A DNA stretch of 64,000 nucleotides, from assembly GCA_965250285.1 (NCBI GenBank), contig OZ252299.1, forward strand, positions 595,825 to 659,824. Reading direction: 5' to 3'. Below the pieces are notes generated by a model, which worked only from the letters and a program-made list of their open reading frames with translations, ran no database searches and had not been told where the DNA came from. This stretch comes from Myxococcota bacterium. Its GTDB lineage: Bacteria; Myxococcota_A; UBA9160; UBA4427. Positions 1-64,000 of this stretch are shown here, piece after piece; positions within the stretch are counted from its first letter, which is position 1; every line of letters begins with the position of its first letter. A program made the translations under genes and the position numbers.

Positions 1-666
1 GTACGTCGCCACGTGTACGCGGGCTTCGGTGAGCGGGCCGTGTTCGACCGCGACGGGACGGAGCGCGCGCCCGGATCGGGCGAGCGCGGGTTCGCCGGTG
101 GTCTCCACGTCGCTGGGATGATGCTGCTGGGCGCGCGGCCCTACGATCCGGCCATCGGTCGCTTCCTCGCGCCCGATCCCGTCGACCACGTTCTGAACGA
201 CTTTGCGTACACCCGCGGCAACCCGGTTCATCTCTGGGATCCGGGTGGGACCCACGCGACGCCCGTCGGTGGCGCGCCCTCGCAGACGCCGGCCGGACAG
301 GCCACGGTGACCGTCGGGGTCGGCTTCATGGCGATGGGGGCTTCGATGGCCGGCAACGCCGTGGCCGCCGGACCGCTCGCTGGGCAGTTCACCGCCACGG
401 GCGTGATCATCTTCGTCGGGGGCGTGGTCTTGGTGTACGTCGGCACGGCCATGCTCGACTCGCCGGATCCGCCGACCATGGCGCCCCCCGTGCCCCCACC
501 GGCCGAATCGACCGATGCCCTGCCCGACGGTGACCTCGGCAGCGGATCGACGTGTTCTCCGGATGCGTTCCGACCGCGCACATCCGGGACGCCGCGGGCG
601 GTGATCTGGCTGCTGCTCCTCGCAGCGGTCGTCGGCCTCATGCGCCGCGCCGAGGTGAGCGGCTAG
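1..666 (+). CDS. RHS repeat-associated core protein, C-terminal part (5'-truncated by window edge)
   Basis: Frame 1 is open from base 1 (VRRHVYAGFGE...). RHS core motifs LGARPYDPAIGRFLAPDPV and YTRGNPVHLWDPGG (PxxxxDPxG) are followed by a ~140-aa extension with hydrophobic segments. Confidence 0.85.
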   Translation, partial: VRRHVYAGFGERAVFDRDGTERAPGSGERGFAGGLHVAGMMLLGARPYDPAIGRFLAPDPVDHVLNDFAYTRGNPVHLWDPGGTHATPVGGAPSQTPAGQATVTVGVGFMAMGASMAGNAVAAGPLAGQFTATGVIIFVGGVVLVYVGTAMLDSPDPPTMAPPVPPPAESTDALPDGDLGSGSTCSPDAFRPRTSGTPRAVIWLLLLAAVVGLMRRAEVSG

Positions 667-706
667 CGCGGTCGTGCGGGCGTCACCGGCGCGTTCGGTC
701 GGCCGC

Positions 707-1597
707 TCACGGGCGTGCACGCCGCCAGGCGGTGTGCACGACGTGTGCGGCCGACCAGAACAGGTAGGTGGCCGGTGAGAGGACGGCCCTCGAGACGTCG
801 ACGATCGACGCCGGCCAGGCGCTTGGCGCGCCGAGCACGGCCATCGCACCCAGGCACAGCGCCAACGTCGGTGCATGCAGTCGCAGCAGCGCGATGAGCT
901 CGCTGCGAAGCCGGCCGCGCGCCCGGGCCCGTGCCACGATCAGGATCAGCCAGCTCACGAGGTGATGCAGCGTGACCGCCGCGATCACGTCGGTCGCGTC
1001 GATTCGCGGCGAGAGATGAGGCGCCGCGAGCGCGAGCAAGCTGAGTCCGGCGGCGATCGCTGCGTCGGCGAAGAGGTCGCTTCGCCGCGTCGAGAGCGCC
1101 GCGATCGGCAGCGCGTCCTCGGGGCTCGACCGCCGCAGCGCGCGATCGTTCTCGACGGTGTGCCACGCCGACAGGGCGAGCAGACCCAGGGGCAGCGCCG
1201 GCGCGAATTGGCAGAGCTCGACGTAGGCCGCATACCCGGTGGCGAGCGTCGCCAGGGTGCCGAGCTTCGCGGCCGCCGCACGCGGGGGCTGCGCCGATGC
1301 AGGCCGGCGGCCACGCACGACGCTCGCGAGCAGGTGGCCGTAGCCGAGCGCGAAGACGACGTGCGAGTGGAGCGCGGCGCGGGCTTCGTTCTCGGGCTCG
1401 AGCCAGAGGCTGGCCGCCACCCAGCTCGTGGTCGCCGCGAGGGAGGCCTGGCTGATCCGCCGCCCGGCCGAGCCGGGTCGGCCGGGCGGGGTCGAACGGC
1501 TTCGGCTCGGGCGCTCGCGCCGCCATCCGAGGAAGGACCGCACGGAGCGTCGCCCGCTGCGCACCAGACGGTTCGCCCCGTTCGAGCCGGTGCGCAT
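707..1597 (-). CDS. Uncharacterised multi-pass membrane protein with several His-containing motifs
   Basis: 3' part of ORF 707..2179. ATG at 1597 overlaps the upstream CPBP stop (TGATG). Several hydrophobic segments carry LGYGHL, WHTVEND, LHHLVSW and FWSAAHVVHT. Confidence 0.65.
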   Translation of the reverse strand: MRTGSNGANRLVRSGRRSVRSFLGWRRERPSRSRSTPPGRPGSAGRRISQASLAATTSWVAASLWLEPENEARAALHSHVVFALGYGHLLASVVRGRRPASAQPPRAAAAKLGTLATLATGYAAYVELCQFAPALPLGLLALSAWHTVENDRALRRSSPEDALPIAALSTRRSDLFADAAIAAGLSLLALAAPHLSPRIDATDVIAAVTLHHLVSWLILIVARARARGRLRSELIALLRLHAPTLALCLGAMAVLGAPSAWPASIVDVSRAVLSPATYLFWSAAHVVHTAWRRARP

Positions 1598-2211
1598 CAG
1601 AGCGCGGCCGCGTCGAAGCGCGGGGCGACGACCGCCACATTCAGGCCGACGTGCAGCGCCGTGCAGGGCGAGACGCGCCTCGTGGCCAGCCAGACGAGGC
1701 CGAGAGCGAGGCCGGCAAGGAAGGTGCCGAGCATCCGCACCGGCGTCGCGTGGGGCAGGGCGAAGCACGCCGCGCTCACCACGACCGCCGCCCATCGACC
1801 GACGCGCGGTTCGAGCGCGGCGAGCAGCCGACCCCGGTACAGCCACTCTTCGAATGCGGGCGCGAGCGCGAGGCATGAGACGAGCTCGAACGCACACGGC
1901 GCTGCCGCGGCGTCGAGACGGGGCGTCGCGCCGGTCGCGGCGACGAAGGCGTACCACGTGGCGGCGCCGAGGGCGGGCTGGATGGCGACCCCGACCCACA
2001 TGAACGCGAGGGCCTGGCCGATCAGACGGGTGGGGCATCGATGGCTCGGTTCGACGCGTGGGCACCGATGCGCGATCCAGCCCAGCGCGATGGCGAACGA
2101 GAGGGCGACGCCGATGCAGCCGGGCCATGCGAGCTGAACCAGCGCGAGCTGGCACCAGACGACGCAGACGAGGACGCACGTGGCGCCGAGTCGGGGAGGG
2201 GGCGTGGGCAT
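1597..2211 (-). CDS. CPBP (Abi/CAAX) family intramembrane glutamic endopeptidase
   Basis: Motifs APAFEEWLYRG, FALPH and LHVGLN in a hydrophobic protein. Start uncertain (ATG 2211 preferred; ORF open to 2265). Confidence 0.85.
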   Translation of the reverse strand: MPTPPPRLGATCVLVCVVWCQLALVQLAWPGCIGVALSFAIALGWIAHRCPRVEPSHRCPTRLIGQALAFMWVGVAIQPALGAATWYAFVAATGATPRLDAAAAPCAFELVSCLALAPAFEEWLYRGRLLAALEPRVGRWAAVVVSAACFALPHATPVRMLGTFLAGLALGLVWLATRRVSPCTALHVGLNVAVVAPRFDAAAL

Positions 2212-2241
2212 CACGCCCGTCGACGAAGCAAGCGCCGCGCC

Positions 2242-2329
2242 AAGCGCGACGCGGTGCAGCGCCAAGCGCGGCGCTGTGTCGCGCTTGGCGCGACGCTGTG
2301 TCGCGGCAAGCGCTGCGCTGTGTCGCCGG
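2242..2329. repeat. Four imperfect tandem 22-bp repeats (consensus ~AAGCGCGACGCTGTGTCGCGCC)
   Basis: Units start at 2242, 2264, 2286 and 2308. CGCTGTGTCGC occurs exactly at 2272, 2294 and 2316. Confidence 0.8.
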
Positions 2330-2362
2330 GGAAGCGCGGTCGCGGGCTCACCTGTCCTCGAG

Positions 2363-2388
2363 CGGGCGTGAAACGGCGTTCACGCCCG
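2363..2388. other. Perfect 10-bp inverted repeat downstream of xth (terminator or operator)
   Basis: CGGGCGTGAA-acggcg-TTCACGCCCG; no U-tract on the minus strand. Confidence 0.45.
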
Positions 2389-2447
2389 GCGCCGCGCGCG
2401 ATCCGTAGGGCACGGTTCGAGGCGGGCCGCCCGAGGCCCGCGGTGCT

Positions 2448-3248
2448 TCAGCCGAAGATCGCGGGGTCGACGTCGACGCCGATTGGACAGTGGTCACTGC
2501 CCATGACGTCCATGTGGATGAAGGCGTTCTTCACGAACTTCATCGCGGCGGGCGAGGCCATGACGTAGTCGATGCGCCAGCCGACGTTGCGCTCTCGCAC
2601 GCCGAAGCGCTGACTCCACCACGAGTAGTGGCCGCCTGCGGGCTCGAACGCGCGGAACGTGTCGATCCAGCCGGCGTCGATCCAGCGGTCGAGCTCGGCG
2701 CACTCTTCGGGCAGGAACCCGCTGGTCTTGCGGTTGTCCTTCGGGCGGGCGAGGTCGATCTCGCGATGCGCCGTATTGAAGTCGCCCATCACGATCACGC
2801 GGTAGCCGCCGCGCCGCAGGCGCTGGAGCTTGTCGAAGAGCGCTGCGTACCAGTCGAGCTTGTAGGGCACGCGGCTGTTGTCGCGATCCTGACCACTGCC
2901 GTTCGGGAAGTAGCCGTTGGCGACGACCAGGCGGCCGAAGCGCGCGATCTGGACGCGCCCTTCGGCGTCGAAGCGATCCTCACCGAGCGAGGTGTCGATG
3001 GCATCGGGCTTGCGCTTCGAGAAGAGCCCCACGCCGCTGTAGCCCTTTCGTTCGGCGGACGACACGTGCAGGTGGTAACCGCGCACGTCGGCCACCTCGT
3101 CGGGAATCTGCTCGCGGGTCGCGCGCACCTCCTGGATCCCGACGATCTCGCCGCGGCTGGCTGCGAGCCAATCGGCGAAACCCTTCTTGTGCGCCGAGCG
3201 AATGCCATTGACGTTCCACGAGTAGATGCGGGCGGCGCGGGGTGCCAT
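2448..3248 (-). CDS. xth: Exodeoxyribonuclease III
   Basis: SWNVNGIRS, IQEVRA, YFPNG, MGDFNTAH, YSWWSQR, GWRIDY and SDHCP motifs. Confidence 0.96.
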   Translation of the reverse strand: MAPRAARIYSWNVNGIRSAHKKGFADWLAASRGEIVGIQEVRATREQIPDEVADVRGYHLHVSSAERKGYSGVGLFSKRKPDAIDTSLGEDRFDAEGRVQIARFGRLVVANGYFPNGSGQDRDNSRVPYKLDWYAALFDKLQRLRRGGYRVIVMGDFNTAHREIDLARPKDNRKTSGFLPEECAELDRWIDAGWIDTFRAFEPAGGHYSWWSQRFGVRERNVGWRIDYVMASPAAMKFVKNAFIHMDVMGSDHCPIGVDVDPAIFG

Positions 3249-3341
3249 GTCGAGCGTGTTCTCCTGCGGCTGGATGGTTCGATGTCTTCGCCCGCGTGTC
3301 GTCCGAGTGGCGGCGGTTCGCGACCGTCTCGGCGACGGTGG

Positions 3342-5276
3342 CTAGCGGTCGTCGTGAGACAGGTACGTGTACTCGAGCAAGCCCTGCTCGTAGCGTCGCC
3401 GCAGCAACGCCGAGTCTTCGAGGCCGATCGCGCCCGACCGGAGCGCCTTCTCGATCGTGCGCCGCACCTTCTCGACGAGCTCGCGCCGTTCGTACTGCAC
3501 GTACGAGAGGACTTCGTCGACCGAGTCGCCGTCGACGACGTGCTCGACCACGACCTCCCGGTCGTCGTCGATGCGCAGATGCACGGCGTCGGTATCGCCG
3601 AACAGGTTGTGCAGGTCGCCGAGGATCTCCTGGTAGGCACCGGCGAGAAAGACGCCGACGTAGTACGGGGTGCCGTTCAGCGGATGCACTTCGAGGACCG
3701 GCTTTGCGCCTTCGGGATCGATGAACGAATCGATCTTGCCATCGCTGTCGCAGGTCAGGTCGGCCAGGACCGCGCGACGGGTCGGGCGCTCGTCGAGGCG
3801 TTGGATCGGCATCACCGGAAAGAGCTGCTCGACCGCCCAGTGATCGGGGGCCGATTGGAAGACCGAGAAGTTGCCGTAGTACGTGTCGGCGAGGTCGCGG
3901 TCGAGGGTGGCGAGCTCTTCGGGCACCTCGTCGAGTGCCCTGAGCTCGGTGCGGATCTGGCCGCAGATGTGCAGAAAGAGATCGTCCGCGCGCCCGCGCG
4001 TCACGAGGTCGAGGTAGCCGAGCGCGAACGAGTTGACGGCTTCGTCGCGCAGGAGGAGCGCGTCGTGGTACGTCTCGAGCAGGTTGTCGGCCGCGAGCCC
4101 GTTCGCGCATGCCGCCAGGTCATGGAGCACGCGGTGATCGTCGGGCTGGACGTCCGTCGACGTCTGCTGCGGGACCATTCCGTGGTGCCCGATGACGTCG
4201 AAGATCAGCACCGAGTGGTGGGCCGCGATCGCCCGACCCGCCTCGGTCACGATGTCGGGGTGGTCGATGCCTGCCTCGTCGCAGGCCGAGAGCAGTGTGT
4301 CGACGGCGTCGCGCGCGTACTCCTCGGCGCTGTAGTTCATCGACGAGTGCGAGTCGGTCTGGGTGCCGTCGTAGTCGACCCCCATCCCGCCGCCGATATC
4401 GACGTAGCGCAGGGCATCGGCGCCCATGGTGCGCAGGCCGACGAAGATGCGGCCCATCTCCCGCAGCGCCTCCTTGTGGGCGCGAATGTCCGTGATCTGC
4501 GAGCCGATGTGGTAGTGCACGAGCTCGAGGCAGTCGAGCATGCCGTCGGCCTGCAGGCGCGATACGGCCGCGATCACCTCGCCGGGCGAGAGACCGAACT
4601 TCGAGCGCCGGCCCGACGACGCGAGCCACTTGCCGGCTCCCTGTGCCGAGAGCCGAACGCGCAGGCCGATGTGCGGGCGAATGCCGAGCTGCTGAGCGGT
4701 CTTCACGAGCAGCTCGATCTCGTCGAAGCGATCGATGACGATGATCGGCCGCCGGCCGAGGCGCTGGGCGAGCAGCGCCGTCTCGACATAGGCGCGGTCC
4801 TTGAAGCCGTTGCACACGATCATGCCGCCGGGCCGATCGAGGACGGCCAGCGCGATCAGCAGCTCGGGCTTGCTGCCGGCTTCGAGGCCGATCGCATGGG
4901 GGCCTTCGATCGCGACCAGCTCTTCGACGACGTGGCGCTGCTGATTGACCTTGATCGGGTACACGCTGTGATGTCGGCCGCGATAGCCGTAGGCCTCGAT
5001 GGCCGCCGCGAAGTCGTCGTGGATGCGCCGTACCTGGCTGGTGAGGATGTCCGAGAAGCGCAGCAGCATCGGCGTGCGCAAGCCGCGCTGGCGCAGGTTC
5101 TCGACCGTCTCGACGAGGTCGATCTCGGCGTCTTCGCCGCGCTTCGGCCGCACGACGAGATGCCCCGCTGCGTTGATGCCGAAGTAGCCATCGCTCCAGC
5201 GCTCGACGGAGTACGTATCGAGGCTGTCGCCGATCGTCCAGGGCGTCGTGCCGGTCGCGCGGCTGTCGTCGGCCAT
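3342..5276 (-). CDS. speA: Biosynthetic arginine decarboxylase
   Basis: VYPIKVNQ, GLEAGSKPEL, CNGFKD, HYHIGSQI, DIGGGMGVDYDG, TCDSDG and GAYQEILGDLHNLFGD. Confidence 0.96.
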   Translation of the reverse strand: MADDSRATGTTPWTIGDSLDTYSVERWSDGYFGINAAGHLVVRPKRGEDAEIDLVETVENLRQRGLRTPMLLRFSDILTSQVRRIHDDFAAAIEAYGYRGRHHSVYPIKVNQQRHVVEELVAIEGPHAIGLEAGSKPELLIALAVLDRPGGMIVCNGFKDRAYVETALLAQRLGRRPIIVIDRFDEIELLVKTAQQLGIRPHIGLRVRLSAQGAGKWLASSGRRSKFGLSPGEVIAAVSRLQADGMLDCLELVHYHIGSQITDIRAHKEALREMGRIFVGLRTMGADALRYVDIGGGMGVDYDGTQTDSHSSMNYSAEEYARDAVDTLLSACDEAGIDHPDIVTEAGRAIAAHHSVLIFDVIGHHGMVPQQTSTDVQPDDHRVLHDLAACANGLAADNLLETYHDALLLRDEAVNSFALGYLDLVTRGRADDLFLHICGQIRTELRALDEVPEELATLDRDLADTYYGNFSVFQSAPDHWAVEQLFPVMPIQRLDERPTRRAVLADLTCDSDGKIDSFIDPEGAKPVLEVHPLNGTPYYVGVFLAGAYQEILGDLHNLFGDTDAVHLRIDDDREVVVEHVVDGDSVDEVLSYVQYERRELVEKVRRTIEKALRSGAIGLEDSALLRRRYEQGLLEYTYLSHDDR

Positions 5277-5280
5277 GGCT

Positions 5281-6567
5281 CTACTCCGGCGCGTCGAGCG
5301 CCTGGTCGGTTTCTTCGCCGGTCGAGAGGTCGCGGCGTCGCGCCACGCCGCGGGCGACTTCGTCGGGGCCGAGCAGCCAGATGCGCGCCGCGCCGATGCG
5401 GTCGGCGTCGGCCATCGCGCGCTTGAGCTTGGGCGTCGCGAGCAGCAGCTCGACGCGGCGTCCGCGCTCGCGCAGCCGCTGCGCGAGGCCGATCGCTGCG
5501 CTGCGCTGCTCGTCGTCGAAGGCGAAGACGACGTCGTCCACCTGGCGCGGCAGCTCGGGCAGCTTGCCTTCGTCCTTCAAGAGCTCGGTGATCACGGCGT
5601 CGCCGAAGCCGAAGCCGACGGCCGGGATCGGCTTGCCACCGAGGGTCTCGGCGAGTCGGTCGTAGCGACCGCCCCCGCAGATCGCGCGCAGCTCGCCGCG
5701 CGCATCGAACGCCTCGAAGACGATGCCGGTGTAGTACGCCAGGCCGCGCACCACCGATGCGTCGAACACGACACGATCGGCGATGCCGTACGCGGCCAGC
5801 AGCTCGAAGAGTCGGCGCATGTCGGCGAGCGCCGCGGAGCCCTCGGGTGCGTGTTTCGCTGCTTCGTCGAGATCGGAGACCTGCAGCAGCGCGACGACGT
5901 CGCTTGCCTCGGCTTTGTCGAGGCCGACGGCGCCCTTCGCGTCGGTCAGCAGGTCGACGACCGCGTCGGCGCCGATCTTGTCGAGCTTGTCGATCACGAC
6001 GCAGAGCGGCTCGAAGACCTCGGGTCGGCTGGCGAGCACACCCGCCCGCAGCGTCTCTTCGAGCAGCGCACGGCTGTTCAAGCGCACGAGCACCGTACCC
6101 GGCGCGAGGCCGAGCTGGTCGGTCGCCATGCAGATCGCCGCCAGCAGCTCGGCTTCGGCGGTGACGCCGGGTTCACCCCAGATGTCCATGTTCCACTGGT
6201 AGTGCTCGCGGCGGCGGCCGCGGGTCATTCGCTCGTAGCGCCAGTTCTGCGTGATCGTGAACCACCGCACCGGCATCCGCAGGGCGCCTGCGCGGCCGAG
6301 GATCATCCGGGCGATCGAGGGCGTCATCTCGGGCCGCAGCGCCAGGTGCCGACCGTGAATCTCGAAGTGATAGAGCTGGTCGACGATCTCCTCGCCGGCC
6401 TTGCGCGTGAAGAGCTCGGCGCTCTCGACGACGGGCGCGTCGACCTCTTCGAAGGCAAAGCGCCGCGCGACCTCGCGAAAGTGGTCGAACAGCCACTCTC
6501 GCTGGCGAAACTCGTCGGGCGCGAAGTCGCGCGTGCCTTTCGGGGGCTGCAATCCGACCTTGCTCAA
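5281..6567 (-). CDS. hisS: Histidine--tRNA ligase
   Basis: PKGTRDF, LRPEMTPS, RYER, VRGLAYYTG and GGGRYD; TTG start. Confidence 0.96.
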   Translation of the reverse strand: MSKVGLQPPKGTRDFAPDEFRQREWLFDHFREVARRFAFEEVDAPVVESAELFTRKAGEEIVDQLYHFEIHGRHLALRPEMTPSIARMILGRAGALRMPVRWFTITQNWRYERMTRGRRREHYQWNMDIWGEPGVTAEAELLAAICMATDQLGLAPGTVLVRLNSRALLEETLRAGVLASRPEVFEPLCVVIDKLDKIGADAVVDLLTDAKGAVGLDKAEASDVVALLQVSDLDEAAKHAPEGSAALADMRRLFELLAAYGIADRVVFDASVVRGLAYYTGIVFEAFDARGELRAICGGGRYDRLAETLGGKPIPAVGFGFGDAVITELLKDEGKLPELPRQVDDVVFAFDDEQRSAAIGLAQRLRERGRRVELLLATPKLKRAMADADRIGAARIWLLGPDEVARGVARRRDLSTGEETDQALDAPE

Positions 6568-6876
6568 CGGGCAGGCTCTCCGGGCGGATGGAACGGGCGG
6601 TGCGGAGGCGGCGGCCGGAGCAGGCGGAGCCAGGCTCGGACCGGCGGGCCAGAACGAGATCTCGGGGCTGGTTGGTCGACGCGGCCCATAGGTACCAAAG
6701 CCGAGGCGATCCCGCGCGGTGGCGCGACGCCTGGCGTTCGATTTTTGTGCGGGATCGCGGGCGGTTGGACGGGTTCCGAATCGATCGGCCCGGCCGTGTC
6801 GGTCGGCGCGGGGCGGCGGCCGACGTGAAGCGATGCGGTGGGGCTGCTACACCCCCGGGACATCATGGAGGGTGCC

Positions 6877-8247
6877 ATGGACCGGTCCCGGTCAGACGAG
6901 GTTCTTCTTTCTTCTATTGCTCGTCGCGGCTGCGCGGTCTGCGCGATCGCGGCGGCGCTCGCGCTCGCGGTGGGCTGCGGCGGTGAGGCCGAGAAGCCCG
7001 CGGCGAAGCCGGCCGCCGAGAAGGGCGCCGAGGCGGCGGGGCAGCCCGCGACGCCCGCCCCCTCCGACAAGCCGGTGGTCGAGACGCCCGACGATCTCCC
7101 GTACGCCCTCGTGCTGGGGCTGGCTCAGTTCGAGGCCCGCAAGCCGGGCTCGAAGTCGATGCCCGAGCCCCTGCCCGCGACGATGGAGTTCCTCGTGCGC
7201 AAGAACGGCGAGTGGGTGCACTCGAGCATCGCCGACCCCGACAGCAACGTGATCCACAAGGCGATGGCCTATCCCGTGGACGGCGAGGATCGACTGCTCG
7301 CGGCCGCCGGCTCGAAGGCGACGCTGCGCCTCTGGAACGGCGGCGAGGTCGACACCACGATCTGGGAGAAGGACTTCGGCGGCAAGTTCTCGCGCATGCG
7401 CGACATCGAGATCGCCGACCTGTACGGCGACGGGCAGATGGCGATCGCGATCGCGACGCATGACCAGGGTGTCGTCGCCACCGCACGCCCCGACGGATCG
7501 GGCGGCTTCATCATCGAAGAGCTCGACCAGGAGCCCGACACGTTCGTTCACGAGATCGAGATCGGTGACCTCGATGGCGATGGTGTGCTCGAGATCTACT
7601 CGACGCCGAGCGAGCCGAATCGCCTCGACGGCAGCGAGCAGTCGGGGGTCGTCAAGCGCTACGTGCCGGCCCAGGGCACGCCGGGCGAGGTGGCCGCCGA
7701 TCTCGGTGACCGCCACGCGAAGGAGATCCTCGTCGACGACGTCGATGGTGACGGAGTCGACGAGCTCTACGTGCTCGTCGAGGGCAAGATCGACAAGGAC
7801 ACCAAGAAGCTGAAGGAGGGCGTTCAGATCCTCCGCTTCGAGGGCGACACCCCGGCCGATGGGGGCGTCGTGATCGCCACCATCGACGACCGCCTCGGTC
7901 GGTTCCTGACCGCAGGCGACTTCACCGGCGACGGCAAGAAAGAGATCGTCGCGGCGCTCTTCAGCCAGGGGCTCTGGATGCTGAGCCCGGGCGATGACCC
8001 GAACGCGCCGTGGACGAAGACGCTGATCGACCGCCGCTCGGGTGGCTTCGAGCACGCCGCGATCCTCGCCGACCTCGACGGGGACGGCGTCGACGAGCTC
8101 TACGTCGCGAGCGACAACGACAACGAGGTGCGGCGCTACGTCTGGGTCGACGGCAAGCCGGTGCGCGAGGTGATCTACAAGCGCACGAGCGGCAACAGCG
8201 TCTTCACCTGGAACATCATGCCCATCCCGGTCGAGCTCGTGCCCTGA
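6877..8247 (+). CDS. FG-GAP/VCBS-repeat lipoprotein
   Basis: Lipobox LAVGC after a hydrophobic stretch. Five DxDGDG-type repeats (DLYGDG, DLDGDG, DVDGDG, DFTGDG, DLDGDG). GGAGG upstream of ATG 6877. Confidence 0.8.
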   Translation: MDRSRSDEVLLSSIARRGCAVCAIAAALALAVGCGGEAEKPAAKPAAEKGAEAAGQPATPAPSDKPVVETPDDLPYALVLGLAQFEARKPGSKSMPEPLPATMEFLVRKNGEWVHSSIADPDSNVIHKAMAYPVDGEDRLLAAAGSKATLRLWNGGEVDTTIWEKDFGGKFSRMRDIEIADLYGDGQMAIAIATHDQGVVATARPDGSGGFIIEELDQEPDTFVHEIEIGDLDGDGVLEIYSTPSEPNRLDGSEQSGVVKRYVPAQGTPGEVAADLGDRHAKEILVDDVDGDGVDELYVLVEGKIDKDTKKLKEGVQILRFEGDTPADGGVVIATIDDRLGRFLTAGDFTGDGKKEIVAALFSQGLWMLSPGDDPNAPWTKTLIDRRSGGFEHAAILADLDGDGVDELYVASDNDNEVRRYVWVDGKPVREVIYKRTSGNSVFTWNIMPIPVELVP

Positions 8248-8269
8248 CCCGCGTGCGCGCGTCGGCGTG

Positions 8270-9061
8270 CTAGAGCGCGTCCATGGCGGCGTTCGCCACC
8301 TCGATGCAGCGGGCCATGTTGCGATCGAGGTCGATCGCCGACGGGCCCGGCCAGGGCGTGCGGTCGGATACGACGCAGATGCAGCCTGCGCGCAGGCCGA
8401 AGATCGAGGCCAGCGTGAGCAGCACGCCCGACTCCATCTCGCAGTTCAGCACGCCCGCTGCACGCATGTCGCGAATGCGGGTCTCGAGGTGGCTCGGCCA
8501 GTAGCTGCCCACGCTCATCGAGGCCATGCCGCCGCCTTCGGTCGCGATGGCATTGCGCGCATAGAACGCGTCGAGTGACCACGTGGTGCCGACGTGATGC
8601 GTCGCCTCGGCCGCGACGGCGGCGTCTTCGAGTGCGGCGACCACGCGGTGGTGGGCCGCCGCGGGAAACTCGGGCACCACGTACGTGCGGGACGTCCCGT
8701 CGTCGCGCACGGCACCGCGGGTGATTACGAGCTCGCCGAGCTGAAGCTCCGGGGCCAGGCCCCCACTGTTGCCGATGCGGATCAGCGTGTGGCTGCCGAG
8801 CTTGGCGAGCTCTTCGACGAGGATCGCCGTGCTGGGCGCGCCGATGCCGGTCGAGGCGGCGCTCACGGGGCGGCCGCCGCGCTCTCCGGTCACGATGCGG
8901 TACTCGCGGGCTTCGCAGACGACGCGGGTCGAGCTCCAGCTCGCGGTGATGCGGTCGACCCGGGCCGGATCGCCGCAGAGAAAGACGTGCTCGGCGACGT
9001 CGCCGGGGCGGCAGCCGGTGATCGGCTGGGCTTCACCCGCGGCGTCGGAAGCATCGGACAT
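8270..9061 (-). CDS. Nucleoside phosphorylase (uridine phosphorylase family)
   Basis: GDPARV, REY, STGIGAPS, IRIGNSG, AVRDDGTS and NCEMES motifs. Confidence 0.88.
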   Translation of the reverse strand: MSDASDAAGEAQPITGCRPGDVAEHVFLCGDPARVDRITASWSSTRVVCEAREYRIVTGERGGRPVSAASTGIGAPSTAILVEELAKLGSHTLIRIGNSGGLAPELQLGELVITRGAVRDDGTSRTYVVPEFPAAAHHRVVAALEDAAVAAEATHHVGTTWSLDAFYARNAIATEGGGMASMSVGSYWPSHLETRIRDMRAAGVLNCEMESGVLLTLASIFGLRAGCICVVSDRTPWPGPSAIDLDRNMARCIEVANAAMDAL

Positions 9062-10040
9062 GGTTTCGATTCTCCGTTTCTCACCCGGTGAGTGGGTGGG
9101 CTCGTATCCGGCGGGGGGGGTGGGCGCGTCGCCGCGGCCGGGGCGGCGTGAGCCTCCCATCTCGGACGCTCGACGGCAATCCCCCCAACCTCAAACCAGC
9201 GTTCGAAAACGGCGGGGGGCGCGGTGCCGTTCGGCCGCGGCTCGAGGCGTGCGGGCGGGTGCTCGGGCGGGTTGGAACAAGCGTTCAGCGGCCCGCAAGC
9301 GATGCCGCAAATCTCGGATTCACGGGCAGAATTCGATTGTTTTCCCGAGGAACCGCGTTGTATCGTGGATCGGATCCAACTCGTGGGGGGGAATCCTCCT
9401 CATCCGTCACGCGTCGCGTGGGCCTCGACTTCGGCGGACCGCAATCCAGGTGCGGTCCGACAAATAGTAAGAAGAAGAAGAGGCCGCGGGCCGTCTGCGG
9501 TGTACAGGTTATGGATCGGGCGTCGTGCTCGGGCGTTTCATCCCGATGCGGTGGGCCACGAAGACTTCCAGCGAAGTTCTTCGTCTGGAGAGGCCGACCG
9601 ATGCGGGTGACACAACCCGAGTGAACCGCGCGCGAAGACTCCGTCGTCTTCGCAGGCGTACGACGCACGAACCGAGCCGGTCTCGCAGCCCGACACGCCC
9701 TCGTGACGCGGTGCTCGCCGGCCCCCGGCCGCCGAACGCCGACCGGATCGACGACGACGGTCGTCGATTGCGCGGGGATGCGGAGCTCGACCCACTGCGA
9801 GCTGGATCGTGGGGGAAAGCGCGCCTCGGCGAGTCGATTGCGGGCCGGCGAAACTCGAGCGTCGGCCTGACTCGTTGGACCCGATCCCGGCTGGGGGTCG
9901 CGTTCGCATCCGGCATGCCATCGGATGGACGTGATCTGCTGTTCGGTTCTCGGGGCCTTGGATGTCGGGCTCTCCCCTCCGGTTCCAACCGGGCGGCCAC
10001 CGCGAGGTTGCGGTGATTCGGTCGGGCTGTTGGAGGGGTC

Positions 10041-13000
10041 ATGATCCAGTTCTTCTGTCGTTCGTTCGCCGGTGCGCACCCCCAGCGAACACGATGGGCC
10101 ACCCGGGTTCTCGCGGTGTTGCTCCTGGCGTTCGGAGCGAGCTCAGGCGGTCTCCTGACCGCCCCGGGCGCGCAGGCGCTCGAAGCGCTCGATGGGCGTG
10201 TTCAGGCACACGGCTTCGTCGAGATGCAGCTGCGCACCATCAGCAAGAACTACACGGGCAACTGGGATCTCGTGCAGTGGTACAACATCTTCAACCTCGA
10301 GCTCGAGGTGGATCTGCTCCAGGACACGATCGGCCCCCTCGACCTCGTCTCGGGCTACGTGCGCGTCGAGGCGCGCTTCGACTGCATCTACAGCCGCGGC
10401 TGCGGCATGGTCAAGCCGGTCAACACTTTCGGCAATCGCGCACGCAGCCTCCCGACTCGGTTGATGGACGGCGACACGTTCACGACCGCCGGCCAGATCA
10501 CGCTCACCGACGACGGCCCGATCGCGCGCCCCGATCGAAACCCGCTCGCGTTCCAGGAGGTGCCGGGCTTCGAGGGTCTCTACGGCGAGGAGCCCGAAGA
10601 TCAGATCGGCCCCGGCGCGCTGCTGCGCCCCGAGCTCATGCAGTGCACGACCTCCGACTGCAGCCCGGCCAACGCCGTATGGCGCCCGTGGAATGCCCCG
10701 ACGCGATTCTGGAAGGCCGATCGCAACCAGAAGTGGGCGTCGACCAGCGGGCAACCGTGGGAGACGATCGACGACGGCACCCAGGGCTCGCCGTTTCTCG
10801 TCAACAACTACGCCTTCGAGGATTTTCGCTTCGCGACGATCCCGGTGATCGGCGGCGCACAGACCGGTCACGCCCAGCAGATCTTCGGCCCCTGGCTGCC
10901 CGAGAACTTCGTCGAGCCGAACGCCGCGATGGCCGACATCGCGAACCCCCTCGACCAGTCACGCGTGTCGCCCGCCAGTCTCTCGTTCGGCGCCGGCGGC
11001 TCGCCGTATCGCCCGATTCCGATCTACCGCGAGGACAACCCCGAGCGCAGCCAGATCTACATTCGCGATCTGCGGCCGTTCACCGACCCGAACCCCGAGC
11101 GCGACGCGAACGGCGACCCGCTCGACGACAAGTTCAACGACTACGACGACACCTTCGGCTGGCAGGTGGTCAACCCGAATGCGCTCGATCGGCGCACGTT
11201 CAACGATCGTGCGGCGGCCGCGAACGAGGCGCGAGGCATCTTCGTGCCGTCGGCGCCGCTGCGGGCCGCCCTCGCCGAGGGCAACCTCGACACCTACAAC
11301 TTCAACTTCACCCAACAGCAGCGCGCCTTCAATCGCGGCGCCGCGCAGCAGGACGAAGGCGAGCTCAAAGAGGCCTACCTCGACATCGAGATGTTCGACA
11401 GCCGACTGTGGATGCGCGTCGGCAAGCAGACCATCGTCTGGGGCAAGACCGAGCTCTTCCGCACGACCGATCAGTTCAACCCGCAGGATCTCGCGCTCGC
11501 CAATCTGCCGAGCCTCGAAGAGTCGCGCATCGCGCTCTGGGCGTGGCGCGGCGTGTGGTCGTTCTACGAAGTCGGCCCGCTCTCCGACGTGCGCGCCGAG
11601 CTGGCGTTCAACTTCGACGAGTTCGAATCGGCCGATCTCGGCGCCTGCGGCGAGCCCTTCACGATCAACATCGTCTGCCAGCTGACCTTCGGCGCCATGG
11701 CGCACGGCTTCACCGGCATCGGCGTGGTCGGTCAGGAGCAGCCGCCGAACCCGTGGGACAGCCTCAAGGGCTGGGAGATCGGCGGCCGCCTCGAGTTTCG
11801 CTGGGACCGGTTCAGCTTCGCGATCACCGACTTCTACGGCTACGACGACTTTCCGCACGTGCGCCGCCTGTCGACCTACAACCGCAACGTCGACTGGCGC
11901 ACCGGTCGCCCCCGCGTCTACATGCACAGCGAGCAGGATCTGCAGCTGTCGTTCGACGGCACGGTCGGTCGCGGCTGCGCGACGCCGACCGATCCCGGCA
12001 TTCCGACGACGGGCGGCGTGATCGACAACAGCGCGAGCGCGACCCCCGGCTATGTCGAATACGACGGGGCCGAGAACGCGGGCTGCCTGACGCCCGGTTC
12101 GTCGAATCGCATGGTCGACTCGGCCGGCAAGCCCTACCAGGTGCCCTTCGGCACGCCCGACTCGCGCGACAATCCGTGGGGCAAGTACTCCACGCAGTTC
12201 TGGAACGACACGTCGCGCGCAGACGCCAACGACCCCCGCCCCGACTGCTTCGAGGGGACGGGCGGCTCGAACAACGTGTCGCCCGACTGCCTCGCGCTGG
12301 CCGACTACGATCCCCGGTACGACCCGAACAACACGCTCGCCAACAACTACGGCACGTCGCAAGGTCGACTCGATGCCCGCTTCATCAGCGACCTCAACCC
12401 GGCCTGGTTGAACTCGTACGACCCGACCCTGCGGTACGACCCGCGCAACGCACTCGAGCAGTCGCCGACCAACCTGTCGGTGTTCAACTGGGTCTGCGCT
12501 TCGACCGTGGGCTTCAGCGAGCTCGACCCCTCGGCCTGCGCCACGACGGTCTTCAGCTCGCAGCGCTACTCGCGGGGCGTGCAGAACCCGGTGTCGTATC
12601 TGCTCGCCGGCGTGATCAGCGGCTCGCAGAACATCAACGTGGCGCTCTCGGGGGCCAGCGCGAACGAGTCGCTCTCGTACTTCACCAGCATCCCGCAGCT
12701 CATGGGCATCCCCTTCATGCGGCTGCACGTCGACACCATCGCCGAGGTCGACGACGAGGCGACACCCAACCTGAACGAGGCGCTCTTCACCTACGATCGC
12801 CGCGCCCAGTGGGCGGTCGAGACGGGTGTGGCCGGCGCGGCCGCCGACCTCGACCAGATGCTGATCCGCGCGCGTGAGGGCGAGAGCTACAACTGCCTGT
12901 CGCGCGGCTTCACCCAGGCTTCGGCGCTCACCGGTCAGGCGGTGCTCTGCGGCGGCTATGCCTGGCGCGGCACGGGCGTCGACACGCGCTCGCAGGTCGT

Positions 13001-15764
13001 CGGCCACATCTCGCGCGGGTTCGCGCCCGAGCAGGAGGCGCTGCTCGGCTGCGGGCCCTACTTCGGGACGAGCTGTGACGCGAACGGCGTCGACCTGCTC
13101 TGGGCCGAGGGCAGCGCGCTGCTGCAGTCGGCGATCGGTAACGACTCGATTGGCATCGCCTTCAGCGATCTGGGCATCCAGGATCTCGTGCCCGAGATCT
13201 ACGGCGACCGGCTGATGGACAACGGCAGCATCCCGCTCGAGTACCGCACCGACGGCCGCGTGATCGGTGTCGATGGTCAGCTGATCCGCATCAACGAGAC
13301 GACGGGGCTGCCCGAGCTCGGCACCGCCGAGGGCGCGGCGACGGGCTTCGTCGGTCGAAACGGCCAGGCGATCGGTCATGACGGCAACGACTGCAATCTG
13401 ACGTACGAGCCGTTCAATGTCGATCCGACCACGCAGGAGCAGCGCCTGCGGACGGCCGCCGCCAACCGCTTCAACTCGCGCTGCTGGGATCGCCGCGAGT
13501 ACTTCGTGGTGAACGGCATCCAGCCGGGCACGTCGGCCTTCGAGATCCAGGGGCTCGGCGGGCCGAAGTGCACGACCGCCGACATCGGCGGGCCGCAGGG
13601 CGCCTCGGGCATCCTGCCCGGCTGCCGCAACAAGTGGGCAACGATCCGCTACAACCGCGTGCTGCAGCCGGGCGAGGGCGAGTACCACCCGAACAACCCG
13701 CTCGCCGAGTACGTCGGCAACAACTATCTCGGTACGGTGGGCGACCCGACCGGGCAGCGCACCGACTACCAGCAGATCGACCTCGCGGCCCAGTTTGGCT
13801 GGTGCCCGGCAAGCGACCCCGACTGCAACGTAAACGCCCCCGACGGCCGGCTGGTGACGCTGACGGGTGGCCAGGTCGATCCCACGGGTCGCGCGACCAC
13901 GGGTTCGGGTCTCAACTGGGGCGTGTACTCGCCCGGCCAGGTGCCCGGCTGCGACGTCGCGGGCTCCGAGGACGATCCCCGCTGCTACCTCGCCGGCTGG
14001 GTGCAGACCACCGACGGCGACCCCGACCGACTGGGCGTGCTCTTCCCCGACGAGGGCGCGATCGACTTTCCGCAGGTCTTCCAGGCGACCGGCGGCTTCG
14101 ACTTCGGCACCGGGCCCGAGGATCTCGGCACCTGGGTCACGAACATCGTGCAGCGCGACTACGTGAACATTCGCGCCGGCACGCCCTTCGGCGCCGATCC
14201 GTCGGGCTGCACCGAGATGCAGGCCTGGGTCTGGATGCAGCGCGTCGCCGACGAGCACGGCGGCGGCTACATCAACCACGCCGAATGTACGTCGGTCAAG
14301 ACGGGCATCGGGGCGGGCCATCCCTTCACCGGTGAGAGCTGGTCGAGCGAGGTCGCGGGCCTCTCCTTCAACTTCATGATGCTGCTGGTCGCCTTCTCGC
14401 CCGAGTTCGCCGACGGCATCGCGAGCGTGCGCGGCTTCGTCGACCCCGCGACGTACGACGCGAAGCTCTACTCGGACCAGCCGCTGACGTCGGACGACGC
14501 GAACTTCGATCGGCGCGACAGCGTGGCCGAGTCGGGCATCGACGATCAGCTGTTGCCGTGCCCGGTGACGGAGACGAACTGCAGCCGCCTGCAGCGCGAC
14601 CCCGATCTGCCGAACGTGCTCGACGTCTTTCCCGATCTGAAGTGGTACGAGCAGCAGTCGCCCTGGGCCTTCCGCGAGAACGCGGCCCGGCGCCTTCGCC
14701 TCGGCACGTCGGCGGGGCAGAACATCGACGCGATCGGCGCGGGCGCCGCCGAGATCGCGCGCGGCTCGGACGGCAAGATCTTCAGCCAGGGCGAGAACGG
14801 CGGGCGACACCGCTGGCGCGGCCTGATCCACACCATGCTCTGGGACTACGCCTTCACGGGCAGCGAAAACCAGCTCATGGCGTTGATCCCGAAGTGCACC
14901 GACGAGCGGGCCACCCAGGCGCGCATGATCCAGGGCAGCGTCAAGTTCGTGAACCCGTCGCGCATCGACTGCCGCGAGGGCTCGGCAGGTGAGACGCTCG
15001 GCAGCGAGCGCTGCACCTTCGTCACGCCGCAGCACTGCTCGCTGGTGCAGGCGCTGTACAGCGTGGCCGGTCAGAAGCGCAACATCATGCGCGCGGGCGG
15101 CAACGGCACCTTCGGTCGCCGGACGATGCAGTGGCAGTCGGGCAGCGAGGTCTACCTGAGCTATGAGAAGCGCAACGTGCTCGGCTTCTCGATGGACTTC
15201 GCGGAGGACTTCACGAAATCGAATTGGTCGACCGAGTTCACGTTCATCAAGGGCATCCCGACGGCCGACGCGAACTCGTACGAGCTGAACACCCGCACCG
15301 ATACCTACAACCTGACGGTCTCGGTGGATCGACCGACCTTCGTCAACTTCCTGAACTCGAACCGCACGATCTTCATCAACTCGCAGTGGTTCTTCCAGTA
15401 CCGCAGCAACTACAACAGCGGCATGGGCCCGAACGGGCCGTGGAACACGCTGGCGACGCTGTCGGCCTTCACGGGCTACTTCCAGGATCGCCTCAACCCG
15501 GCCATCACCGGCGTGTACGACTTCCGGTCGCGCTCGGGCGCGGCGCTGCCGTCGATCAACTACCGCTTCAGCGAGGCGTTCTCGATCACGGTCGGCGCGT
15601 CGATCTTCTTCGGTCGACAGCAGCTGCAGCCGATGCAGGTGAACCCGATCGGGCCTGCGATCGAGCGCGGCGGCGTGACCCCGTATCAGGACGGCTTCTT
15701 CGGCGGTCTGTCGCTGATCAAGGATCGCGACGAGGTCTACATGACGCTGCGGTACACGTTCTGA
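10041..15764 (+). CDS. Giant DUF1302-like outer-membrane protein (1907 aa) with large Cys-rich insertion
   Basis: Signal peptide. DUF1302-type segments LKEAYLDIE, RVGKQTIVWGKTELFRTTDQFNPQD, RNVLGFSMDFAED and VSVDRPTF. Ends in VYMTLRYTF (beta-signal-like). RBS GGAGGGG at 10032-10038. Confidence 0.75.
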   Translation: MIQFFCRSFAGAHPQRTRWATRVLAVLLLAFGASSGGLLTAPGAQALEALDGRVQAHGFVEMQLRTISKNYTGNWDLVQWYNIFNLELEVDLLQDTIGPLDLVSGYVRVEARFDCIYSRGCGMVKPVNTFGNRARSLPTRLMDGDTFTTAGQITLTDDGPIARPDRNPLAFQEVPGFEGLYGEEPEDQIGPGALLRPELMQCTTSDCSPANAVWRPWNAPTRFWKADRNQKWASTSGQPWETIDDGTQGSPFLVNNYAFEDFRFATIPVIGGAQTGHAQQIFGPWLPENFVEPNAAMADIANPLDQSRVSPASLSFGAGGSPYRPIPIYREDNPERSQIYIRDLRPFTDPNPERDANGDPLDDKFNDYDDTFGWQVVNPNALDRRTFNDRAAAANEARGIFVPSAPLRAALAEGNLDTYNFNFTQQQRAFNRGAAQQDEGELKEAYLDIEMFDSRLWMRVGKQTIVWGKTELFRTTDQFNPQDLALANLPSLEESRIALWAWRGVWSFYEVGPLSDVRAELAFNFDEFESADLGACGEPFTINIVCQLTFGAMAHGFTGIGVVGQEQPPNPWDSLKGWEIGGRLEFRWDRFSFAITDFYGYDDFPHVRRLSTYNRNVDWRTGRPRVYMHSEQDLQLSFDGTVGRGCATPTDPGIPTTGGVIDNSASATPGYVEYDGAENAGCLTPGSSNRMVDSAGKPYQVPFGTPDSRDNPWGKYSTQFWNDTSRADANDPRPDCFEGTGGSNNVSPDCLALADYDPRYDPNNTLANNYGTSQGRLDARFISDLNPAWLNSYDPTLRYDPRNALEQSPTNLSVFNWVCASTVGFSELDPSACATTVFSSQRYSRGVQNPVSYLLAGVISGSQNINVALSGASANESLSYFTSIPQLMGIPFMRLHVDTIAEVDDEATPNLNEALFTYDRRAQWAVETGVAGAAADLDQMLIRAREGESYNCLSRGFTQASALTGQAVLCGGYAWRGTGVDTRSQVVGHISRGFAPEQEALLGCGPYFGTSCDANGVDLLWAEGSALLQSAIGNDSIGIAFSDLGIQDLVPEIYGDRLMDNGSIPLEYRTDGRVIGVDGQLIRINETTGLPELGTAEGAATGFVGRNGQAIGHDGNDCNLTYEPFNVDPTTQEQRLRTAAANRFNSRCWDRREYFVVNGIQPGTSAFEIQGLGGPKCTTADIGGPQGASGILPGCRNKWATIRYNRVLQPGEGEYHPNNPLAEYVGNNYLGTVGDPTGQRTDYQQIDLAAQFGWCPASDPDCNVNAPDGRLVTLTGGQVDPTGRATTGSGLNWGVYSPGQVPGCDVAGSEDDPRCYLAGWVQTTDGDPDRLGVLFPDEGAIDFPQVFQATGGFDFGTGPEDLGTWVTNIVQRDYVNIRAGTPFGADPSGCTEMQAWVWMQRVADEHGGGYINHAECTSVKTGIGAGHPFTGESWSSEVAGLSFNFMMLLVAFSPEFADGIASVRGFVDPATYDAKLYSDQPLTSDDANFDRRDSVAESGIDDQLLPCPVTETNCSRLQRDPDLPNVLDVFPDLKWYEQQSPWAFRENAARRLRLGTSAGQNIDAIGAGAAEIARGSDGKIFSQGENGGRHRWRGLIHTMLWDYAFTGSENQLMALIPKCTDERATQARMIQGSVKFVNPSRIDCREGSAGETLGSERCTFVTPQHCSLVQALYSVAGQKRNIMRAGGNGTFGRRTMQWQSGSEVYLSYEKRNVLGFSMDFAEDFTKSNWSTEFTFIKGIPTADANSYELNTRTDTYNLTVSVDRPTFVNFLNSNRTIFINSQWFFQYRSNYNSGMGPNGPWNTLATLSAFTGYFQDRLNPAITGVYDFRSRSGAALPSINYRFSEAFSITVGASIFFGRQQLQPMQVNPIGPAIERGGVTPYQDGFFGGLSLIKDRDEVYMTLRYTF

Positions 15765-15787
15765 CGCCACCCCGATCCGGATCGGCC

Positions 15788-15828
15788 CGCCCGCCCTCGC
15801 TGCCCGGCAGCGGGGGCGGGCGTCGTTT
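15788..15828 (+). terminator. Probable intrinsic terminator of the DUF1302-like gene
   Basis: 16-bp stem (15788-15803 with 15807-15822, one G-U), followed by TCGTTT. Confidence 0.6.
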
Positions 15829-15988
15829 GCGGTGCCGCGAGAGGCGCGCGGAGGTCGTCTCGAGGGATGCTCTGCAGAACTCGCTCCACGCATGTTGGAA
15901 CAGCTCTGGGCGGCGACCTCGATGACGCGATGCGACCCAAACCGATGCCACCAGAAGCGAGTGCTGCGCACCAACCGAAGCGTCCCGA

Positions 15989-16106
15989 GGCCGGGGCAGG
16001 CGGGGGTACCGCGCGCAGTTCGCAGGCGCGCTGGGTGCAGCATGCGAGTTTCCCTGATGGGTCGCGCCGAGAATGTCTGAGCACGGTGCCCCCGCCTGCC
16101 CCGGCC
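15989..16106. repeat. 23-bp inverted repeat enclosing 72 nt, between convergent genes
   Basis: GGCCGGGGCAGGCGGGGGTACCG (15989-16011) and CGGTGCCCCCGCCTGCCCCGGCC (16084-16106); one mismatch, a G-U pair on the + strand. Confidence 0.75.
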
Positions 16107-16206
16107 CTGGCACGGCAGACCGGGCAGAGGTTCCCTATCGGGACCGGGGGACGCGCGCGCGGGGTCGTCTCTTTGCGGGGCCGGGTGACGCGCGCGGCGG
16201 TCGTCG

Positions 16207-17694
16207 TCAGCGGCCGCGCAGCAGCGAGTCGGACGACATCAGCTGCCGCCGATCGTCGTCGCTCCAGGGCAGGCTGCGCACGTCGAAGCTCTCGCGGATC
16301 CATCCCCCCTCGCCATCGAGGGCGTTGAAGAACGCGGCGGCCACCGGCTCGAGCACGTGGGCCTGGCTGCCGCCCGGCCACTCGGGGTACTGGGGGATGT
16401 CATCGCTGTAGCGGTGGGCGAAGACACCGATCTCGACGAGGCGGCGTCGGTCGGTGCGTGAGATCCAGTAGAGCGGGTGCTGGGTCTGTTCGTCGAGATA
16501 GATCGTGATCGTGCGGATCGTCTCGTTCTTGCGCTTGAGCGCGCCCTCGATCACGACCGCCGAGCGTACGTCCCAGCGGTCGCTCGCGAGAGAGAGCCCC
16601 GAGTAGCCGTAGAGCCGCTCTTCCTCGATCGGATAGCCCGACTGATTGCTGTTGATCGGCGCGATGACGACGGTGCGGCCGCGCACGCGCCAGACGAACG
16701 CGTTGGGGCGAAGCTCGAGCCCCGTGAAGCCGATGCGCGCGTCCTCGGTCTCGCCGATGTTGATGCCGGCGCCGGGGTTCACCGCGCCGGTGCCCACCGC
16801 GATGCCCCCGCCTCCGGACTGGCCCGACCACGTGAACCTCGGCGTATAGAAGCCGTCGACCCAGTTCGTTGCGGCCCGGCGCACCTTCCGCATCGACGGC
16901 ACGTAGACGAAGATGTCGTCGGGCTCTTCCCAGCGCCGCGCGCTCTTCTCGACGCGGTACTGGCGCCAGGCGAGGCCGCGGGCGGCGAAGGGGTGGCTGA
17001 ACGATCCCGCGCCCACCCAGAGCCGATCCTTCGCCTCGGGTACGGCATAGCCCTGCTCCCACAGATCGGCGCGCTCCTTCAGCTTGAGCAGGCTGAACTC
17101 GCCGCGATAGGTCTGGGTGCGGCCGAGGCCGCTCGCGTGGCTGCGAATGCGCATGCGACCGCGATGGCCCGCCCCGCGGTAGCGCTTCTCGAAGTTCCAG
17201 GCCCAGCGCAGGCCCGCGGTGCTGTCGTCGTCGGCGAACGTGTCGGGGGGGAAGGGCTGGCCCGCCGTGTAGTTCTCGAGGTTGCCGTGCTTGTCGAGCT
17301 TCGGCTGCCCCTTGAACTGCTCGGTCGCCGAGCGGTAGGCCTTCGGGATGATGAAGCGGCGGTGGCACGGGCCGATCTCCATCTGCATGCCTTCGAAGAA
17401 GAAGACCTCGCGGAACTTCCACAGCTCGGAGGGAAGCAGGGTGCGCAGCGCGAGCAGTGAATCCTTGTCGATCGTCATGCCGGGCTCGATGACGACCGGG
17501 GCGGCGTCCTCTTGCGTCTGCCCGTCTTCGCTCGTCGCCTGAAGCGTGGGGCAGTCGCCCTCGTCGGGCGTCGCCGACGCGGCCTGCGCCGCGAGCAGGG
17601 CCCACGCTGCGGCGAGGGCGGCACGCCAGAACGAAGAGCGGCGCGCGCATCGCCGGCGCGGCTGCGCAGCGAGTTGGGGGCGGGTCGTCGGCAC
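16207..17694 (-). CDS. DUF1329-family (LolA-like) periplasmic protein
   Basis: Signal peptide ending AQAASA; YRSATEQ...GNLENYTAGQPFP...AGLRWAWNF; VYVPSMRKVRR. GTG start at 17694 after GAGGAG. Confidence 0.78.
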   Translation of the reverse strand: MPTTRPQLAAQPRRRCARRSSFWRAALAAAWALLAAQAASATPDEGDCPTLQATSEDGQTQEDAAPVVIEPGMTIDKDSLLALRTLLPSELWKFREVFFFEGMQMEIGPCHRRFIIPKAYRSATEQFKGQPKLDKHGNLENYTAGQPFPPDTFADDDSTAGLRWAWNFEKRYRGAGHRGRMRIRSHASGLGRTQTYRGEFSLLKLKERADLWEQGYAVPEAKDRLWVGAGSFSHPFAARGLAWRQYRVEKSARRWEEPDDIFVYVPSMRKVRRAATNWVDGFYTPRFTWSGQSGGGGIAVGTGAVNPGAGINIGETEDARIGFTGLELRPNAFVWRVRGRTVVIAPINSNQSGYPIEEERLYGYSGLSLASDRWDVRSAVVIEGALKRKNETIRTITIYLDEQTQHPLYWISRTDRRRLVEIGVFAHRYSDDIPQYPEWPGGSQAHVLEPVAAAFFNALDGEGGWIRESFDVRSLPWSDDDRRQLMSSDSLLRGR

Positions 17695-17907
17695 GGGCTC
17701 CTCCCGGGGTGCTTCGGCGCGCCTCGGCGCTCGGCGGACGAGCGAGTCTACCGGTCGCGGCGCGCCCGCGCGTGGGTGGCGGGGCAACCCTGCGGGCGTG
17801 ACGCGAGGGCGGACGGGGGACGGGTCGAGGTTGCCCGCATGACGCGAGGGCGTGCCGGGTGGGTCGGGCTACCCTGCCGGGGCCTTCGAAGCGCCGGAGC
17901 CCAATCC

Positions 17908-18879
17908 ATGGCCAGAAGATCGATCGGTGTCCCGGTCACCGTCGGCACGGTCCTCATCGTGCTGGTGCTCGCGCTCGCCGTCGGCTGGCAGGTGCTCGTA
18001 TGGACTGATTCCGGGCCCGACCCGGCCGCGCTGCCCCGCCTCGACTGGCTGCTGCTGGTGCTCGGCACGACGTTCTTCGCAGTGGTCATGATCGGTCTCG
18101 TCTGGCTCTGCACCTGGCTGGTCGCCGAGGTTCGCCTCAATCAGCGCCAGCGCGCGTTTCTCGACGCCGTGACCCACGAGATGAAGACCCCGCTCGCGTC
18201 GGTTCGGCTCGGCCTCGAGACCCTCGATCGGCACAACCTCGACGAAGCGCGTCGGCACGACTTTCTGCGCAGCATGGGCGAAGACCTCGATCGCCTCGAC
18301 GAGACGATCGCGCTCGTCCTGGCCGCAGCGCGGGCCGAGGAGCGAGGCCGGGGCGACTGGCGCCGACGCCCGGCCATCGAGCTGGGGGACGTGATCGACG
18401 ACTCGGTGCACGAGCTCGTCGAGCGCCACGGGCTACCGGCCTCGGCCGTCACGGTCGATCCGATCGCCCCGGTTCGCGTGCTCGGCGATCGCAGCGAGCT
18501 CTCGCTGATCTTCCGCAATCTGCTCGAGAATGCGTTCAAGTACTCGCGGGGTGAGCCGGCGATCCACGTGAGCGTGCAGCAGCCCTCCGAGGGCCGCGTT
18601 GCGATCGCGATCGGCGACGAGGGCATCGGGATCCCGCGCCACGAGCTGCGCAAGATCTTCAACCGCTTCTATCGTGCGGGGCGCGACGTGCAGAGGCAGG
18701 TGGCGGGGCTCGGCCTCGGGCTCTTCGTCGTGCGTGCCATGGTGCGCAAGCAGGGGGGGCGTGTGGTCGCCGAGAGCGAAGGAGCGGGCCAGGGCAGCCG
18801 CTTCGTCGTGACGTTGCGCACAGCAGCTCGCAGCGAGCGCAGCGCCAGCAGCATGCACCCGGCGCCCCACGCCGGCTGA
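17908..18879 (+). CDS. Sensor histidine kinase (two TM helices, very short loop)
   Basis: H-box VTHEMKTPL, N-box NLLENAFKYS, DEGIGIP, IFNRFYR and GLGLGL. Confidence 0.93.
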   Translation: MARRSIGVPVTVGTVLIVLVLALAVGWQVLVWTDSGPDPAALPRLDWLLLVLGTTFFAVVMIGLVWLCTWLVAEVRLNQRQRAFLDAVTHEMKTPLASVRLGLETLDRHNLDEARRHDFLRSMGEDLDRLDETIALVLAAARAEERGRGDWRRRPAIELGDVIDDSVHELVERHGLPASAVTVDPIAPVRVLGDRSELSLIFRNLLENAFKYSRGEPAIHVSVQQPSEGRVAIAIGDEGIGIPRHELRKIFNRFYRAGRDVQRQVAGLGLGLFVVRAMVRKQGGRVVAESEGAGQGSRFVVTLRTAARSERSASSMHPAPHAG

Positions 18880-18911
18880 GGGCTTCGAGGCCCGCGAGGA
18901 AGACGTCGCAC

Positions 18912-19613
18912 GTGTCCCACATCCTGATCGTCGAAGACGAGGCCCACATCGCCGAGGGTCTCCGCTTCAATCTCGAGGCCGAGGGCTACGCGGTCGACGT
19001 CGTCGGCGATGGCCGGGCCGCGACCGAGGAGCTGGCGCGCGAGGATTGCGACGTCGATCTGGTGATCCTCGACCTGATGCTGCCCGAGATGAACGGCTTC
19101 GAGGTGGCGCGGCGGATGCGGGCCGCGGGCAACTACGCGTCGATCCTCATGTTGACGGCGCTCGATGGCTCGGCCGACGTGGTGCGGGGGCTCGAAGAGG
19201 GCGCCGACGACTATCTGACGAAGCCGTTTCGTCTCGAAGAGCTGCTCGCGCGCGTACGGGGGCTGCTGCGTCGTCGTCGCTGGGACGGCGTCGACGACGC
19301 GCCCGACAAGCCGCGGGTGGTCGAGTTCGGCGAGGCGAAGCTGCACCTCGATCGTTTCGAGCTCGAGACGCAGGGCGAGACGATTCGCCTCACGACGCGC
19401 GAGATGGGGCTGCTCCGCGCGTTGATCGAGCGTGAGGGTGAGGTCGTGACGCGGGGCGAACTGCTCGAAGAGGTCTGGGGTTTGCGCCCCGATACGCGAA
19501 CCCGCGTCATCGACAGCTTCATCGTGCGGCTGCGTCGTTACATCGAGACCGACCCGGCACGGCCGCGACACATCGTGTCGGTTCGTGGCCACGGCTACCG
19601 CTTTCAGAGATAG
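18912..19613 (+). CDS. OmpR-family response regulator
   Basis: ILIVEDE, LDLMLP, GADDYLTKPF; winged-helix C-terminus with VRGHGYRF. Confidence 0.95.
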   Translation: MSHILIVEDEAHIAEGLRFNLEAEGYAVDVVGDGRAATEELAREDCDVDLVILDLMLPEMNGFEVARRMRAAGNYASILMLTALDGSADVVRGLEEGADDYLTKPFRLEELLARVRGLLRRRRWDGVDDAPDKPRVVEFGEAKLHLDRFELETQGETIRLTTREMGLLRALIEREGEVVTRGELLEEVWGLRPDTRTRVIDSFIVRLRRYIETDPARPRHIVSVRGHGYRFQR

Positions 19614-19733
19614 CGTCGACCGCGGTGCCACCCGACGACGCGCAGGCTTCGACTTTCGTACCCGCTGTGCGTGACACGACGTTCGCACATCGGCCCTTGT
19701 GGCGTCGACGGAGAACGTGCCACTCTTTCTGTC

Positions 19734-20513
19734 GTGGACTCACCGCTTCGGTTTCACGTGCGCCCCGAGCTCGATCGTCCCTGGCTGCTTCTCGCCTTCG
19801 AAGGCTGGAACGACGCCGGTGAGGCGGGGACGACGGCGCTTCGGTACGTCTCGGATTCGATGCGCTCGGTGCCGCTGGCCGACGTCGATCCCGACGAGTT
19901 CTACGACTTCACCGTGCGTCGACCGCTCGTCTCGATCGATGACGAAGGCGAGCGCCATGTCGATTGGCCCGCGACCGAGTTTCGCTACGGCACGCTCGTC
20001 GATGGCCGCGAGCTGGTCATCGGCGTCGGGGTCGAGCCGCACTTCCGGTGGCGCCGGTACTGCGACGCCGTGGTCGATCTCGCGCTCGACATGGGAGTTC
20101 AGCAGGTCGCGCTCGTCGGCGGGTACCTCGCCGACGTGGTGTACAGCCAGCCCGTCGCGTTGACCGGTCTGGCGACGGAGCCCGTCGACCTCGAAGCGCT
20201 CGGTGTGTCGACGTCACGCTACGAGGGGCCGATCGGCATCCTCGGCGTGCTCGACGAGCGGCTCCGGCGTGAAGGCCTCTCGGTCACGAGCATCTGGGCC
20301 GGCTTGCCGCACTACATCGACGCCTCTCCCAACCCGCGCGGTGCACTCGCCCTCGTGCACAAGCTCGGCGAGCTGGTCGAGATGGAGGTCGACGACGCGG
20401 CGCTTCGGCTCGAAGCGGCCGAGTTCGAAGAGCGGGTATCGAAGGTCGTGGCTGCGGATGCAGAGCTCGCGGACTACGTGCGGCGGCTGAAGAAGCGGGA
20501 GTTTGCGCAGTAG
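19734..20513 (+). CDS. PAC2 family protein
   Basis: AFEGWNDAGEA, DPDEFYDFTVRRP, GVEPHFRWRRY, IWAGLPHYI and PNPRGALAL. Start uncertain (ORF open to 19671). Confidence 0.85.
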   Translation: MDSPLRFHVRPELDRPWLLLAFEGWNDAGEAGTTALRYVSDSMRSVPLADVDPDEFYDFTVRRPLVSIDDEGERHVDWPATEFRYGTLVDGRELVIGVGVEPHFRWRRYCDAVVDLALDMGVQQVALVGGYLADVVYSQPVALTGLATEPVDLEALGVSTSRYEGPIGILGVLDERLRREGLSVTSIWAGLPHYIDASPNPRGALALVHKLGELVEMEVDDAALRLEAAEFEERVSKVVAADAELADYVRRLKKREFAQ

Positions 20514-20550
20514 CGGTTTCGCGTGCGCGTGGACGTGAGCGGTTGCTCGG

Positions 20551-20684
20551 TTCGCGTTTTCGGGGTGTCGTCCTCAGATTCCGGCGGGCCCGTTCTGCCG
20601 AAACGATTCGCATCTGCTCGTTTGGTGCCGCTTGGGTTGGGCTGGCCCGCCTTCAACTTGCGGGCGCCACCCCGAAAACGCGAA
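20551..20684 (+). repeat. Hairpin element copy 1 (outer stem, internal loop, inner stem, 55-nt variable centre)
   Basis: Perfect 17-bp outer IR 20551-20567/20668-20684. Cores CGTCCTCAGATTCCGGCGGGC and GCCCGCCTTCAACTTGCGGGCGCC are shared with copy 2. Confidence 0.85.
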
Positions 20685-20917
20685 GCGTCGATCGAGTGGC
20701 CGCGTGCTTGCTTGGAGAGGGGGGCTCGTCGCGGCCTGGCGGGCCGCGGCTCGCCGCTCTTGCAACGCCCCCGTCGAGATCGAACCACTCCGCGCGTGCG
20801 AGCTTGGCCAAAGCAACGCGAACCAACGGGGGACGAGGCCTGAAGGCCGAGGCCCCGCTCCCAACCAAAGAGAATGGGGGGCGCACCGCTTCTGGGATCG
20901 AGTCCCACGGCGCGTCT

Positions 20918-21051
20918 CGGGTTTTCGAGGGGGGCGCCCGCAAGTTGGAGGCGGGCGCCAAAGCAGCTCAAGTGTTGCGGCCCAGGCGAAAGCGCCCCAA
21001 TCCCGTACAGCCAGCCCGCCGGAATCTGAGGACGCCCCCCTCGAAAACCCG
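20918..21051 (-). repeat. Hairpin element copy 2 (inverted relative to copy 1)
   Basis: Perfect 19-bp outer IR 20918-20936/21033-21051. Same two cores on the minus strand (21/21 and 23/24 identical); unrelated 57-nt centre. Confidence 0.85.
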
Positions 21052-21074
21052 CCCGGGCACAACCTTCGAACGAG

Positions 21075-21323
21075 CTAAAGCTCGATCGACTCCTCCACCA
21101 GCATCACCGGAATATCATCATCCACCACGTACAGCACCCGCCCGTCTTCTCGCACCAACCCTTCGGCGATCGCCTTCTCGGGCTTGTCACCGCCCCGGTT
21201 GCGCAGGGTGCCGGCCTTGATCTTCTCGTTCAGGTCGGCGACCACGCCAGCGTCGGCGACGCTCAGCGCTTGCTTCGTCTCGGGGCAGACCAGGATCTCG
21301 AGCAGCTCGGCGTTGACGGGCAT
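21075..21323 (-). CDS. Trm112-like (UPF0434) small protein
   Basis: LLEILVCPETKQ...LYVVDDDIPVMLVEES; RBS AGGAG upstream. Confidence 0.85.
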   Translation of the reverse strand: MPVNAELLEILVCPETKQALSVADAGVVADLNEKIKAGTLRNRGGDKPEKAIAEGLVREDGRVLYVVDDDIPVMLVEESIEL

Positions 21324-21379
21324 CGGGGTTCTCCTTGCAGGGCGTGCCCGGGCGGGAGCCCGGGCGTGGGCGCCGGACT

Positions 21380-22612
<1,233 letters not shown>

Positions 22613-22661
22613 GGGGTTCTCCTGCGATCTGATTGTGAAGGTGGGCGCGTGCGCGAGTGAC

Positions 22662-23741
22662 TCAGATCTGTGTCATGGCTTCGAGGCTGCTCGTGAAACC
22701 GACGGCGTTGCGCAGGTACATCTCGGGCAGGTAGTCACGAATGAAGCCGTGGCCGCCGAAGACCTGCACCGAGTCGTCGGCGCACTTGAGCGCGACTTGC
22801 TTGGCCTGGTTGTAGGCGAGCGTGGCCTTGCGGCTCGCATCCACGCCCTGGTCGAGGTCGTTTGCCGCCTCCCAGGTCAAGAGTCGCGCGGCGTCGATCT
22901 CGATCGCCATGTCGGCGAGCTTGAACGCGATGGCCTGCCGCGTCGCGATCGGCGCGCCGAACGTCTCGCGCTCCTTCGCGTAGTCGCGGGCGATCTCGAA
23001 CGCCGCCCGCGCCATGCCTACGGCGCACGCGGCGAGGCCGACCCGCCCGCGGTGCACGACCGACCGGACGTCGCCGCCGAGCTTGGCGCTCGCATCGACG
23101 CGCACGTTCGAGAGCGTCAGCTCGGCCGTCGGGATGCCGCGCAGGCCGACGTTCTTCTCACGCTCGGCGCTGAGCCCGTCGGCGTCGCGCGGCACGACGT
23201 AGGCGCCGAGCTCGCCGCCGTCCGCGGCGAACACGAGCACGTGTCGGCCCCCGTCGAGCCAGGGCACCTGGGCCTTCTGGCCATCGATCACGATCGTGTC
23301 GCCGTCCTGCTTGGCGGTCGTCTGCGGTCGGTAGGGGTCGCTGTCCCAACGCGGCTCGGTGATCGCGAGCGCACCGGGGACGAAGGCGTCGCCGAGCAGC
23401 GTGGGCAGGATCTCGGCCTGCAGGGCCTCGCTGCCGAGCGTGGCCACCGGTATGCCCAGCAGCCCCGGGGACAGGATCGCCAGCGCCGTCGAGACGTCGC
23501 CCCAGGCGAGCTCCTCCGCGATCAGGCAGCCGGTCATCGCGCTCGGCTCCCCGCCGCCGCCGTGGGCTTCGGGCAGGCCATTCGCCACGAGGCCGAGCTC
23601 GTGGGCGCCGGCGAGCAGCCCCGCGTCGGCCGCGGCGGCCTCGTCGCACTCGCGTGCCTTCGGGCGGATCTCGTTCTCGGCGAACTGCCGAACGGTCTCG
23701 ATGATGAGCGCCTGCTCTTCGGTGGGTTCGAAGTCGATCAT
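22662..23741 (-). CDS. Acyl-CoA dehydrogenase-like partner subunit (FadE24-like)
   Basis: MIDFEPTEEQ, LAITEP, RETFGAPI, QAIAFKLADM and VQVFGGHGFIRDY; lacks the IYEGT-type C-terminal motif. Confidence 0.88.
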   Translation of the reverse strand: MIDFEPTEEQALIIETVRQFAENEIRPKARECDEAAAADAGLLAGAHELGLVANGLPEAHGGGGEPSAMTGCLIAEELAWGDVSTALAILSPGLLGIPVATLGSEALQAEILPTLLGDAFVPGALAITEPRWDSDPYRPQTTAKQDGDTIVIDGQKAQVPWLDGGRHVLVFAADGGELGAYVVPRDADGLSAEREKNVGLRGIPTAELTLSNVRVDASAKLGGDVRSVVHRGRVGLAACAVGMARAAFEIARDYAKERETFGAPIATRQAIAFKLADMAIEIDAARLLTWEAANDLDQGVDASRKATLAYNQAKQVALKCADDSVQVFGGHGFIRDYLPEMYLRNAVGFTSSLEAMTQI

Positions 23742-24546
23742 GGGGATCCTCTGTGGGGCAGCCTTCGCGCGCCGCGCGGGCGCCGATGCTGAGGGGGCGC
23801 GGCCCCGGTGCGGGGAGCGAGCCCTGGGTTTCGACTCTGACTCGGACCGAGAGCGGGCGCTCTCTGAGCCCGGGCTCTCGGAGTGCTCGCTCCAGTCCTG
23901 GTGCCGCGGCCGCTGGGCCACCTCGACGTGCGATCGCGGCCGCCTCGGCAGCGCCGGCACGGACGAAGGCGTTCGGTGTGCTCGGCCGCGTACGGGTCAC
24001 GCTGATCGGGCGCAGCTCGATGGTGCGCGCGACGGCTCGCAGTCTATCAAGCGCCCGTCGCGGTTGCTCGGTGCACCGACCCGATGCACTCCGCCGCGTC
24101 CGCCGCGCTTTCGTGCCTCGAGGACGGGTGTGGCTTCGCCGCAACGATGCGCTGCGTTGGGGCGACACGAGCCGACGTGGAAACTCCTGCTCGCACGCGT
24201 GGTTGACGAGGTGCAGGGACCGTTGTAACACCCTGCGCGTCGCTGCCGCGACACGCTGATTCGCTGCTCAAGTGCATCCGGAATCAGTGGTTTTCGAGCG
24301 CGAACCGGCCATGATCGTCGCATCCGCACCGACGAGCTGTGCCGAGGCCCGATAGGGCCGAACCGACCCGCGTGGTCGGGCGAGACGGACGGAGGGTCGT
24401 CAGACCGTCCTCCACCGAATCAACGCAGCCATGACGTTCGCTCGATCGGCGAAGTCGTGGTCGCGCAGCCAGTCGGGCCGTCGTGCGCGCGTCACATCGA
24501 CGCACACACGTGAGCGCCGACGAGCCGAAGGGCTGACGTCTCGAGG

Positions 24547-25290
24547 ATGAACATGCATCGCCAGGATGGTCGAGTCAGGTGTTGGAAGGCCGCGAGTGGT
24601 CTTCTGGTTCCCGCGCTCTTCGCCGTTCTCTTCTTGTGCCTGGGGTCGACTGCGGCCCAGGCCAGAGACGGTGAGGTGCTCGTGGCCGACAGTGTTTGTC
24701 GAGCGCACGAGCTGCGCTTCATGCAGGAAAACGATCCCGAGCTGCAAATCGAGATCCCGGCCGAGTTCGCGGGACCGTGGCCCTCGCGCAGCGCTTGCGA
24801 GAGCGCGGTCCTGGCCTGGGATCCCGAGGCGCCTGGGCCGAAGCAGCCGATCCCGTTCAGTCACAAGCACCACGCGGGTGAGTTCGGCATGGACTGCCTC
24901 TACTGCCATACCGGCACCGACCGCTCGCAGGCCGCGGGCGTTCCGTCCGTCGAGCTCTGCATGGGTTGCCACGCGCAGTTCCCCGCGACGTACGACGAGA
25001 TCGAGGGCATCCGCATCTTGAAGGCGGCCTGGGAGACGAAGCAGCCGATCCTGTGGAATCAGATCCACCGGCTGCCCGAGCACGTGCAGTTCCGGCACAA
25101 CCGCCACATCAAGGCGGGGCTCGACTGCCAGGAGTGCCACGGCCCCGTCGAAGAGATGGACAAGGTCTACCTGGTCCCCGACACGCAGTGGAAGTACTTC
25201 GTGCCCGCCCAGAAGATGGAGATGGGCTGGTGCATCGACTGTCACGAGGAGAAGGGCGCTTCGAAAGACTGTCTGAAGTGCCACTACTGA
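24547..25290 (+). CDS. actA: Alternative complex III pentaheme cytochrome c subunit
   Basis: Five CxxCH motifs; QPIPFSHKHH, LPEHVQFRH and MGWCIDCH; first gene of the act cluster. Start may be 24553. Confidence 0.9.
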   Translation: MNMHRQDGRVRCWKAASGLLVPALFAVLFLCLGSTAAQARDGEVLVADSVCRAHELRFMQENDPELQIEIPAEFAGPWPSRSACESAVLAWDPEAPGPKQPIPFSHKHHAGEFGMDCLYCHTGTDRSQAAGVPSVELCMGCHAQFPATYDEIEGIRILKAAWETKQPILWNQIHRLPEHVQFRHNRHIKAGLDCQECHGPVEEMDKVYLVPDTQWKYFVPAQKMEMGWCIDCHEEKGASKDCLKCHY

Positions 25291-25481
25291 GACAGCGCGA
25301 AGAGTAAGAAGACGCTCATCATCGAACGGCCCTGAAGCCTCAATCGAGCCGAGCTGCACGAAGCGCGTGGCGAGAGAGAGAAAGAAAGAGAACAGGGCGA
25401 GGACATCGACCCCAGGTCACCGAGCCGGCTGCGAGCGGCCGCCGGTCCCCGGAAACCCGGGACGAAACCCAGGACAACGAC

Positions 25482-28400
25482 ATGCCTGAGCTTGATCGAC
25501 GAGACTTCCTGAAGATTGTGGGCCTTGGGGCCGGCGCGGCTGCCGCGTCGGGCTGCTCGGACCCGATCGAGAAGCTCGTCCCCTACGTGATCCAGCCGGA
25601 GTCGGTCACCCCCGGCATCGCCACGATCTATGCATCGACCTGTCAGGAGTGCAGCCTCGGCTGTGGCCTCCACGTGCGCACGCGCGAAGGCCGGCCGATC
25701 AAGCTCGAAGGCAACCCCGATCATCCGATCAATCAGGGCGCGCTGTGCTCGCGGGGCCAGATGGGCCTCTCGCGCGCCTACCACCCCGATCGCTATGACA
25801 GCCCCAAGAAGCAGGGCGGCTCTGGCCTCGAGGCAACCGGCTGGGACGAGGCGATGGCCTCGCTCGGCGGCCAGATCGGCGAGGGCACCGTGGTGCTCGG
25901 CGGACCGGTCGGCCCGAGCCTGTCGGGTGTGATCGACGCATTCGTGACCGGCGTCGGTGGCCAGCGGATCGTGTACGAAGCGTTTTCGACCGATGCGCTG
26001 CGCACGGCGACCGAGAAGGTCTTCGGCGTCGCCACGCTGCCGATCTTCGACTTGACCGACACCGACCTCGTCGTCGACTTCGGCTACGACGTGATCGACA
26101 CGGGTAAGTCGTCCGTCGAGCATTCGCGTCAGCTGGCCGACGCCCGGGACGTCGAGAAGCACAAGGACGGCGGCGCGCGGCTCGTCTCGATCAGCCCGCG
26201 CATGAACCTCACCACGGGCAACGCCGACGAGTGGATCCCCGCGAAGCCCGGCAGCGAGGGGCTGATCGCTCTGGCCCTCGCCCAGGCCGTCGCGCAGAAG
26301 AAGGGCGCCGACGGCGCGCTTCAGGCCGCCCTCGACGGCGCCAATGCGAGCGACGCGGCCTCGAAGGCAGGCATCGACCAGGCCCAGCTCGACGCACTGG
26401 CGGACCGGCTCGCAAGCGCCAAGAACGCGATCGCGCTGCCGCCCGGCGTCGCCGTCACGTCGAGCGTGGCCGTTTCGGCGAATGCGGCGGTGCTGCTGCT
26501 GAACGCGGCCATCGGTGCCGTGGGCAACGCCGTGACTCTGCCCGCTCCGACGGGTGCCGCGACCGCGACATACGCCGAGCTGGAGCAGCTCGTCGATGCC
26601 ATGAACTCCGGCGCGGTCAAGACGCTGCTGATCCACGACAGCAACCCGGTCTATTCGCTGCCGACCTCGCTCGGCTTTGCCGAGGCGCTCGACAAGGTCG
26701 ACACCGTCGTCTCGTTCGCTTCGATGAAGGACGAGACGAGTGAGGCCGCGACCCTCGTGCTGCCCGACCATGCGCCCATGGAGGCCTGGGGCGACGCCGA
26801 GCCGCGTCCTGGAGTCCGGTCGATCGTGCAGCCGACGCTGCGCCCGCTGATGGATACGCGAGCGCTGGGCGACACCCTGCTCGAGCTCGGCCGCGCCAAG
26901 GGCGCGACGATGCCCGAGGGCTCGTTCCACGAGGTCGTCAAGGCGAACTGGGCCGAGACCGACTGGGTGACCGCGCTCTCGAACGGCGGTCTCTTCGGCG
27001 AGGTGCAGACGGTGCCGGCCGAGGTGCAGAGCGTCGCGGGGATCGACCCGGGCGCGCCCTCGTTCGAGGGAGACGGCGACTTCATGCTGGTCGCCTTCCC
27101 GCACTCGTTCCAGACCGATGGCAGCGGAGCGAGCTTGCCGTGGGCACAGGAGGTACCCGACCCGGTCACCAAGATCAGCTGGAACAGCTGGGTCGAGATG
27201 AGTCAGACCAAGGCCGAAGAGATCGGCGTCACGTTTGGTGATGTCGTGCGCGTCCGGACCCCGGGCGGTGACCTCGAGCTCTCGGTGTATCCGCGCGGCG
27301 GCATCCGCGATGACGTGATTGCGATTCCGACGGGCCAGGGCCACACCGTTGGCTTCTACTCGTCGATGGCGACCGAGGTCGACCAGGTCGACGTCGAGCC
27401 CGGCACCGCGCGGGGCGTGAACGTGCTCTCGGTTCTGCCGGGCGCCGCGGGCGAAGACGGCACGCGCGTCTACCTCGGCACAAAGGCCGCCATCGAGAAG
27501 ACCGGCCGATTCCGGCGTCTGGCCCTCTCTCAGTGGACGGACAACCAGCGCGGTCGCGATCTCGCCCCGACGCTGTCGCTGATGGAGCTCGCCGAAGACA
27601 CCCACAAGGTGGCCCACTTCGCCGCGCAGTCGGCCGAGGATGGCGATGATCACGGCGCAGGGCACGGCGACGACGTGCCCCACGGCGGCGACGATCACCA
27701 CCTCCTGCCCTTCGACCCGGCCTACGACGCGAAGCCCGGTCAGCCCTATCGCTGGGGCATGGTGATCGACAACGATCGCTGCGACGGCTGCAGCGCCTGC
27801 ATCACCGCCTGCTACATCGAGAACAACGTCTCGATCGTGGGCGAGACCCAGGCGATCAAGCATCGCGAAATGACCTGGCTGCGCATCGAGCGGTACATCG
27901 GCGATGGAGATCGCGAAGGCGGCGAGTCGCGTCGGCCGTATCCGACGCTCGAGCGGCTCGGTGACACCGACGTCCGCCACCTCGCGATGCCTTGCCAGCA
28001 CTGCGGCGCGGCGCCCTGCGAGGCGGTGTGCCCGGTCATCGGCACGTACCACACCGACGAAGGCCTGAATGGCATGGTCTACAACCGCTGCGTCGGCACT
28101 CGCTACTGCGCGAACAACTGCGTGTACAAGGTGCGCCGGTTCAACTACTGGGATTACGGCAACAAGAACTGGCCCGGCATGCTCGGCATGATGCTGAACC
28201 CCGATGTCACCGTGCGGCAGCAGGGTGTCATGGAGAAGTGCAGCTTCTGTGTCCAGCGCATCGAGCAGGCGCGACAGCCCGCCAAGGACGCCGGCCGCCC
28301 GATTCGCGACGGCGAAGTCGTGACGGCCTGCCAGCAGACGTGCCCGAGCGGCGCCATCACGTTCGGCAACTGGCGTGAAGAAGACGCTCAGATCAACAAG

Positions 28401-28514
28401 CTCGTGAACGACAATCCACGCAACTACAACGTGCTGCATGTCCTGAATGCCAGACCGGCTGTCAGCTACCTCGCGCAGGTCACGCGCGAAGATCAGGAGG
28501 GGCACCACTCATGA
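25482..28514 (+). CDS. actB: Alternative complex III ActB (molybdopterin-oxidoreductase-like domain fused to Fe-S domain)
   Basis: Tat motif DRRDFLK, lipobox ASGC, GRPIKLEGNPDHP; Fe-S motifs CDGCSACITAC, CQHCGAAPC, CVGTRYCANNC and MEKCSFC. Confidence 0.92.
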   Translation: MPELDRRDFLKIVGLGAGAAAASGCSDPIEKLVPYVIQPESVTPGIATIYASTCQECSLGCGLHVRTREGRPIKLEGNPDHPINQGALCSRGQMGLSRAYHPDRYDSPKKQGGSGLEATGWDEAMASLGGQIGEGTVVLGGPVGPSLSGVIDAFVTGVGGQRIVYEAFSTDALRTATEKVFGVATLPIFDLTDTDLVVDFGYDVIDTGKSSVEHSRQLADARDVEKHKDGGARLVSISPRMNLTTGNADEWIPAKPGSEGLIALALAQAVAQKKGADGALQAALDGANASDAASKAGIDQAQLDALADRLASAKNAIALPPGVAVTSSVAVSANAAVLLLNAAIGAVGNAVTLPAPTGAATATYAELEQLVDAMNSGAVKTLLIHDSNPVYSLPTSLGFAEALDKVDTVVSFASMKDETSEAATLVLPDHAPMEAWGDAEPRPGVRSIVQPTLRPLMDTRALGDTLLELGRAKGATMPEGSFHEVVKANWAETDWVTALSNGGLFGEVQTVPAEVQSVAGIDPGAPSFEGDGDFMLVAFPHSFQTDGSGASLPWAQEVPDPVTKISWNSWVEMSQTKAEEIGVTFGDVVRVRTPGGDLELSVYPRGGIRDDVIAIPTGQGHTVGFYSSMATEVDQVDVEPGTARGVNVLSVLPGAAGEDGTRVYLGTKAAIEKTGRFRRLALSQWTDNQRGRDLAPTLSLMELAEDTHKVAHFAAQSAEDGDDHGAGHGDDVPHGGDDHHLLPFDPAYDAKPGQPYRWGMVIDNDRCDGCSACITACYIENNVSIVGETQAIKHREMTWLRIERYIGDGDREGGESRRPYPTLERLGDTDVRHLAMPCQHCGAAPCEAVCPVIGTYHTDEGLNGMVYNRCVGTRYCANNCVYKVRRFNYWDYGNKNWPGMLGMMLNPDVTVRQQGVMEKCSFCVQRIEQARQPAKDAGRPIRDGEVVTACQQTCPSGAITFGNWREEDAQINKLVNDNPRNYNVLHVLNARPAVSYLAQVTREDQEGHHS

Positions 28515-29899
28515 CGCCTCCGCCTCCCGTGTCCGCCACGATGGACGCAGCGGGATCGATCCCCACTGGTGCGGAATCGACCCCGCCGCGCGATTCGCAG
28601 GCGAACATCGACATCCTCGCGCATACGCGAGGCACGACCTGGCACTACTGGGTCGCGCTCGCCATCGTGCTATTGGGCGTGGCCCAGGCCGCGGTGCTGC
28701 TCATCTATCAGATGTACGCGGGCCTCGGGGTCGCCGGCTACCAGGCGCCGATCTTCTGGGGCGTGTACATCATCACGTTCGTGTTCTGGATCGGCATCGG
28801 CCACGCCGGTACGTTGATCTCGGCCATTCTGTTCTTGTTCAGGGCGAAATGGCGAAATGCGATCAACCGCGGCGCCGAGACGATGACCGTCTTCGCCGTG
28901 CTGACGGCCGCGATCTTCCCGGCGATTCACATCGGTCGTATGTGGAAGTTCTACTTCCTTCTTCCGTACCCGAATCAGCGCCAGCTCTGGGTGAACTTCA
29001 AGAGCCCGCTCCTCTGGGACGTGTTCGCGGTCAACACCTACCTGCTCGTCTCGCTCATCTTCTTCTTCATCGGCCTGATCCCCGACATCGCGATCGCGCG
29101 TGATCGCTCGACGGGTCTCAAGAAGGTGCTCTACTCGATCCTGTCGCTCGGTTGGCAGGGCACGGGCAAGCAGTGGAAGGCGCACAGCCGCGCCGTTCTG
29201 CACCTCTCGGGCATCGCGACCCCGCTGGTGCTCTCGGTGCACTCGGTCGTTTCGTGGGACTTCGCGATGTCGATCGTGCCGGGCTGGCACGCGACGATCT
29301 TCGCCCCCTACTTCGTGGCCGGCGCCATCTTCGGCGGCTTCGCCATGGTGATCGTGGTGATGATTCCGGTGCGCCGCATCTTCGGCCTGCAGGAGTACAT
29401 CACCGAGTACCACTTCGAGAACATGTCGAGGTTCATCCTGCTGACCTCGATCATCTGCGGCTACGCGTACGGCGCCGAGTACTTCATCGCCTGGTACAGC
29501 GGCGTCGAGTTCGAGCAGACGTCGTTCTGGCTGCGGCTGTTCGGTCCGTACTGGTTCTCGACCTGGTGCATGATCGTCTTCAACGTCTTCTTCCCACAGC
29601 TGCTGTGGTTCAAGAAGCTGCGAACGAACCTGCCTTTCCTCTTCGTGCTGTGCTGGTTCATCAACATCGGCATGTGGTTCGAGCGCTACGTCATCATCAT
29701 CACGTCGCTCTCGCGTGAGTACATCCCCGGTGCCTGGGGTCTGTACATCCCGAGCCCGCTCGAGCTCGCCGTGCTGGCTGGCAGCTTCTGCTGGTTCTCG
29801 ATGTTCTTCCTGATCTTCCTGAAGCTCTTCCCGATCATCGCGATCTCTGAGGTGAAGGAACTGACGATCCACGCCAAGGATCACGGGGGGGCGCACTGA
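28511..29899 (+). CDS. actC: Alternative complex III ActC (NrfD/PsrC family)
   Basis: FVFWIGIGHAGTLISAIL, SPLLWDVFAV, VLSVHSVVSWDF and GMWFERYVII. Confidence 0.93.
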   Translation: MTPPPPVSATMDAAGSIPTGAESTPPRDSQANIDILAHTRGTTWHYWVALAIVLLGVAQAAVLLIYQMYAGLGVAGYQAPIFWGVYIITFVFWIGIGHAGTLISAILFLFRAKWRNAINRGAETMTVFAVLTAAIFPAIHIGRMWKFYFLLPYPNQRQLWVNFKSPLLWDVFAVNTYLLVSLIFFFIGLIPDIAIARDRSTGLKKVLYSILSLGWQGTGKQWKAHSRAVLHLSGIATPLVLSVHSVVSWDFAMSIVPGWHATIFAPYFVAGAIFGGFAMVIVVMIPVRRIFGLQEYITEYHFENMSRFILLTSIICGYAYGAEYFIAWYSGVEFEQTSFWLRLFGPYWFSTWCMIVFNVFFPQLLWFKKLRTNLPFLFVLCWFINIGMWFERYVIIITSLSREYIPGAWGLYIPSPLELAVLAGSFCWFSMFFLIFLKLFPIIAISEVKELTIHAKDHGGAH

Positions 29900-30402
29900 T
29901 GGCGACCGTCGTGAGCGTGTTCGAGCTGCCGAGCAACACCGCTTCGGCAATCCGCAAGCTGAAGGCCCGTGGCTTCGACGAGCTGACGAGCTACGCGCCG
30001 GCTCCGTTCGAGGAGATCGAGCTCGCGGAGAACCCCAAGCCCTCGGGTGTGCGCACCTGGACGCTGATTGGTGGCCTGACCGGCGTAAGCCTCGGCTTCC
30101 TGATGCAGATCTGGATGTCACTCGAGTGGCCGCTGAAGATCGCGGGCAAGGCGTACGCGTCGATCCCGCCCTACGTGATCATCGGCTTCGAGCTGACGAT
30201 CCTCTTCAGCGGCATCCTGACCCTGGTGGGCTTCCTGGTGCACTCGGGTCTCTATCCGCGCGCCGTGGACAAGCACTACAGCGCCCGCTTCTCGGCCGAA
30301 GACTTCGGCGTCGTCGTCGAGGTCGAAGACCGCGACGTGGCCGAGGTCGAGGCGCTGATGCGCAGCGAGCAAGCGAAGGAGGTGTCCGTTGTCGCGCACT
30401 GA
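29899..30402 (+). CDS. actD: Alternative complex III ActD (DUF3341)
   Basis: Two TM helices; WPLKIAGK...IPPYVIIGFELTIL; coupled to actC by TGATG. Confidence 0.88.
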   Translation: MATVVSVFELPSNTASAIRKLKARGFDELTSYAPAPFEEIELAENPKPSGVRTWTLIGGLTGVSLGFLMQIWMSLEWPLKIAGKAYASIPPYVIIGFELTILFSGILTLVGFLVHSGLYPRAVDKHYSARFSAEDFGVVVEVEDRDVAEVEALMRSEQAKEVSVVAH

Positions 30403-30967
30403 TCGCACCCTTCGGCAGGCCCTCGCCTTCGCCGTGCTTCTGAGCGTCAGCCTCTCGGTGGGCTGCTGGGAGCAGGTGAGCGCCGAGTGGTTCCCGCAGA
30501 TGAAGCGCCAGCTCGCCGTGCAGGCCTTCGAGTACGACCCCTACGTGCCTGATGGTGAGCAGCTCACACCGCCCGCCGGCACCGTCGCGGTCGGCAACCC
30601 GTACCCCGACCTGGCGGTCCTCACGACGGCCGAGCAGGACGCCATCCCGAACCCGGTCTCGCCCTCGCTCGCCAGCCTGAAGCGCGGCGAAGAGGTCTAC
30701 AACCAGACCTGCGCCACGTGCCACGGCATGACCGGCGGTGGCGACGGCCCGGTGGCGGGTCCGCCCTTCGGTCAGGGCCCCTTCGGACTCGTACTGCCCA
30801 TCGGCGGTCAGATGAGCGTCGCGAAGGCGCTCACCGACGGTCACATCTACGCCACGATGACCCTCGGCCGAGGTCGCATGCCTTCGTACCGGAGGCTGAC
30901 GCCCGAGGATCGCTGGAACGTGGTCAACTACGTCCGTGACCTGAACGGTCAGGGAGGTCGACAGTGA
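30389..30967 (+). CDS. actE: Alternative complex III ActE monoheme cytochrome c lipoprotein
   Basis: Lipobox SVGC, single CATCH, GRMPSY, EDRWNVVNYVR; TTG start after AAGGAGGT. Confidence 0.88.
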   Translation: MSRTDRTLRQALAFAVLLSVSLSVGCWEQVSAEWFPQMKRQLAVQAFEYDPYVPDGEQLTPPAGTVAVGNPYPDLAVLTTAEQDAIPNPVSPSLASLKRGEEVYNQTCATCHGMTGGGDGPVAGPPFGQGPFGLVLPIGGQMSVAKALTDGHIYATMTLGRGRMPSYRRLTPEDRWNVVNYVRDLNGQGGRQ

Positions 30968-32286
30968 GTGCTCCCGCCCTAGCTCCGGAGAAGGCGCTGC
31001 CGCGCGAGCTGCCCATGAACGCCATGTACGTGGCGCTGGGCCTCGTCGGCGTCGGCCTCGCTTCGTTCGTCTTCGGCCTCATCAATCAGCCCGAGCGCGC
31101 CTGGCTCGCCTTCCACGCCAACGTCATCTACTTCACGATGCTCGCGTGCGGTGGGCTGGCGTTGTCGTGCATCTACACCGTCGTGGGCGCGAAGTGGTGT
31201 GGCCCCTACAAGCGCATCGCCGAGTCGATCGGCGCCTTCGTGCCGATCGCGTTCCTGCTCTCGATCGTCGACTTCTTCGGTCGCGAGTACGTCTTCGAGT
31301 GGGTCAAGCACTCGGCCGCCGGCAAGGAGGTGTGGCTCAACACGTTCCGCGTGTACGCCATGGATTTTGCGCTGCTCGGCTCGCTCGCCGTCCTCTCGGT
31401 GATCTACATCCGACAGTCGGTGCGCCCCACGCTCAAGAACCTGGCCGAGACCGGCACGGGCTTCGCCAAGAAGCAGGCAGAAGCCTGGACCGCGAACTGG
31501 CAGGGCGCGGACGCCGAGCGCGCAGCGGCGCCGAACGGCACTCATCCGGGCATCGCCATCGCGATTCTCCTGATCTTCGGCATCGGCATGAGCTTCTGGA
31601 ACTTCGACCAGGTCATGTCGATGGATCAGCTCTGGTTCTCGAACCTCTTCGGAGCGTACGTGAACTGGGGCGGCATTCTCTCGGCCGTGGCCGCGAGCGC
31701 GCTGATCGGCATCCTCAGCCGCAAGACGCCCGTGCTCGGCAGCGAGATCACCGAAGAGCGGCGCCATGACATCGGCAAGATGATGTTCGCGTTCTCGATC
31801 TTCTGGATGTACCTCTTCTTCTCGCAGTACCTCGTGATCTACTACGGCAACCTGCCCGAAGAGACCGAGTTTCTGCGCGATCGCCTGGGCAACCAGTTCT
31901 TGATCGAGAAGGGCTTCAGCCAGTACGCGTTCGCCCAGCAGTGGGCCGACTGGGACTTCCGGTGGTCGCGCCTCGCCAGCGGCTACGGCTGGGTCTCGAT
32001 GGTGATCTGGGCCCTGTGCTGGATCATCCCGTTCTGGGTGCTGCTCGGTCAGGCCCCGAAGAAGTCGCCGCTCATCGCCGGTACCGTCGCGAGCGGCCTG
32101 CTCATCGGCTTCTGGCTCGAGCGCAACGTGCTGACGTGGCCCTCGGTCGTGAAGGGCGACATGACGGCCTTCCTCCAGCCGATCCCGATCGGCATTGCGC
32201 TGGGCTTCGTCGGTGCGTTCCTCGCCGTCCACCTGCTCTACACGCGGGTCTTCCCGACGATCGCGGTGAGCGACAAGGGCGAGTAA
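30964..32286 (+). CDS. actF: Alternative complex III ActF membrane subunit
   Basis: Multi-TM; WFSNLFG, HDIGKMMFAFSIFWMYLFFSQYLVIYYGNLPEET. Confidence 0.9.
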   Translation: MSAPALAPEKALPRELPMNAMYVALGLVGVGLASFVFGLINQPERAWLAFHANVIYFTMLACGGLALSCIYTVVGAKWCGPYKRIAESIGAFVPIAFLLSIVDFFGREYVFEWVKHSAAGKEVWLNTFRVYAMDFALLGSLAVLSVIYIRQSVRPTLKNLAETGTGFAKKQAEAWTANWQGADAERAAAPNGTHPGIAIAILLIFGIGMSFWNFDQVMSMDQLWFSNLFGAYVNWGGILSAVAASALIGILSRKTPVLGSEITEERRHDIGKMMFAFSIFWMYLFFSQYLVIYYGNLPEETEFLRDRLGNQFLIEKGFSQYAFAQQWADWDFRWSRLASGYGWVSMVIWALCWIIPFWVLLGQAPKKSPLIAGTVASGLLIGFWLERNVLTWPSVVKGDMTAFLQPIPIGIALGFVGAFLAVHLLYTRVFPTIAVSDKGE

Positions 32287-32327
32287 GGCGAATCGGGCCC
32301 GGGCTCTCGGGCCACGCAGGAAACCAG

Positions 32328-32367
32328 CGGCGCGATCGGCTCAGGCCGGTCGCGCCGTTCTCGTTCC
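32328..32367 (+). terminator. Probable terminator of the act operon
   Basis: 13-bp stem 32328-32340/32345-32357 (one G-U), loop TCAG, followed by TTCTCGTTCC. Confidence 0.55.
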
Positions 32368-32401
32368 GGGGGGCGTGGGCGCGCGCGCGGCGGACCGCGC
32401 C

Positions 32402-33982
32402 CTACTCGTCGAGATCGAGCCGCGAGTAGGGCGTGATGCTTCGAGACTCACCCGCCGCGATCGCATCGAGCAGGGCCTGGGACTTCGCGCTGATCCCGTT
32501 GCGGTGGGTCGCCACGAAGGCCGGTCGCGCGACGCGCACCGCGTCGTCGCGGCGCCCGAGTAGGATGTAGAGATCGGCGAGCGCGAGCCGGATCGAACGA
32601 TCGCCGGGCACGAGGCGGTGCGCCCCTTCGAGCGTGTCGAGCCCCTTCTCGTGGGGCTCTCCCGGCAAGAGGAATGTCATGCCATACGAGGCGTAGGTCT
32701 CGGGCGTGGGGCCGCCGATCTTGCTCGCTCGCACGAAGTCGCGCCGGGCGCTCTTGAGCAGTCTTCGCCGCGCTTCGGGGTCGGCCGTGCGGGTCGCGCG
32801 GATCGTCGAGGCCTGGCCGCGATCGACGAAGCTGAGTGCGTCCTTTGGGTCGAGCTCTACGGCGCGGTCGAAGAGGGAGTGCGCGAGCTCGTCGTTTCCC
32901 TCGGTGCGCTCGACGGCGGCCAAGCCCGCCACCGCCCGTGCGCTTTCAGGCGCCACGGCGACCGCGTGCTCGAAGAGCCCGCGTGCGCAGGTCAGGTCAT
33001 CGAGCATGAAGCAGAGGCTGCCAAGCCGCTCGGCGACTTCGTTCTCAGGGAGCTGACGCACCGACATCTCTTCGGAGAACTCGAGCGCGCTCAGCTGCAC
33101 GCCGAACAGCTCGAGCTTTGCGCGGCGCCAGTACGCACGCACGGCTCGCTCGGCCTCCCGCAGCGTCGTCCCGAAGTACGTCTCGAACGCTTCTTCGACG
33201 GGAACGCCGTTCTGGGTCGCCTCGATGTACGGACCGAGGCCCTTCTGCATGATCTCGCGTCGCGCGCTGTCGGTGTACCAGTAGTTCACGAAGACCCAGG
33301 CCTGGGCGTAGAACATGCCCTGCTTCTCGGGTCTCCAGGCGGGGTAGTCGACCGGTTCGAGAAACTCGGCCATTGGGATCCAGGCCGAGTACTTCAAGTT
33401 CGAAAGCCGGTGATCAGCCAGGTTTCCCAAAACGACGGCTCTTCTCTTCTCCTGCGCCAGGGCCATGAACTCGGCGAAGCCTTCGTCGAACCACATCGGA
33501 TACACCAGCCCCGACCCGTTTCGGAGCAGCCAGTGCGTGTACTCGTGCTTGAGGATGTTCGACGCGCCCATCGACCGGTCGTCCGATGTGGTCAGCACGT
33601 TCGCACGCAGTCGAGGGATCATGTACCCGACGGTCCGGTCCGAGACGTTGAACGGCCCAAAGCTGGTATTGGCGTTGAACGCATAGATCCAGGTCGGGTG
33701 GCGCGAAGTAAGGTCGTTGCCCTCGATCATCAGGAGCACGGCCGCTCGAAAGACCTCGAGATCGCGCGCTTGGCGACGCGCCCTGGCCTCGCTCTGATCG
33801 GTCCAGATCGTGAAGTGCTCGCTGCGCACCTCGATCCAGCGACGCTTCGCGGCGACGTTGACGGCCGCGGGGGCGCAGCCGCTCGCGACGAGGGCGATCC
33901 CCATGAGCAGGGCGAGGTGGAGGGCGAGCGCGAATCGAGACGAGGTGAGCCGGTGCCGAACCAGCGAGCGCGAACGGTTCAT
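32402..33982 (-). CDS. Lipoprotein with HExxH metallopeptidase-like domain and C-terminal TPR repeats
   Basis: Lipobox ASGC; ILKHEYTH...WFDEGFAEF; TPR-like helices (ARGLFEHAVAVAPES, AHSLFDRAVELDPKD). Confidence 0.75.
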   Translation of the reverse strand: MNRSRSLVRHRLTSSRFALALHLALLMGIALVASGCAPAAVNVAAKRRWIEVRSEHFTIWTDQSEARARRQARDLEVFRAAVLLMIEGNDLTSRHPTWIYAFNANTSFGPFNVSDRTVGYMIPRLRANVLTTSDDRSMGASNILKHEYTHWLLRNGSGLVYPMWFDEGFAEFMALAQEKRRAVVLGNLADHRLSNLKYSAWIPMAEFLEPVDYPAWRPEKQGMFYAQAWVFVNYWYTDSARREIMQKGLGPYIEATQNGVPVEEAFETYFGTTLREAERAVRAYWRRAKLELFGVQLSALEFSEEMSVRQLPENEVAERLGSLCFMLDDLTCARGLFEHAVAVAPESARAVAGLAAVERTEGNDELAHSLFDRAVELDPKDALSFVDRGQASTIRATRTADPEARRRLLKSARRDFVRASKIGGPTPETYASYGMTFLLPGEPHEKGLDTLEGAHRLVPGDRSIRLALADLYILLGRRDDAVRVARPAFVATHRNGISAKSQALLDAIAAGESRSITPYSRLDLDE

Positions 33983-34048
33983 GCCCCGAATCTAACAGGA
34001 CGCGGGGCGGCGCGGTCGACCACCATCGCGCCCGTCATATGTCGCCCG

Positions 34049-35017
34049 CTACAGCTCGTACTCCTCGCCATCCTCGGGCACGATGATCTCGCCGTCGTAC
34101 TCGTTGGCGACGATCGAGCGCACCTGCAGATCGAAGAAGGGCGGCGGGCGCAATCGGATCAGCATGAGCCGAGGTACGCCGGCCTTCGTCGCGTACTGTC
34201 CCACCTCGAGCAGCGGCGTCGAGACCGCGGCCTCGCGCTCGAGGCGCTCCGCGTCGGCGACGACGCCGGCGGGCTCGAGATCTTCGGTCGGGGGGATGTA
34301 GGCGCCGTCGTGCACGAGCAGGTCGGCGCCGCGGGCGAAGTCGATCAGGGTATCGGCGCCCCATCCGGTGCCCGATACCACGACCGTTCGGCCGCTGGCC
34401 TCGAAGCGCCACGCGAGCGCGGGGATCGGGCCGCCGGGCAGGGCGACGGCCGTGAGTAGAACACCGTTCTGGTTTAGCTCGAAGCCGTCTCCGACCTCGA
34501 TGGCCTCGACCCGCGCGCCCTCCGCCGGCAAGCCCAGCGCATCGCCGAGCGCCCCCATCCCGGGCGCCAGGCTGGCCGTGAGCGCCTCGATGGCGGCCTG
34601 CGTGCCCGGCGGTCCATAGACGCGAATCGGGCCGTCTCGGCCGACGAGGAGCCCCGTGTAGATCAGATCCCCGATGCCCAGCAGGTTGTCGGGCATCAGG
34701 GTCGTCAACACGATCGTGCGGGGCTGATCGACCGGAATGCGCGACTTGCGCAGGGCCGGCGCCAGACCCCGCCCGGCGTCGACCAGCCAGATCGACTCGC
34801 CGAGGCCGATGGCCGTCGAGGGGCCAAGGCGTTCGGGGTTCTCGTACTTCCCGCCGGTGCCGACGCTCACGACGGTGAGCCGCTCGAAGTCGCGGGGCTC
34901 GACCAGGCCGACGATCTCGCCGATCTCGGCGGCGCGCCACATGACGAACGCCGCCATCCAGCCGCCGAAGAGCACGACGGCGATCACGACGAGAGCGATG
35001 ACGCGAACGGGAAACAT
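34049..35017 (-). CDS. Membrane-anchored RNase Z/MBL-fold protein with degenerate metal site
   Basis: N-terminal TM; VGTGG, WLVDAGRG, IRVYGPPGT, VVVSGT and LLVHD. The HxHxDH position reads TTLMPDN. Confidence 0.75.
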   Translation of the reverse strand: MFPVRVIALVVIAVVLFGGWMAAFVMWRAAEIGEIVGLVEPRDFERLTVVSVGTGGKYENPERLGPSTAIGLGESIWLVDAGRGLAPALRKSRIPVDQPRTIVLTTLMPDNLLGIGDLIYTGLLVGRDGPIRVYGPPGTQAAIEALTASLAPGMGALGDALGLPAEGARVEAIEVGDGFELNQNGVLLTAVALPGGPIPALAWRFEASGRTVVVSGTGWGADTLIDFARGADLLVHDGAYIPPTEDLEPAGVVADAERLEREAAVSTPLLEVGQYATKAGVPRLMLIRLRPPPFFDLQVRSIVANEYDGEIIVPEDGEEYEL

Positions 35018-35105
35018 CGAGGTGGGCCTCCTGGTCGGCGGCGACGGGCTCGGGCATGCGTCGCCGTCGGTGGCTGCTGGGATCAACCGGGACGAGCCTC
35101 GCGGC

Positions 35106-35999
35106 TCAGTCGAACACCACGGTCTTGTTGTCGTACTCGAGCACCCGACGCTCGAGGTGGGCCCGCACGGCCCGCGCGAGCACGTTGCGCTCGACGTCTC
35201 GGCCCTTGCGCACCAGATCAGACACCGAGTCGCGATGTGACACGCGGATCACGTCCTGATCGATGATCGGTCCTTCGTCGAGATCGGTCGTGGCGTAGTG
35301 CGCGGTGGCGCCGATCAGCTTGACGCCTCGCTCATGGGCCTGGTGATAGGGGCGCCCGCCCTGGAACGCGGGCAGGAACGAGTGATGGATGTTGATGATG
35401 CGGGACGGATGTGCGGCGATGAAATCGGCCGACAGGATTTGCATGTACCGCGCCATCACGATGAGATCGATGCCGTGCTCTTCGATGAGCGCGAGCTGAC
35501 TCGCTTCGGCCTCGGGCTTCGTCGCCTTGGTCACGGGCGTCACCACGTAGGGGATCCCGAACTGCTCGGCGACGGCGCGAAGCGTCTCGTGGTTGCTGAC
35601 GATCAGCGGGATGTCGCAGACGAGCTCGCCCGCGCGGTGGCGCAGCAGCAGGTCGTAGAGACAGTGATCGGTCTTCGAGACGAAGATCGCGACGCGGCTG
35701 CGGTGCGCCTCGTCGTGGAGCGACCAGCTCATGCCGTGCCCCTCGGCGATGGGCTCGAGCGCTCGGCCGATCGCTTCGAGCGGGTCGGGGCTCGCTTCGC
35801 TGGCCCAGTCGAAGCGGATCCGCTGGAAGAACTTGCCCGCGACGACGTCGGTGTGCTGATCGGCATCGAGCAGGTTGACGCCGTGGTCGAAGAGCGTCTG
35901 GGCCAGCACGGCGACCAGGCCCGGGCGGTCGTCGCAGCACACGAGCAGCGTGGCCGTGCGGCGATCGGTCGGCGTGGCATTCGACGAGGCGGCGGTCAA
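35106..35999 (-). CDS. purU: Formyltetrahydrofolate deformylase
   Basis: CDDRPGLVA, VSKTDHCL, SNHETL, LARYMQIL-like MARYMQILS, INIHHSFLPAF, VKLIGATAHY and LDEGPII; TTG start. Confidence 0.95.
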   Translation of the reverse strand: MTAASSNATPTDRRTATLLVCCDDRPGLVAVLAQTLFDHGVNLLDADQHTDVVAGKFFQRIRFDWASEASPDPLEAIGRALEPIAEGHGMSWSLHDEAHRSRVAIFVSKTDHCLYDLLLRHRAGELVCDIPLIVSNHETLRAVAEQFGIPYVVTPVTKATKPEAEASQLALIEEHGIDLIVMARYMQILSADFIAAHPSRIINIHHSFLPAFQGGRPYHQAHERGVKLIGATAHYATTDLDEGPIIDQDVIRVSHRDSVSDLVRKGRDVERNVLARAVRAHLERRVLEYDNKTVVFD

Positions 36000-36332
36000 C
36001 GGACTCTCCGGATGAAGGGGGTGGGGCGCGGGCTGCCTCGGTCGGGCGGCCGATTCTCGATCAGCTTCGTCCAGATCTCCAGGTGTGCGACAAAACCGTG
36101 CCGATTCGTGCGCTTGGAGGTGAAGCTGCAGGTCGTGCTGGATCGCCCCGAAAGCTTCCGGTACTTTGCCGGGGAGGGAATATCACTCATTCCCGAGTCT
36201 CGGGTCCGGCCCCAATGGGGGGTCAGTGCTCGGGGCGGCCTGAAAGGGGCGGACACGGCGCCCACCCTGGACGGGAACCTGGCGAGGATGGGGCCTCGCC
36301 GATTCTCTTCTATGCCGATATGGGAGGTGAGA

Positions 36333-36377
36333 ATGCATCAACGTAGCACTACGGCGAGTGAGGTGGCGGCGTCCTGA
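36333..36377 (+). CDS. Possible 14-aa small ORF (MHQRSTTASEVAAS)
   Basis: Strong SD GGAGGTGA at 36323-36330 before ATG; + strand terminator-like hairpin downstream. Confidence 0.25.
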   Translation: MHQRSTTASEVAAS

Positions 36378-36487
36378 ACGCACGGCTTTCATCGCCAAGT
36401 CCATACCGAGCTTTCGCTTGGTAACGGTGCTGCGCGGGACGCAGGTTCCCAGCGCCGCCGTCCCTGGGGTCGCGGATGTCGTAGCCG

Positions 36488-36524
36488 CTTCGGGGTCTTC
36501 GGACCCGGCCCCGGGGATTTTTGT
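36488..36524 (+). terminator. Orphan + strand intrinsic terminator
   Basis: Stem 36488-36497/36507-36516 (alternative GGGTC-TTCG-GACCC hairpin) followed by ATTTTTGT; both flanking genes are on the minus strand. Confidence 0.5.
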
Positions 36525-36630
36525 GCCCGGCGTCCGACGGGCCGCTCTTCGAGCACGCACACTCGGCGGCCATCGCGCCGACCGTCCGTTCAGCCGGGTC
36601 GGCTGAACGCCGCCAGACCCTGCAACCGGC

Positions 36631-37098
36631 TCAGCCCGACCGGCTGAGCATGCCCAACCAGACGAACCCGGCCGAGACGACGCCGAGCACGGCGCCGGCG
36701 AGGGCGACGCGGCCCGCGATGCGGTGCCGATGGAGATCGCTCGGGCTCGGTGCCGGCGCGTCGGGCGTCGTCGCGAAGAGGCGCGACTTCTTGATTCGCC
36801 CGCCGAGCACCAGCGCGGTGCCGCCGCCGATGAGCATCGCCAGGACGCAGAGCTCGTGGAAGCGCAGCGTCCAGACCGCCGCGCTCGACCACGTATCGAG
36901 ATCCTCGCGGCCGAGCGTCGCGAGCTTGACCACGTACGCGACGAGGAACACCCCGACGAGACTCGCTGCGATCAGCATCGAACGCCGATGTCGCGCGCGC
37001 TCGCCGCGCCTGATCTGCTGGATGCCCGCCACGGCGAAGCCGGTGAGGGCCGCGAAGTTGAGCACCGCGGCCCCCCAGAAGATCACCTTCGCATCCAT
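36631..37098 (-). CDS. DUF420 (CtaM-like) membrane protein
   Basis: Four TM segments; HRRSMLIA, FLVAYV, FHELCV and HRIAGR. Confidence 0.8.
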   Translation of the reverse strand: MDAKVIFWGAAVLNFAALTGFAVAGIQQIRRGERARHRRSMLIAASLVGVFLVAYVVKLATLGREDLDTWSSAAVWTLRFHELCVLAMLIGGGTALVLGGRIKKSRLFATTPDAPAPSPSDLHRHRIAGRVALAGAVLGVVSAGFVWLGMLSRSG

Positions 37099-37319
37099 CG
37101 ATCGGATTCTCCGTGGCGGCCGGCTGAGAGCAGGGGAGGTCGCCGGTCGTCGCGCCGGCGCCGTGGCGGCCGATTCTAGGCAGCTCGCGCGACTCCGGCC
37201 ACGCCTCGACGCAGCGCGCAGCGCGCGATTCGAGCGCCGTATCGAGGGGGCCAGGCACGCGGCCCCGCGCTCGTTCGCACGGGTCGCGCCGCGGCCGCAC
37301 GCCGCGATACGCTCGCGCC

Positions 37320-38066
37320 ATGTCATCGGCCGCTGTCGTGATCCCCGCGCGCTGGGCATCGTCGCGCCTGCCCGGCAAGCCACTCGTCCCGCTGCTCGGT
37401 CGACCGATGATCGAGTGGGTGCATGCGGCCGCCGCGCGCTGCGAGCGCGTGACGCGGGTGGTCGTCGCCACCGACGACGCGCGCATCGCGGCGGCCTGCG
37501 AGGGCTTCGGTGCGCAGGTCGCCTGGACCCGAGCCGATCACCCGAGCGGCAGCGACCGCGTGGCCGAGGTGGCCGACTCGCTCACCGAGGACGTCATCGT
37601 CAACGTGCAGGGCGACGAGCCGCTGCTCGAGCCCCGGCTGCTCGATGCGCTCCTCGACGCGCTCGCGGGCGATCAAGAGGCCCGGGTCGCGACGCTGGTG
37701 ACGCCGGGTGAGCCCGATCGCTTCGAGGATCCGAACTGTGTGAAGGTGCTGCTCGATGCGCGTCGGCGCGCGCTCGTGTTCACGCGCGCGCCGGTGCCCG
37801 CGGTGCGCAAGGGCGAGCCGCCGCCCGAGTTCTGGCACCACGTCGGGCTCTACGCCTACACGCGCGAAGGCCTCTTCGACTTCGTGCGCCGCCCGACGAG
37901 CCCCCTCGAGCGCGCCGAACGCCTCGAGCAGCTGCGCGTGCTCGAAGCGGGTGAGCCGATCGCCGTCGGCTGCGTGCCCGACTGGCGCGGTACGGCCGTC
38001 GACGTGGTGCAGGACGTCGCCCGTGCCGAGGCGGCGCTGCGGCGAGCGGGTCGACTCGAGCCCTGA
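37320..38066 (+). CDS. kdsB: 3-deoxy-manno-octulosonate cytidylyltransferase
   Basis: VIPARWASSRLPGKPL, VATDD, SGSDRVAEV, VNVQGDEP, HVGLYAY and LEQLR. Confidence 0.95.
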   Translation: MSSAAVVIPARWASSRLPGKPLVPLLGRPMIEWVHAAAARCERVTRVVVATDDARIAAACEGFGAQVAWTRADHPSGSDRVAEVADSLTEDVIVNVQGDEPLLEPRLLDALLDALAGDQEARVATLVTPGEPDRFEDPNCVKVLLDARRRALVFTRAPVPAVRKGEPPPEFWHHVGLYAYTREGLFDFVRRPTSPLERAERLEQLRVLEAGEPIAVGCVPDWRGTAVDVVQDVARAEAALRRAGRLEP

Positions 38067-38121
38067 GCCGGTTCGCGATCGAGCGACGTCGTGGACCCGC
38101 ACCGCGCCGGGCCAGCGCGGA

Positions 38122-40074
38122 TCAGGCCGCGCCGCGCGACTGCAGCTCGGTGAAGCGCCGGTAGCGGCCATCGGGCAGGGCCATCAGCGCCTCGTGCGAG
38201 CCGCGCTCGACGATCCGGCCGTCGTCGATGAAGCAGATCTCGTCGGCCGCGCGGATCGTCGACAGTCGGTGCGCGATCACGACCACGAGCCGACCCGCGC
38301 GGGCGTGGTGCAGCGTCTCGACGAGCTGGGCCTCGGTGCGCGGATCGAGCGCCGATGTCGGCTCGTCGAGCACCAGGATCGAGGCATCGCGCACCAGCGC
38401 CCGCGCGATCGAGAGCCGCTGCTTCTGACCGACGCTCAGCTTGCCGCCGCGCTGCCCGAGCGGCGTGTCGATGCCCTGGGGCAGGCGTTCGACGAACTCG
38501 CTGGCGCCGGCGAGTCGCAGCGCGCGGGCGATCTCGATCGGCGTCGCGTCGGGCTTCGCGATGCGCATGTTGTCGGCGACCGTCCCGTCGAAGAGCTGCG
38601 TCTCTTGAAACACGAACGCGGTGCGCTCGCGCAGGCTGGCGAGGCTGAACTCGCGCGCGTCGACGCCGTCGATCGTCATGCGCCCTTCGGTGGGGGTGAG
38701 AAAACGCGGCAGCATCGACGCGACCGTCGTCTTGCCGGCGCCGGCCGGGCCGGCCAGCGCGATCATGCGGCCGACCGGAAAGTCGGCGTCGACGCCTTCG
38801 AGCGCCGGCGTGCCGTCGGGATACGCGTACGACACGCCCTCGAGCCGCACGCCCTCGCGCACGGCTTCGAGCGTGCGGGTGCCCGCGTCGTCGGCCTCGT
38901 TCGGGAGATCCATCAAGAAGAAGACGCGCTCGATGCCTGCGGCCGCCTCCTGCACCCGGAACCAGGTCATGCCGAGGATCACCGCGGGCGTCACGAGTCG
39001 GCCGTAGTAGACGATCAACAAGCTGAAGTCGCCGAGGGTGAGGGTCTTCGCGATCACGTCGTCGCAGATGCGAAAGAACGCCCAGACCCAGATCACCGCG
39101 ACCGGCACGATCGCCGCGATCAGCCCCGCGATCTGAAGCAGCAGCAGCCGCCGAAACTGACCGAACGACTCCCAGCTGTCGTCGTCGAAGCGCGTGCGTT
39201 GCCGATCCTCACCGCCGAGGCTCTGCACCGCGAGCATGTTCGAGATGCCCTCTTCGGTCGTGCTCGTGGTCTTCGAGCCGGCCTCGCGGCTCGCCTGGCT
39301 GCCTCGGCGTACCGAGGCGACGAGCGGCAGGCTGCCGAAGAACGCCGCCGGGATCATTGCGAGCGATGCGGCGAGCAGGTGGGGCTGGGGGCCGTAGGTG
39401 AGCCAGATGATCCAGGTGGTCAGCAGGATCACGAGCGGCGAGGTGACGGGTGTCAGAAGGATCCGATACGCGGCGTTCGTGATGGCCGGCGTGTCGTACA
39501 TGACGCGATAGACCGCGTCGCCGATGCGCTCGTCGGCGAAGGTCGTGATCGGCAGCTGCTGCACGCGCTCGAAGAGCTTCGACCGGTAGTAGTGGTTGAT
39601 CGCCTGGCTGAGCTTGAGGGTGAAGCGGAAGTCGACGAGACCGAGGAGCCCGCCCGCAAAACTCCAGCCCGAGTTCGCCTCGGCTTCGGTGCGGGTCGCC
39701 GTGTCGTGACCCTGCGCGAGGTTGGCTTCGGCCGAGTCGCTCTGGCCGCCGGCCGTGCCGAACGAGCCGGCGAGCAGGAAGAGCCCGAACTGCAGCGCGA
39801 CCAGCACCATCAGGATCTGGTAGGGGTCGCGCCCTTCGAGCACGTGGATCAGCGGCTGGATGAAGAACGGGTACGGACGCTCGGCGTCGGCGATCGGCTG
39901 CTTCAGCACGACGTTGTCGACGATCATCTTGACCGGCCACGGCACGATCAGCATCGGCAGCAGCGACAGCATGATGAACGCCGCCTTGATCGCGAAGCGG
40001 CCCGAGAAAGGGCGTACGTAGCGGGTGGCTTTGCGGACGATCTCGAGCCCGCTGAGCGGCTGGCCGGGGCTCAT
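38122..40074 (-). CDS. ABC exporter half-transporter (TMD+NBD), subunit 2
   Basis: Walker A GPAGAGKTT, LSVGQKQRLSIARA, ILVLDEPTS and IAHRLS; ATGA overlap with the upstream subunit. Confidence 0.92.
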   Translation of the reverse strand: MSPGQPLSGLEIVRKATRYVRPFSGRFAIKAAFIMLSLLPMLIVPWPVKMIVDNVVLKQPIADAERPYPFFIQPLIHVLEGRDPYQILMVLVALQFGLFLLAGSFGTAGGQSDSAEANLAQGHDTATRTEAEANSGWSFAGGLLGLVDFRFTLKLSQAINHYYRSKLFERVQQLPITTFADERIGDAVYRVMYDTPAITNAAYRILLTPVTSPLVILLTTWIIWLTYGPQPHLLAASLAMIPAAFFGSLPLVASVRRGSQASREAGSKTTSTTEEGISNMLAVQSLGGEDRQRTRFDDDSWESFGQFRRLLLLQIAGLIAAIVPVAVIWVWAFFRICDDVIAKTLTLGDFSLLIVYYGRLVTPAVILGMTWFRVQEAAAGIERVFFLMDLPNEADDAGTRTLEAVREGVRLEGVSYAYPDGTPALEGVDADFPVGRMIALAGPAGAGKTTVASMLPRFLTPTEGRMTIDGVDAREFSLASLRERTAFVFQETQLFDGTVADNMRIAKPDATPIEIARALRLAGASEFVERLPQGIDTPLGQRGGKLSVGQKQRLSIARALVRDASILVLDEPTSALDPRTEAQLVETLHHARAGRLVVVIAHRLSTIRAADEICFIDDGRIVERGSHEALMALPDGRYRRFTELQSRGAA

Positions 40075-42125
40075 CCCGCACCGCCTTCCGCCGTGAAGGC
40101 AGGGGCCTCGCCGCGGTCTGCGGCGTCGAGGCCGGCGAGCTCGGTCTCGACGAGCTCGCGGTAGGCACCCCCTGGCTTCGCCATCAGCTCGTCGTGCGAG
40201 CCGAGCTCTTCGATGCGACCGCCGCGCAGGAAGGCGATCTGGTCGGCCTGGCGGATCGTCGAGAGCCGGTGCGTGATCAAGAAGATCGCGCGGCCCTCGC
40301 CCCAAGCCTGCAGGTTGCGCATGACGTTCAGCTCGGTCGACGCGTCGAGGCTGGCGGTCGGCTCGTCGAGCACGAGGATCGGCGTGTCTTTCAGTACGGC
40401 CCGCGCGATCGACAGCCGCTGGCGCTGCCCGGTCGACAAGCGCGACCCGCGCTCGCCGAGCGGCGTGTCGTAGCCCTCGGGCAGGCGCGTGATGAAGTCG
40501 TCGGCGCTCGCGACGCGCGCCGCCTCGCGCACCGCCTCGTCGTCGGCCCCGGGCACCGCGAAGCGGATGTTCTCGCGGATCGTCTCGCCGAACAGGATGT
40601 TCTCCTGCAGCGCGATCGAGATCGAGCTGCGCAGCGACTCGACGGTGTAGGCAGCGAGCGGCTCGCCGTCGATCGAGATGCGTCCTGCGTCGGGGTCGAA
40701 GAGGCGCAGCAGCAGCGCCATCAGCGTGCTCTTCCCCGAGCCGGTCGGGCCGACGATCGCCGTGATCGTGCCGACGCCCGCTTCGAGGTCGACACCGGTC
40801 AGCACGGGCCGATCGGCGCCGTAGGCGAATTGAACCGCCTCGAAGCGGATCGCGTCTTGCACGCCTGGGAGCGGGCGGGCATCGGGCGCGTCTTCGACCT
40901 CGGGCTCGAGGTCGAGCACCTCGAAGACCCGGTCGAGGCCGATGGCCACGTCCTGCAGTCGACCCCACATGCGGAACAGGTCGCGGCCCCCGCCCGTCAT
41001 GTCACCGGTGCGGTCCTTGAAGACGTTGAAGAGACCGATGGTCCAGCCGAGCGTGGTGATGCCGAGCGCGGCGAAGAGGCGGCCGCTGGTGCTCGACGGG
41101 TCGGACGCATCGAGCCACTGGGTGATCACGAGCGGCAGCTGGTCGCGCGCCGCCATGGCGGCCACCGCCATGGCGAAGATGCCGGCGCCGCCCATCAGCC
41201 AGAAGAGCAACACCTGGTAGATCGCGAAGCGGTTGCGGGCGACGAACGCCTCGTCGAATGCCGCGCGACTCGCCGTCTCGAAGCGTGTCTGGTGATTCGC
41301 CTCGGCGCCGTAGGCCTTGATCACCTGGATCCCCGCCAGGGTTTCCTGGATGCGCGAGGTCAGGTGGCTGTTCGTCTCGCGCGCACGGCGGAAGCCGACG
41401 CGCATCGGCTGCGCGTAGTAGCCGGCGATCACGAAGAGCACGGGCGCGATCAGGGCGAAGAAGAGCGCGGCCTCGAGGCTGAACGCCGCGAGGATCGCCG
41501 CCGTGAAGAGGATCCGGCCCGTGTGCCAGAGGGGCTCGATGAAGAGCACCTGCACCAGCTGCGTGACCATCGCGCTGTCCTGGTACATGCGATAGATCGC
41601 GTCGCCGACCGGGTTGTCCGAGTGAAAGCGCAGCGACAGCGCCTGAAAGCGGTCGAGCAGCTGCACGCGCAGCACCTGATTGATGCGCTGGAGGATCCAC
41701 GTCTGGTAGTAGATCAGGCCGACCACGATCGGCGCCATCGCGATGCCGAGCCCGACGCTCCACGCCACCACCCACCGAACGATCTCGCGCTGCACTTCGG
41801 GAGCGAGCTTGTCGACGTCGACGGCGACGTCGGGCGCGTAGCCGAGGAGCGACGCGAGGCCGGGGTCGAGGGGCTCGCCGAGCAGGCCGCGGGTCCAGAA
41901 CGTGTCGACCAGGATCACCGAGATCGGAAACGAGATCGTGACCAGCACGATGAAGCTCACGATCAGCTGGATGATGTGGCGGCGAACGGGCCGCAGCAGC
42001 GCGACGCAGCGCCAGAGCAGCGTGACGATCAGACGAAACGACAGCCGATCCTGGCGGGTGCCTTCACCGAGTCGCGAGAGCGTGGCGAGCGGCGAGTCGG
42101 GGGCGGGTTCGGGCGGCGACGACAT
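40071..42125 (-). CDS. ABC exporter half-transporter (TMD+NBD), subunit 1
   Basis: Walker A GPTGSGKST, LSTGQRQRLSIARA, ILVLDEPTA and ITHRLS. Confidence 0.92.
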   Translation of the reverse strand: MSSPPEPAPDSPLATLSRLGEGTRQDRLSFRLIVTLLWRCVALLRPVRRHIIQLIVSFIVLVTISFPISVILVDTFWTRGLLGEPLDPGLASLLGYAPDVAVDVDKLAPEVQREIVRWVVAWSVGLGIAMAPIVVGLIYYQTWILQRINQVLRVQLLDRFQALSLRFHSDNPVGDAIYRMYQDSAMVTQLVQVLFIEPLWHTGRILFTAAILAAFSLEAALFFALIAPVLFVIAGYYAQPMRVGFRRARETNSHLTSRIQETLAGIQVIKAYGAEANHQTRFETASRAAFDEAFVARNRFAIYQVLLFWLMGGAGIFAMAVAAMAARDQLPLVITQWLDASDPSSTSGRLFAALGITTLGWTIGLFNVFKDRTGDMTGGGRDLFRMWGRLQDVAIGLDRVFEVLDLEPEVEDAPDARPLPGVQDAIRFEAVQFAYGADRPVLTGVDLEAGVGTITAIVGPTGSGKSTLMALLLRLFDPDAGRISIDGEPLAAYTVESLRSSISIALQENILFGETIRENIRFAVPGADDEAVREAARVASADDFITRLPEGYDTPLGERGSRLSTGQRQRLSIARAVLKDTPILVLDEPTASLDASTELNVMRNLQAWGEGRAIFLITHRLSTIRQADQIAFLRGGRIEELGSHDELMAKPGGAYRELVETELAGLDAADRGEAPAFTAEGGAG

Positions 42126-42369
42126 GGACAGACGCGATCACTCCCTCACGGCGACGCGGGCGCAGACCTCCAAAGGGGCCGTCGACGACGGTCGGTCGGA
42201 CGAAGTCGAGAGCATCGCCCACGCGGCAGGGGGCGCCAATCGCTCGTGGGGCCGCGGCTGCACCCGTGTCCAGATCCAGCCCGCACATGCAGCGACCCCA
42301 CGCGCATCGGCGCGCGGCGTGTCGTCGACGCAAGGTCGTCTCGTGAAAGCGCGCCTGGGGCTTCTCGGC

Positions 42370-42954
42370 TCAGAGTCGAACGCGCTGGGGCGAACGCTTG
42401 GCGAAGCTCGATCGCAGGATCGCGCCGAGCAGCATGCCCGAAGCGAAGATCAAGGCACCGGTGATCCACTCGGGGTATCGGGCACCGGCCTTGAGCTCCA
42501 TGTTCTCGAGCGTCAGCGCCTTGATGCGCGCCTCCTGCTCGCCGTCCTGGGTCGACAGCACTTCGTTCGTTGCGCCGAGCTCGTCGGCCTGCTGCGACAC
42601 CTTGGCGAGCTTCTGCTCGAGATCGGCCGCGTGCACCTCGAGCTCGGCGAGTCGGATGCCGGGCGGCGGCTTGGCCAGCAGATAGCCTTCGGGGATCCAG
42701 CCTTCGGCGCCGGTCTCGTTGACGCGAACCTGGGTCCAACCTTCGCCGCGCTTCAGCACACGCACGGCGTCGCCGGTCTTGATCACGCCGACGATGCGGT
42801 TCTTGGTCGACGGTCCGGTGCGCACGTTGATCCGGATCTCGTCGCGCACCCAGCCCGTCTCGGCGCGCGCTTCGGGCGTCGCGGCGACGAAGCCGAAGAG
42901 CAGACAAGCCAGGACGCCCACGAGTGCGGCCCGGCGAGGCATTCGATCGAACAT
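42370..42954 (-). CDS. SH3-domain protein (TIGR04211/YgiM-like)
   Basis: Signal peptide; WVRDEIRINVRTGPS...EGWIP; coiled coil; C-terminal TM (WITGALIFASGMLLGAIL). Confidence 0.85.
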   Translation of the reverse strand: MFDRMPRRAALVGVLACLLFGFVAATPEARAETGWVRDEIRINVRTGPSTKNRIVGVIKTGDAVRVLKRGEGWTQVRVNETGAEGWIPEGYLLAKPPPGIRLAELEVHAADLEQKLAKVSQQADELGATNEVLSTQDGEQEARIKALTLENMELKAGARYPEWITGALIFASGMLLGAILRSSFAKRSPQRVRL

Positions 42955-43236
42955 TCCCCCTCCCGAGGTGTGGAGCCGGCGGCTCCCCGGCGCGCGGGGT
43001 GCGCCGCGGCGCCGATGGTACGCAATGCCAGCGGGCGCGACACGCACTGGAGGGGGGCAGGGCGCGTTCTGCGCGGCACAGCGCGGCCGCCGGACGTCAT
43101 GCATCGACGATTCGGCGGGTTCTGGCTGTGATCCAGGCCCCAAATTCGGGTCGTCCACCCACGGTTCGGCCCGGATCGAATGGGATAACGTCTCGCCGCG
43201 CGGCCAGGCGCCCACGCAGCGCCAGGGGGAGGGCCC

Positions 43237-44787
43237 ATGTCAGCGTCAGCGCGCGTCGCGATCGTGCTCGCGATCCTTCTACTTCTACCCATCGTATTCG
43301 GGCCGATCGTCGTCGGTGTGCTGATCGAGCGGGGCCTCGACCGGGTGCGTGCGTCGGGGGCCACGCCCGGCGTCGACATCGAGTTCGAGCGCGGTCTCTA
43401 CACCTCGCGGGCCCGCACGAGCCTGGCAGTCGACCGGACAGACGGCACGGCAGGCGCCATCACGCTCGATCACGTGATCGTGCATGGACCCATCCCACTC
43501 GCCGCGCCGGCGATCGGGCGCTCGCCCCTCGATCTCGTCGTCGTGCTGGTCGATTCGAAGCTCGCGCCCGACCTCGAGATGATGCCGGGCGTCGAGCAGG
43601 CCCTCGACGGCGAGGCCCTCGCGACCGCCTTCACGCGGGTCGGGCCTCGAGGCGACGTCGAATCGAAGATCGTGTCGCCGGCTTTCGAGCTGGCCGGCGG
43701 CCGCTTCGTCTGGGCGGGGCTCGAAGGCCGGATCGAGCTGGTCGACGACATGACCCGCGTCTCGGGCGACGTGACGGTCGAGGGCCTGCGCATCGCCGAC
43801 GATCAGGTGTCGCTCGCCATGCAGCCGGGCACCGCCCGGTTCGACGCCGATCTGAGGGGGCAGCGGCTCGAGGCCCAGATCGAGCAGCAGGGCACCGAGT
43901 GGGTCTTCGGCGATCAGCGCTTCTCGAGCGGCGCCGTGCGCATCGAGGCCGATCAACCGCTCGGAGGCGACCTGCTCGGCGACGCGACCTCGACCTGGAC
44001 GATCGAGCGCATTGCGGGCGCGGGCAGCCTCGGCGAAGGCGACTTCGAGATGAGCGGGATCGAGATCGAGCAGGTCGTCGAGCGCAATTTCGACTCGGGG
44101 CTGCACCGGGGTGAGCTCGGGCTCGCCTTCGAGACGTGGCGTGTCGGCGACGATCCGGTCGAGGGGCCGGGCGGGCTGCGAATGCACGTCGCGCGCATCG
44201 ATCGCGCCGCCGTCCAGCGTTTTCAGGCGGCGCTGCAGGAGCTCGAGGAGAGCGGTGCGCCCCCCGATCAGATCGAGGCGATGCGTCCGTTCGTCGTGAT
44301 GGAGCACCTGCCGGCGCTGCTCGCGAGCTCGCCCGCGCTCGATGTGCGCGACGCCTTCGTCGACGCGCCCGACGGGCGCGCCGAGGCGACCTTCCATCTG
44401 ACCGTCGACGGCAGCGAGCCCGAGCTGCTCACCGATCCGTTCATGATGATGAGCCTGATCGAGGCGCACGCGTCGGTCGAAGGGACCGACCCGTTGCTGC
44501 GCCGCCTCGCAGACCGAATGCTGCCCGCGCTCTACGCCGCGCCGCCGGTCGCCCCGCAAGCCGATTCGGGGCTCGTCGTGTCGAACCCCGATGCCGCCGA
44601 TCCGGGCGCGGGCGAAGTCCCGCTGGGCGAGGCGATCGACCGCGTCGACGTGTGGCTCGAGGACGGCACGCTCGTCCAGGAAGGCGAGCGGCTGACCTTC
44701 GAGGCGCGCTTCGAGAACGGGATGCCGATGCTGAACGGCCAACCCGCCGACCCCGAGCTGATCACGAACCTGATGCCCGGGATGTAG
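43237..44787 (+). CDS. YdgA/DUF945 family protein
   Basis: N-terminal anchor; FERGLYTSRART, LDHVIVHGPIP; C-terminal MPMLNGQP. Confidence 0.75.
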   Translation: MSASARVAIVLAILLLLPIVFGPIVVGVLIERGLDRVRASGATPGVDIEFERGLYTSRARTSLAVDRTDGTAGAITLDHVIVHGPIPLAAPAIGRSPLDLVVVLVDSKLAPDLEMMPGVEQALDGEALATAFTRVGPRGDVESKIVSPAFELAGGRFVWAGLEGRIELVDDMTRVSGDVTVEGLRIADDQVSLAMQPGTARFDADLRGQRLEAQIEQQGTEWVFGDQRFSSGAVRIEADQPLGGDLLGDATSTWTIERIAGAGSLGEGDFEMSGIEIEQVVERNFDSGLHRGELGLAFETWRVGDDPVEGPGGLRMHVARIDRAAVQRFQAALQELEESGAPPDQIEAMRPFVVMEHLPALLASSPALDVRDAFVDAPDGRAEATFHLTVDGSEPELLTDPFMMMSLIEAHASVEGTDPLLRRLADRMLPALYAAPPVAPQADSGLVVSNPDAADPGAGEVPLGEAIDRVDVWLEDGTLVQEGERLTFEARFENGMPMLNGQPADPELITNLMPGM

Positions 44788-44795
44788 CCGCCGAC

Positions 44796-47054
44796 TTGGA
44801 TCCCGATCGCCGAAAGAGAACGCGTGCGCGCCTTGGGGTCGCGTGGCTTGGGCCCCTGCTCGTGTGGGCCGGGCTCGTGACGGCGCTGGCCGCCCAGGCC
44901 GAAGAGGCTGCGCCGATCTTCGCCGGCGAAGAGGCGATCCCGGGCGACCCGGTGACGCCGGCGACCGAGAGCGCCCCTGACGCGTCCGCACCGGCCGGGA
45001 CCGGAGGATCGACCGACGCCCAGCCGGCGGTCGGCGGCGCCTCGCGCGACTCGGTCGAGGAGCTGGTGGTGCGGGCGCGCCGCCCCGACGCCGATCTGCT
45101 CGAGGTGCCCCGGGCGATCAGCGAGCTCGGCATCGAAGACATCCAGGAGGGGCGGCTGCAGCTGACCCTCGCCGAATCGCTCGCGCTCGTGCCTGGGGTC
45201 TTCGTTCAGAACCGCTCGAACTTCGCCCAGGACAACCGAATCTCGATCCGCGGGTTCGGCGCCCGGGCCAACTTCGGCCTGCGCGGCATCCGGCTCTACG
45301 TCGATGGCGTGCCTCAGACGCTGCCCGACGGTCAGGGCCAGGTCGACTCGCTGTCGCTGCCCACCGTCGGGCGCATCGAGGTGCTGCGCGGCCCCGACTC
45401 GACGCTCTTCGGGCCGGCGGCCGGCGGCGTGATCCTCGTCGAGACCGAGCGCCCCGGTCCGGTGCCGACGGTGTCGGGGCGCGCAGCCTACGGCAGCTAT
45501 GGCTACCAGAGCTATGACGGCAAGGCGGCTGCCTCGACTGATCGACACGACATCGTGGTCGGCGTCGCGCACCAGCGCCTCGACGGCTACCGCGACCACG
45601 CCGAGATGAAGAGCACCCAGGGCGTGCTGAAGTCGATCTTCGCGCTCACCGAGCAGACCGAACTGATCACGACGGTGCAGGCCGTGAACGCGCCGGAAGC
45701 GAACGATCCGGGGGGGCTGACCGCAGGAGCCGTCGCCCAGGATCCCACGCAGGCTTGGCAACGCAACGTCGAACTCGACGCGGGTGAATCGGTGAACCAA
45801 GCCACCGGTGGCCTGGGCGTGCGCCATACGTGGAACGAAGAACATGAGACCACGTTGCGCGGCTTCTACACCTGGCGGGCGTTCGACGGCCGATTGCCGG
45901 TCGAGAATCGCGGGCAGATCGATCTCGACCGGAACTTCGGCGGCGGGTCGCTGCTGCACGTGTGGCGCGGCGATCTCCTCTCCTTTCCACATCGACTCGT
46001 CGCCGGCGTCGAGGGCTCGGCCCAGCGCGATCATCGCCGCCGCTACGACAATCTCGACGGGGGGGAGCGCGGGCCGATTCGCCTCGACCAGGACGAAGAC
46101 GTCTCACTGATCCGCGCGTTCGCAGCCGACGAGCTGTCGCTGCCGGCCGACCTCACGCTGTCGGTGGGGGTCAGCTACGACCACCTCTTCTACGCGGTCG
46201 ACGACCGCTTGATGCCCGGTGGCAACGACGGCTCGGGCCAGCGCGACTTCGGTCGCGCCAGCCCGATGGCGGCGCTCGGGTGGTCGCCGACGCGCTGGAC
46301 AAACCCGTACTTTCGCTTCTCGACCTCGTTCGAGCCGCCCACGACGACCGAGCTGATCGATCAGTCGGGCAGCGGCTTCAATCCGGGTGTCGAAGCGCAG
46401 CGTTCGAACAGCTGGGAGCTGGGCGTGAAGGGGGCCGGCGACGTCAAGGGGCTCGGCCTGCCGATCGCGGTGCGCTACGAGCTGACCGGCTACCACATCG
46501 AGACGCGCGACGAGCTGATCCCCCAGGATACGAACGGGGTCACCTTCTATACCAACGCCGGGCGCACACGACGCTCGGGCCTCGAGACGCTGCTCGGCAT
46601 CGAGCTGGTCGAGGGCCTCGAGTCTCGATTCGCGTATGCCTACGGTGTGTCGAAGTTCGTCGAGTACGTCGAGGGCGGGAACGACCTCGCCGGCAACCGG
46701 ATCCCCGGTATCCCCGACCACGTCTTCACCTTCACGCTGCAGTACCAGCACCGTTCGGGGCTCTGGGGCGCCTGGGAGACGCGGGTCGTGAGCGCGATCC
46801 CCGTCGACGACGCGAATACGGCCGAGGCGGCGAAGTACGCCGTGCATGGCCTGCGGATCGGCTGGACCGGCCGGCTGCCCGGGCCCTTTCGCCAGCTCGC
46901 GTTCGCGCCCTACGTCGGCATCGAGAACCTGACCGACGCACGTTTCATCGACAACGTGCGCATCAATGCGTTCGGTGGCCGCTACTTCGAGCCGGCGCCG
47001 GCGCTCGCGGCGCAGTTCGGCGGTCGCCTCACCTATTTCTTCGGCGAAGAGTAG
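44796..47054 (+). CDS. TonB-dependent receptor, YncD/PqqU-like
   Basis: Plug NRSNFAQDNRISIRGFGARANFGLRGIRLYVDGVPQTLPDGQGQ; C-terminal YFEPAP...LTYFF. Start approximate (TTG 44796). Confidence 0.88.
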   Translation: MDPDRRKRTRARLGVAWLGPLLVWAGLVTALAAQAEEAAPIFAGEEAIPGDPVTPATESAPDASAPAGTGGSTDAQPAVGGASRDSVEELVVRARRPDADLLEVPRAISELGIEDIQEGRLQLTLAESLALVPGVFVQNRSNFAQDNRISIRGFGARANFGLRGIRLYVDGVPQTLPDGQGQVDSLSLPTVGRIEVLRGPDSTLFGPAAGGVILVETERPGPVPTVSGRAAYGSYGYQSYDGKAAASTDRHDIVVGVAHQRLDGYRDHAEMKSTQGVLKSIFALTEQTELITTVQAVNAPEANDPGGLTAGAVAQDPTQAWQRNVELDAGESVNQATGGLGVRHTWNEEHETTLRGFYTWRAFDGRLPVENRGQIDLDRNFGGGSLLHVWRGDLLSFPHRLVAGVEGSAQRDHRRRYDNLDGGERGPIRLDQDEDVSLIRAFAADELSLPADLTLSVGVSYDHLFYAVDDRLMPGGNDGSGQRDFGRASPMAALGWSPTRWTNPYFRFSTSFEPPTTTELIDQSGSGFNPGVEAQRSNSWELGVKGAGDVKGLGLPIAVRYELTGYHIETRDELIPQDTNGVTFYTNAGRTRRSGLETLLGIELVEGLESRFAYAYGVSKFVEYVEGGNDLAGNRIPGIPDHVFTFTLQYQHRSGLWGAWETRVVSAIPVDDANTAEAAKYAVHGLRIGWTGRLPGPFRQLAFAPYVGIENLTDARFIDNVRINAFGGRYFEPAPALAAQFGGRLTYFFGEE

Positions 47055-47126
47055 GCGGGCCGCGACGCGGCTCGGCGCTTCGGCGCGCTAGCATCGAGCG
47101 GAGCCCGAAGTAAGCCAGGAGGTGAC

Positions 47127-47360
47127 ATGGCCACCGACCCGCTCGTCGTGATCGAAACGTATTCAGACGAATCCTTTGCCGAGGCCGCGGTCTCGCTGCT
47201 TGCCGCCGAGGGGATCGAAGCGCAGATCGCGAGCGACGACGCCGGTCATGCGCTGCCCAACCTCGACTTCGCGAAGGGCGTGCGTGTCCTCGTCGCGCCG
47301 AGCGACGCCGACCGGGCGAAGGCCTTGATCGAGACGGCGGGGGACGCCCCCGAAGCCTGA
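47127..47360 (+). CDS. DUF2007-like small protein
   Basis: EAAVSLLAAEGIEA...GVRVLVAPSDADRAKALI; RBS GGAGGT. Confidence 0.75.
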   Translation: MATDPLVVIETYSDESFAEAAVSLLAAEGIEAQIASDDAGHALPNLDFAKGVRVLVAPSDADRAKALIETAGDAPEA

Positions 47361-47427
47361 GCGTCGGCGCCAGCCATGTGGCCTGCGCGCGGGCGCGAGC
47401 GGCCAGCCATCCCAGCGGAGGCCTCCC

Positions 47428-49659
47428 ATGAGCGAGAACGTCCACCTGCGTCAGTGCACCCTGTGTGAAGGCATGTGCGGTCTGCGCGTGACCGTCGATG
47501 GTGACCAGATCACGAAGATCCGCCCCGACCCCGACGATGTCTGGAGCAAGGGCTACGCGTGCCCGAAGGGGGCGAGCCTCGCGGCCTTCCATCACGACCC
47601 CGACCGGCTGCGTACGCCGTTGATCAAGCGCGACGGCGTCTTCGTCGAGGCGACGTTCGAAGAGGCCTACGCCGAGTGCGAGCGGCTGCTGCACGGCGTG
47701 ATCGAGCGTCACGGCAAGTCGGCGCTGACCGCCTTCGTCGGCAATCCGAGCGGACACAACTTCTCGCTGAGCCGCTACATCGGCGCCTTCATGGCGTTCT
47801 CGGCCCTCGACCCGATCTACTCGAGCGGCACGGTCGACCAGTGGCCGAAGAACCTGTCGAGCGCGCTCATGTACGGCGGCATGTGGAAGATCCCGACCGC
47901 CGACATCGATCGCACCGACTTCCTCGTGATCCAGGGGGCCAACCCGCACGCGAGCCAGGGCAGCCTGATGTGCGCACCGGACTTCCTCGGCCGGATGGAC
48001 GCGCTGCACGCCCGCGGTGGCCACAGCATCGTGATCGATCCGCGCCGCACCGGCACCGCCGATCGCGCGAGCGAGTGGCTGCCGATCCAGCCGGGCACCG
48101 ACGCGCTGCTGCTGCTCGCGGTGCTGCACGTGCTCTTCGACGAAGGGCTCACACAGACCGAAGCCCTCGAGCCGCATCTCTCGGGCCTCGAGCAGGTGGC
48201 CGAGCTGGTGCGCGAGTGGACGCCCGAGCGTGTCGAAGCCGACTGCCGCATTGAGGCCGCCGAGATCCGGCGGCTCGCGCGGGCCTTCGCCGGCGCCGAG
48301 AAGGCGGCGTGGTACGCCCGCATCGGCACCTGCACGCAGGAGTTCGGCACCCTCGCTTCGTGGCTCGTCGACGTCGTGAACATCGTCGCCGGCCACTTCG
48401 ATCGCCCGGGCGGCATGATGTTCGCGAATCCCGTCGCCTGGGGCAGCACGACGCTCCCCGACCCGCAGTGGGCCGATGGCTTTGCCTTCGGTCGCTCTCA
48501 CAGTCGGGTGCGCGGCGTCCCCGAGGTGCTGGGGCAGTACCCGGCCTCGTGCCTGGCCGAAGAGATCGCGACGCCGGGCGATGGCCAGCTGCGCGGCCTG
48601 ATCACGATCGCCGGCAACCCCGCGATCTCGGTGCCCGACGCCGCCGCACTCGACGCGGCGCTACCCGGCCTCGAGGCGATGATCTCGGTCGACTGCTACG
48701 TGAACGAGACGACGCGGCACGCCGACGTGATCCTGCCCGGGCCGTCGCCCTTCGAAGAGCCGCATTACGACGACCTCATGTGGGGTTGGGCGGTGCGCAA
48801 CGCGGCGCGGTACTCGGCGCCGATCTTCGAGATGGCCGACGACATGCGGCCCGAGTGGCAGACGCTGATCATGCTCGGCCTGCTCTGCGCCGGACAGAAG
48901 GCGGCCGACATCGACGTGCACGCGGTCGATCAGCTCTACTTCGCCGGGATCACCGGGGTGGTGTGCGGCCTCGAGGGCGGGCCCCTCGAAGGCCGCGACC
49001 CGGGCGAGATCGTCGCTGCGACTTCGGGCGTCGGGCCCGAGCGGCTGCTCGAGCTGCAGATCCGAAGTGGTCCCTATGGCGACGCCTACGGCGCGAAGCC
49101 CGAGGGTCTCACCCTCGAGCAGGTGAAGGCGGCCGAGCACGGCCTCGACATCGGTGCCCTCGAGCCGCGCGTGCCCGAGGTGCTCGAGACGCCGAGCGGG
49201 CGTATCGAGCTGGCGCCCGAGTTCATCGTGGCGGATCTCGAACGGCTGGCGGCTCGCGAGGGGCGCGACGACGGGCTCGTGCTCGTGAGCCGACGCCACG
49301 TGCGTTCGAAGAACTCGTGGATGCACAATCTCGGCCCGCTGATGACGGGCAAGGATCGCTGCACGCTGCTGGTCCACCCTGACGATGCATCGCGGCTCGG
49401 CATCGAGGCGGGCGCTCACGCGCGCGTGAGCTCGCTTGCCGGTGCCATCGAGGCGCCGGTCGAAGTGAGCGATGAGATGATGCCCGGCGTCGTGTGCCTG
49501 CCGCACGGCTGGGGGCACGATAAGCCCGATACGCGAATGGCGGTGGCGTCGGAGCACGCGGGCGTCTGCAACAACGTGATTGCGCCCGGTGAGTTCGTCG
49601 ACTCGCTCTCGAACAACGCCGCCGTGAACGGCATCCCGGTGCGGGTCGAGCCGGTCTGA
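47428..49659 (+). CDS. Molybdopterin (bis-MGD) oxidoreductase, cytoplasmic
   Basis: CTLCEGMCG...CPKG Fe-S motif, DPDRLRTPL, IDPRRT, NETTRHADVILP; C-terminal dinucleotide-binding domain (LPHGWGH). Confidence 0.92.
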   Translation: MSENVHLRQCTLCEGMCGLRVTVDGDQITKIRPDPDDVWSKGYACPKGASLAAFHHDPDRLRTPLIKRDGVFVEATFEEAYAECERLLHGVIERHGKSALTAFVGNPSGHNFSLSRYIGAFMAFSALDPIYSSGTVDQWPKNLSSALMYGGMWKIPTADIDRTDFLVIQGANPHASQGSLMCAPDFLGRMDALHARGGHSIVIDPRRTGTADRASEWLPIQPGTDALLLLAVLHVLFDEGLTQTEALEPHLSGLEQVAELVREWTPERVEADCRIEAAEIRRLARAFAGAEKAAWYARIGTCTQEFGTLASWLVDVVNIVAGHFDRPGGMMFANPVAWGSTTLPDPQWADGFAFGRSHSRVRGVPEVLGQYPASCLAEEIATPGDGQLRGLITIAGNPAISVPDAAALDAALPGLEAMISVDCYVNETTRHADVILPGPSPFEEPHYDDLMWGWAVRNAARYSAPIFEMADDMRPEWQTLIMLGLLCAGQKAADIDVHAVDQLYFAGITGVVCGLEGGPLEGRDPGEIVAATSGVGPERLLELQIRSGPYGDAYGAKPEGLTLEQVKAAEHGLDIGALEPRVPEVLETPSGRIELAPEFIVADLERLAAREGRDDGLVLVSRRHVRSKNSWMHNLGPLMTGKDRCTLLVHPDDASRLGIEAGAHARVSSLAGAIEAPVEVSDEMMPGVVCLPHGWGHDKPDTRMAVASEHAGVCNNVIAPGEFVDSLSNNAAVNGIPVRVEPV

Positions 49660-49745
49660 TCCGACGGCGCCGCGGGCGCTTGGCGAAGCAGGCGGAGGCG
49701 CCGGTCGCGCGTCGGGGCAGGGGGCGGGGCAGGGAAGGGGCCCGA

Positions 49746-49821
49746 TGGCTCCCCGGGTAGGACTTGAACCTACGACAAGGCGGTTAACAGCCGCCTGCTC
49801 TGCCAGCTGAGCTACCGGGGA
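49746..49821 (-). tRNA. tRNA-Asn(GTT)
   Basis: TCCCCGGTAGCTCAG...GGCGGCTGTTAACCGCC...GTTCAAGTCCTACCCGGGGAGCCA; 76 nt with encoded CCA. Confidence 0.98.
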
Positions 49822-49842
49822 ACAGGGCCTTCGGGCGGCGGA

Positions 49843-49870
49843 ATTCTAGAGGCTGAACCCCGAAACGCAA
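49843..49870 (-). promoter_or_regulatory. Sigma70-like promoter of tRNA-Asn
   Basis: TTGCGT-16 nt-TAGAAT, followed by a GC-rich discriminator. Confidence 0.6.
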
Positions 49871-50013
49871 GCGCGGACGGCGAGTTGTCCAGGTCCTGGG
49901 CGAGGCCGTTCGGCTGCGCTCGAAGGCCCGGCCGAAGCCGCGCGGAATCGCGCACAGGCGCGCTGCCCAGCTTCGGTCGCCCGAGAGGGACGGCGCCGGC
50001 AGAGGCGCCTCGG

Positions 50014-50490
50014 TCAGCCGTACTGGACCCCGATGATCTCGAACTCGCGTTCGCCCTTCGGCACGCGCACGACCACCTCGTCACCGGGCTCCTTGTGCAT
50101 CACCGCTCGGGCGACGGGTGACGTGACCGAGATCTTGCCGGCCTTCGCGTCGGCCTCGTACTCGCCGACGATCTGATACGCGACCTCGTCGCCCGACTCG
50201 ACGTCTTCGAGCTTCACCGTGGCGCCGAATCGCACCTTGTCGCCGGGCTGATCGCTGTTGTCGATGACCTGGGCCAGCGCCACGCTGTTCTCGAGCTGCG
50301 CGATCTTGCCCGCGATGAGGCCCTGCTTCTCTTTGGCCGCGTGATACTCGGCGTTCTCTGAGAGGTCGCCGTGGGCGAGCGCAGCCTCGATCTCCTTGAT
50401 GTTCTCGAGTCGGTCGACCGACTTCAGCTGCTGGAGCTCGGCCTTGAGCGCCTCGAAGCCGTCGGGTGTGATCGGGATGCGATCGGCCAT
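50014..50490 (-). CDS. greA: Transcription elongation factor GreA
   Basis: HGDLSENAEYHAAKE, VRFGATV, ISVTSPVARA. Confidence 0.96.
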   Translation of the reverse strand: MADRIPITPDGFEALKAELQQLKSVDRLENIKEIEAALAHGDLSENAEYHAAKEKQGLIAGKIAQLENSVALAQVIDNSDQPGDKVRFGATVKLEDVESGDEVAYQIVGEYEADAKAGKISVTSPVARAVMHKEPGDEVVVRVPKGEREFEIIGVQYG

Positions 50491-50839
50491 CTTGCAGTCG
50501 GGTCCTTGCGCTGGGCGCCGCCTCGGGGCGCCGGTGGTCTATTCTGCGGCCCATCTCCGAACGAGCCGAGCGCCGTGCTCGGGCGACGGTGGGAGCGTGT
50601 GGCCGTCGGGAGAGCGCCCCTCGTCGGGATCGGCCGGCGTCGTGTCTCGAGCCGGCACTGCGAGGCGCCGCAGCGACTCGCATCGACCCCGTCGGATGTC
50701 GTCCGTTCGGTGGGGGCGTACGGGAATCAGGAAAGTTAGGCCCCCGGCGGGGACGGGTCAACGCCGCCGGGCCCGGCCGTTCGCTCGGGGGCGAACGGAC
50801 CGCCTCCCTGACCGGGTGGGCAGCGCAAAAGGAGCGGAA

Positions 50840-51592
50840 TTGACCGAGGACCGATTTTCGCCGCAGCCGAGCGGCCTCGGCGAGCAGCCCACGGAATCGG
50901 CCAGGGGGACGCCGCCGACGATCTCGGCGCCACAGCGCCGCGCGGAGGCACCGGGGCCGGCCGAGCGGGGGAGCCGCCTGGTTCGGCTCGCCGTGCCCTT
51001 CTATCTCATCATGGCCGGTGTGGCATGGCTCTGGCGCGCCCTGGTACGGGGGGAGCCGATCTTCTCGGCACCGGGCGTCGAGCCGGCGGCGATCTGGCCG
51101 CTCGACGAGGCCATCGGCGCCGGCGCCGCGCTGGGGCTGGCGGTCGTCGCGGCGTCGGCGGTCTGGACCCGCTGGCTGCCTTCGGGCGAAGCCGTCTCGC
51201 GTTACCTCGGCCAGGCGATCGGGCGCATCGGTCTCGGCGCCACGACGCTGCTGGCCGTCGTGAGCGGCCTCGGTGAAGAGATGCTCTTTCGCGGCGCGCT
51301 TCAGCCCGAGATCGGCCTCGTGCTCGCGTCGATCGGCTTCGGCCTCGCCCATCTGGTTCCGCGCTGGCCGATCGTGCTGTGGAGCCTGTACGCGATCGTG
51401 ATCGGGTTCGTGTTCGGCTGGGCGTTCGAGGCGAGCGGCAGCCTGTGGGTGCCCGTCGTCGCACACGCCGTCGTGAACGGCATCAACCTGCCGATCCTGT
51501 CGCGTCGCTACGGGGGTGTGGATGCGCCGGGGTCAGGCCTCGTCGACGATGCGCGCGACGGCGTCCATCTCGACGAGCGCACCCAGCGGTAG
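50840..51592 (+). CDS. CPBP family intramembrane glutamic endopeptidase (myxosortase-like)
   Basis: SGLGEEMLFRGALQ, FGLAH and VVAHAVVNGINL; TTG start after AGGAG. Confidence 0.85.
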   Translation: MTEDRFSPQPSGLGEQPTESARGTPPTISAPQRRAEAPGPAERGSRLVRLAVPFYLIMAGVAWLWRALVRGEPIFSAPGVEPAAIWPLDEAIGAGAALGLAVVAASAVWTRWLPSGEAVSRYLGQAIGRIGLGATTLLAVVSGLGEEMLFRGALQPEIGLVLASIGFGLAHLVPRWPIVLWSLYAIVIGFVFGWAFEASGSLWVPVVAHAVVNGINLPILSRRYGGVDAPGSGLVDDARDGVHLDERTQR

Positions 51593-51940
51593 CGCCGCGA
51601 CCTGCACGGTCGCTCGGGCCGGCGCGGGATCGCCCGAGAACGCCTCGGCGTAGAGGGCGTTGACCTTCGGAAAGTCGGCGATGTCGGCGAGGTAGATCGT
51701 GACCTTGAGCGTGTGCTCGAAGCCGCTGCCGCCGGCGCGCAGCACGGCGCCGAGATTCGAGAGCACCTGACGTGTCTGCGCCTCGACGTCGCCTTCGACC
51801 ATTGCACCGGTGTCGGGCACCAGCGGGATCTGGCCCGAGGCGTAGAGGACGTCGCCATGAGCCACGGCCTGCGAGTACGGGCCGACCGGCGCCGGCGCGG
51901 CGTCGGTGCGGATCTCTCGGATCGAATCGGGCGTCGACAT
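51533..51940 (-). CDS. ridA: RidA family enamine/imine deaminase
   Basis: APAPVGPYSQAV, SGQIP, LKVTIYL, PARATVQVAALP and VEMDAVA. Confidence 0.93.
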   Translation of the reverse strand: MSTPDSIREIRTDAAPAPVGPYSQAVAHGDVLYASGQIPLVPDTGAMVEGDVEAQTRQVLSNLGAVLRAGGSGFEHTLKVTIYLADIADFPKVNALYAEAFSGDPAPARATVQVAALPLGALVEMDAVARIVDEA

Positions 51941-52020
51941 CGCTGCATCCTCTCATGACGTGCCGAGAGGATGCGGTCGCCCCCGCCTGCGAGCACGCGG
52001 CGAAGCCGGCGGGTGTGCGC

Positions 52021-52272
52021 TCAGATCTCGCGGCGCTGGGGGTCGAGGCGCTCCTCGACGACGCGCAGGAGATAGCCCATCAGCATCAGGTTCGGCAGCC
52101 GTTCACGCGTGGCGTCTTCGATCTCGGCCGTCTTGCCGAAGTGATTCGCGTACTCACTGATGAAGCCGAGCGCGTCGACCGGCACGTTGTGAGCGAGCAT
52201 CTCGTTGATCTGTTCGGAGTCGAGCTCGTGAAAGACCTCGGCCAACTGCCACGCCATTTCCTCGAAGGACAT
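52021..52272 (-). CDS. Small acidic hypothetical protein
   Basis: Globular-looking MSFEEMAWQLAEVFHEL...GYLLRVVEERL; GGAG before ATG 52272 (alternative start 52365). Confidence 0.6.
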   Translation of the reverse strand: MSFEEMAWQLAEVFHELDSEQINEMLAHNVPVDALGFISEYANHFGKTAEIEDATRERLPNLMLMGYLLRVVEERLDPQRREI

Positions 52273-52461
52273 GTGCTCTCCGCTCGGGGCCCGAAGCACC
52301 CGAGCCGTCGGAGCACGGGCGATGGACCAGAGGGAGGCCGGCTCGTCCGCGCTGAGGGGACGCATGCGTCGCTCGAGCCATCTTGATTCGAAGGCCCGGT
52401 GATGCCGCGCACGAACGATGCTGGCATTCGGCTGATTCACTGTCAACGGAGCGTTCGACCG

Positions 52462-52483
52462 GTTGACACCGATTGGTGTCAAC
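52462..52483. promoter_or_regulatory. Palindromic operator-like site GTTGACACC-gatt-GGTGTCAAC
   Basis: Perfect 9-bp inverted repeat in an AT-richer intergenic stretch; extra TGTCAAC half-site at 52441-52447. Confidence 0.5.
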
Positions 52484-52884
52484 TCGATCTGCGCGAACTT
52501 GCACGCGAGTTGCGCTTTGCACCGAACCTTCGTGCGGCGGCTGCGACTGCACGCCTCGCTCATGCAGCGCGTGAATGTGATGCGGAATCAGCGACGCGGG
52601 CGGCAGAGTTGCCTGTTCGAACGATGGCTCGAACCGCGACGCGTGGAAGCGGGCCGAGGCACCAAACGCGGGATGCGCGAAGCGTCCGTGATGGCTCGAA
52701 GCGCTACGAAAAAAGTTTCGCTGTCGGCCGCACGCCCGCGGGCGAGCCGAAGGGCGCGGCGACGACCGCGGCGACTCGGGGTCAGTGCATAGGCCGCGCG
52801 CGCGCCGAATCGGGTCTCGGATTCGAGCGCGAAGCGTGCGGCTGGCGAGTCGATGGGAGTAGAGAGAAGAGTGGGGAGAGGCAA

Positions 52885-52961
<77 letters not shown>

Positions 52962-52972
52962 ACTGGCGGCGG

Positions 52973-53001
52973 AGTATGACGCCGAAAGCCCTCGTTCTCA
53001 A
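52973..53001 (-). promoter_or_regulatory. Sigma70-like promoter of tRNA-Pro
   Basis: TTGAGA-17 nt-CATACT, then GC-rich CCGCCGCC. Confidence 0.65.
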
Positions 53002-53186
53002 GCTGTACGGGCGGGTTCGCGACCGGCGCGGGCCGATCCGACGCGCCCGGGGCGTGAGACTCGTCTCTGAGCGCTCGACGCGCGGCCCGCGAGGTGCGAG
53101 GCGCCACCTGCCGCGGCCAGAGCGTAGAATTGGCGGCAGTTCACGCATTCGGGCTGCGCCGCCCGTCGAGGGGAACGAAGAGCCCG

Positions 53187-55513
53187 ATGAATCCTGGGTG
53201 GGTCGCCGCCGTACTCGCGCTCGGCCTGCTCGCGCCGGCACTGGCGCCAGCCGCCATCGTGCAGCGTCGTCGGGCAGTGCTCGCGGTCGTCGCCGCGGTG
53301 AGTGTCGCCGCGACGCTGGTGATGCTCGACCTCGCAGCGCCCGGGCTCCGACTCTCGATCGACCCGAGCAGCGATCCGCTGCTGCCCGCCGGCGATCCCG
53401 CTCGGGCTTCGCACGCGCGCGCCGTCGCCGACTTCGGTGACGACGAGGTCTACGTCGTGGCCGTGGTCTGCGATGCGGTCTTCGCGGCACCCTGCCTCGA
53501 CGCGCTCGAACGCGCGGGTGACCGACTGGCTCGGATGGAGGCCGTGCGCTCGGTGTCGCATCTGATGGACGCGACGCACTTCGCCTTCGATCCCGAGCTC
53601 GAGCAGGTCGACATCGTGCCCTTCATCGAGGCGGTGCCAACCGACCCGATCGAGCTGGCGCGTCTCGAACGCGAGGCCCTCGCCGACCCGGTGTATCAGC
53701 GCATCCTGGTCTCGGACGACGCGCGCACCGCGGCGCTCAACGTGCGGTTCCAGGACATGGACGACGGTGCGTTCATCGCCGGTCGCTACGACGCCGCGGT
53801 CGTCGAGGTGCTCGAAGAAGAGCTCGGCGGGACGCGCGGCTTCCACATCGCCGGGCGACCGCACGTGAAGGTCGCGGTCTACGAGGGGATCGTCTCGGAT
53901 CTGCTGCGACTCGGTCCGCTCGTGGCGATCGCGATGTGGGGCGTGCTCTTCGCTGCGTTCGGCCGACTGCGCGCCGCCCTGCTCCCGATCGGCGTTGCCG
54001 CCGGGGCTGTACTGTGGACCCACGCCGCCCTCGTCGCTGCCGGTGAGGCCCTCGACCTCATCACGGCGCTGCTCGCGCCGATGCTGCTCGCGGTGGCCAG
54101 CGTGTACGGCGTTCACGTGGTGGCGCGATTCGACGAAGCCCGATCGCAGCCCCGGGACGCCCCGACGGCCGCGCTCCGGGCGCTCGAAGAGATCCGGCTG
54201 CCGTCGCTCATCGCCTGCGTGACGACCGTCGTCGGCTTCGGTGCGCTGATGATCTCGGACGTCCCGGCGGTGCAGCGCTTCGGCGGCTTCGCCTGCATCG
54301 GGATCCTCTCGGCGACGCTGCTCGCGCTGACGGCGGTGCCCGCGCTGTGCGCGACCGATTCGGGCGCAGCGGGGTTCGGGCGAAGTGAGCCCGGCCGACT
54401 CGATGCCGGGCTCGGCTGGCTGGCCGACCGGGTTCAGCGCCACGCCGTGGCGATCCTCGCCGTGTCGGGGGTCGTGATCGTCGCGTCGGTCGCGCTGATC
54501 CCGGGCATCGAGATCGACACCGATCAGCTCTCGAACTTCTCGGCCGAACACCCCGTACGGCTCGACTTCGAGGCCGTGAACGAGGGGCTGGCCGGCGCGG
54601 TCCCGCTCTACGTCGCCGTCGAGGGCGCCGAGCCCGGTGCGCTGCGCCAGCCCGCGCTGCTCGAGTCGGTCGCGACCCTGCAGGCGGCGCTCGATCGCGT
54701 GACCGGCGTGGGCCGCACGATCTCGGTGCTCGACTCGATGCGGCCGCTCAACCGGGCGTTCGCCGCCGGCGACCCGGCGGCCGAACGCATCCCCGAGAGC
54801 CGCGCCGGCGTGAGCGAGCTCTACTTCATGATGCCGCGCGACGAGACGTCTCGGCTGCTGACACTCGACCATTCCCGCGCGAACGTCGTCGTGCGCACCG
54901 GGCTGGTCGGTTCGAGCGCGCTGCTCGGGCTTTCGGATCGCATCGACGCTGTGATCGCGGCGCATCCGCTCGAAGCCGGCGCGCGGGCCGAGCTCACGGG
55001 GCGCGCGTTGATTCTCGCCCGCGGTGCCGATGGGCTCGCGCGCAGTCAACCGCTCGGCGTCGTGCTCGCCACGCTCGCGATCGCAGTGCTGGTGTCGGTG
55101 TCGCTCGGGTCGGTGCGACTCGGACTCGCGACGATGGTGCCGAACGTCGTCCCCCTGATCGCCTTCTACGGCCTCATGGGGCCGGGGCCGCGCATCTGTC
55201 GCTGCCGACCAGCCTCGTCGGCAGCATGGCGCTCGGGATCGCCATCGACGACAGCGTGCATTTCATGGTGCGATACGGCCGGGAACGGCGCAGCGGCCGC
55301 GCGCCCGGGCCGGCGGCGCGAACGACGACACGGCACGTCGGCCGGCCGATCGCGATCACGTCGCTGATGCTCGTGCTCGGGTTCGGGATCGTCATGGCGA
55401 GCCGCTTCTCGACGCTCACCGAGTTCGGCGGGCTGGCGGCCTGGACGATGGCGTCGTGCCTCGTCGCCGATCTCGTCTTGTTGCCGGCGCTGCTCGTGAA
55501 GCTGCGCGTCTGA
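53187..55513 (+). pseudogene. MMPL/RND-family transporter split by a 1-bp frameshift (real or sequencing error)
   Basis: MMPL-like protein to FYGLMG; the conserved LSLPTSLVGSMALGIAIDDSVHF continues in the -1 frame from the G4 run at 55178-55181. Confidence 0.8.
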
Positions 55514-55595
55514 GCACCCGACCCGGCTCGGGGCGTCGTTTGCGACGCTATGTTTGAGCGGTCCGCTCGCTTCCCTCTCGCACGGTGGTCGCTCC

Positions 55596-56813
55596 ATGAC
55601 GCTCGATGACATCGACTTGACCCGGCACGATCTCTATCGGCAGGGCTTTCCGCACGAGGTCTTCACGCAGCTGCGCGCCGAGGCGCCGGTCTGGCGCCAT
55701 CCCGACGTGCCGGGGCTCTCGGAGACGGTGGGGGAGTCGTTCACCGTGCTGTCGCGGTATGCGGACATCCAGGCGACGAACCGCGATGCCGAGACGTTCC
55801 TCTCGTGCCGTGGTCCCGGCCTCGGCTACGACGGCACCGGCCTGATGCTGACCGACATGGACGGGCCGTCGCATATTCGACAGCGCCGGCTGATCAGCTC
55901 GGGCTTCACGCCGCGCATGACCCGGCGACTCGAAGACCAGGCGCGCCAGTGGGCGATCGAAATCGTCGAGGCGGCGCTCGAGAAGCAGAGCGTCGAGTTC
56001 GTGCAGGAGGTCGCCTACCAGCTGCCGATGCACATGATCGCCGACGTGCTCGGGATCCCGCGCGAAGATCGCGAGTGGCTCTTCACGACGACGAACGACA
56101 TGCTGCTCGCGGCGGATCCCGATCATCCCATCGACGAGAGCGAGCGTCTCGGACTGGCCGGACAGATCTATGCGTACGGGCAGGAGATCGCCGCGCGCAA
56201 GCGGGCCGATGCGACCGACGACGTGCTCTCGGTGCTCGCCACCGTCGAAGACGACCAGGGGCCGCTCAGCGAGATGGAGCTCGATGCGTTCTTCATGCTC
56301 CTGACCGTCGCGGGCAGTGAGACGACGCGCAACGCGATCTCGGGTGGGCTGCATCAGCTGCTCGCCGAATCGGCCCAGCTCGACGCGCTGCGCAAGGATC
56401 CGGGCCTGCTCAAGGGGGCGACCGAAGAGATCATTCGCTGGTCGTCGCCGGTGGCCTACTTCCAGCGTGTCGTTGCGCGCGACACCGAGATCGCGGGCGT
56501 GCCCGTTCACGAAGGCGAGCGGCTCACGCTCTGGTACGCCTCGGCCAATCGCGACGACGCCGTCTTCGACGACCCCTTCCGGTTCGACATTCACCGCGAA
56601 AAGAACGAGCACGTCGCGTTCGGCGGCGGTGGCCCGCACTTCTGCCTGGGGGCCCACCTCGCGCGCCGCGAGATCACGATCTTGTTCGAAGAGCTGCTGA
56701 AACGCACGAGCGAGATCGAGCTGATCGGTGAGCCGACGTACAGCGTGCTCGGCATCGGGAGCCCGATCCTGATGTCGCTCGGTCAGCTCCCGGTGCGGCT
56801 GCGGGCGGCGTGA
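55596..56813 (+). CDS. Cytochrome P450 (CYP124/125/142-like)
   Basis: I-helix FFMLLTVAGSETTRN, EEIIRW, SANRD and heme motif FGGGGPHFCLG. Alternative TTG start at 55554. Confidence 0.95.
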   Translation: MTLDDIDLTRHDLYRQGFPHEVFTQLRAEAPVWRHPDVPGLSETVGESFTVLSRYADIQATNRDAETFLSCRGPGLGYDGTGLMLTDMDGPSHIRQRRLISSGFTPRMTRRLEDQARQWAIEIVEAALEKQSVEFVQEVAYQLPMHMIADVLGIPREDREWLFTTTNDMLLAADPDHPIDESERLGLAGQIYAYGQEIAARKRADATDDVLSVLATVEDDQGPLSEMELDAFFMLLTVAGSETTRNAISGGLHQLLAESAQLDALRKDPGLLKGATEEIIRWSSPVAYFQRVVARDTEIAGVPVHEGERLTLWYASANRDDAVFDDPFRFDIHREKNEHVAFGGGGPHFCLGAHLARREITILFEELLKRTSEIELIGEPTYSVLGIGSPILMSLGQLPVRLRAA

Positions 56814-56868
56814 ACTCGGGCCGGCGCCGCTGGGTCATTGGGCGCCTCCACACCGGCCTCCCGACGGC

Positions 56869-57549
56869 TCAGCCGATTGCGGCCTCGGCCTCGGCGCGCA
56901 GAGCGTCGATCGCCTGCTTGAAGTCGGGCTGCCCGAAGATGGCCGTGCCCGCGACGAAGTTGCGTGCGCCGGCCCGCGCGGCCGGTGCGATCGTGCCCGG
57001 CTTGATGCCCCCGTCGACCTGCAGGCTCACCTCGCGGCCGCTCTCGTCGATCCAACGGCGCACGACCTCGATCTTGCGCTCGACGGCGGTGATGTACGAC
57101 TGCCCGCCGAACCCCGGGTTCACGGTCATCAACAGCACCTGATCGACGTCGCCCAGGACGTCGCGAATCCCCTCCTCGGGGGACGCCGGGTTCAGCACGA
57201 CGCACGCTTTCGCGCCGAGCTCCTTGATCTGCGCGACGTTGCGGTGCAGGTGCGGGCAGGCCTCGACGTGCACACCGACGATGTCGGCACCCGCCGATAC
57301 GAAGTCGGGCACGTACTTCTCAGGCTCGACGATCATCAGGTGCACGTCGAGGGGCAGGTGCGTCGCTGGCTTGATCGCCTCGACGACGAAGGGCCCGATC
57401 GTCAGGTTGGGGACGAAGCGCCCGTCCATCACATCGACGTGAATCAGGTCGGCGCCGGCGTCGGTCACGCGACGCACCTGGTCGCCGAGCTCGGCGATCT
57501 TCGAAGCGAGGATCGAGGGCGCGATCTCGACGGTCGTGTGTGCGCTCAT
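56869..57549 (-). CDS. rpe: Ribulose-phosphate 3-epimerase
   Basis: IAPSIL, HVDVMDGRFVPNLTIG, DVHLMI, MTVNPGFGGQ and QVDGGI. Confidence 0.97.
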   Translation of the reverse strand: MSAHTTVEIAPSILASKIAELGDQVRRVTDAGADLIHVDVMDGRFVPNLTIGPFVVEAIKPATHLPLDVHLMIVEPEKYVPDFVSAGADIVGVHVEACPHLHRNVAQIKELGAKACVVLNPASPEEGIRDVLGDVDQVLLMTVNPGFGGQSYITAVERKIEVVRRWIDESGREVSLQVDGGIKPGTIAPAARAGARNFVAGTAIFGQPDFKQAIDALRAEAEAAIG

Positions 57550-57588
57550 GGGTTCGTTCCCCCGGCCTTCGATTCTAGGGTGCCTGGT

Positions 57589-59043
57589 CTAGGGCGCCTG
57601 CTTGACGATGCGCGCCGCGAAGAACCCGTCGGCGTCGTGCCGATGCGGCAGGGTGTGCAGCTGGCCGCGTTCGTCGACCCAGGGCCGCACGGTGTCGGGC
57701 AGCTCACTGGGCACTGCGAGCCGGCAGTCGGGGTGTCGCTCGAGGAACGCCTCGACCACCGCCTCGTTCTCCTCTTCGAGCACGGTGCACGTACTGTAGA
57801 CGAGCGCGCCGCCGGGCCTCAATACGCCGATGGCCTGATCGAGGATGCGCCCTTGGATCGTCGCGAGCCGGCCGGGGTCGTCGGGCTCGATGCGCCAGCG
57901 CGCGTCGGGGTTGCGACGCAGGCTTCCGATGCCCGAACACGGCGCGTCGACGAGCACGCGGTCGAAGGGTTGCTCGCTGGCGTCGCGCTCCGTATCCCGG
58001 GTCGAGGGCAGATCGCCGAGCGGCCGCGTCGCGTCGCGCGCGATCGTGTGCAGGCTCGAGAGACCGAGTCGCCGGCAGTCGCGCCCGACGAGCTTGAGGC
58101 GCTCGGGATGGCGATCGAGCGCGAGCACGCGGCCTGCCGGCCCGAGTCGCTCGGCGATGCCCGTCGCCTTCGTGCCGGGCGCGGCGCAGACGTCGAGCAC
58201 GTGATCGTCGGGCTCGGCGCCCACCATCTCGATCACGAGCTGCGAGGCCTCGTCCTGCACGGTGAAGTCCCCTGCGACGAAGGCGGGGTCGCGCCGTGGG
58301 TCGCCCTTGCGCGCGAGCACGACGCCGAAGGGCGCGCGCACGCAGGGCGCTGCGTCGGGATGGCGCTCGACGAGCCGTGGCAGCATGGCGTCGCGTGTCG
58401 TGCGCGCGGCATTCACGCGCACCGTGAGGGGCGGCGGGTGATTGCACGCCTCGGCGAAGGCGGCGGCTTCGTCGGCGCCCCAGTCGCTCACGAGTCGCTC
58501 TGCGAGCCACTGCGGCAGCGAGAGCGCATCGCGCAGATGCGCGATGGGGTCGTCTTCGAGGGACGGCGGCTTCCACTTCTCGTGGTCGCGCGCGATGCGG
58601 CGGAGCACGGCGTTCACGAGACCCGTGGCGCGCTCGGCGTGCAGCGCGCGCACGCAGCGCACCGCCTCGTCGACGGCGGCGTTGACGGGCACACGATCCA
58701 TGAACAGGAGCTGATAGGCGCCAGCGCGCAGCGCGGTCACGACGAGCGGTTCGAGATCGGCCAGGGGGCGGTCGACGGCCTGCTGCAACACCCAGTCGAT
58801 GCGCGCGCGCCAGCGCAGCGTGCCGTACACGATCTCGGTCGCCATCGCGCGGTCGGCCGCCGGCAGGTTGCTCTGCGCGAGCGCCTGGTTGAGCGCGAGG
58901 TCGGCGAACGCGCGCAGGCGCTCGACGCGTTCGAGGACGCGGACGGCCAATAGCCGCGACTGCGTGGGCGAACCGGCCTTGCGGCCCGCGCCCGGGGCCG
59001 GGCCGGTGCGCTGGTGTCGACCGCCGGGCTTGCGGCCGCTCAT
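57589..59043 (-). CDS. rsmB: 16S rRNA m5C967 methyltransferase (Sun), NusB-like N-terminus
   Basis: YGTLRWR, VQDEASQL, LDVCAAPGTKAT, LVDAPCSGIG and YSTCT. Confidence 0.93.
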   Translation of the reverse strand: MSGRKPGGRHQRTGPAPGAGRKAGSPTQSRLLAVRVLERVERLRAFADLALNQALAQSNLPAADRAMATEIVYGTLRWRARIDWVLQQAVDRPLADLEPLVVTALRAGAYQLLFMDRVPVNAAVDEAVRCVRALHAERATGLVNAVLRRIARDHEKWKPPSLEDDPIAHLRDALSLPQWLAERLVSDWGADEAAAFAEACNHPPPLTVRVNAARTTRDAMLPRLVERHPDAAPCVRAPFGVVLARKGDPRRDPAFVAGDFTVQDEASQLVIEMVGAEPDDHVLDVCAAPGTKATGIAERLGPAGRVLALDRHPERLKLVGRDCRRLGLSSLHTIARDATRPLGDLPSTRDTERDASEQPFDRVLVDAPCSGIGSLRRNPDARWRIEPDDPGRLATIQGRILDQAIGVLRPGGALVYSTCTVLEEENEAVVEAFLERHPDCRLAVPSELPDTVRPWVDERGQLHTLPHRHDADGFFAARIVKQAP

Positions 59044-59080
59044 CGCGCGTCTCCGCGCAGCGGGTTCATCGACGGCGTAT

Positions 59081-60133
59081 TCACGTGGAGGCTCCCCGAT
59101 CGGGCGGGGTCGGGTCGAAGCGCGCCGGGCCCGACAGCGCATGGCCGCGCAGGAAGGCGTCGGTGGGCATGGCCTTCTTGCCTTCGCGCTGCACCTCGAG
59201 CGGGACGAGCCATCCATCGCCCGTACCGACGAGCAGCGCCGGCGCCCCGCCGCCCGCGCCGAGCACCACGCTGCCGGGCTTCGCGGTGAGCGGGGGCGTT
59301 TCGTCTTCGGTGGCGACGCGGGCACGCAGCACGCGCAGCGCGATGCGCTGTTCGCCGTCTTCGAGCGTGGCGAACGCACCCGGTCGCGGGGCCATGCCGT
59401 GCACGTGACGCACCAGCGTGTGCGCCGGTCGCCGCCAGTCGATCCAGCCGTCCGCCTTCTCGAGCTTGGGTGCGAGCGTCATCTGTTTTGCATCCTGTGC
59501 CTGCCAGCGCACCGTGCCGTCGGCGATTTGATCCAGCGCCTCGACCAGCGCCGGCCCCGCCATGTCGCCGAGGCGCGCGGTCAGCTCGGCGGTGTTCTCC
59601 ATCGGGTCGATGGGCGTCGCGGCCACGAGCGCGACCGGGCCGGCGTCCATCTTGCGATCGACTCGCATGACCGAGATGCCGGTCTCGGCGTCGCCGTCGA
59701 GGATCGACTGCGCGATGGGCGATGCGCCGCGGTGGCGGGGCAGCAGGCTGGCGTGGGCGTTGATCATGAACCCCTTCGAAGGCAGCTCGCGCACCGACTT
59801 CGGAATGAACTGTCCGAACGCGACGACGACGCCGACGTCGGGCGTGGTCGCGCGCAGCGCCTCGACGCAGTCGGGCGCACCGACCTTCTCGGGTCTCAGG
59901 AGCGGCACGCCGAGCTCGAGCGATCGCGCCGAGACAGGCGAGGGCGACGTCTTGCGGCCGCGGCCGCGCGGACGGTCGGGCTGGCTCACGACGCAAACCA
60001 CCTCGTGTCGACTCGCGACGATCGTGTCGAGGCTGTTCAGGGCGATGTCGGGCGTGCCGAGAAAGACGACGCGAAGGCCGGGGGCGCGCGCCGCCCCTCG
60101 CGCTTGGGGGGCCTGAGAGGAGGAAGGGCTCAG
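59081..60133 (-). CDS. fmt: Methionyl-tRNA formyltransferase (probable CTG start)
   Basis: RVVFLGTP, SQPDRPRGRG, INAHASLLPRHRGASPI and MDAGP. No ATG/GTG/TTG between the def stop and the conserved N-terminus. Confidence 0.93.
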   Translation of the reverse strand: MSPSSSQAPQARGAARAPGLRVVFLGTPDIALNSLDTIVASRHEVVCVVSQPDRPRGRGRKTSPSPVSARSLELGVPLLRPEKVGAPDCVEALRATTPDVGVVVAFGQFIPKSVRELPSKGFMINAHASLLPRHRGASPIAQSILDGDAETGISVMRVDRKMDAGPVALVAATPIDPMENTAELTARLGDMAGPALVEALDQIADGTVRWQAQDAKQMTLAPKLEKADGWIDWRRPAHTLVRHVHGMAPRPGAFATLEDGEQRIALRVLRARVATEDETPPLTAKPGSVVLGAGGGAPALLVGTGDGWLVPLEVQREGKKAMPTDAFLRGHALSGPARFDPTPPDRGAST

Positions 60134-60651
60134 GACTCTTCCTCTTCGCGCAGCTGCTTCTTGCGCTTCTTGACGTAGCGGCTGCGCTTCAGAAAGCTGA
60201 TGCGGTCGATGAACAGCTTGCCGTCGAGGTGGTCGTACTCGTGCTGCATGCACACCGCCCGCAGGCCGGTGCACTCCTCGGTGAATTCCTTGCCATCCAG
60301 GTCGAGAGCCTTGATCGTCACCTCGGCGGCGCGCTCGACGTCGGCGGTGAGGTCGGGCACCGAGAGGCATCCCTCCTCCCAGGTGATCTTGCCCTCGGTG
60401 CGCACGAACTCGGGGTTGATCAGCACCGTGGGGTTCTTCGAGCCGTCTTCTTCGGTCCAGTCGGTGTCGATCACGAACATGCGGATCGCCTCGCCCACCT
60501 GGGGCGCAGCCAGCCCGATGCCCGGCTCGTCGTACATCACTTCGCACATGTCGCGCGCGAGCTCGCGAATCTCGTCGGTGATCTCTTCGATCGGCTTCGA
60601 CACGCGCTTCAGACGCGGATCGGGGAACTGCAGAACTTCGAGAAGGGCCAT
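60130..60651 (-). CDS. def: Peptide deformylase
   Basis: GIGLAAPQVG, EGCLSVP and QHEYDHLDG. Confidence 0.97.
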   Translation of the reverse strand: MALLEVLQFPDPRLKRVSKPIEEITDEIRELARDMCEVMYDEPGIGLAAPQVGEAIRMFVIDTDWTEEDGSKNPTVLINPEFVRTEGKITWEEGCLSVPDLTADVERAAEVTIKALDLDGKEFTEECTGLRAVCMQHEYDHLDGKLFIDRISFLKRSRYVKKRKKQLREEEES

Positions 60652-60835
60652 CGATCGCCTCGTGCCAGCGACCCGCACCGCGAAGCGCGCCGCCCGCGCG
60701 GCTCGTTCGGTGCGGATCCGATTGGTGCGGGGGTGGTTCGATGCGCGCGGAGCCGGGGCATGAACACCCCCGCGCCCGCCCGCTCGAGGCGCTCGGGAGA
60801 AGCGCTAACCCCCCGAATCACCGCCGGTTTCGGCG

Positions 60836-63322
<2,487 letters not shown>

Positions 63323-63512
63323 CGGCGGGGGGTCCGCGCTGCGCGAAGCGGCGTGCTCATGTCGGCAGTCTAGCGGCGCGGGCTCGCGCCGGATGCAGGA
63401 GAGTCGAAGCTTGGCCAAGGCGCCGCGCTCGAAAGAGAAGAACGAGGGGCGCCGGGTCGACACGCCCCGCCAGCGCCGAAAGCGAGCTGGGCGCTCGGAA
63501 CGGGCGTCGCGC

Positions 63513-64000
63513 GTGCGTGTTCAGGAGAGTCGCTACGGCCGCGAGCTGATCGTCGACGAAACCTTCGCGAGCCTCTACCGCCCGGGCGACGCATCGACGG
63601 GCTCGGTGTGGGATGCGATCGGCGCGCCGCTGTTGCTGCGGCCGCCGACGGCGCGGCATCGCCTGCTCGTGCTCGGGCTCGGTGGCGGCAGCGTCGCGAG
63701 GCAGCTGCGCCGGCTCGCGCCCGCGGCGCAGATCGTCGCGGTGGAGCTCGACCGCGAGGTCGTCGACGTGGCCCGGGCCGAGTTCGATCTCGACGAGCTC
63801 GGCCTCGAGGTGATCATCGACGACGCGCTGGCGGTGCTCGAGCGCGAGCGCAGACGTTTCGACGCGATCTTCGAAGACGTCTTCATCGGGCGGGGGGACG
63901 GCGTGCACAAGCCCGATTGGATCCCGTCGCCCGGCCACGACCTCGCGGCCAGGAGACTCAAGCCCGGGGGCGTCCTCGTGACGAACACGCTCGACGAGGC
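63513..64000 (+). CDS. Spermidine synthase-like class I SAM-dependent methyltransferase (3'-truncated by window)
   Basis: GTG-RVQESRYGRELIVDE...LLVLGLGGGS...VAVELD...DDAL...FDAIFEDVF...LKPGGVLVTN; open to the window end. Confidence 0.8.
   Translation, partial: MRVQESRYGRELIVDETFASLYRPGDASTGSVWDAIGAPLLLRPPTARHRLLVLGLGGGSVARQLRRLAPAAQIVAVELDREVVDVARAEFDLDELGLEVIIDDALAVLERERRRFDAIFEDVFIGRGDGVHKPDWIPSPGHDLAARRLKPGGVLVTNTLDE

Follow-up and report, generated by a model that had tools for sequence, protein, structure and literature searches.

We describe, at the start of a 64,000-nucleotide stretch of DNA (hereafter, the window), a group of three genes that probably constitutes a dedicated Cys-type C-terminal sorting or processing system with a single client. 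The client would be an RHS lipoprotein, its partners a CPBP glutamic intramembrane protease and a polytopic membrane protein of an unnamed family that we call X, and the whole would be analogous to the JDVT-CTERM/MrtJ system. This reading was drawn from sequence comparisons and structural models. CPBP and X travel with a particular tail signal of the RHS protein across related genomes, which makes a one-client sorting system, rather than a toxin with its immunity gene, the most likely explanation. The RHS protein, an envelope protein, is conserved and nearly single-copy in the lineage of the window, which is uncultured and whose genomes carry the label Myxococcota. The features of the window on which the analysis bears are the following.

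1..666, + strand: 3' end of the RHS gene (last 221 codons and stop), open frame +1
52..249, + strand: RHS-associated core with self-cleavage motif (TIGR03696)
142-165, 172-183, and 235-249, + strand: parts of the self-cleavage motif, i.e., YDPAIGRF, PDPV, and WDPGG
289..456, + strand: Gly/Ala-rich hydrophobic helical hairpin (hydropathy peaks, AF2 helices)
457..552, + strand: Pro/acidic low-complexity linker, predicted disordered (pLDDT 20-45, residues 1121-1176)
553..663, + strand: tripartite tag made of C-S-P, a 16-residue spacer, a membrane helix, RR, and AEVSG
707..1597, - strand: gene X, 296-aa polytopic His-rich membrane protein of an unnamed family, convergent with RHS (40-nt gap)
1597..2265, - strand: CPBP/Rce1-like glutamic intramembrane protease of about 222 aa, start codon uncertain (PF02517, E 3.8e-17)

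The RHS lipoprotein and its C-terminal tail

The complete RHS reading frame encodes 1192 amino acids (genome positions 592912-596490) and starts 2913 nt before the window. The preliminary description, made from the letters of the window, had suggested looking upstream for a signal peptide and for linkage to PAAR or VgrG. A lipoprotein-type signal is present at the N-terminus (MPRRSSFGRAVLGVWVVGVCLIAGIGC/QG in the whole-genome reading frame), and about 30 of the 34 orthologues also carry a lipobox signal. As for the linkage, the domain search of the 1192-residue protein identified RHS repeats only (PF05593, E 1.5e-28), with no PAAR, VgrG, or toxin domain. No trafficking module (PAAR, VgrG, T6SS, or Tc partner) was found in the domain search, at the N-terminus, or among the upstream genes, which are PNPOx-like, rhomboid-like/TPR, DUF3604, and GT2. 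With no identifiable toxin domain, no co-oriented immunity gene, and no trafficking module, the protein does not look like a polymorphic RHS toxin. The orthologue is near single-copy in 39 of the 61 related genomes labelled Myxococcota, and the gene is in synteny with speA and hisS. The syntenic region of the closest relatives comprises rhomboid-like, PNPOx-like, RHS, X, CPBP, xth-like, speA, and hisS genes. The upstream rhomboid-like protein matched GlpG weakly in an alignment meant to locate its catalytic Ser and His residues. A search for related loci with the RHS protein gave a single return, an unrelated RHS of Erwinia.

The AF2 model of the RHS protein is a beta-shell with pLDDT above 90 over most of residues 30-1055, and Foldseek matched its fold to RhsA, Tse5, Tse15, RhsP, and a teneurin-like protein (E 1e-37 to 1e-45). 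The sequence leading up to DPGG matches the RHS-associated core (TIGR03696) above its cut-off (E 6.3e-12, 45.8 bits versus 32.5). NPVHLWDPGG can be read directly in the window (DPGG codons at nt 238-249). The two-Asp motif is of the DPxG-x18-DPxG type and predicts self-cleavage. Its PDP...WDPGG pattern is kept in 34 orthologues, and residues D1030, D1051, and G1054 are invariant (alignment A3).

Beyond the core, the preliminary description had read WDPGG, two hydrophobic segments, a Pro/acidic linker, GSGSTCS, a helix, and RR, and all of these are indeed in frame +1. The two Gly/Ala-rich hydrophobic segments occupy nt 316-372 and 400-456, and the AF2 model predicts the helices of a hairpin at residues 1068-1093 and 1095-1123 (block-mean pLDDT 57-76). 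One or two such segments, 15-60 residues past DPxG, occur in 32 of 34 orthologues. The orthologue linkers at the place of the Pro/acidic linker are G/S/P-rich and variable in length. Identity falls stepwise in shell and tail (66/48, 58/35, and 55/31%, respectively), the tail diverging faster than the shell (48% versus 66%, and about 18% versus about 38%). The architecture of the tail is constant across the whole order, and it is not polymorphic between close relatives.

The end of the tail looks like a previously uncatalogued Cys-containing sorting signal, and it would sit on the fragment that the predicted self-cleavage would free. The motif GSGSTCSP contains Cys1156 (codon at nt 553-555) and is followed by the membrane helix VIWLLLLAAVVGLM (nt 601-642), RR (nt 643-648), and the stop codon (nt 664-666). 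Judged by its sequence, this tag has the attributes of a Cys-type tripartite signal, i.e., a Cys motif, a hydrophobic helix, and a basic cluster. In most RHS orthologues, the tag opens with C-[AS]-P, continues over 14-18 residues to a membrane helix that often includes P-L-Q, and closes with RRRR. When 22 tags are aligned, C-[AS]-P is invariant, position +5/+6 is hydrophobic, the spacing is fixed, and the helix has conserved polar or Pro residues and is followed by the Arg cluster. The tag of the window is a weak version of this pattern: unlike most relatives, it has no P-L-Q, and its basic cluster is two Arg alone. Conservation of the Cys-TM-RR tail among RHS homologues had been put forward as a check, and the homologues do keep the Cys and the ending of helix and Arg. 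Orthologues with 33-57% identity to the RHS protein of the window have this layout too; since it recurs in those that are 33-39% identical, the layout is not due to chance. Other tag types also occur among the homologues: CG[LIV]GFE with a helix and RRRR at loci L053, L060, L064, and L065, and GGCG at L004 and L059. One homologue (P0006) has no tag. A tag HMM run on the 6.25-Mb genome of the window had the RHS protein as its sole match (3.7e-11; next 0.085), and no paralogue of the tail was found in this genome with tblastn.

The preliminary description had likened this ending to MYXO-CTERM and JDVT-CTERM signals. The likeness holds for the layout and stops short of membership of these or any other NCBIfam -CTERM family, since no -CTERM model matched the tail, whether whole or cut to its last 48 residues, or any of nine further tails from orthologues. 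MYXO-CTERM (TIGR03901) gave no match to the same tails at E up to 10, a range where HMMER filters may drop very weak short matches. Pfam and NCBIfam scans of this set returned no glycine-zipper, holin, or toxin family, and a PDB sequence search with the tail returned no Tse5 or other toxin, with chance antibody matches only. The ending being kept in homologues and matching no toxin family, the idea that it is a tail of Cys, membrane helix, and Arg, and not an ordinary toxin with its immunity gene, is supported.

The CPBP-X cassette and its distribution

The genes that follow RHS lie on the minus strand, 40 nt away, in line with the earlier observation that the next gene is convergent and that no co-oriented immunity gene is present. 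The preliminary description left this neighbour aside. The CPBP-X pair co-varies with the type of tail and provides the key evidence. The stop codon of CPBP (TGA) overlaps the ATG of X (TGATG), so that the two genes are translationally coupled. A scan of window positions 500-2600 found no promoter or terminator.

None of the CPBP motifs EExxxR, FxxxH, and HxxxN varies among the 32 CPBPs compared from cassettes. The CPBP of the window scores under the cut-offs of MrtJ (32.9 bits versus 75), MrtS, and Mrt_core. An HMM of the cassette CPBPs gives it 195 bits, and 37 bits to the next CPBP in the genome. No canonical myxosortase (MrtX, MrtC, or MrtP) was found in this genome, where the best Mrt_core score is 21.5 bits for a cut-off of 100. 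We also considered a canonical myxosortase that would serve the other tag types and discarded it, Mrt_core being below cut-off in 13 of 14 relatives.

Protein X matches no Pfam or NCBIfam family. Its AF2 model (pLDDT 92) has 9 helices, and ten residues are invariant: G54, H57, H115, E118, N119, H181, H210, P244, H254, and R262. The search of this fold against the PDB gave no significant match (best E 0.33), and its function is thus not derivable from structure. Among the 151 genomes of our survey, made at the level of the class, the family is single-copy and confined to the order of the window. It comprises 243 clusters in a set of 1.84 billion representatives, and four of these clusters are CPBP-X fusions (metagenomic proteins). 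The cassette of sister families has an additional Lgt-like gene. Apparent fusions of X and Lgt-like at L055, L088, and L089 proved to be neighbouring genes read in different frames.

In 21 of 40 loci, no more than about 3 kb separates CPBP from the RHS gene, and most of these loci have X after CPBP. With about four CPBP-like ORFs in the genome, adjacency by chance is expected well under 1% of the time. We found at least five arrangements: convergent; CPBP, X, RHS; RHS, CPBP, X; RHS, CPBP; and RHS, X, Lgt-like, CPBP. In about half of the loci, cassette and RHS gene are not adjacent, as in genus g17, where the two are unlinked, and CPBP and X remain in tandem even there. X is present in 27 of the 29 genomes with a C[AS]P RHS tail versus 1 of the 10 with another tag or none (raw counts that ignore kinship), and in none of the five sampled genomes without RHS. 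Tag and cassette also vary together within a single genus, one genome having both (G043) and another neither (G051). The exceptions are incomplete assemblies: two have a C[AS]P tail without X (G017 and G018) and one has X without an RHS match (G121).

Comparison with known systems and alternative explanations

The link between Cys-type signals (MYXO-, JDVT-, Synerg-, and CGP-CTERM) and CPBP proteases is a recent one, and the lipidating enzyme proposed for their Cys has yet to be found (Haft 2023, bioRxiv 10.1101/2023.06.07.544157; PMC11980579). By sequence, the system described here agrees with the attributes that Haft (2023) gives for dedicated Cys-type sorting systems. The closest parallel is JDVT-CTERM/MrtJ (Haft 2023), which also has an invariant Cys, a membrane helix with conserved internal residues, and Arg, one client per genome whose gene adjoins that of a CPBP glutamic intramembrane protease, and a proposed order in which modification of the Cys precedes cleavage on its C-terminal side. 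The signatures differ, being C-[AS]-P with P-L-Q here and a JDVT motif, together with D-P inside the helix, there; our tag has no HMM match, and the CPBP is below the MrtJ cut-off. JDVT-CTERM is found in Pseudomonadota, whereas the genomes studied here are labelled Myxococcota. The cassette has X as an extra, obligatory partner, plus an Lgt-like gene in sister families, and the client is an RHS shell with its tag beyond the RHS self-cleavage site.

MYXO-CTERM and its myxosortase MrtX (Sah et al., mBio 2025, PMC11980579) share with our system a tripartite Cys tag placed after a disordered region, a distance from Cys to helix (14-18 residues here) that matches TraA as printed in PMC11980579, cleavage by a CPBP protease (proposed here), and an available type II secretion route. 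That protease is an unlinked housekeeping enzyme with dozens of clients, whereas here a linked protease would have one; moreover, TIGR03901 does not match the tail, and no Mrt_core is above cut-off here or in 13 of 14 relatives. There is also a resemblance to CAAX processing in eukaryotes and archaea, where a membrane-associated enzyme modifies a Cys and an Rce1-family protease then trims beyond it. In our case, trimming would take away an entire membrane helix, and would do so on the periplasmic side, and X has no fold match to any solved structure.

The RHS effectors of T6SS, especially the Pseudomonas aeruginosa pore-former Tse5 (PMC10684867, PMC9637101), have a similar closed shell of about 1000 residues (Foldseek E 1e-41 to 1e-45), the conserved aspartyl self-cleavage motif, and a hydrophobic helical C-terminal fragment. 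One might thus suppose that the tail is a membrane-active toxin, whose hairpin depolarises membranes as Tse5-CT does, and that CPBP (of the "Abi" type) and X protect the producer. Of 34 orthologues, 32 have a predicted hairpin, which is comparable in kind to the membrane-active cargo Tse5-CT. The nearest shells are those of T6SS effectors including Tse5, the self-cleavage motif implies release of a C-terminal fragment as in toxin-carrying RHS proteins, and CPBP ("Abi") proteins have also been described as factors of immunity to bacteriocins, with links to self-immunity. Yet the cassette tracks the type of tag and not the hairpin, since L053, L059, and L062 have a hairpin, another tag, and no cassette. 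The tail is conserved, with a constant architecture over the order and no polymorphism between close relatives, it ends in a sorting-type tag, and it has no sequence similarity to Tse5-CT or any solved chain. The gene is near single-copy and in housekeeping synteny, and a Sec lipoprotein signal replaces PAAR, VgrG, and T6SS delivery. No immunity gene is co-oriented with it; the supposed ones vary in position and orientation, and the CPBP-X fusions and the Lgt-like partner point to enzymes acting in series. Altogether, we regard the toxin explanation as improbable.

We find it just as hard to credit that the tail is a plain, unprocessed C-terminal anchor, whose helix and RR would hold it, and possibly the shell, in the inner membrane, while CPBP and X act elsewhere and are linked to RHS by shared envelope regulation. 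The helix with RR does obey the positive-inside rule, the tag of the window is devoid of P-L-Q and of most Arg residues, and the cassette of genus g17 is unlinked from the RHS gene. However, a simple anchor could do without a C-[AS]-P that never varies and keeps a set spacing to the helix, and without the polar or Pro residues conserved inside that helix, and this explanation does not account for the correlation between tag and cassette (27/29 versus 1/10) or for the repeated adjacency in different arrangements. That the adjacency is inherited gene order without function, and the resemblance of the tail compositional, seems very unlikely indeed: the whole region is syntenic in the closest relatives, but adjacency survives at least five rearrangements, CPBP-X fusion proteins exist, tag and cassette switch together in one genus (G043 versus G051), and the tag is unique in the genome.

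A proposed processing pathway

Under the sorting system that we favour, the precursor would be exported by Sec and lipidated at Cys27. The last helix would act as a stop-transfer anchor, leaving RR in the cytoplasm and Cys1156 on the periplasmic side. Once the shell has folded, the aspartyl motif would cut after WDPGG and free a tail of 138 residues. Cys1156 would then be modified, probably with a lipid, the candidate modifiers in the genome of the window being X and the housekeeping Lgt; the Lgt-like paralogue encoded by the cassette would be a further candidate in the sister families. CPBP would finally cut on the C-terminal side of the Cys and remove the anchor made by the helix and RR. The predicted product is a hairpin peptide with a lipidated C-terminal Cys, which could stay with or inside the RHS shell, the shell in turn being fixed by the lipid at its N-terminus. 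The genome has a type II secretion secretin, and thus a route to the surface exists. The preliminary description had hesitated between a tethered shell and a shell delivering a membrane-inserting cargo with its own anchor; both stay plausible, with the conserved self-cleavage motif favouring the latter.

We only tentatively suggest, as an attractive though on balance unlikely possibility, that X is the long-sought Cys-modifying enzyme, or an essential subunit of it, acting before the cleavage by CPBP. The idea starts from a His-rich protein of nine helices whose gene goes with the cassette CPBP gene in every case and is sometimes fused to it. If this were true, the RHS shell would carry a new kind of cargo, i.e., a self-released hydrophobic hairpin peptide anchored by a lipid at its C-terminus, and the system, with one RHS client at its centre, would be the bacterial equivalent of the CAAX pathway.

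Our search of the literature found no paper describing the RHS-CPBP-X family. The compact one-client Cys-type system proposed here, with a coupled or fused pair of a protease and a candidate membrane enzyme, would provide concrete genes for the missing lipidation step. It would also widen the known uses of the RHS shell, which in this lineage may be a housekeeping lipoprotein, conserved and exported by Sec, with a sorting signal on the C-terminal fragment that self-cleavage frees, rather than a polymorphic toxin.

The RHS protein and its C-terminal tag

Frame +1 is open from the first base of the window, and positions 1-666 encode the C-terminus of an RHS protein. The preliminary description had read here a core, two hydrophobic segments, a linker, a Cys motif and a final RR, and the translation matches this exactly.

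C-terminal features of the RHS protein, from core to end
Within 1-666, plus strand: RHS-associated core, ending NPVHLWDPGG (TIGR03696 match above cut-off)
Within 1-666, plus strand: two Gly/Ala-rich hydrophobic segments after the core (translation)
Within 1-666, plus strand: Pro/acidic linker, then GSGSTCSP (translation)
Within 1-666, plus strand: 16-residue spacer, then VIWLLLLAAVVGLM, RR and five residues to the end (translation)

The window corresponds to C1:595825-659824 of a single-contig 6.25-Mb genome, and the complete protein has 1192 aa once the upstream sequence is added. Its N-terminus, MPRRSSFGRAVLGVWVVGVCLIAGIGC followed by QG, is a lipoprotein-type Sec signal. The Pfam matches in the 1192 aa are RHS repeats alone and include neither a PAAR or VgrG-binding domain nor a toxin domain. 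In the AlphaFold model, residues 30-1055 form a confident shell (pLDDT >90 for most), followed by helices of moderate confidence at 1068-1093 and 1095-1123, disorder over 1121-1176 and a terminal helix beyond. The shell fold matches the T6SS effectors RhsA, Tse5, Tse15 and RhsP and a teneurin-like protein (E 1e-37 to 1e-45).

Of 61 genomes from the same family and order, 39 have a full-length relative (35-57% identity), usually once, and in the closest relatives the gene keeps its housekeeping neighbours, an xth-like gene, speA and hisS. Around 30 of 34 orthologues have an N-terminal lipobox signal. The motif YDPxxGRFxxPDP...NPVxFWDPxG is kept in all 34 orthologues examined, and the two Asp and the Gly of the self-cleavage motif are invariant in an alignment of 25 sequences; hence, self-cleavage is probably retained. 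One or two hydrophobic segments lie 15-60 residues past DPxG, before a low-complexity linker, in 32 of the 34. Divergence is faster in the tail than in the shell (identities of 48% vs 66%, 35% vs 58% and ~18% vs ~38%), and the tail comparisons among orthologues revealed none of the abrupt replacements typical of polymorphic toxins. Judged from sequence, the RHS protein is a conserved orthologue rather than a polymorphic toxin. Two genomes depart from this pattern: in G020 (L022/L051) the match has one in-frame TGA, the frame read ends soon past the hairpin without a tag, and the membrane protein X (see below) is missing from the genome; on G031:C10 the gene is in pieces, and X is kept on a different contig of G031.

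Among the 22 readily alignable tails, C-[AS]-P is invariant, with a hydrophobic residue at +5/+6, a membrane helix 14-18 residues away that mostly contains P-L-Q, and an Arg cluster after it. P-L-Q has been lost in the clade of the window, where the Arg cluster is reduced to RR. Other orthologues carry alternative Cys tags (CG[LIV]GFE, helix and RRRR, or GGCG types) and one is tagless. No NCBIfam -CTERM model matched any orthologue tail searched. When an HMM built on the C[AS]P tag was run against the window's genome (41,598 ORF ends), the RHS protein was the sole match (3.7e-11, next 0.085). Tails of PEP-CTERM-like type (VPEP, helix, RRR) occur at ~72 ORF ends in this genome, so the organism depends mainly on an exosortase-type system; no canonical myxosortase was found. 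Outside the window, at 4139580-4144646 (minus strand), a 1689-aa ORF ends in LCGLGAELAFIVPVLIAARRRLRRRA, i.e., CGLG[FA]E, helix and RRR, the kind found in place of C[AS]P on RHS orthologues from other genera. This type may represent a second Cys-type signal not yet catalogued.

The CPBP-X cassette and its linkage to the tag

Two opposite-strand genes lie 40 nt past the RHS stop, their own stop and start overlapping in TGATG.

Convergent genes
707-1597, minus strand: X, a 296-aa membrane protein without family assignment
1597-2265, minus strand: CPBP/Rce1-like intramembrane protease (PF02517, E 3.8e-17)

The catalytic motifs EExxxR, FxxxH and HxxxN do not vary among 32 cassette CPBPs, and the window's cassette copy falls below the cut-offs of MrtJ, MrtS and Mrt_core. 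At ~50345-51589 (plus strand) the window has another CPBP-like ORF, 415 aa long and unlinked to the RHS gene, with scores of 29.5 bits against the cassette CPBP HMM and 21.5 bits against Mrt_core. In X, G54, H57, H115, E118, N119, H181, H210, P244, H254 and R262 are invariant across 33 sequences. Its model has nine helices (pLDDT 92), and Foldseek returned no solved structure resembling it (best E 0.33). The X family is small, comprising 243 clusters in 1.84 billion representatives; X is single-copy and, in a search of 151 genomes of the class, was confined to this order. Four metagenomic proteins are CPBP-X fusions. Another, P0144 (646 aa), fuses an X-family member to a C-terminal alpha/beta-hydrolase domain (PF12146, PF00561), which hints at an X substrate of ester or lipid type.

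Linkage was counted with locally built HMMs, a cassette CPBP within ~3 kb of the RHS gene being linked. This holds in 21 of 40 loci, with X next in most.

Gene arrangements at linked loci
Convergent: window, L002, L006, L038, L040-L043, L050, L057
CPBP→X→RHS: L047, L048, L061, L094
RHS→CPBP→X: L063, L095, L098
RHS→CPBP: L056, L058
RHS→X→Lgt-like→CPBP: L055

Away from the RHS gene, CPBP and X are still in tandem (L085-L090, L092, L093). Chance adjacency is unlikely because the window's genome has only ~4 CPBP-like ORFs, the cassette copy scoring 195 bits and the second best 37.

Presence of X by RHS type (raw counts, shared ancestry ignored)
RHS with C[AS]P end: 27/29 genomes
RHS with other tag or tagless: 1/10 genomes
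RHS absent (sampled): 0/5 genomes

The two C[AS]P genomes without X (G017, G018) are incomplete assemblies, as is G121, which has X without an RHS match. Within one genus, tag and cassette are both present in G043 and both missing from G051.

Other families of the order have a divergent Lgt-like gene within or beside the cassette (L047, L055, L056, L061, L088, L089, L092, L094, L095, L098, L099, L003); two copies pass the PF01790 cut-off. The window's genome and its family lack this gene and have only the housekeeping lgt (at 3.44 Mb in the window's genome). A short way upstream of the window, L007:8668-12066 (plus strand; genome 588667-592065) encodes a protein of 1132 aa that has TPR repeats and matches a rhomboid domain weakly (PF01694, E 1.6e-5). 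Eleven same-family loci keep this gene close upstream of RHS, even where CPBP-X has relocated; inspection by eye did not reveal the usual GxSG and His catalytic motifs in the protein, and its GlpG alignment was weak.

A candidate sorting system and its alternatives

For tripartite C-terminal sorting signals, Haft (bioRxiv 10.1101/2023.06.07.544157) gives a list of attributes in which enzyme-client adjacency stands in for the many-clients criterion in dedicated systems. He also ties four signals that contain Cys to CPBP proteases, with modification of the Cys proposed to precede cleavage. Cleavage of TraA by MrtX was shown by Sah et al. (PMC11980579), who call the lipidating enzyme unknown, with Lgt as a candidate. 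The RHS/CPBP/X system has every sequence-testable attribute of Haft's signals, and its tag resembles that of the MYXO-CTERM protein TraA in layout, including the 14-residue Cys-to-helix spacing; by HMM it belongs to none of the four named Cys-signal families. We thus read it as a putative new dedicated Cys-type sorting or processing system. The conserved tag and cassette linkage favour the sorting signal suggested in the preliminary description.

That the hydrophobic tail is instead a toxin, with its neighbours conferring immunity, has real support: the hairpin, a cleavage motif that is retained, Tse5 as a precedent (PMC10684867, PMC9637101) and the past of CPBP proteins as 'Abi' immunity proteins. 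However, the cassette tracks tag type rather than hairpin, the tail lacks polymorphism, the protein carries a Sec signal and is an orthologue of housekeeping type, the orientation of the neighbours varies, and the CPBP-X fusions and Lgt-like partner resemble a processing pathway. A plain, unprocessed membrane anchor leaves both the invariant C-[AS]-P and the co-occurrence of tag and cassette unexplained, and pure synteny is contradicted by the rearranged gene orders.

As a dedicated sorting system, it would be unusual in three respects: its client appears to be an RHS shell, X would be an obligatory additional membrane protein, and the tag sits on the fragment that self-cleavage would free, in which case the hairpin peptide, not the shell, would be the processed product. 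The genome has a GspD secretin above cut-off, so a surface route via the secretin is possible. We infer all mechanistic steps past sequence features and gene linkage. The system is of interest because it supplies testable candidate genes for the missing Cys-modifying step of Cys-type sorting.

Follow-up and report, generated by a model that had tools for sequence, protein, structure and literature searches.

An inverted hairpin pair in a Myxococcota genome is probably an old, decayed MITE of the IS5 family type

Introduction

Correia elements of Neisseria and ERIC sequences of enterobacteria are repeats of 100-150 nt that form long hairpins, lie at gene ends and are co-transcribed. Correia elements duplicate TA and are linked to another type of transposase than the one that concerns us here. 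The insertion sequence (IS) IS5 duplicates a Py-T-A-Pu target, mostly CTAG (PMC5493358), and an IS5-derived non-autonomous transposon (MITE) with a CTAG duplication has already been described (PMC3189936). We analysed a window of 64,000 nt (the whole stretch under study) from a Myxococcota genome, in which two long hairpins face each other between convergent genes. A first-pass annotation had likened them to attC sites, REPINs or guide scaffolds while matching them to none. Our analysis indicates that they belong to a new family of a known kind, and not to a new class of RNA or recombination site.

Results

The pair lies between a PAC2-family gene on the + strand (19671-20513; Pfam PAC2, 5.7e-51) and a convergent 137-aa gene on the - strand (21075-21488; weak Trm112p-like match); looking up a neighbouring protein for annotated context returned no record. 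Copy 1, on the + strand, is a full repeat of ~150 nt (20540-20687) whose hairpin proper covers 20551-20684. Copy 2 occupies 20914-21064 on the - strand together with its leader (20918-21051 in the first-pass annotation), and is recognized by its fold and by 140.7 bits with R1, a covariance model built from 22 copies of the family that we call type A. Both cores reported by the first-pass annotation are where it placed them, core L (CGTCCTCAGATTCCGGCGGGC) being identical in the two copies and core R differing at one base. The fold of copy 1, on the + strand, comprises an outer stem (20551-20567 with 20668-20684), a CGTCC/GGGCG helix with a T.G wobble (20569-20573 with 20662-20666), an internal loop (20574-20582 and 20652-20661), an inner stem (20583-20589 with 20645-20651) and an apex (20590-20644). 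Across the pair, the outer stem measures 17-19 bp, the helix with its U.G 5 bp, the internal loop 9x10 nt, the inner stem 7 bp and the apex 55-57 nt. The free energies of the copies are -83 and -85.6 kcal/mol (z = -6.3 and -4.9), and no shuffle is as stable.

The cores and hairpins were as first described, although the repeat had been drawn too short, as each hairpin has a conserved leader (GGTTGCTCGG) in front of it and, within the supposed spacer, a smaller hairpin behind it. On the left of the unit, the terminal region and leader (CGGTTTCGCG...GGTTGCTCGG; 20514-20550, + strand) correspond to a stretch that family alignments show to be kept 5' of every family hairpin. What had been taken for a spacer is the inner part of the unit (20688-20913), which BLAST and alignment relate to the homologous inner parts of other pairs, each ~250 nt long and bearing a small second hairpin. 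In the right half this small hairpin lies at 20830-20857 on the - strand (GGGGCCTCGGCCTTCAGGCCTCGTCCCC; alignment of pairs and an exact genome match). Its outer pairs covary among copies in the alignment of pairs, and CTTCA(A/G) is common to its loop and to the 3' loop of the big hairpin. A by-eye match to the conserved motif suggests a degenerate counterpart in the left half (20752-20778, + strand; CTCTTGCAACGCCCCCGTCG). A tRNA scan of the window's spacer, prompted by T-loop-like words, found none.

The unit measures 567 bp, and its limits coincide exactly with the TAG stop codons of the PAC2-family gene (20511-20513) and of the convergent gene (21075-21077, CTA on the + strand), with TA at each boundary. 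Across its length, TA dinucleotides occur at the two boundaries and at one internal position (21006) only, where five are expected. The flanking tetranucleotides are GTAG on the left and CTAA on the right, with TA alone in common. The two halves are inverted repeats, 76-93% complementary, and by eye their likeness reaches the TAG (TAGCGGTTTCGCG vs TAGCTCGTTCGAAG, 10/14). The earlier statement that target-site duplications are lacking overlooked these TAG...CTA boundaries, which hold nearly the only TA dinucleotides of the 567 bp; its remark that no transposase lies near the pair was correct.

Outer stems of different sequence that are nonetheless complementary had been reported for the two copies, and the same holds across the family, far above shuffles. 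Paired cells make up 94.9% of the family alignment vs 81% in shuffles, with 0/500 shuffles reaching the real value, and slid registers pair 39-51% of cells. Two-sided changes occur in 21/29 pairs of the type-A alignment, which supports the claim that compensatory changes preserve the fold. In the alignment, a 17-bp outer stem is followed by an invariant small helix with the U.G wobble; the internal loop is conserved, and the apex evolves fast. The T.G wobble sits on the + strand of copy 1 and the - strand of copy 2, as had been noted, and is kept in 19/22 family members and, in a wider count, in 62/67. The claim of a conserved asymmetric core is borne out. The two strands are not equivalent, since R1 scores copy 1 at 134 bits on the + strand vs 41.7 bits on the - strand. 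Two claims about the centres fell away: far from being unrelated, they are partly alignable across the family (CTGGCTTTACGGG..TTTCGC) as its fastest-evolving part, and the 'free cargo loop' is merely this fast-evolving apex. The stems are nearly all Watson-Crick, with 9 G.U vs 20 A.C cells once the fixed wobble is excluded; with so few G.U pairs, they are unlike evolving RNA helices and lack RNA-like tolerance of G.U.

Searches for known RNA signals were negative. A scan against Rfam 15 at permissive E-values gave at best 21.6 bits (threshold 142) with a plant microRNA model, a chance match, in keeping with the proposal of a new repeat family absent from Rfam. Positions 20300-21300 contain no terminator-like site and no U-tract, and the 3' flank reads CGAAGCG. 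The G+C-rich hairpin does not qualify as an intrinsic terminator, since no U-tract comes after it. A promoter-like site was not found inside the unit.

We compared this genome with the sister genome, the only other of the genus (record CAYYSY01), and with 23 others of the same family. Core L occurs 20 times in this genome and never in a reversed-pattern control. The first-pass annotation had allowed for a case of two copies only; instead, nhmmer finds 25 type-A copies here, and R1 finds 41 in the sister species and 0 in the remaining 23. A search for the exact core in 185,579 species, each represented by one genome, hit this genus only. The type-A alignment has a conserved leader (GGGTGCTCGGG), and this motif as a free-standing target shows no enrichment over control. 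Looking for divergent copies by a spacer motif and a loose regular expression yielded noise only.

Type-A copies follow ordinary genes, encoding PAC2, PAP2, DUF481, molybdopterin oxidoreductase, SIS, enoyl-CoA hydratase and MtnA-like proteins, and no function common to the upstream genes was found that would suggest cassettes. Of 23 type-A singles, 18 are sense-oriented and lie 0-50 nt past a stop codon (p = 0.011), which is not what random insertion would give. GTAG frequently stands directly before the copies. Six inverted pairs (+ then -) occur here and at least 10 in the sister species. Replication orientation was dropped as a mechanistic clue, because the bias of type A (11/13 singles co-oriented with replication) is absent in the second family described below, type B (14/28).

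Type-A copies are unevenly spread along the chromosome: 14/25 lie at 5.23-5.33 Mb, within 100 kb of syntenic housekeeping genes, in a cluster ~0.4 Mb from the predicted origin (GC skew places ori near 4.87 Mb and ter near 1.67 Mb). We found no cause for this clustering. The segment C1:5271169-5276096 is inverted relative to contig C215 of the sister genome. Type-A copies mark the breakpoints: in the sister genome one is occupied by a pair and the other by a lone copy, and this genome has a single at 5276135. Type-A repeats may mediate rearrangements. Separately, C1:5.464-5.487 Mb holds many internal repeats of 450-640 bp at 86-98% identity within ~23 kb, presumably a giant repetitive gene.

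Comparison of the two species points to turnover. When 22 sister-genome sites were mapped here, about ten were shared and several were filled in one species only; some are occupied by a pair in one genome but by a lone copy in its counterpart. At the orthologue of the window locus, the sister genome also has a pair. Copies at orthologous sites are 44-67% identical while the flanking genes are 75-90% identical, and paralogues within a genome reach 93%. Because paralogues are closer than copies at orthologous sites, the pattern indicates turnover at the DNA level and not locus-by-locus conservation. At empty type-A sites, divergence between the two species in their intergenic DNA prevents exact junctions from being read. 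Type-A copies hold no significant transposase remnant (best E = 0.13), and we found no autonomous element with matching ends; what links type A to IS5 is a homologous hairpin and a common layout with type B.

R1 also detects divergent relatives, one each in two other families of the order (genomes G035 and G039) and one in the window itself (15989-16115). A second model, R2, built from these three, finds at least 37 type-B copies in this genome that are about 90-95% alike, 20 in the sister genome and 19 in G035. Type A and type B are cross-detected by both models, and the type-B fold resembles that of type A, with an outer stem, a CGUGC/GCGCG helix with U.G, an internal loop (UCAGACAUUCUC / CUGCGAACUGC) and an inner stem. 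At full length, type B measures ~280-390 nt and reads CTAG/GGAACCTCTGCA...hairpin...TGCAGAGCATCC/CTAG. Its right end can be written TGCAGAG..TCC/CTAG, and a terminal inverted repeat, CTAGGGAACCTCTGCA, is present at both ends. Two orthologous sites in the sister genome are empty, each with a single CTAG, and the type-B tail encodes residues 1-33 of an IS5-family transposase (E down to 7e-13). Type B is therefore proven to be a MITE with IS5-type ends, a CTAG duplication and a transposase remnant. Because its left end and first codons are joined to the hairpin and the right end, it is an internal-deletion derivative.

The type-B MITE of the window is complete; it spans 15861-16137 on the - strand and reads ATAG/GGAACCTCTGCC..hairpin (15980-16125)..TGCAGAGCATCC/CTCG (R1 35 bits, R2 105.7 bits; inverted-repeat pairing). 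It lies ~70 nt past the TGA stop of the gene at 16207-17787, and its CTCG flank is mutated. Elsewhere, R2 detects single MITEs in which 2-4 hairpin units are arrayed head to tail, repeating every ~135 nt (C1:5764123-5764669, 5069493-5069773, 1539246-1539525, 1096150-1096430 and 7153-7427), for which slippage and unequal exchange are possibilities. At C1:2300753-2300807, a 55-bp unit consists of just two inverted IS5-type ends (TAGGGAACCTCTGGC) and may be a minimal MITE.

Intact relatives of these elements occur in other genomes. In G018, from another genus of the family, the type-B ends recur as perfect inverted repeats separated by 1.15 kb; they enclose a 323-aa gene, and each has CTAG on its outer side. 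Its product matches the NCBIfam IS5-family transposase model NF033581 at 327 bits and is at least 50% identical to annotated IS5-family transposases. A related genome, G111, has a 1,199-bp element with these ends in six identical copies; in each, R2 places the hairpin 9 nt past the transposase stop, just inside the right end and on the strand antisense to the transposase. The hairpin is thus a native part of intact IS5-family elements in G111, and transcripts coming in from the right flank of the element read its U.G-bearing strand. We know of no such hairpin in IS5 itself. The asymmetric core and its U.G are common to these intact copies and to subfamilies with differing stems and ends; the hairpin module is confined to one order and patchy within it.

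This genome retains fragments of the transposase. The sole sizeable remnant (residues 235-323, the C-terminal 89, at 64% identity) lies at C1:6863-7144, directly beside the hairpins at 7153-7427. Self-comparison of the genome found no other multi-copy insertion sequences. Neither this genome nor its sister has a match to IS4/IS5 (PF01609), hence no intact IS5 transposase, or to RAYT/IS200 Y1 (PF01797), for which control genomes match; IS630 DDE_3 (PF13358) is absent from both and from G035. Without an intact IS5, IS630 or Y1 transposase, recent mobility would need a lost or external source, or else the likeness of copies reflects gene conversion.

Several known element types were considered and set aside. 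REP/REPIN with RAYT was rejected on the PF01797 result, which also answers the suggestion of a co-occurring HUH or RAYT gene. An IS630/Tc1-type MITE with TA duplication was rejected on the absence of PF13358 and on the match of the type-B ends to an IS5-family element. As for integron attC sites, GTTTTCG...CGAAAAC has the opposite order and the wrong purine pattern compared with RYYYAAC...GTTRRRY, and attC cassette arrays do not fit neighbours that are instead housekeeping genes 5-19 kb apart.

Finally, both families favour TAG stop codons. CTAG is 11-fold under-represented in this 69% G+C genome (1,582 observed vs 18,111 expected), and stop usage, from crude gene calls over the whole genome, is TAG 31%, TGA 67% and TAA 2%. 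Stops before type-A copies are TAG in 20/35 cases vs 31% genome-wide (p = 0.001), and the distant relatives in G035 and G039 are also preceded by TAG. In type B, an element end supplies a gene's in-frame TAG stop at the left at ~13-17 loci, at the right at ~5 and at both ends at 3. The stop-bearing reading frames at the left end are long and high in GC3, and ends not used as stops are often mutated. The orientation of type B at stop codons, 16 vs 8, is a trend only (p = 0.15).

Discussion

We interpret the window pair, with a probability of roughly 0.78, as the old and decayed remains of an IS5-type non-autonomous transposon (MITE). It would represent a single 567-bp unit whose inverted ends are long, or else two head-to-head copies. 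Each half would correspond to the right-end region of an IS5-family insertion sequence, with terminal sequence, leader and a hairpin of ~120-150 nt that, in intact elements, separates the stop codon of the transposase from the right inverted repeat. The pair is read as an old right-end MITE because the unit runs from TAG to CTA, TA is scarce within it, the stops before type-A copies are enriched for TAG and the sister locus also carries a pair. We infer that type A arose as type B did, from a related insertion sequence with different ends. Such elements insert at Py-T-A-Pu, mostly CTAG, and duplicate the target. CTAG is scarce here, and TAG stop codons make up a large share of the harmless sites. 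Since the element starts with G, insertion into C-TA-G rebuilds TAG, which would explain why copies lie on or just past stops and where two genes converge. The setting of the window pair between two convergent genes would likewise follow from insertion at TAG stops.

The asymmetric core and T.G are kept across subfamilies, which points to a function beyond passive decay. The hairpin perhaps serves the element, either as a barrier or 3'-end former for incoming neighbour transcripts or as a site bound during transposition. Judged from sequence, the role in incoming transcription is plausible; binding of a folded DNA strand by the transposase would be unusual for a DDE enzyme and is less likely. 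Only tentatively do we entertain a stronger version, in which the asymmetric core is a working module that lets the IS5 lineage sit harmlessly on stop codons, for example as a U-tract-independent transcription barrier or as a site where the RNA 3' ends of incoming transcripts are formed or processed. Host genes that end in MITEs would then depend on this module.

Other explanations weigh the same features differently. The sense orientation of 18/23 type-A singles within 50 nt of a stop, the like placement of the distant relatives in G035 and G039, and the conservation of wobble and internal loop on one strand, which in intact elements is the strand read by transcripts from outside, would all suit a hairpin that is mainly an RNA element of 3' untranslated regions, selected at each locus as a non-canonical terminator, exonuclease shield or processing site. 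We consider this unlikely: the stems are Watson-Crick outside the fixed wobble (9 G.U vs 20 A.C), paralogues resemble each other more than copies at a common site in the two species do, sites have been both gained and lost, type B occurs in both orientations at stops (16 vs 8, p = 0.15), and the searches above found no U-tract, terminator-like site or matching Rfam family. An RNA function of this sort could in any case be compatible with a MITE origin, as an exaptation.

Recognition of a folded single DNA strand, via its internal loop, by a recombinase or transposase of the REP/REPIN-RAYT, IS200/IS605 or attC kind strikes us as very improbable. A long imperfect hairpin with a conserved unpaired core and fixed T.G is what such a substrate might look like, GTAG often precedes type-A copies, their inverted pairs and the tandem arrays recall BIME/REPIN clusters, and 11/13 type-A singles are co-oriented with replication. 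Against this, both genomes of the genus lack a Y1 HUH transposase, the attC R''/R' consensus is not in the sequence, the neighbours are ordinary housekeeping genes and not cassettes, and type B is without replication bias (14/28). The sister family is a classical IS5-derived MITE with DDE-type ends, a CTAG duplication and an IS5 transposase remnant, and the hairpin is native to intact IS5-family elements, which removes the case for an attC-, REPIN- or guide-scaffold-like novelty. The suggestion that the inverted hairpins form a switch that flips the 233-bp middle segment is scarcely credible, even though two ~150-nt inverted repeats are present and spacers of other pairs match the window spacer in either direction. 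Given the symmetry of the unit, the direction of a spacer tells only which way round the entire unit sits; contigs assembled from three runs are collinear and show neither an inverted form nor an alternative joint, there is no promoter-like site inside and no recombinase gene nearby.

Together, these results remove a tempting false lead, an apparently new attC-like or guide-RNA-like element, and document an IS5-derived MITE family found in one order only, in an uncultured high-G+C lineage. They offer a clean case in which CTAG preference and base composition would steer mobile DNA onto TAG stop codons that the element itself rebuilds. A practical gain for annotation is that labels can immediately be given to about 60 intergenic hairpins of this genome. 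The conserved core inside an insertion sequence also raises a modest question, namely how insertion sequences insulate themselves from host transcription.

The elements share features with several described systems. Like Correia and ERIC sequences, they are long-hairpin repeats at gene ends; unlike Correia elements, they are accompanied by no IS630-type transposase, and they show no sequence or Rfam relationship to either Correia or ERIC sequences. Like REP, BIME and REPIN sequences, they are intergenic palindromes placed past stop codons, occur as inverted pairs around a conserved linker and resemble one another within a genome. They differ in having units 4-6 times as long, in the lack of a RAYT gene and in the DDE-type ends of the sister family. 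The intact relatives resemble Escherichia coli IS5 and the IS5 subgroup (PMC5493358) in their IS5-family transposase (NF033581), their length of ~1.15-1.2 kb and the CTAG on both sides; they differ from IS5 in that the G111 copies carry a long hairpin between transposase stop and right end, and this genome differs from such intact elements in having transposase fragments only. The closest match is with IS5-family MITEs such as MITEPsy1 of Pseudomonas syringae (PMC3189936), which is likewise short, non-coding, multi-copy and IS5-derived, with terminal inverted repeats that start GGAA and a CTAG or YTAA target that is duplicated. Compared with MITEPsy1, the elements described here are 3-5 times longer (about 280-570 nt vs 100 nt), keep a conserved 120-150-nt hairpin from the 3' end of the parent insertion sequence, form inverted pairs and tandem hairpin arrays, and are placed almost always on TAG stop codons.
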